In this document: in pieces, positions 1 to 14,318 of the stretch
How positions within the stretch are numbered: position 1 is the stretch's first letter
Layout of the letters: each line of letters opens with the position of its first letter
DNA from: a virus
Lineage: Duplodnaviria > Heunggongvirae > Uroviricota > Caudoviricetes
Virus record (IMG/VR): IMGVR_UViG_2778261064_000005
Span: 1-14,318 of that record
Direction: 5' to 3' (one strand)
DNA: 14,318 nt
The notes under the pieces: generated by a model
Database searches by the model: none
What the model was told of the DNA's origin: nothing
Seen by the model: the letters and a program-made list of their open reading frames with translations, nothing else
Made by a program: the position numbers and the translations under genes

Positions 1-1
1 G

Positions 2-31
2 TGTCCATTAAAAATGATGGACATTATTTTT
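2..31 (+). terminator. Candidate intrinsic terminator upstream of holin (tR'-like position)
   Basis: Inverted repeat tgtccat (2-8) / atggaca (17-23) with 8-nt loop, followed by T-rich ttattttt (24-31). Stem is AT-rich and weak. Position matches lambdoid tR' just before the lysis genes. Confidence 0.25.
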
Positions 32-94
32 GTAGAGCCGGAGGAAACAGACCAGACGGTTTAAATGAGCCGGTTACACGGAGACATACATCAG

Positions 95-301
95 ATGGAA
101 AAAATCACAACAGGTGTGTCATACACCACGTCAGCGGTGGGGACGGGATACTGGTTACTGCAGCTGCTGGACAAAGTCTCTCCGTCCCAGTGGGTGGCGA
201 TAGGTGTGCTGGGGAGTCTGCTGTTTGGCCTGTTGACGTATCTTACTAACCTGTATTTCAAAATCAGAGAGGACCGTCGTAAGGCGGCGCGGGGAGAGTA
301 A
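95..301 (+). CDS. S: Class II pinholin, phage 21 S21-like (68 aa); possible longer antiholin form from in-frame ATG at 65
   Basis: Translation [10 protein letters not shown]...[22 protein letters not shown] closely matches my recollection of the S21-68 pinholin: two TM segments, the first Gly/Ala-rich SAR-like, and a charged C-terminus. GGAGA lies 10 nt upstream of ATG 95. In-frame ATG at 65 adds 10 residues including Arg. Confidence 0.85.
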
Positions 302-305
302 AGCG

Positions 306-650
306 ATGAAGAAAAAATACGAACTGGTTGTTAAAGGGATAAATAATTACCCGGATAAGATTACTGTTAGTGTGGCACTGGAAATTGGTGGGTATCCGTC
401 ACTGTTGTTGCCAGATGTGGCGATTAGTCTTGACCGTACTGAAGGAGCCACGCTGGAGTTTTACGAAGCTGAGGCGAAAAAGCAGGCGAAGCAGTTTTTC
501 ATGGATGTTGCTGCCGGGTTATGTGAAGGGGATGGTCCGTTGCCGGAAAAGCGGCCCATCATTTTAGAGGCGCAGGATGTGTTGATAACCTACAGAGGAA
601 AACTACCGGGAATAATTACTGGTTCTCTGAAGACTCCACCGCTGGCCTGA
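306..650 (+). CDS. Hypothetical protein between holin and endolysin (possibly YdfR/DUF1327-like by synteny with K-12 Qin essQ-ydfR-rrrQ)
   Basis: 114-codon ORF starting 5 nt after the holin stop with GGGGAGAG upstream. No TM segment or catalytic motif recognised. Family assignment is by position only. Confidence 0.6.
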   Translation: MKKKYELVVKGINNYPDKITVSVALEIGGYPSLLLPDVAISLDRTEGATLEFYEAEAKKQAKQFFMDVAAGLCEGDGPLPEKRPIILEAQDVLITYRGKLPGIITGSLKTPPLA

Positions 651-700
651 AGACTTAACATATCCAGGGATTTGAAATCGATAAATCCTGATAAATATCC

Positions 701-1234
701 ATGAACGCAAAAATCAGATACGGCCTGTCGGCTGCCGTTCTGGCGCTGATTGGTGCAGGGGCGTCTGCGCCTGAAATCCTCGACCAGTTTCTGGATGAAA
801 AGGAAGGTAACCACACCACGGCATACCGTGATGGTGCGGGTATCTGGACCATCTGCCGAGGTGCCATCCTGGTGGATGGTAAACCTGTCGTTCCGGGCAT
901 GAAGTTGTCGAAGGAAAAATGCGACCGGGTTAACGCCATTGAGCGTGATAAGGCGCTGGCATGGGTGGAGAAAAACATCAAAGTGCCGCTGACCGAACCC
1001 CAGAAAGCGGGGATCGCGTCATTCTGTCCGTACAACATTGGTCCCGGTAAGTGTTTCCCGTCGACGTTTTACAGACGAATTAATGCAGGTGATCGAAAAG
1101 GTGCCTGCGAAGCGATTCGCTGGTGGATTAAGGACGGTGGCAGAGACTGCCGTATTCGTTCAAACAACTGTTACGGTCAGGTATCCCGTCGTGACCAGGA
1201 GAGCGCGCTGGCGTGCTGGGGAATCGACAGATAA
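701..1234 (+). CDS. R: SAR endolysin, T4-lysozyme-like muramidase (GH24), R21-type
   Basis: N-terminal Gly/Ala-rich weakly hydrophobic segment YGLSAAVLALIGAGASA (signal-anchor-release). Catalytic E-8aa-D-5aa-T spacing visible in EGNHTTAYRDGAGIWT. 177 aa, the size of R21/RrrQ-type enzymes. Confidence 0.9.
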   Translation: MNAKIRYGLSAAVLALIGAGASAPEILDQFLDEKEGNHTTAYRDGAGIWTICRGAILVDGKPVVPGMKLSKEKCDRVNAIERDKALAWVEKNIKVPLTEPQKAGIASFCPYNIGPGKCFPSTFYRRINAGDRKGACEAIRWWIKDGGRDCRIRSNNCYGQVSRRDQESALACWGIDR

Positions 1235-1504
1235 GAAGAATATTTTGCTGAAAAATGAGGTTTGCTTACATGGACGGATAACACGAAATCCTGCAAATTT
1301 GCAAAATGTAAGTGAATAAAGTCAAAACAGTTGTTTAACACTCAGGCACCGTAATGATGCCTTTGTCATTTCTGCGCATCTCACGCGCATCTCACAACAC
1401 AGAACCTTTCAGGATGACCCTTGAGGATACCGGTTTGGCTGTCGGTGCCTTTCTGTGGACTGGATTCCTGTGAGACAAGGTTCATCACTAAAAGGAAATA
1501 ACCG

Positions 1505-2074
1505 ATGAATATGATGGCCGTGCCGTTTCACGGCAACTCTCTTTATGTAGTTAACCATAATGGCGAACCATACGTTCCCATGAAACCTGTCGTTGCGGGG
1601 ATGGGGCTGGCCTGGCAATCACAGTTGGCTAAGTTAAGACAGCGTTTTGCGTCAACTATAACGGAAATCGTTATGGTTGCTGAGGATGGGAAACAACGCA
1701 ATATGGTGTCCATGCCACTTCGAAAACTTGCCGGCTGGCTACAAACCATTAATCCCAACAAAGTAAAACCCGAAATCCGCGATAAGGTCATCCGGTATCA
1801 GGAAGAGTGCGACGATGTTCTTTACGAGTACTGGACGAAGGGTTTTGTCGTTAATCCCCGTAAAATGAGCGTGATGGAAGAACTCAACCAGGCTTGTGCT
1901 GACATGAAACGGGATAAAAATATTGCCAGTGTGTTTGCTACCGGGCTGAATGAGTGGAAACAGGTTAAAGCCGCGCATGTATCAAAAATCCGTACGCTGG
2001 TAAATGAAGCGAATATGCTGATTGATTTTGTCCTGGCTGATACAGGCAAAGGGAAAATAACAAAGGCGGATTGA
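1505..2074 (+). CDS. AntA-domain antirepressor-like protein
   Basis: N-terminus MNMMAVPFHGNSLYVVNHNGEPYVPMKPVVAGMGLAWQSQ resembles the AntA/AntB N-terminal domain of phage antirepressors (from memory). Strong RBS AAAGGAAA 7 nt upstream of the ATG. 270-bp upstream spacer carries a palindrome. Confidence 0.7.
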   Translation: MNMMAVPFHGNSLYVVNHNGEPYVPMKPVVAGMGLAWQSQLAKLRQRFASTITEIVMVAEDGKQRNMVSMPLRKLAGWLQTINPNKVKPEIRDKVIRYQEECDDVLYEYWTKGFVVNPRKMSVMEELNQACADMKRDKNIASVFATGLNEWKQVKAAHVSKIRTLVNEANMLIDFVLADTGKGKITKAD

Positions 2075-2220
2075 TGGGGTGGCTAATGATATCAGATAAA
2101 CTCATAACGCTGGTGAAGAGCCTCTGTGTACTTGTCGGCATTTCATTTTTAGTCATGCTGGTTGCCATTTTCTTTTCCACCGCCTGGCGAGTCCTGACGT
2201 TATCGGGACTGGTGGGGTGA
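2074..2220 (+). CDS. Small (48 aa) predicted single-pass membrane protein, translationally coupled to upstream gene
   Basis: ATG overlaps the upstream TGA stop (TGATG). Product [48 protein letters not shown] has one clear hydrophobic helix. It fills the Ant-Rz gap and ends 8 nt before the Rz start. Not in the supplied ORF track (below size cutoff). Confidence 0.35.
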
Positions 2221-2227
2221 AAGAGAG

Positions 2228-2695
2228 ATGAACCGTGTTCTGTGTGTGGTGATTATTGTCCTGGCGGTTGGCTGTGGTGCGCTGTGGCTGGCAACAAACC
2301 ATTACCGTGACAACGCGCTCACCTACAAAGCGCAGCGCGATAAAAAAGCCAGAGAGCTGGAACAGGCGAATGCAACCATTACTGATATGCAGCAGCGCCA
2401 GCGTGATGTTGCTGCACTTGATGCCAGATACTCGAGGGAATTAGCCGATGCGAGAGCTGAAAATGAAACTCTGCGCGCTGATGTTGCCGCTGGTCGTAAG
2501 CGCCTGCGCATCAACGCCAACTGTCCCGGTACCGTGCGTGAAGCCACCGGCACCGCCCGCGTGGATAATGCAACCGGCCCCCAACTGGCAGACACCGTTA
2601 CACGGGATTATTTCACCCTCAGAGAGCGGCTGATGACGATGCAGAAGCAACTGGAAGGGGCACAGGACTATATCCGCACTCAGTGCCTGAACTAA
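2228..2695 (+). CDS. Rz: Rz i-spanin (inner-membrane spanin subunit)
   Basis: N-terminal TM, then coiled-coil. Strong similarity to lambda Rz as I recall it ([67 protein letters not shown]). SD AAGAGAG upstream. Confidence 0.9.
2448..2633 (+). CDS. Rz1: Rz1 o-spanin lipoprotein, embedded in +1 frame within Rz
   Basis: Entirely inside Rz in another frame. Lipobox LVVSAC, Pro-rich mature region ([30 protein letters not shown]) closely matching lambda Rz1 from memory. True start may be the internal Met at about 2463. Confidence 0.85.
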
Positions 2696-2887
2696 GTTTT
2701 GCTGATGCGCCGTATCGTCGCTGTATTCCCTCATTAACAGAGACCGCAGCCCGACAGGGAGACTCCTCTGCGCGAGTGTGCGGGGATAATCAAAAACGAT
2801 ACACACCGGGGTTTACCGCGTTAACGGAGCGCGGCGTTGTCCCCTCATAGTCGCCTGTCCGGTACGATGGTGGAAGAAACCGAACGT

Positions 2888-3088
2888 TCATTTCTCGTTA
2901 TTTGTCATGCTGGCCGTACGCAGATGCGTTGCATCTGTTGCCAGCCTTCTCCTGCAGGCTTCAATAACCCACGCTGAAAAGTTACTGGACCCTTTATGCT
3001 CAAGGGCGATGTTGATCTGTTCAATCATGTGATTGGGGAAACGGATATTGCGGGTTGTGGTTCTGCGGGTCCGGTTTTTCGATGACAT
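2888..3088 (-). CDS. ylcI: YlcI-like small protein (DUF3950 family)
   Basis: Minus-strand ORF MSSKNRTRRTTTRNIRFPNHMIEQINIALEHKGSSNFSAWVIEACRRRL... resembles E. coli DLP12 YlcI as I recall it. Start chosen at internal ATG (3088) because AAAGGAAA lies 8 nt upstream; the ORF-track start at 3148 lacks an RBS and would overlap the HNH gene. Confidence 0.65.
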   Translation of the reverse strand: MSSKNRTRRTTTRNIRFPNHMIEQINIALEHKGSSNFSAWVIEACRRRLATDATHLRTASMTNNEK

Positions 3089-3129
3089 ATTTATTTCCTT
3101 TACTGATTGCCATATGACGGGGATTTTAC

Positions 3130-3495
3130 ATGGCTGAGCTTCGTACACTCCAGAGCAGAATCAAAACTCTGAACACCCGACGGGTGAATATTCTGAAGGG
3201 GGAACAGCGTCGTGTCAGTGGCAGTGCACGTGTTTCCCTCAAGCGTCATATCTGGCTGAGGGATGCCGGACAGTGCTGTCTCTGTGGTCGTGTGGTTGAC
3301 CTCTGTGACAGTGAACTCGATCACCGAATTGCACTTCAGTTCGGTGGTGGTAATGAGGAGACGAATCTCTGGACGCTCTGTACCGAATGCCATCGACAAA
3401 AGTCTGCTCGTGAAGCGGCGGGTGGTATGCCGGACCCGACGCTGCCGGAGGTGTCCGGAGGTCATGGCAGGGCAGACGATATCATCGGACTGTGA
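3130..3495 (+). CDS. Phage HNH endonuclease (packaging-associated)
   Basis: HNH motif CCLCGRVVDLCDSELDHRIALQFGGGNEETNLWTLCTECHRQKS (Cys pairs, catalytic His, conserved Asn). Sits immediately upstream of terS/terL as in HK97-like cos phages. Confidence 0.85.
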   Translation: MAELRTLQSRIKTLNTRRVNILKGEQRRVSGSARVSLKRHIWLRDAGQCCLCGRVVDLCDSELDHRIALQFGGGNEETNLWTLCTECHRQKSAREAAGGMPDPTLPEVSGGHGRADDIIGL

Positions 3496-3503
3496 CCCGC
3501 CCC

Positions 3504-3514
3504 GGGGGGGGGGG
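3504..3514. repeat. Homopolymeric G11 tract (preceded by CCCGCCCC)
   Basis: Eleven consecutive G directly after the HNH stop codon, in the region where a cos site is expected. Confidence 0.9.
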
Positions 3515-3587
3515 ATCATCCGGCGAAAAAAACGATCGCTCCGGACACCGCGCCCCCTCTCATGCAGAGAAAAAATTCCCGTTTCAG

Positions 3588-3712
3588 GCCAGTTAACATG
3601 TTAACTGGCTGTTCGGCCTTTTTTCTGTTTTTATCTTTATAATTCAGTTTATTGCGTGGAAAAAATGTTAACCGACTTTTTCGGAAAATGTTAACCAGGC
3701 AGCAGTTAACAT
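3588..3712. promoter_or_regulatory. GTTAAC-motif array with perfect 22-bp palindrome; putative terminase small-subunit binding / cos-proximal region
   Basis: Perfect palindrome GCCAGTTAACATGTTAACTGGC (3588-3609). AAAATGTTAACC direct repeat at 3662-3673 and 3685-3696. CAGTTAACAT at 3594-3603 and 3703-3712. Five GTTAAC hexamers in about 125 bp, AT-rich spacer, lying between HNH and terS. Confidence 0.35.
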
Positions 3713-3786
3713 TCGGGGTATGCGCGGTGTGGGAAAACGGCCTGATGCATGCCCGGCTGAGAGAGTTTTGACCCCGGGAGGGCACT

Positions 3787-4350
3787 GTGCTGACGACGCA
3801 AAAACGAAAATTTGCGCTGGCGCTCATGTCCGGGAAAAACAAAACAGCGTCAGCCATTGCGGCAGGTTATTCGGCGAAGACGGCCAGAGTTAAAGGCTCG
3901 CAGCTGGCAAAAGATCCGGAGGTGCTTGCGTTTATAGCCCGTAAACAGGGCGAGACGGTGGAGGTGGATGAGGTTCCTGTTTACCGGCAGAAAAAATCAG
4001 AGCAGGAGGATAAACCCCGTCGCCGTGAGGCGGCTGCAATACCACAGCAGGACGAAACAAATCCGGAGATGCCACCGCCCGTGGTGATATCTCCTAGTAT
4101 TGATTACATGGAAGACGGTCTTCCAGATCCGGTAAAAGCAATGGGGAGGATCCTGGTGGAAAACCTGATAATTGACCCGAAACTGGCACTGGATGCGGCC
4201 TGGCGACTGGCGCAGTTCACACACTATAAAAAAGGCGATGCTGGTAAAAAATCGGCAAAAGGTGACGCGGCGAAAAAAGCGGCTAACCGTTTTGCGGTGC
4301 CACCACCACCCCGACTGGTGGTGAATAATGATAATGAGGGCAACGGATGA
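3787..4350 (+). CDS. terS: Terminase small subunit (P27/Terminase_2-like)
   Basis: GTG start with GGGAGGG upstream. N-terminus LTTQKRKFALALMSGKNKTASAIAAGYSAKTA matches the small-terminase N-terminal HTH region. Acidic/Pro-rich linker follows. Stop overlaps terL start (ATGA). Confidence 0.85.
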   Translation: MLTTQKRKFALALMSGKNKTASAIAAGYSAKTARVKGSQLAKDPEVLAFIARKQGETVEVDEVPVYRQKKSEQEDKPRRREAAAIPQQDETNPEMPPPVVISPSIDYMEDGLPDPVKAMGRILVENLIIDPKLALDAAWRLAQFTHYKKGDAGKKSAKGDAAKKAANRFAVPPPPRLVVNNDNEGNG

Positions 4351-6008
4351 TACCTGTGTGGAGCACGGCCTGCCCGGACTGGGCAGAGCGCCTGAAAAAG
4401 GGGCTGTCGATTATTCCGTCTCCGATTTACCCGGAGCAGGCCGCACATGCCCTGGCGATTTTTAAACAACTGCGGATTGTGGATGCACCGGGCAGCCCGA
4501 CGTTCGGTGAGTCCTGTGCACAGTGGGTGTTTGACCTGGTGGCGGCTCTGTTTGGCTCCTACGATGCGCAGACCGGTGTCCGCCATATCAAGGAAGTGTT
4601 CATTCTGATACCCAAAAAAAACAGCAAGTCCACACTGGCCGCCGGGATCATGATGACGGCGCTGTTACTGAACTGGCGGCAGGCGGCGGGTTACACGATT
4701 CTGGCCCCGACTGTGGAGGTGGCAGCCAACGCCTTCAATCCTGCCAGGGATATGGTACGACGGGACGATGATCTGGATGACCTCTGCCAGGTACAGACCC
4801 ATATCCGGACCATCACCCACAGGGTGACAGACACCACCCTGAAGGTGGTGGCAGCCGATCCGAATACGGTGTCCGGTATCAAGTCCGTGGGTACGCTGAT
4901 TGATGAGTTGTGGCTGTTTGGCAAGCAGTGCAAGGCGGAGGACATGTTACGTGAAGCCATAGGCGGCCTTGCCTCCCGCCCGGAAGGGTTTGTGGTGTAT
5001 ACGACCACCCAGTCGAATGAACCGCCCGCCGGGGTGTTCAGACAGAAACTGCAGTACGCCCGGGATGTGCGCGACGGCAAAATTCATGATCCGCACTTTC
5101 TGCCGGTGATATTTGAACACCCTCCTGAAATGGTGGAAAGCGGGGCTCACTTGCTGATGGAAAACCTCGCCATGGTCAATCCGAATCTCGGCTATTCGGT
5201 GGATGAGGCCTTTCTGTACCGGGAGTACCGTAAAGCCCGGGAGGCTGGTGAGGAAGCATTTCGTGGCTTCATGTCAAAACACGCCAATGTGGAAATTGGC
5301 CTTGCCCTGCGTTCTGACCGCTGGGCGGGCGCGGATTTCTGGGAGCAGCAGGGCAGGCGCGTCAGCCTGGAAGATATCCTGCAGCGCGCTGATGTGGTGA
5401 CGGTGGGGATTGACGGCGGGGGCCTGGATGATCTGCTGGGAATGTACGTGATTGGTCGTGATCGGGAGACCCGCGAATGGTTAGGCTGGGGCCATGCCTG
5501 GGCGCATGAAACCGCGGTGGTCCGACGGAAGAGTGAGGCATCCCGGTTTCAGGATTTTGTGGCCTGTGGAGACATGACGATTGTCCGTCGGGTCGGGGAT
5601 GACACGGCGGAAGTGGCGGAGTATGTGCGTCGTATTCATGAGGCTGAGTTACTGGATCATATCGGTATTGACCCGTCAGGTGTGGGGCAGATTCTGGATT
5701 CACTGGCGGAAGCCGGGATCCCCGACGGAATTGTTGTGGGGATAAGCCAGGGCTGGAAGCTGGGCGGGGCCATCAAAACCACCGAACGCAAACTGGCTGA
5801 AGGGGTGCTGGTGCATGGTGGCCAGCCACTGATGGCCTGGTGCGTTGGCAATGCCCGGGTGGAGCCCAGAGGTAACGCCATCCTTATTACCAAACAGGCC
5901 AGCGGACGGGGGAAAATCGACCCGCTGATGGCGCTTTTCAATGCGGTATCCCTGATGTCCCTGAATCCGGAGCCCAAAAAGAAAGAATATGCGGTTTTTT
6001 TCATATAA
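4347..6008 (+). CDS. terL: Terminase large subunit (ATPase/nuclease)
   Basis: 553 aa. Translationally coupled to terS. P-loop-like ILIPKKNSKST, then a C-terminal nuclease-type region. Size and position typical of HK97-like TerL. Confidence 0.9.
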   Translation: MIPVWSTACPDWAERLKKGLSIIPSPIYPEQAAHALAIFKQLRIVDAPGSPTFGESCAQWVFDLVAALFGSYDAQTGVRHIKEVFILIPKKNSKSTLAAGIMMTALLLNWRQAAGYTILAPTVEVAANAFNPARDMVRRDDDLDDLCQVQTHIRTITHRVTDTTLKVVAADPNTVSGIKSVGTLIDELWLFGKQCKAEDMLREAIGGLASRPEGFVVYTTTQSNEPPAGVFRQKLQYARDVRDGKIHDPHFLPVIFEHPPEMVESGAHLLMENLAMVNPNLGYSVDEAFLYREYRKAREAGEEAFRGFMSKHANVEIGLALRSDRWAGADFWEQQGRRVSLEDILQRADVVTVGIDGGGLDDLLGMYVIGRDRETREWLGWGHAWAHETAVVRRKSEASRFQDFVACGDMTIVRRVGDDTAEVAEYVRRIHEAELLDHIGIDPSGVGQILDSLAEAGIPDGIVVGISQGWKLGGAIKTTERKLAEGVLVHGGQPLMAWCVGNARVEPRGNAILITKQASGRGKIDPLMALFNAVSLMSLNPEPKKKEYAVFFI

Positions 6009-6034
6009 CCCTGTTCACCCTGTAACCATCATGG

Positions 6035-6054
6035 ACCGCTGCGGCGGTTTTTTT
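6035..6054 (+). terminator. Weak terminator-like hairpin + T-run between terL and capsid ORF
   Basis: accgc-tgcg-gcggt stem-loop (6035-6048) followed by T7 (6048-6054), then AGGAGG and GTG start of the next gene. Confidence 0.3.
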
Positions 6055-6071
6055 ATTTTCAGGAGGCTGAT

Positions 6072-14247: not shown

Positions 14248-14318
14248 CTTCGCGTTTTTTTCTGGGCTAATTGACGCGCAATTCCGGGCGGGGAGCGCGC
14301 AACCCAAAAGCCCAGAAT

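Follow-up and report, generated by a model that had tools for sequence, protein, structure and literature searches.

Accessory genes and a structured leader RNA within a phage-21-type lysis cassette

Introduction

The three lysis genes of phage 21 are contiguous, and its S gene has a dual start. The lysis cassette described here resembles S21/R21/Rz21 in its PF04971 holin, in an endolysin that is homologous to PDB 3HDE and has a SAR-like N-terminus, and in its embedded spanins, but it differs by three inserts and by a native S without dual start. It lies at positions 65-2695 of a 14,318-nt stretch of a virus record (IMG/VR IMGVR_UViG_2778261064_000005, positions 1 to 14,318); this stretch is referred to as the window. 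One extra ORF sits at the S-R junction and two at the R-Rz junction (Table 1). An initial annotation, made from the sequence, proposed these accessory ORFs as candidate lysis-timing modulators or morons. What are these genes, do they take part in lysis, and how might they be expressed? The question extends beyond this locus: one of them belongs to the Bro network, and few unexplained genes of temperate phages and satellites are as common as those of this network (Ant, Rha, KilA, Bro).

Results and Discussion

Identity and spread of the cassette

All cassette ORFs are present on the + strand, at or close to the positions given earlier, and profile searches returned a curated family match for each, except for the 48-aa ORF in Pfam. 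With 96–100% identity to prophage and phage records that carry annotation, the arrangement cannot be put down to chance. The same gene order is annotated in BP-4795 (ORF46-51), UTAK-6 (100% identity), Sakai Sp5, Sp9 and Sp10, and Qin. Of 5,426 complete E. coli genomes, 555 contain at least 80% of window positions 1-3500, and up to 25 places per genome matched the query. Probably, 65-2695 forms the lysis module of an E. coli prophage that is lambdoid and of the Stx-phage type. As an object the cassette is already known and annotated, a standard Stx-type prophage lysis region that in itself teaches nothing new; the leader RNA described below is its sole uncatalogued element.

Table 1. Features of the lysis cassette and its upstream border.
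Feature	Position	Strand	Basis
IS66-family (ISCro1-like) element, terminal 77 nt	1-77	-	identical to E. coli EL361 IS end
Holin S, 68 aa, class II P21 type (pinholin family)	95-301	+	PF04971, 1.4e-32
YdfR-family (DUF1327) protein, 114 aa	306-650	+	PF07041, 3.1e-45; phrog_406
SAR-type endolysin R, 177 aa	701-1234	+	PF00959, 2.2e-24
Non-coding segment 3' of R	1235-1344	+	alignment of 11 spacers
Terminator-like hairpin GGCACC-GTAAT-GATGCC (one mismatch) and U-rich tract	1345-1373	+	11-spacer alignment
Structured 5' leader of 189-aa gene	1387-1504	+	covariance model R1 match 1387-1510, 108 bits
Bro-network protein, 189 aa	1505-2074	+	PF10547 P22_AR_N, 1.4e-45; PF10549 ORF11CD3, 5.5e-06
Small single-pass membrane protein (putative), 48 aa	2074-2220	+	phrog_4906, 1.5e-30
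i-spanin Rz, 155 aa, N-terminal transmembrane segment	2228-2695	+	PF03245, 1.3e-46; phrog_13
o-spanin Rz1, embedded in +1 frame of Rz	2448-2633	+	PF06085, 9.3e-19

BP-4795, Sakai Sp9/Sp10 and H-19B have the same genes in the same order at 96–100% nucleotide identity, namely S, YdfR, R, a 270-nt gap, 'ant', the 48-aa ORF and Rz/Rz1, followed as in the window by DUF3950, HNH and terminase. Sakai Sp5, VT2-Sakai and 933W-type Stx2 phages share S, R, the 270-nt gap with the same leader, the 189-aa gene, the 48-aa ORF and Rz/Rz1, but have no ydfR between S and R, and carry bor 3' of the cassette instead of DUF3950/HNH. K-12 Qin shares the holin-YdfR-endolysin order; its YdfR differs in having 103 aa and another C-terminus, and Qin has no cargo between R and spanin and a DUF2514-type spanin.

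An insertion element upstream of S

The window opens with the end of an IS66-family element whose tnpA starts at about position 24 on the minus strand; tnpA is annotated at the identical IS end in EL361. The junction between IS and phage DNA falls at 77/78, 17 nt 5' of the holin ATG, and close relatives of the cassette all align only from base 78 or 92 onward. The ORF originally taken as S (65-301, 78 aa) starts within the last 13 nt of the IS end and had to be shortened to a native gene of 68 aa. This form is annotated by PGAP in the 100%-identical UTAK-6 locus, and relatives identical from base 78 have their holin annotated at the equivalent of 95-301. The PF04971 ('P21 holin S') match spans residues 12-74 of the longer ORF, and two hydrophobic stretches are readable in the S translation. 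A dual-start motif (antiholin and holin) was sought in the native S sequence and not found: the window has ATA CAT CAG ATG where BP-4795 has ATG TAC CAG ATG, and the sole upstream in-frame ATG, at position 65, belongs to the IS end. The element may have uncoupled this copy from the late promoter. The initial annotation had included neither this IS end nor the structured leader in the 270-nt gap.

This copy might be a decaying, non-functional prophage remnant whose accessory ORFs have no current role. The IS66-family element abuts the holin ribosome-binding site, the dual-start codon of S is lost, ∼170 nt are gone 3' of Rz compared with Sp9/Sp10, and the identical UTAK-6 prophage has a frameshift in its portal gene. 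However, none of the cassette ORFs is broken, several genomes carry copies of them with 100% identity, the families are under purifying selection, and decay would concern one copy and not the conserved design. We consider this explanation quite unlikely.

Lysis proteins

The description as a P21-type cassette was borne out by the class II holin, the endolysin and the embedded Rz/Rz1. Residues 9-174 of R, i.e. the full length, are homologous to PDB 3HDE and 4ZPU (RrrD). In the translation, the N-terminus of R contains a Gly/Ala-rich, weakly hydrophobic segment (YGLSAAVLALIGAGASA), and the spacing of E35, D44 and T50 matches that of T4-lysozyme-like SAR endolysins. Read in this way, R has a signal-anchor-release domain and the Glu-8aa-Asp-5aa-Thr triad, and its release from the membrane is predicted. 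Rz1 has a VSAC lipobox in the reading from 2463, where the M is the likely start, and is annotated likewise in Sakai Sp5 and Sp9. By family membership, the P21-type pinholin S would depolarise the inner membrane, R would then be released from the membrane to degrade the wall, and Rz/Rz1 would disrupt the outer membrane.

YdfR at the S-R junction

The S-YdfR-R order was found in 80 of 80 related loci and also in Qin (essQ-ydfR-rrrQ-rzpQ), in agreement with the initial annotation; homologues of the 114-aa ORF occupy the same position in related phages. YdfR is present in 101 phage records, without exception those of Escherichia or Stx phages. The proteins of the window and K-12 are 46% identical over residues 1-74. 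An AF2 model predicts a beta-beta-beta-alpha N-terminal domain (residues 1-73) and a disordered stretch of 40 C-terminal residues.

The only experimental lead on YdfR is its binding to RNase E (PMC13232886). Two-hybrid and co-purification assays showed that residues 1-72 of the K-12 protein bind the N-terminal half of RNase E, and RNA was co-purified as well (PMC13232886). The link was made with an overproduced homologue that is 46% identical to the protein of the window, and the transcriptome was little changed (PMC13232886). By homology, the ydfR product would be a small cytoplasmic protein with the catalytic half of RNase E as its most likely partner; it may bind RNA too. With this report, the idea that a late phage gene modulates RNA decay becomes testable in Stx phages, in which the fate of late transcripts also influences toxin output.

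Exchangeable contents of the R-Rz junction

The ATG of the 48-aa ORF overlaps the preceding stop codon (TGATG), and an alternative start at ATG 2086 would give 44 aa. The ORF has no match in Pfam; its family occurs in 276 phage records, and its core is strongly hydrophobic (hydropathy maximum 2.82). Its length is preserved in 12 of 13 variants, and single-difference codons comprise 343 synonymous and 412 non-synonymous cases. In this lineage several tiny membrane ORFs alternate in the place before Rz, and this is one of them. In 80 loci whose YdfR is at least 96% identical, R-Rz spacers measured ∼300, 430–440, 490, 645, 996 or 1,200 nt, with differing ORF sets. The spacer has at least six alternative contents, and the extra genes are separable cargo.

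A Bro-network gene tied to lysis cassettes

The 189-aa gene had been labelled 'AntA-like', and this label did not survive: at E ≤ 0.01 no AntA (PF08346) match was found, only PF10547 and PF10549 being reported. The P22_AR_N match covers residues 5-113, and the C-terminal half is ORF11CD3 and helical. These are two of the ten HMMs of the Bro network (PMC10111431). By its domains the protein is a Bro-network member and not AntA, and the usual name 'antirepressor' is putative.

The name would nevertheless be apt if a product made late by an induced prophage inactivated the repressors of co-resident lambdoid prophages (cross-induction) or blocked re-established repression. The P22_AR_N homology and membership of the 'anti-repressor Ant' family phrog_524 are consistent with a true antirepressor, as are the many lambdoid prophages of EHEC genomes, to which the multiple query matches per genome point. 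Trans-acting antirepressors are reported in Gifsy phages (PMC3121763); Phi24B Ant helps induction (PMC3064807), and Gifsy-1 AnrP is similarly gated by an RNA leader (PMC4825925). However, the 189-aa protein has only the N-terminal domain in common with P22 Ant, and the P22_AR_C domain was not encountered in the Pfam search. The similarity between P22 Ant and Phi24B Ant, which is functional, is C-terminal, and the Phi24B ant gene is an early-region gene outside the lysis cassette (PMC3064807). AnrP is not homologous to the 189-aa protein, whose N-domain has an APSES/KilA-N/Dachshund-like DNA-binding fold in structure comparisons. We find an antirepressor doubtful here and infer that the protein would be a DNA-binding regulator.

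The gene lies 3' of endolysin or Rz in Photorhabdus, Hamiltonella, Salmonella, Serratia and Proteus, in loci that differ in their holin, endolysin and spanin families. Where at least 1 kb of upstream sequence was available, the two-domain gene had lysis genes within 2.6 kb in 16 of 19 species-representative loci; only 3–4 of ∼50 loci with the N-domain alone did. Across Enterobacterales, the two-domain gene is part of a lysis cassette or its neighbour, regardless of which family the holin, endolysin or spanin belongs to. One Bro-network architecture fixed between endolysin and spanin across genera is a regularity for which a 'mere cargo' view does not account.

Do the accessory ORFs then modulate the timing or efficiency of lysis together with holin, endolysin or spanins, for example as an antiholin or spanin partner, or by YdfR tuning S/R? 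They are located inside the cassette at tight spacing, YdfR starting 4 nt past the S stop codon and the 48-aa ORF ending 7 nt 5' of the Rz ATG; every spacer class has a tiny membrane ORF just before Rz; in genera whose lysis proteins are unrelated, the 189-aa gene still stands between endolysin and spanin; and a genetic screen flagged ydfR for envelope integrity, as cited in PMC13232886. Yet each extra gene comes and goes among near-identical cassettes, Sp5 for instance having the ant gene and the 48-aa ORF with ydfR missing. Hydropathy analysis found no strongly hydrophobic segment in YdfR or in the 189-aa protein, the latter having a DNA-binding-like fold, and Pfam, PHROG and other homology searches found no similarity to a known antiholin or lysis regulator. 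We judge lysis modulation by these ORFs unlikely overall; given its constant position in the lysis cassettes of different genera, the 189-aa gene may still have a lysis-linked role.

The terminator-like hairpin and leader RNA

In this E. coli lineage, all R-Rz spacer classes have the first ∼90 nt of the non-coding segment 3' of R conserved (11 spacers). No consensus sigma-70 promoter was found in 1235-1504, a consensus scan being weak evidence. The hairpin at 1345-1373 is a degenerate copy of an intrinsic terminator that is found 5' of the leader elsewhere: a strict terminator hairpin was present in 85 of 107 unique upstream regions compared with 0 of 107 shuffles, and the window's own copy failed the strict test. 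It sits upstream of the 189-aa gene, not downstream. Morons in Hendrix's sense are additional genes that bring their own promoter and terminator and are expressed from the prophage. The proposal that the extra genes are morons fits their presence/absence polymorphism between collinear phages; the part that fails is an own promoter upstream and terminator downstream.

The leader consists of a CA-rich flank and a long imperfect hairpin (about 1405-1495), at the base of which CCUUU (1405-1409) is paired with an A-rich tract and the Shine-Dalgarno (SD) GG (1494-1495). Copies matching R1 numbered 37 in 84 loci, with another 83 in 80 IMG/VR loci, and nearly all stop exactly at the start codon; in the first locus set the matches are on the coding strand, with a single weak exception. 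In model-fitted alignments, from which the covariation counts come, 92% of cells were paired (shuffles 78.6%, slid controls 36–54%), double changes occurred in 17 of 21 pairs, and a basal helix outside the R1 model covaried too (26 of 30 pairs); a plain MAFFT alignment gave no consensus structure. Leader sequences folded singly, divergent ones included, adopted this hairpin as well; most had z-scores between -2.7 and -5.5, and in 31 of 34 the SD GG was base-paired. The window's leader is the weakest copy tested (z -1.15), with a C.U mismatch in the main helix. What is shown here is the structure of the leader and its conservation.

The same leader also precedes Rha, KilA-N, Bro-N, KilAC, HNH (HNH_3/AP2 nuclease) and TerB-like genes. 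Such a distribution could mean that it is conserved as DNA and not as a functional RNA, serving as a linker for recombination or as the boundary of mobile cassettes that carry Bro-network and homing-endonuclease-like genes. It marks the 5' edge of interchangeable cargo, nuclease genes included, and in lambdoid mosaics recombination is generally believed to take place at conserved junctions. Bro-network genes are known for domain swapping and possible mobilisation (PMC10111431). But compensatory double changes preserve most helix pairs while slid registers lose pairing, and the strand bias, the end at the start codon and the shared fold of divergent sequences also argue against it. We regard conservation as DNA only as distinctly improbable.

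A more far-reaching reading, which is tentative and somewhat less likely than not, is that the 270-nt gap holds an uncatalogued, widespread cis-regulatory RNA, in which a terminator and a ∼120-nt covarying, SD-sequestering hairpin would gate Bro-network and TerB-like genes, the P22_AR_N+ORF11CD3 architecture being the one tied to lysis. Its targets would be late-operon genes of temperate phages, mostly of Enterobacterales, and its effects insulation and translational gating; the link of the two-domain gene to lysis cassettes may hint at a conserved late-stage function. Since pairing of the SD region was common in silico for other genes of the window too, we can only infer that the leader lowers or gates translation of the 189-aa gene. 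Late-stage release might occur through RNase III processing or a trans-acting RNA or protein, by analogy with IsrK. In our main reading, which we consider probable, the locus comprises three independently exchangeable cargo modules at two gene junctions of a presumed Q-dependent late operon: ydfR; a self-contained Bro-network cassette running from terminator-like hairpin through SD-pairing leader to the P22_AR_N+ORF11CD3 gene; and a putative single-pass membrane protein of 44–48 aa abutting the Rz ribosome-binding site. A shared terminator and hairpin leader would offer a handle on when and how Bro-network genes are expressed.

Relation to known RNA-controlled genes

In P22 (sar RNA) and in P1/P7/P4 (C4/CI RNA), Bro-network or ant genes are silenced after transcription by an RNA that pairs at their ribosome-binding site. 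P4 and C4 have been summarised (PMC10111431). The leader would extend this theme of RNA-gated antirepressor-like genes, to which IsrK also belongs. It had no match in Rfam 15, and the Rfam IsrK, C4 and sar models gave nothing at E ≤ 1 in the window, at E ≤ 10 in 1200-1560, or at gathering score in six related loci.

Its closest analogue is IsrK-orf45-anrP of the Salmonella prophage Gifsy-1, where mRNA that reads through an intrinsic terminator is kept translationally inactive by RNA structure (PMC4825925). Both loci have an 'antirepressor-like' gene (∼187 aa in Gifsy-1) in a lambdoid late region after a gap of ∼270 nt (PMC4825925). No sequence or structure relationship between the two was detected, R1 having no match in Gifsy-1, and the Gifsy-1 locus lies 3' of Q, whereas the window's leader lies 3' of the endolysin gene. 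P22, P1, P7 and P4 use a separate or processed antisense RNA, in contrast to the intramolecular hairpin of the window.

Composition of the lysis cassette

The cassette, including its three extra genes (ydfR, a 189-aa gene and a 48-aa ORF), is already known and annotated. In the Stx1 phage BP-4795, ORF46-51 comprise S, YdfR, R, a 270-nt gap, "ant", the 48-aa ORF and Rz, as in the window, and the same annotated gene order is found in the Sakai prophages Sp9 and Sp10 and in UTAK-6, a 100%-identical E. coli prophage relative. The region was matched in 413 phage records by megablast, and of 5,426 E. coli complete genomes, 555 contain 80% or more of window 1-3500. The ORFs listed in the initial annotation were all found in the window, and each was assigned to a curated family. 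That reading of the cassette was borne out for the Phage-21-type core and for the parallel with K-12 Qin, where the order is essQ-ydfR-rrrQ-rzpQ; its label for the 189-aa gene was not.

Features of the lysis cassette and the adjoining IS end (window coordinates)
Feature	Position	Length	Assignment
IS66-family (ISCro1-like) terminal piece	1-77		identical to annotated IS end of strain EL361
Holin S (native)	95-301	68 aa	PF04971 "P21 holin S"
YdfR ORF	306-650	114 aa	DUF1327/YdfR
R	701-1234		phage lysozyme
189-aa ORF	1505-2074	189 aa	P22_AR_N + ORF11CD3
48-aa ORF	2074-2220	48 aa	phrog_4906
Rz	2228-2695		Rz1 embedded within

The "Phage-21-type" label is fair because several features of the core agree with it. 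R residues 9-174 align with PDB entries 3HDE (the phage 21 SAR endolysin) and 4ZPU (RrrD). The N-terminal segment of R is Gly/Ala-rich and SAR-like, E35, D44 and T50 are spaced as expected, the Rz N-terminus holds a membrane segment, and Rz1 carries a lipobox. Judging from family membership, lysis would proceed from pinholin depolarisation to SAR endolysin release and then spanin action. R lacks a recognisable Shine-Dalgarno (SD) sequence; its AUG follows AUAAAUCCUGAUAAAUAUCC at window 681-700.

The holin had been read as a 78-aa ORF (65-301), but this start lies in foreign DNA, since the IS66-family end supplies a spurious in-frame ATG at position 65, and the junction precedes the holin ATG by 17 nt. 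Every close cassette relative matches the window from base 78 or 92 only, and the native start is that annotated for the identical UTAK-6 locus. The upstream-start codon is ATA in the window lineage (window 86-97, ATA CAT CAG ATG, versus ATG TAC CAG ATG in BP-4795), and the holin therefore has no dual-start motif, which is likewise absent from the UTAK-6 copy. The IS66-family element splits the lysis cassette from upstream DNA, presumably the late promoter region.

Exchangeable genes at both junctions

Among 80 IMG/VR loci with YdfR at least 96% identical, S-YdfR-R is constant and the R-Rz spacer, the stretch between the endolysin and spanin genes, falls into at least six size classes. Spacers of ∼300 nt hold one tiny membrane ORF, those of 430-440 and 490 nt hold two, and those of 645 nt hold four; the 996-nt class is the window's own type, and the 1,200-nt class combines two tiny membrane ORFs with a KilAC-type "ant". 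Sakai Sp5 differs in lacking ydfR, with the 189-aa gene and the 48-aa ORF both there. Given the variable spacers and Sp5, both junctions behave as cargo sites, and the extras behave not as fixed parts of the lysis machinery but as exchangeable cargo. All spacer classes share the first ∼90 nt 3' of R, and a terminator-like hairpin comes next. This conserved segment includes a perfect 12-bp palindrome, TGCAAATTTGCA, at window 1292-1303, which may be due to chance because the version in relatives with other spacer classes, TGCGAACTGGCA, is imperfect.

The 48-aa ORF was found in 276 phage records. It begins at an ATG that shares bases with the stop codon of the 189-aa gene (TGATG), and 7 nt separate its end from the Rz ATG. 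Across 13 nucleotide variants among the loci, the length is kept in 12 and the hydrophobic core is retained; codons with a single difference were synonymous in 343 cases versus non-synonymous in 412, which indicates moderate purifying selection, as judged from these codons. Different tiny membrane ORFs occupy its place in other spacer classes. A conserved small-ORF partner 3' of the 189-aa gene was not found in other genera, the next ORF encoding a lipoprotein in Salmonella and soluble proteins elsewhere. A putative spanin- or membrane-linked role is possible.

YdfR occurs in 101 records of the phage collection, confined to Escherichia-type phages, and its protein homologues bear E. coli, Shigella and E. 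albertii names. Long (176-183 aa) and short (114-116 aa) forms share residues 1 to ∼112, and the long forms have an additional helical C-terminal extension (variants are illustrated by protein hits P0006, P0013, P0010 and P0068). In a few database entries S and YdfR are fused (PF04971 with PF07041), which probably reflects frameshifts or artefacts of gene calling. In an AF2 model, residues 1-73 form a beta-beta-beta-alpha unit (block-mean pLDDT 72-89) with a disordered tail; Foldseek found no PDB entry with E below 0.27, and a sequence search of the PDB revealed no relative. The sole experimental lead comes from a 2026 study of K-12 YdfR (PMC13232886): two-hybrid and co-purification assays showed that its residues 1-72 bind the RNase E N-terminal half, RNA was recovered together with the protein, and overproduction of YdfR altered few transcripts. 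The window protein is 46% identical to K-12 YdfR over the RNase E-binding domain. From this identity and the K-12 binding data, the leading candidate function, still a doubtful one, would be that of a late phage protein touching RNase E or RNA.

A putative two-domain regulator gene tied to lysis cassettes

The 189-aa gene, initially described as AntA-like, is instead a fusion of the P22 Ant N-terminal domain to ORF11CD3. Rather than a shortened Ant, the protein is a member of a well-conserved family whose 187-192-aa sequences contain both domains (2,581 matches across Enterobacterales). In Phi24B, the functional ant is another gene; it maps to the early region, and its likeness to P22 Ant lies in a C-terminal domain (PMC3064807) that the 189-aa protein lacks.

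Two-domain genes lie directly 3' of endolysin or Rz in Photorhabdus, Hamiltonella, Salmonella, Serratia and Proteus. The neighbouring lysis genes are unrelated across these genera, for holins (holin_3_1, holin_3_3, holin_8/3_7, P21 type), endolysins (lysozyme, GH108, unassigned) and spanins (Rz, DUF2570/LysC) alike. One genome per species was searched with a panel of those lysis proteins. With this panel, whose sensitivity is limited, lysis genes were detected within 2.6 kb in 16 of 19 loci that have a two-domain homologue of full length and extend at least 1 kb upstream of it, and near just 3-4 of ∼50 N-domain-only loci. This cross-genus tie of a gene of the Bro network (domain-shuffled phage regulators such as Rha, KilA-N and Bro-N) to lysis cassettes has not been catalogued before.

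A structured leader upstream of the putative regulator gene

Upstream of the two-domain gene there are always 170-270 nt in which no ORF is conserved. Comparison of six genera revealed a common plan of intrinsic terminator, short hairpin, CA-rich stretch and long imperfect hairpin, the base of which pairs with the SD sequence. A covariance model of the leader, R1, was built from six seeds; it matches window 1387-1510 with 108 bits and detected 36 further sites in 84 loci, each match in this set ending at ATG or GTG.

In the R1 alignment, which like the others used for covariation was model-fitted, 92% of cells were paired versus 78.6% in shuffles, 17 of 21 pairs showed changes on both sides, and slid registers dropped pairing to 36-54%. 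With the basal helix outside R1 included, pairing was 87.6% and compensatory change was seen in 26 of 30 pairs. Plain MAFFT with RNAalifold gave no consensus for 26 leaders because indels shift the register. Leaders folded singly formed the same hairpin, with both SD guanines paired to the 5' base in 31 of 34, and folding z-scores among leaders tested were mostly -2.7 to -5.5; the window's own leader was the weakest (z -1.15, with a C.U mismatch). At least 120 IMG/VR stretches contain an exact 15-mer of the main helix, and the 80 loci listed among them yielded 83 R1 matches, again well paired. A strict terminator hairpin lies within 110 nt upstream of the leader at 85 of 107 unique sites versus 0 of 107 shuffles, the window's own being degenerate. 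The leader structure is very probably real and under selection, and the terminator-plus-hairpin leader is an uncatalogued part of the cassette.

The window and the leader gave no match to any Rfam 15 family (sar, C4 and isrK among those covered), and a consensus scan revealed no promoter of its own in the 270-nt gap. A 39-aa ORF (1354-1473) was considered as a leader peptide and rejected, as it is unconserved and the KilAC-type spacer version stops early. SD-region pairing in silico was not unusual: its mean probability did not separate the 189-aa gene from other window genes. A duplex search of 1235-1386 against the leader performed no better than shuffles.

Among 69 unique genes behind the leader, 26 encode Rha, 17 KilA-N, 16 ORF11CD3 proteins and 10 HNH_3 (some with AP2); P63C, P22_AR_N, TerB-like, Bro-N and KilAC also occur there. 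R-Rz spacers without an ant-type gene contain no leader copy. UTAK-6 has a second copy (L002 2847-2964, 35 bits) directly upstream of a TerB-family gene, which is located 3' of a tRNA-Ile/Arg/Arg cluster and upstream of the holin. Outside the window, UTAK-6 also has an Rfam STnc100 match (L002 3562-3739). Some viral contigs (L250, L204, L205, L193 and other IMG/VR loci) carry two or three leader copies within a few kb, preceding different Bro-network genes. The leader's likeliest role, which we consider on balance probable, is to hold down the translation of these regulators or to make it conditional.

Precedents exist for such control. In Gifsy-1, the closest of them, IsrK ends at an intrinsic terminator and read-through produces an isrK-orf45-anrP mRNA, which is translationally inactive owing to its structure and is activated in trans by short IsrK (PMC4825925). 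The Gifsy-1 gap (272 nt) and cargo (187 aa) are strikingly close in size to those of the window. R1 has no match in Gifsy-1, however, the gap DNA does not align convincingly with Gifsy-1 and AnrP is not homologous to the 189-aa protein; IsrK-orf45-anrP is therefore a functional analogue and does not belong to the same family. Other analogues are P22 sar and P1 C4.

A CA-rich element, CACAACACA (window 1393-1401), lies in the single-stranded flank immediately 5' of the leader hairpin and resembles C/A-rich elements targeted by GcvB; other genera have comparable CA-rich flanks. This element together with the hairpin raised the idea of an anti-GcvB sRNA (AgvB/AsxR), which was rejected: the AgvB and AsxR sequences differ, they are positioned downstream of PR' near stx and not between R and Rz, and the Sp5 R-ant gap is without any Hfq-CRAC peak of Tree et al. 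A further possibility is that CACAACACA acts as a standby or enhancer site for the ribosome.

Region downstream of Rz

On the minus strand, window ∼2769-2817 is nearly identical to the Hfq-CRAC peaks EcOnc11 (Sp10) and EcOnc12 (Sp9) (Tree et al. 2014, Table S2), and may represent an sRNA derived from the 3'-UTR or terminator of the convergent DUF3950 gene. Sp9, Sp10 and BP-4795 have ∼170 nt between Rz and the DUF3950 gene that are missing in the window (∼2880-2960, compared with loci L086 and L087). In the UTAK-6 locus, which is identical, the annotated DUF3950 (YlcI/YnfO) product is smaller, at 66 aa versus 75 aa.

Follow-up and report, generated by a model that had tools for sequence, protein, structure and literature searches.

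A probable HNH-associated 3′ cos region between the HNH and small-terminase genes of a Shiga-toxin-phage-like prophage

HNH-associated 3′ cos sites of the HK97/Xp10 type are already well known as a kind of element. The Xanthomonas phages Xp10 and Xop411 carry a 9-nt 3′ overhang, 5′-GGACAGTCT-3′ (PMC2248197), and the ends of ZP3, an Xp10-like phage, were assigned to the class COS 3′ by PhageTerm (PMC11437452). In HK97, cleavage is stimulated by the HNH protein and leaves a 3′ overhang of 10 nt (PMC11331095), given as 12 nt in another paper (PMC9410871). The small terminase (TerS) of HK97 binds the DNA at +15 to +29 (PMC11331095). For SfI, a 10-nt cohesive end, TGCCCGCCCC, was deduced as the gap from run-off sequencing (PMC3636060). 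The length of the overhang varies among these relatives, from 9 nt in Xp10 to 10 nt in HK97 and SfI.

Here we describe a region that appears to belong to this group. The DNA analysed, referred to as the window, is a stretch of 14,318 nucleotides of phage origin. The segment between its HNH and terS genes, at positions 3496-3786, is in all likelihood the cos region of the prophage, judging by its homology to the ends of related phages. Quite probably, it is a cos region of the HK97/Xp10 type, on which HNH, TerS and the large terminase (TerL) would act together.

The HNH-terS junction of a Pankowvirus-type prophage

The window contains a lambdoid long-tailed prophage of the genus Pankowvirus, similar to BP-4795 and 2851. 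The prophage is Shiga-toxin-phage-like, and the segment at 3496-3786 is an ordinary kind of element. Pfam and PHROG matches give the gene order lysozyme, Ant-like protein, Rz, HNH, TerS, TerL, prohead-protease/major-capsid fusion and portal. The HNH endonuclease gene (3130-3495, plus strand, 121 aa) matches Pfam HNH with E = 7e-7 and PHROG 589 HNH with E = 6e-45, and its product is a putative packaging-associated partner of the terminase. It is followed on the same strand by terS (3787-4350, 187 aa, GTG start), which matches PHROG 641 with E = 4e-66 and, over residues 2-59, Pfam Terminase_2 with E = 7e-9. The N-terminus of TerS corresponds to the Terminase_2 helix-turn-helix domain, with weak PDB matches to SF6-type small-terminase DNA-binding domains. 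The terL gene (4347-6008, plus strand, 553 aa) encodes the Pfam domains TerL_ATPase and TerL_nuclease.

Among phage records, 94 match the junction DNA at 84-91% identity. Nearly all of them are long-tailed Stx1a/Stx2a/Stx2c converting phages and their relatives. BP-4795, 2851, 1717, YYZ-2008 and phi330, of the genus Pankowvirus, are among them. None of the 94 records is opened at a mapped end, all being prophage-derived or arbitrarily opened; that of phi330 was opened inside terS after restriction cloning (PMC12502783). Our literature search found no paper mapping cos in BP-4795, 2851 or Pankowvirus phages. Of 5426 complete E. coli genomes, 1253 carry the region, at up to 8 copies per genome, and the RefSeq annotation there covers the flanking genes only ('HNH endonuclease / terminase small subunit').

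Since the HNH ORF ends at 3495 and the terS ORF (3787-4350) begins at 3787, the 291 bp between them are non-coding. A C4/G11 tract, read directly from the sequence, lies close to the left border, with C4 at 3500-3503 and G11 at 3504-3514. The G11 is the sole homopolymer longer than 8 in the window. A perfect 22-bp palindrome, GCCAGTTAACATGTTAACTGGC, is located at 3588-3609. Two direct copies of AAAATGTTAACC are found at 3662-3673 and 3685-3696, and two copies of CAGTTAACAT at 3590-3599 and 3703-3712. The G+C content drops to 25-35% over about 3600-3700, compared to 55-70% on either side. All of these features had been listed in a preliminary description of the DNA, and they are present at the coordinates given there, far beyond chance. 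The list had omitted the probable cut, a C-rich decamer at 3549-3558, which lies between the G tract and the palindrome.

The repeats collapse to a single 8-mer, ATGTTAAC, which occurs five times and in both orientations. All occurrences fall within 3592-3712, with none elsewhere in the window. In shuffled sequences, the 8-mer appears on average 0.27 times per whole window, and five occurrences were reached in 0 of 200 shuffles. The hexamer GTTAAC is found in five copies within a span of 121 bp, compared to just four in the rest of the window.

Searches for other functions gave little signal. An antisense ORF at 3516-3857 has no PHROG family match, and a plus-strand promoter scan of 3496-3786 called none. 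No Rfam family reached its threshold in the region, the best scores being 17.6 and 17.4 bits against gathering thresholds of 70 and 50. Folding of the whole region as RNA is just mildly better than that of shuffled sequences (z = -2.2).

Predicted cut and upstream G-run

The TerL of the window groups in the clade of the 3′-cos phages Xp10 (47% identity) and CP1 (51%). It is 84% identical to the TerL of Salmonella phage FSL SP-016, 70% to that of Pseudomonas phage IME307 and 59% to that of Pseudomonas phage BR178a. Identity is 23% to HK97 and about 22% to SfV and SfIV. In Xp10, CP1 and phiL7, the genome ends are found between the HNH gene and terS. In our alignments, the sequence spanning the mapped genome ends of Xp10/Xop411, CP1, phiL7 and OP1 is homologous to 3504-3581 of the window, which backs the reading of the region as a candidate cos or terminase-recognition site in the preliminary description. 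The segment also has the layout of HK97 and SfI/SfV, phages with experimentally mapped ends, in which a G-run precedes AC and a 10-nt overhang (PMC3636060, PMC11331095).

With slashes marking the nicks, the Xp10 junction reads GGGTGGGGGTAGG...GATCGCCGAACTTAAGCC/GGACAGTCT/CCCATTCGCAGAAAAATTACCCG, with GCC directly before the overhang, and the corresponding sequence in the window is GGGGGGGGGGGATCATCC...GATCGCTCCGGACAC/CGCGCCCCCT/CTCATGCAGAGAAAAAATTCCCG. The Xp10 record ends in the overhang, 71 nt past the HNH gene, and begins with CCCATTCGCAGAAAAATTACCCG. The CP1 record ends with ...TTGGAC CCAGTTGTCT/ and begins with /CTCAGCGAGAGAAAAAATACCCC. The OP1 record (/CTCGTTCGCATAAAAATTACCCG) starts at the aligned base identical to that of Xp10. 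The phiL7 record, with ...ACCGGAC/ at its end and /CTGACTGGTC CGCATTCCGAGAAAAATTACCC at its beginning, opens at the other nick, offset exactly 10 nt leftward. The overhang of CP1 is reportedly 10 nt long, CCAGTTGTCT, a finding attributed to Ahmad et al. 2014 that agrees with the ends of the CP1 record.

We infer the nick positions in the window by carrying them over from relatives whose TerL is just 47-51% identical. The predicted cohesive end is CGCGCCCCCT (3549-3558, plus strand), a 3′ overhang of 9-10 nt. This decamer is homologous to the overhang of Xp10/Xop411, to the last 10 nt of the CP1 record and to the first 10 nt of the phiL7 record. The top-strand (right) nick would fall at 3558/3559, a position towards which we lean slightly on the basis of this homology. 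The bottom-strand nick is expected at about 3548/3549. On this left side, the overhang has an ambiguity of about 2 nt, as GGAC/ and ACAC/ both fit the rule that AC is found immediately before the overhang, as it is in HK97, SfI/SfV, CP1 and phiL7.

The predicted cohesive end is the most variable stretch of the core and sits between two conserved blocks. Among 58 E. coli-type variants, the decamer reads CGC[G/C]CCCC[C/G]T and constitutes the variable part. This variability fits a cohesive end, since a cohesive end need match only itself. The left block, GGACAC (3543-3548, plus strand), corresponds to the family consensus CTAGAC or GGANAC of a 54-sequence multi-genus alignment. The right block, CTCATGCAGAGAAAAAATTCCCG (3559-3581, plus strand), is kept whichever TerS type is present and is predicted to form the first bases of the mature chromosome. 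Its A-tract, at +12 to +17 from the predicted nick, starts at the position that it has in each of the three Xanthomonas phages, +12 counted from the right-hand nick.

Several other indications of a cut were considered and rejected. D3 was discarded as a guide, its TerL being only 21% identical. In alignment, the record of Burkholderia vB_CB2a opens 21 nt inside the right flank, and that of Pseudomonas BR178a about 5-7 nt inside it. Sister records differ by tens of nucleotides, and both starts are arbitrary rather than physical ends. Three contigs end at 3563 (L098) or 3562 (L102) or start at 3558 (L216), close to the predicted nick. They come from isolate-genome assemblies and adjoin a T/C polymorphism, and we treat them as assembly breaks rather than as evidence of a cut.

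To follow the element across genera, we scanned one genome per species with a TerL alignment. This gave 80 loci with 58-84% TerL identity, of which 79 were searched, one contig being too short. The scanned loci include Pandoraea, Enterobacter, Citrobacter, Proteus, Pseudomonas, Paraburkholderia, Massilia and Acidovorax. With an nhmmer profile built from four junctions, the element was found directly upstream of terS in 62 of the 79 loci (50 at E < 1e-3), spanning the last seven of these genera and others. An HNH homolog is present upstream of TerL in 74 of the 79 loci and in 61 of the 62 that bear the element. Comparison with the cos regions of related phages, a check named in the preliminary description, thus finds the element conserved upstream of terS and beside HNH in many proteobacterial genera. 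The consensus opens with a G-run and the A-rich stretch TCAAAAGTCT. Some 20 variable nucleotides then lead to CTAGAC or GGANAC. The consensus continues with a variable G+C-rich decamer, C-N-C-A-Y-G-C-G-C-A-G-A-A-A-A-W-T-T-Y-C-C-C-C-T-T-T, a Shine-Dalgarno sequence and terS. The core block from +3 to +23 of the nick is conserved regardless of TerS type.

The conserved G-run is represented in the window by the G11 tract (3504-3514, plus strand), which lies on the side of the cut that is packaged last. Of 50 related loci, 45 contain a run of at least five G residues between -75 and -25 relative to the predicted nick, compared to 1.3% of background 50-nt windows. A G-run is also present in HK97, SfV, Xp10, CP1 and phiL7, where it ends about 30-34 nt upstream of the cut. 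Its length ranges from 7 to 11 among the 58 E. coli-type variants and reaches 13 in one contig that stops short. These length differences may partly be homopolymer sequencing error. If the variation (7-13 in E. coli) is real, it could tune packaging efficiency. A role of the G-run in termination, similar to cosQ, is a tentative possibility; alternatively, the G-run may be a contact for HNH or TerL.

The same tract lends itself to a different placement of the cut. It was conceivable that the DNA is cleaved at CCCGCCCC (3496-3503), which abuts the G11, in the manner of TGCCCGCCCC in SfI/SfV, with 3540-3581 being merely flanking recognition sequence. Eight of ten bases match the SfI overhang (PMC3636060). 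In addition, a partial direct repeat (TCATCCGGCGAAAAAA at 3516-3531, TCATGCAGAGAAAAAA at 3560-3575) makes the G-tract side resemble a second, degenerate copy of the core. However, the overhang of SfV lies about 31 nt downstream of its G-run, right after TCCGGAC, a position equivalent to 3547-3558 of the window, and the SfI-like cut was rejected once the SfI overhang had been placed in SfV. The C-run before the G-run is confined to enteric members and missing from most relatives. Moreover, the TerL of SfV is only about 22% identical, whereas Xp10 and CP1, at 47-51%, put the cut at 3558/3559. We consider cleavage at CCCGCCCC most unlikely.

GTTAAC repeats and the type of the small terminase

Downstream of the predicted cut, the GTTAAC sites are reasonably likely to be binding sites for TerS, as suggested by their distribution across loci. 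The palindrome (3588-3609) holds two of them and is a candidate TerS binding site. Three further ATGTTAAC sites, in the two copies of AAAATGTTAACC and in the inverted CAGTTAACAT (3662-3712), are candidate TerS sites resembling cosB. All five GTTAAC copies are kept in all 58 unique E. coli-type variants.

Wherever TerS is of the Terminase_2 type, with an N-terminus M-(A)-L-T or a close variant, the locus contains at least two GTTAA/TTAAC half-sites. Loci with an M-A-L-T TerS carry TTGTTA(A)ATGGCTTTAAC, in which an inverted GTTAA-N5-TTAAC is placed over the start codon. Loci in which TerS begins with MAGVKG or similar (P27/HK97-like) have no GTTAA/TTAAC half-site but the same nick flanks. Because these loci share the flanks without the half-sites, the core tracks TerL and HNH, while the motif tracks TerS. 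In 44 Terminase_2-type loci, where terL has a G+C content of 62%, Leu3 of TerS is encoded by TTA in 37 of 42 cases, compared to 0.66% of the Leu codons in the adjacent terL. This indicates a constraint on the nucleotides and not on the protein. IME307 and the Oceanisphaera locus (L071) have three GTTAAC copies, 13 nt apart, and together with the Pigmentiphaga loci they have independently come to bear 2-3 spaced copies. By analogy to lambda cosB and the SPP1 pac boxes, the pattern of repeats fits DNA sites for the TerS helix-turn-helix.

The palindrome is, by alignment, the ancestral start region of terS. In FSL SP-016 and in loci of Enterobacter (L011) and Citrobacter (L058), the start of terS falls on the ATGTTAAC copy at 3598. 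In these three, terS starts inside palindrome-homologous sequence (gtaaacATGTTAACagcg; GTTAACGTGTTAAC), 24-39 nt from the predicted nick; for FSL SP-016 and most relatives the distance is 24-46 nt. In the window, ATG 3598 opens merely a 14-codon remnant ORF (3598-3642), and 228 nt separate the predicted nick from the real start of terS. The E. coli-type lineage is therefore longer here by a segment of about 190 bp (3606-3786). The terS start of the window has drifted to GTG CTG ACG, with CTG ACG as codons 2-3 where the family norm is TTA ACN. The motif is lost there, and five perfect copies stay upstream. The preliminary description had recognised the palindrome, which is real and a candidate TerS site, but had missed its origin as an ancestral terS start, apparent from the alignment of ATG 3598 with FSL SP-016. 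The spacer that follows (3610-3661) is AT-rich and T-tract-rich, with 25-35% G+C, and is specific to the E. coli-type lineage, being missing from FSL SP-016 and most relatives. It is possible that it acts as a bend or as the tail of a weak terminator.

On another reading, the GTTAAC copies would not be terminase binding sites but remnants of a duplicated 5′ end of terS, or would serve translational control of terS, with recognition by the core at 3543-3581 alone. In its favour, ATG 3598 with its 14-codon ORF is a vestigial terS start, and the core from +3 to +23 is the part conserved with every TerS type. The TerS of HK97 binds beside the A-tract, at +15 to +29 (PMC11331095), which corresponds in the window to the A-tract/CCCG block and not to the repeats. 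A role at the RNA level is possible, since most relatives have the motif across the ribosome-binding region and start codon of terS. We nevertheless regard this explanation as distinctly unlikely. The terS start of the window has lost the motif, yet five perfect upstream copies are retained in all 58 variants. The copies lie in both orientations, which is not what tandem duplication of a coding start would simply give. The spaced copies carried independently by IME307, Oceanisphaera and Pigmentiphaga also speak against this explanation.

The preliminary description had also offered a terminator of the HNH transcript as an alternative for the palindrome and the T-rich run. On this view, the palindrome and T-run would mainly shield the head genes from the HNH/lysis transcript, as a terminator or an RNA hairpin, and the repeats would be incidental. 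The segment 3570-3650 does fold into a 10-bp hairpin with a lower stem of 3 bp (CCG/CGG), after which come CC and U6 (-17.9 kcal/mol, z = -3.7), and the lower stem and T-runs are retained in E. coli-type variants. However, the T6 starts 10 nt after the perfect stem, bridged merely by the 3-bp lower stem. A terminator scan called none in 3496-3786, and the region contains no G+C-rich stem with a T-run within 0-2 nt, as expected of a rho-independent terminator. A hairpin would leave the three more ATGTTAAC copies, in both orientations, unexplained. In other genera, GTTAA-N5-TTAAC is kept at terS starts without any T-run. In lambda, late transcripts are Q-antiterminated across this junction, and by analogy lambdoid late transcripts in general would read through it. 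Termination as the main function is thus a weak alternative and very unlikely; as a secondary function it is less so, though still unlikely.

The TerS type could also point towards a pac site for headful packaging. Residues 2-59 of TerS belong to Terminase_2, the SPP1/SF6 type of pac phages, and the weak PDB matches are to SF6-type DNA-binding domains. The pac site of SPP1 consists of short repeats and an AT-rich spacer, which those of the window resemble. Against this, TerL groups with the 3′-cos phages Xp10 and CP1 and not with a headful clade, an HNH partner adjoins, and the nick flanks are homologous to mapped cohesive ends. Only the DNA-binding domain of TerS is of the pac-phage type. According to Casjens and Gilcrease, whom PMC12315714 cites on this point, it is the TerL type, not the TerS type, that tracks the kind of ends. 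A headful pac site is extremely unlikely.

For the favoured HK97/Xp10-type cos region, we infer the assignment of proteins to sequence blocks as follows. TerS, through its SPP1/SF6-type N-terminal helix-turn-helix, would bind the ATGTTAAC sites, of which there are five between +34 and +154 of the cut, and the AT-rich spacer would let the DNA bend or wrap. TerS would then place TerL, assisted by HNH, on the core GGACAC/CGCGCCCCCT/CTCATGCAGAGAAAAAATTCCCG. Staggered nicks would leave the 9-10 nt 3′ overhang at 3549-3558. Packaging would proceed rightwards into terS and terL, with the DNA entering the head from the terS side. The G-run, about 32-34 nt upstream on the last-packaged end, may help to cut the next cos, in a termination step like that of lambda cosQ.

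It is conceivable, though rather doubtful, that two parts of this region represent general and so far undescribed components of HNH-dependent 3′-cos sites: the upstream G-run and a TerS-type-specific GTTAA-N5-TTAAC operator. Dozens of prophages have the G-run in common with HK97, SfV, Xp10, CP1 and phiL7, and, like lambda cosQ, it could serve as a signal, either for termination or for the docking of HNH. The candidate operator overlaps the terS start and may impose the rare TTA codon where the host is rich in G+C. The Stx-phage lineage may have expanded this operator to five copies that are no longer tied to the start codon.

Implications and comparison with known packaging systems

The packaging module of this prophage is very common, and is also found in many Stx1, Stx2a and Stx2c converting phages. 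A base-level cos prediction would help to open these phage genomes correctly and to judge which O157-type prophages can still be packaged, by themselves or by a co-resident helper. It would also assist the design of cosmid and transduction assays and the search for satellites that copy this cos. In HK97-type cos sites, the upstream and TerS-binding parts are poorly defined, and the comparison supplies testable candidates for both. To the specialist, only the two generalisations, a conserved G-run and a GTTAAC operator specific to the TerS type, might be of interest.

The layout of the region is reminiscent of cosQ-cosN-cosB in lambda. In both, the nick site is preceded by an element on the end that is packaged last and followed, beside the small-terminase gene, by repeated sites for the small terminase, with a bendable AT-rich spacer between them. 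Lambda differs in its 12-nt 5′ overhang, its use of gpNu1 R sites and an IHF site, and the lack of an HNH partner. The lambda cosN sequence GGGCGGCGACCT has no match in the window with up to 2 mismatches, and the IHF consensus WATCAANNNNTTR has none within 3496-3786 with up to 1 mismatch. The TerL of the window, with its TerL_ATPase and TerL_nuclease domains, groups with the 3′-cos phages instead.

SPP1 and SF6 share with the window the N-terminal helix-turn-helix of TerS (G1P), which is of the same Pfam family. Recognition in these phages involves several short boxes in bent DNA. They package by the headful mechanism from pac, whereas the TerL, the HNH gene and the nick core of the window indicate cohesive ends.

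SfI and SfV have an HNH gene immediately upstream and a C-rich 10-nt end, TGCCCGCCCC, after TCCGGAC (PMC3636060). In SfV, a G-rich run, GGGGAGGGGCGGG, is located about 31 nt upstream of ...TCCGGAC/TGCCCGCCCC/. Besides the distant TerL (about 22% identity), their right flank is T-rich rather than A-rich and they lack the GTTAAC repeats.

HK97 has the same order of HNH (gp74), cos, terS (gp1) and terL (gp2), and its G9 run ends about 32 nt before ...TGAC/CGCCGCCAAA/. As predicted for the window, HK97 leaves a 3′ overhang and its TerS binds shortly past the cut; cleavage in HK97 is stimulated by HNH (PMC11331095, PMC9410871). Stimulation of cleavage by HNH has been shown only for HK97 (PMC9410871, PMC11331095); in the window, the HNH gene co-occurs with the terminase genes. 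The TerL of HK97 is 23% identical, similarity of its TerS is undetected, and its right flank is different. Its TerS recognises one 15-bp site at +15 to +29, in contrast to the multiple GTTAAC repeats of the window.

The closest described systems are those of Xp10/Xop411, OP1, CP1 and phiL7, which belong to the same TerL clade (47-51% identity, measured for CP1 and Xp10). These are virulent phages of another genus, with an unrelated overhang sequence and without GTTAAC repeats. Their small terminase is of a short 1R/2R type without a Terminase_2 match, and their terS lies further from the cut. The HNH gene is nevertheless found immediately upstream, at the right genome end. Their G-run, A-rich stretch, AC directly before the 9-10 nt overhang and right flank of the form C-N-C-A...GAGAAAAA-TT-CCC align with 3504-3581 of the window.

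Repeats and an insertion at the G tract

The G11 tract upstream of the predicted cut (3504-3514; cut 3549-3558) is flanked by a perfect 11-bp inverted repeat (GGTGTCCGGAG at 3450-3460 and CTCCGGACACC at 3539-3549), the right arm of which stops at the predicted left nick. The repeat is not conserved in the related Salmonella phage FSL SP-016 and is weaker in the common TTTGGACACC variants of the junction. Because it is lost in the former and weakened in the latter, it may have arisen by chance. The sequence directly 3' of the G-run is also similar to the right-hand flank of the cut site predicted here, forming a direct repeat with a spacing of 44 nt (TCATCCGGCGAAAAAA at 3516-3531 and TCATGCAGAGAAAAAA at 3560-3575) that is restricted to the enteric members.

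The G tract is interrupted in the PPompW prophages, where the IS110-family element ISEc20 is located exactly at this position (locus L299, LC567822.1, 746-2204; approximately window position 3510). G-runs flank the element on either side (TTCGGGGGGG|IS|GGGGGATCATCC), and the G-run may be the insertion target. The lysis genes and HNH are absent from these prophages, so that Q and the tRNAs directly precede the IS, which is followed by the cos core and terS. The PPompW prophages contain a predicted cos while lacking an HNH gene of their own.

Genes and sequence flanking the predicted cos region

In Pseudomonas phage IME307 (L004 1082-1417, MN096267.1) and Burkholderia phage vB_CB2a (L093 304-642, PV072763.1), genes located directly 5' of terS are annotated as 'holin' and match the HNH family, with an E-value of 3e-9 for the IME307 protein and only 5e-3, below the Pfam cut-off, for that of vB_CB2a. 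Both labels are likely misannotations. The HNH gene of phi330 is unannotated and is overlaid by annotated minus-strand ORFs.

Between the GTTAAC sites and terS, the 75 bp directly 5' of terS (3713-3786) are strongly divergent from those of the majority E. coli-type variant. Almost no differences from that variant occur in the GTTAAC sites on one side or in terS on the other. The stretch 3713-3786 is a putative local recombination or replacement patch.

The gene following terL encodes a 645-aa fusion of prohead protease (Peptidase_S78) and major capsid protein (Phage_capsid; 6072-8009), and the portal gene (8221-9585) lies 3' of it. This head-gene order is unusual, as the portal follows the protease-capsid fusion rather than preceding it. 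The arrangement downstream of terL is identical in IME307.

Contig ends and overhang length at the predicted cut

Three independent isolate-genome contigs from IMG/VR (L098, L102 and L216) start or stop no more than 5 nt from the predicted nick (3558-3563). These ends are probably breaks in the assembly, located either at a T/C polymorphism or where sequences of co-resident prophages meet at a mosaic boundary. Their clustering by the predicted nick is noteworthy despite this probable origin.

The 3' overhang of HK97 has been given by the same group as 10 nt (PMC11331095) and as 12 nt (PMC9410871). This disagreement corresponds to the same 2-nt ambiguity that is found at the left boundary of the window's predicted cut.
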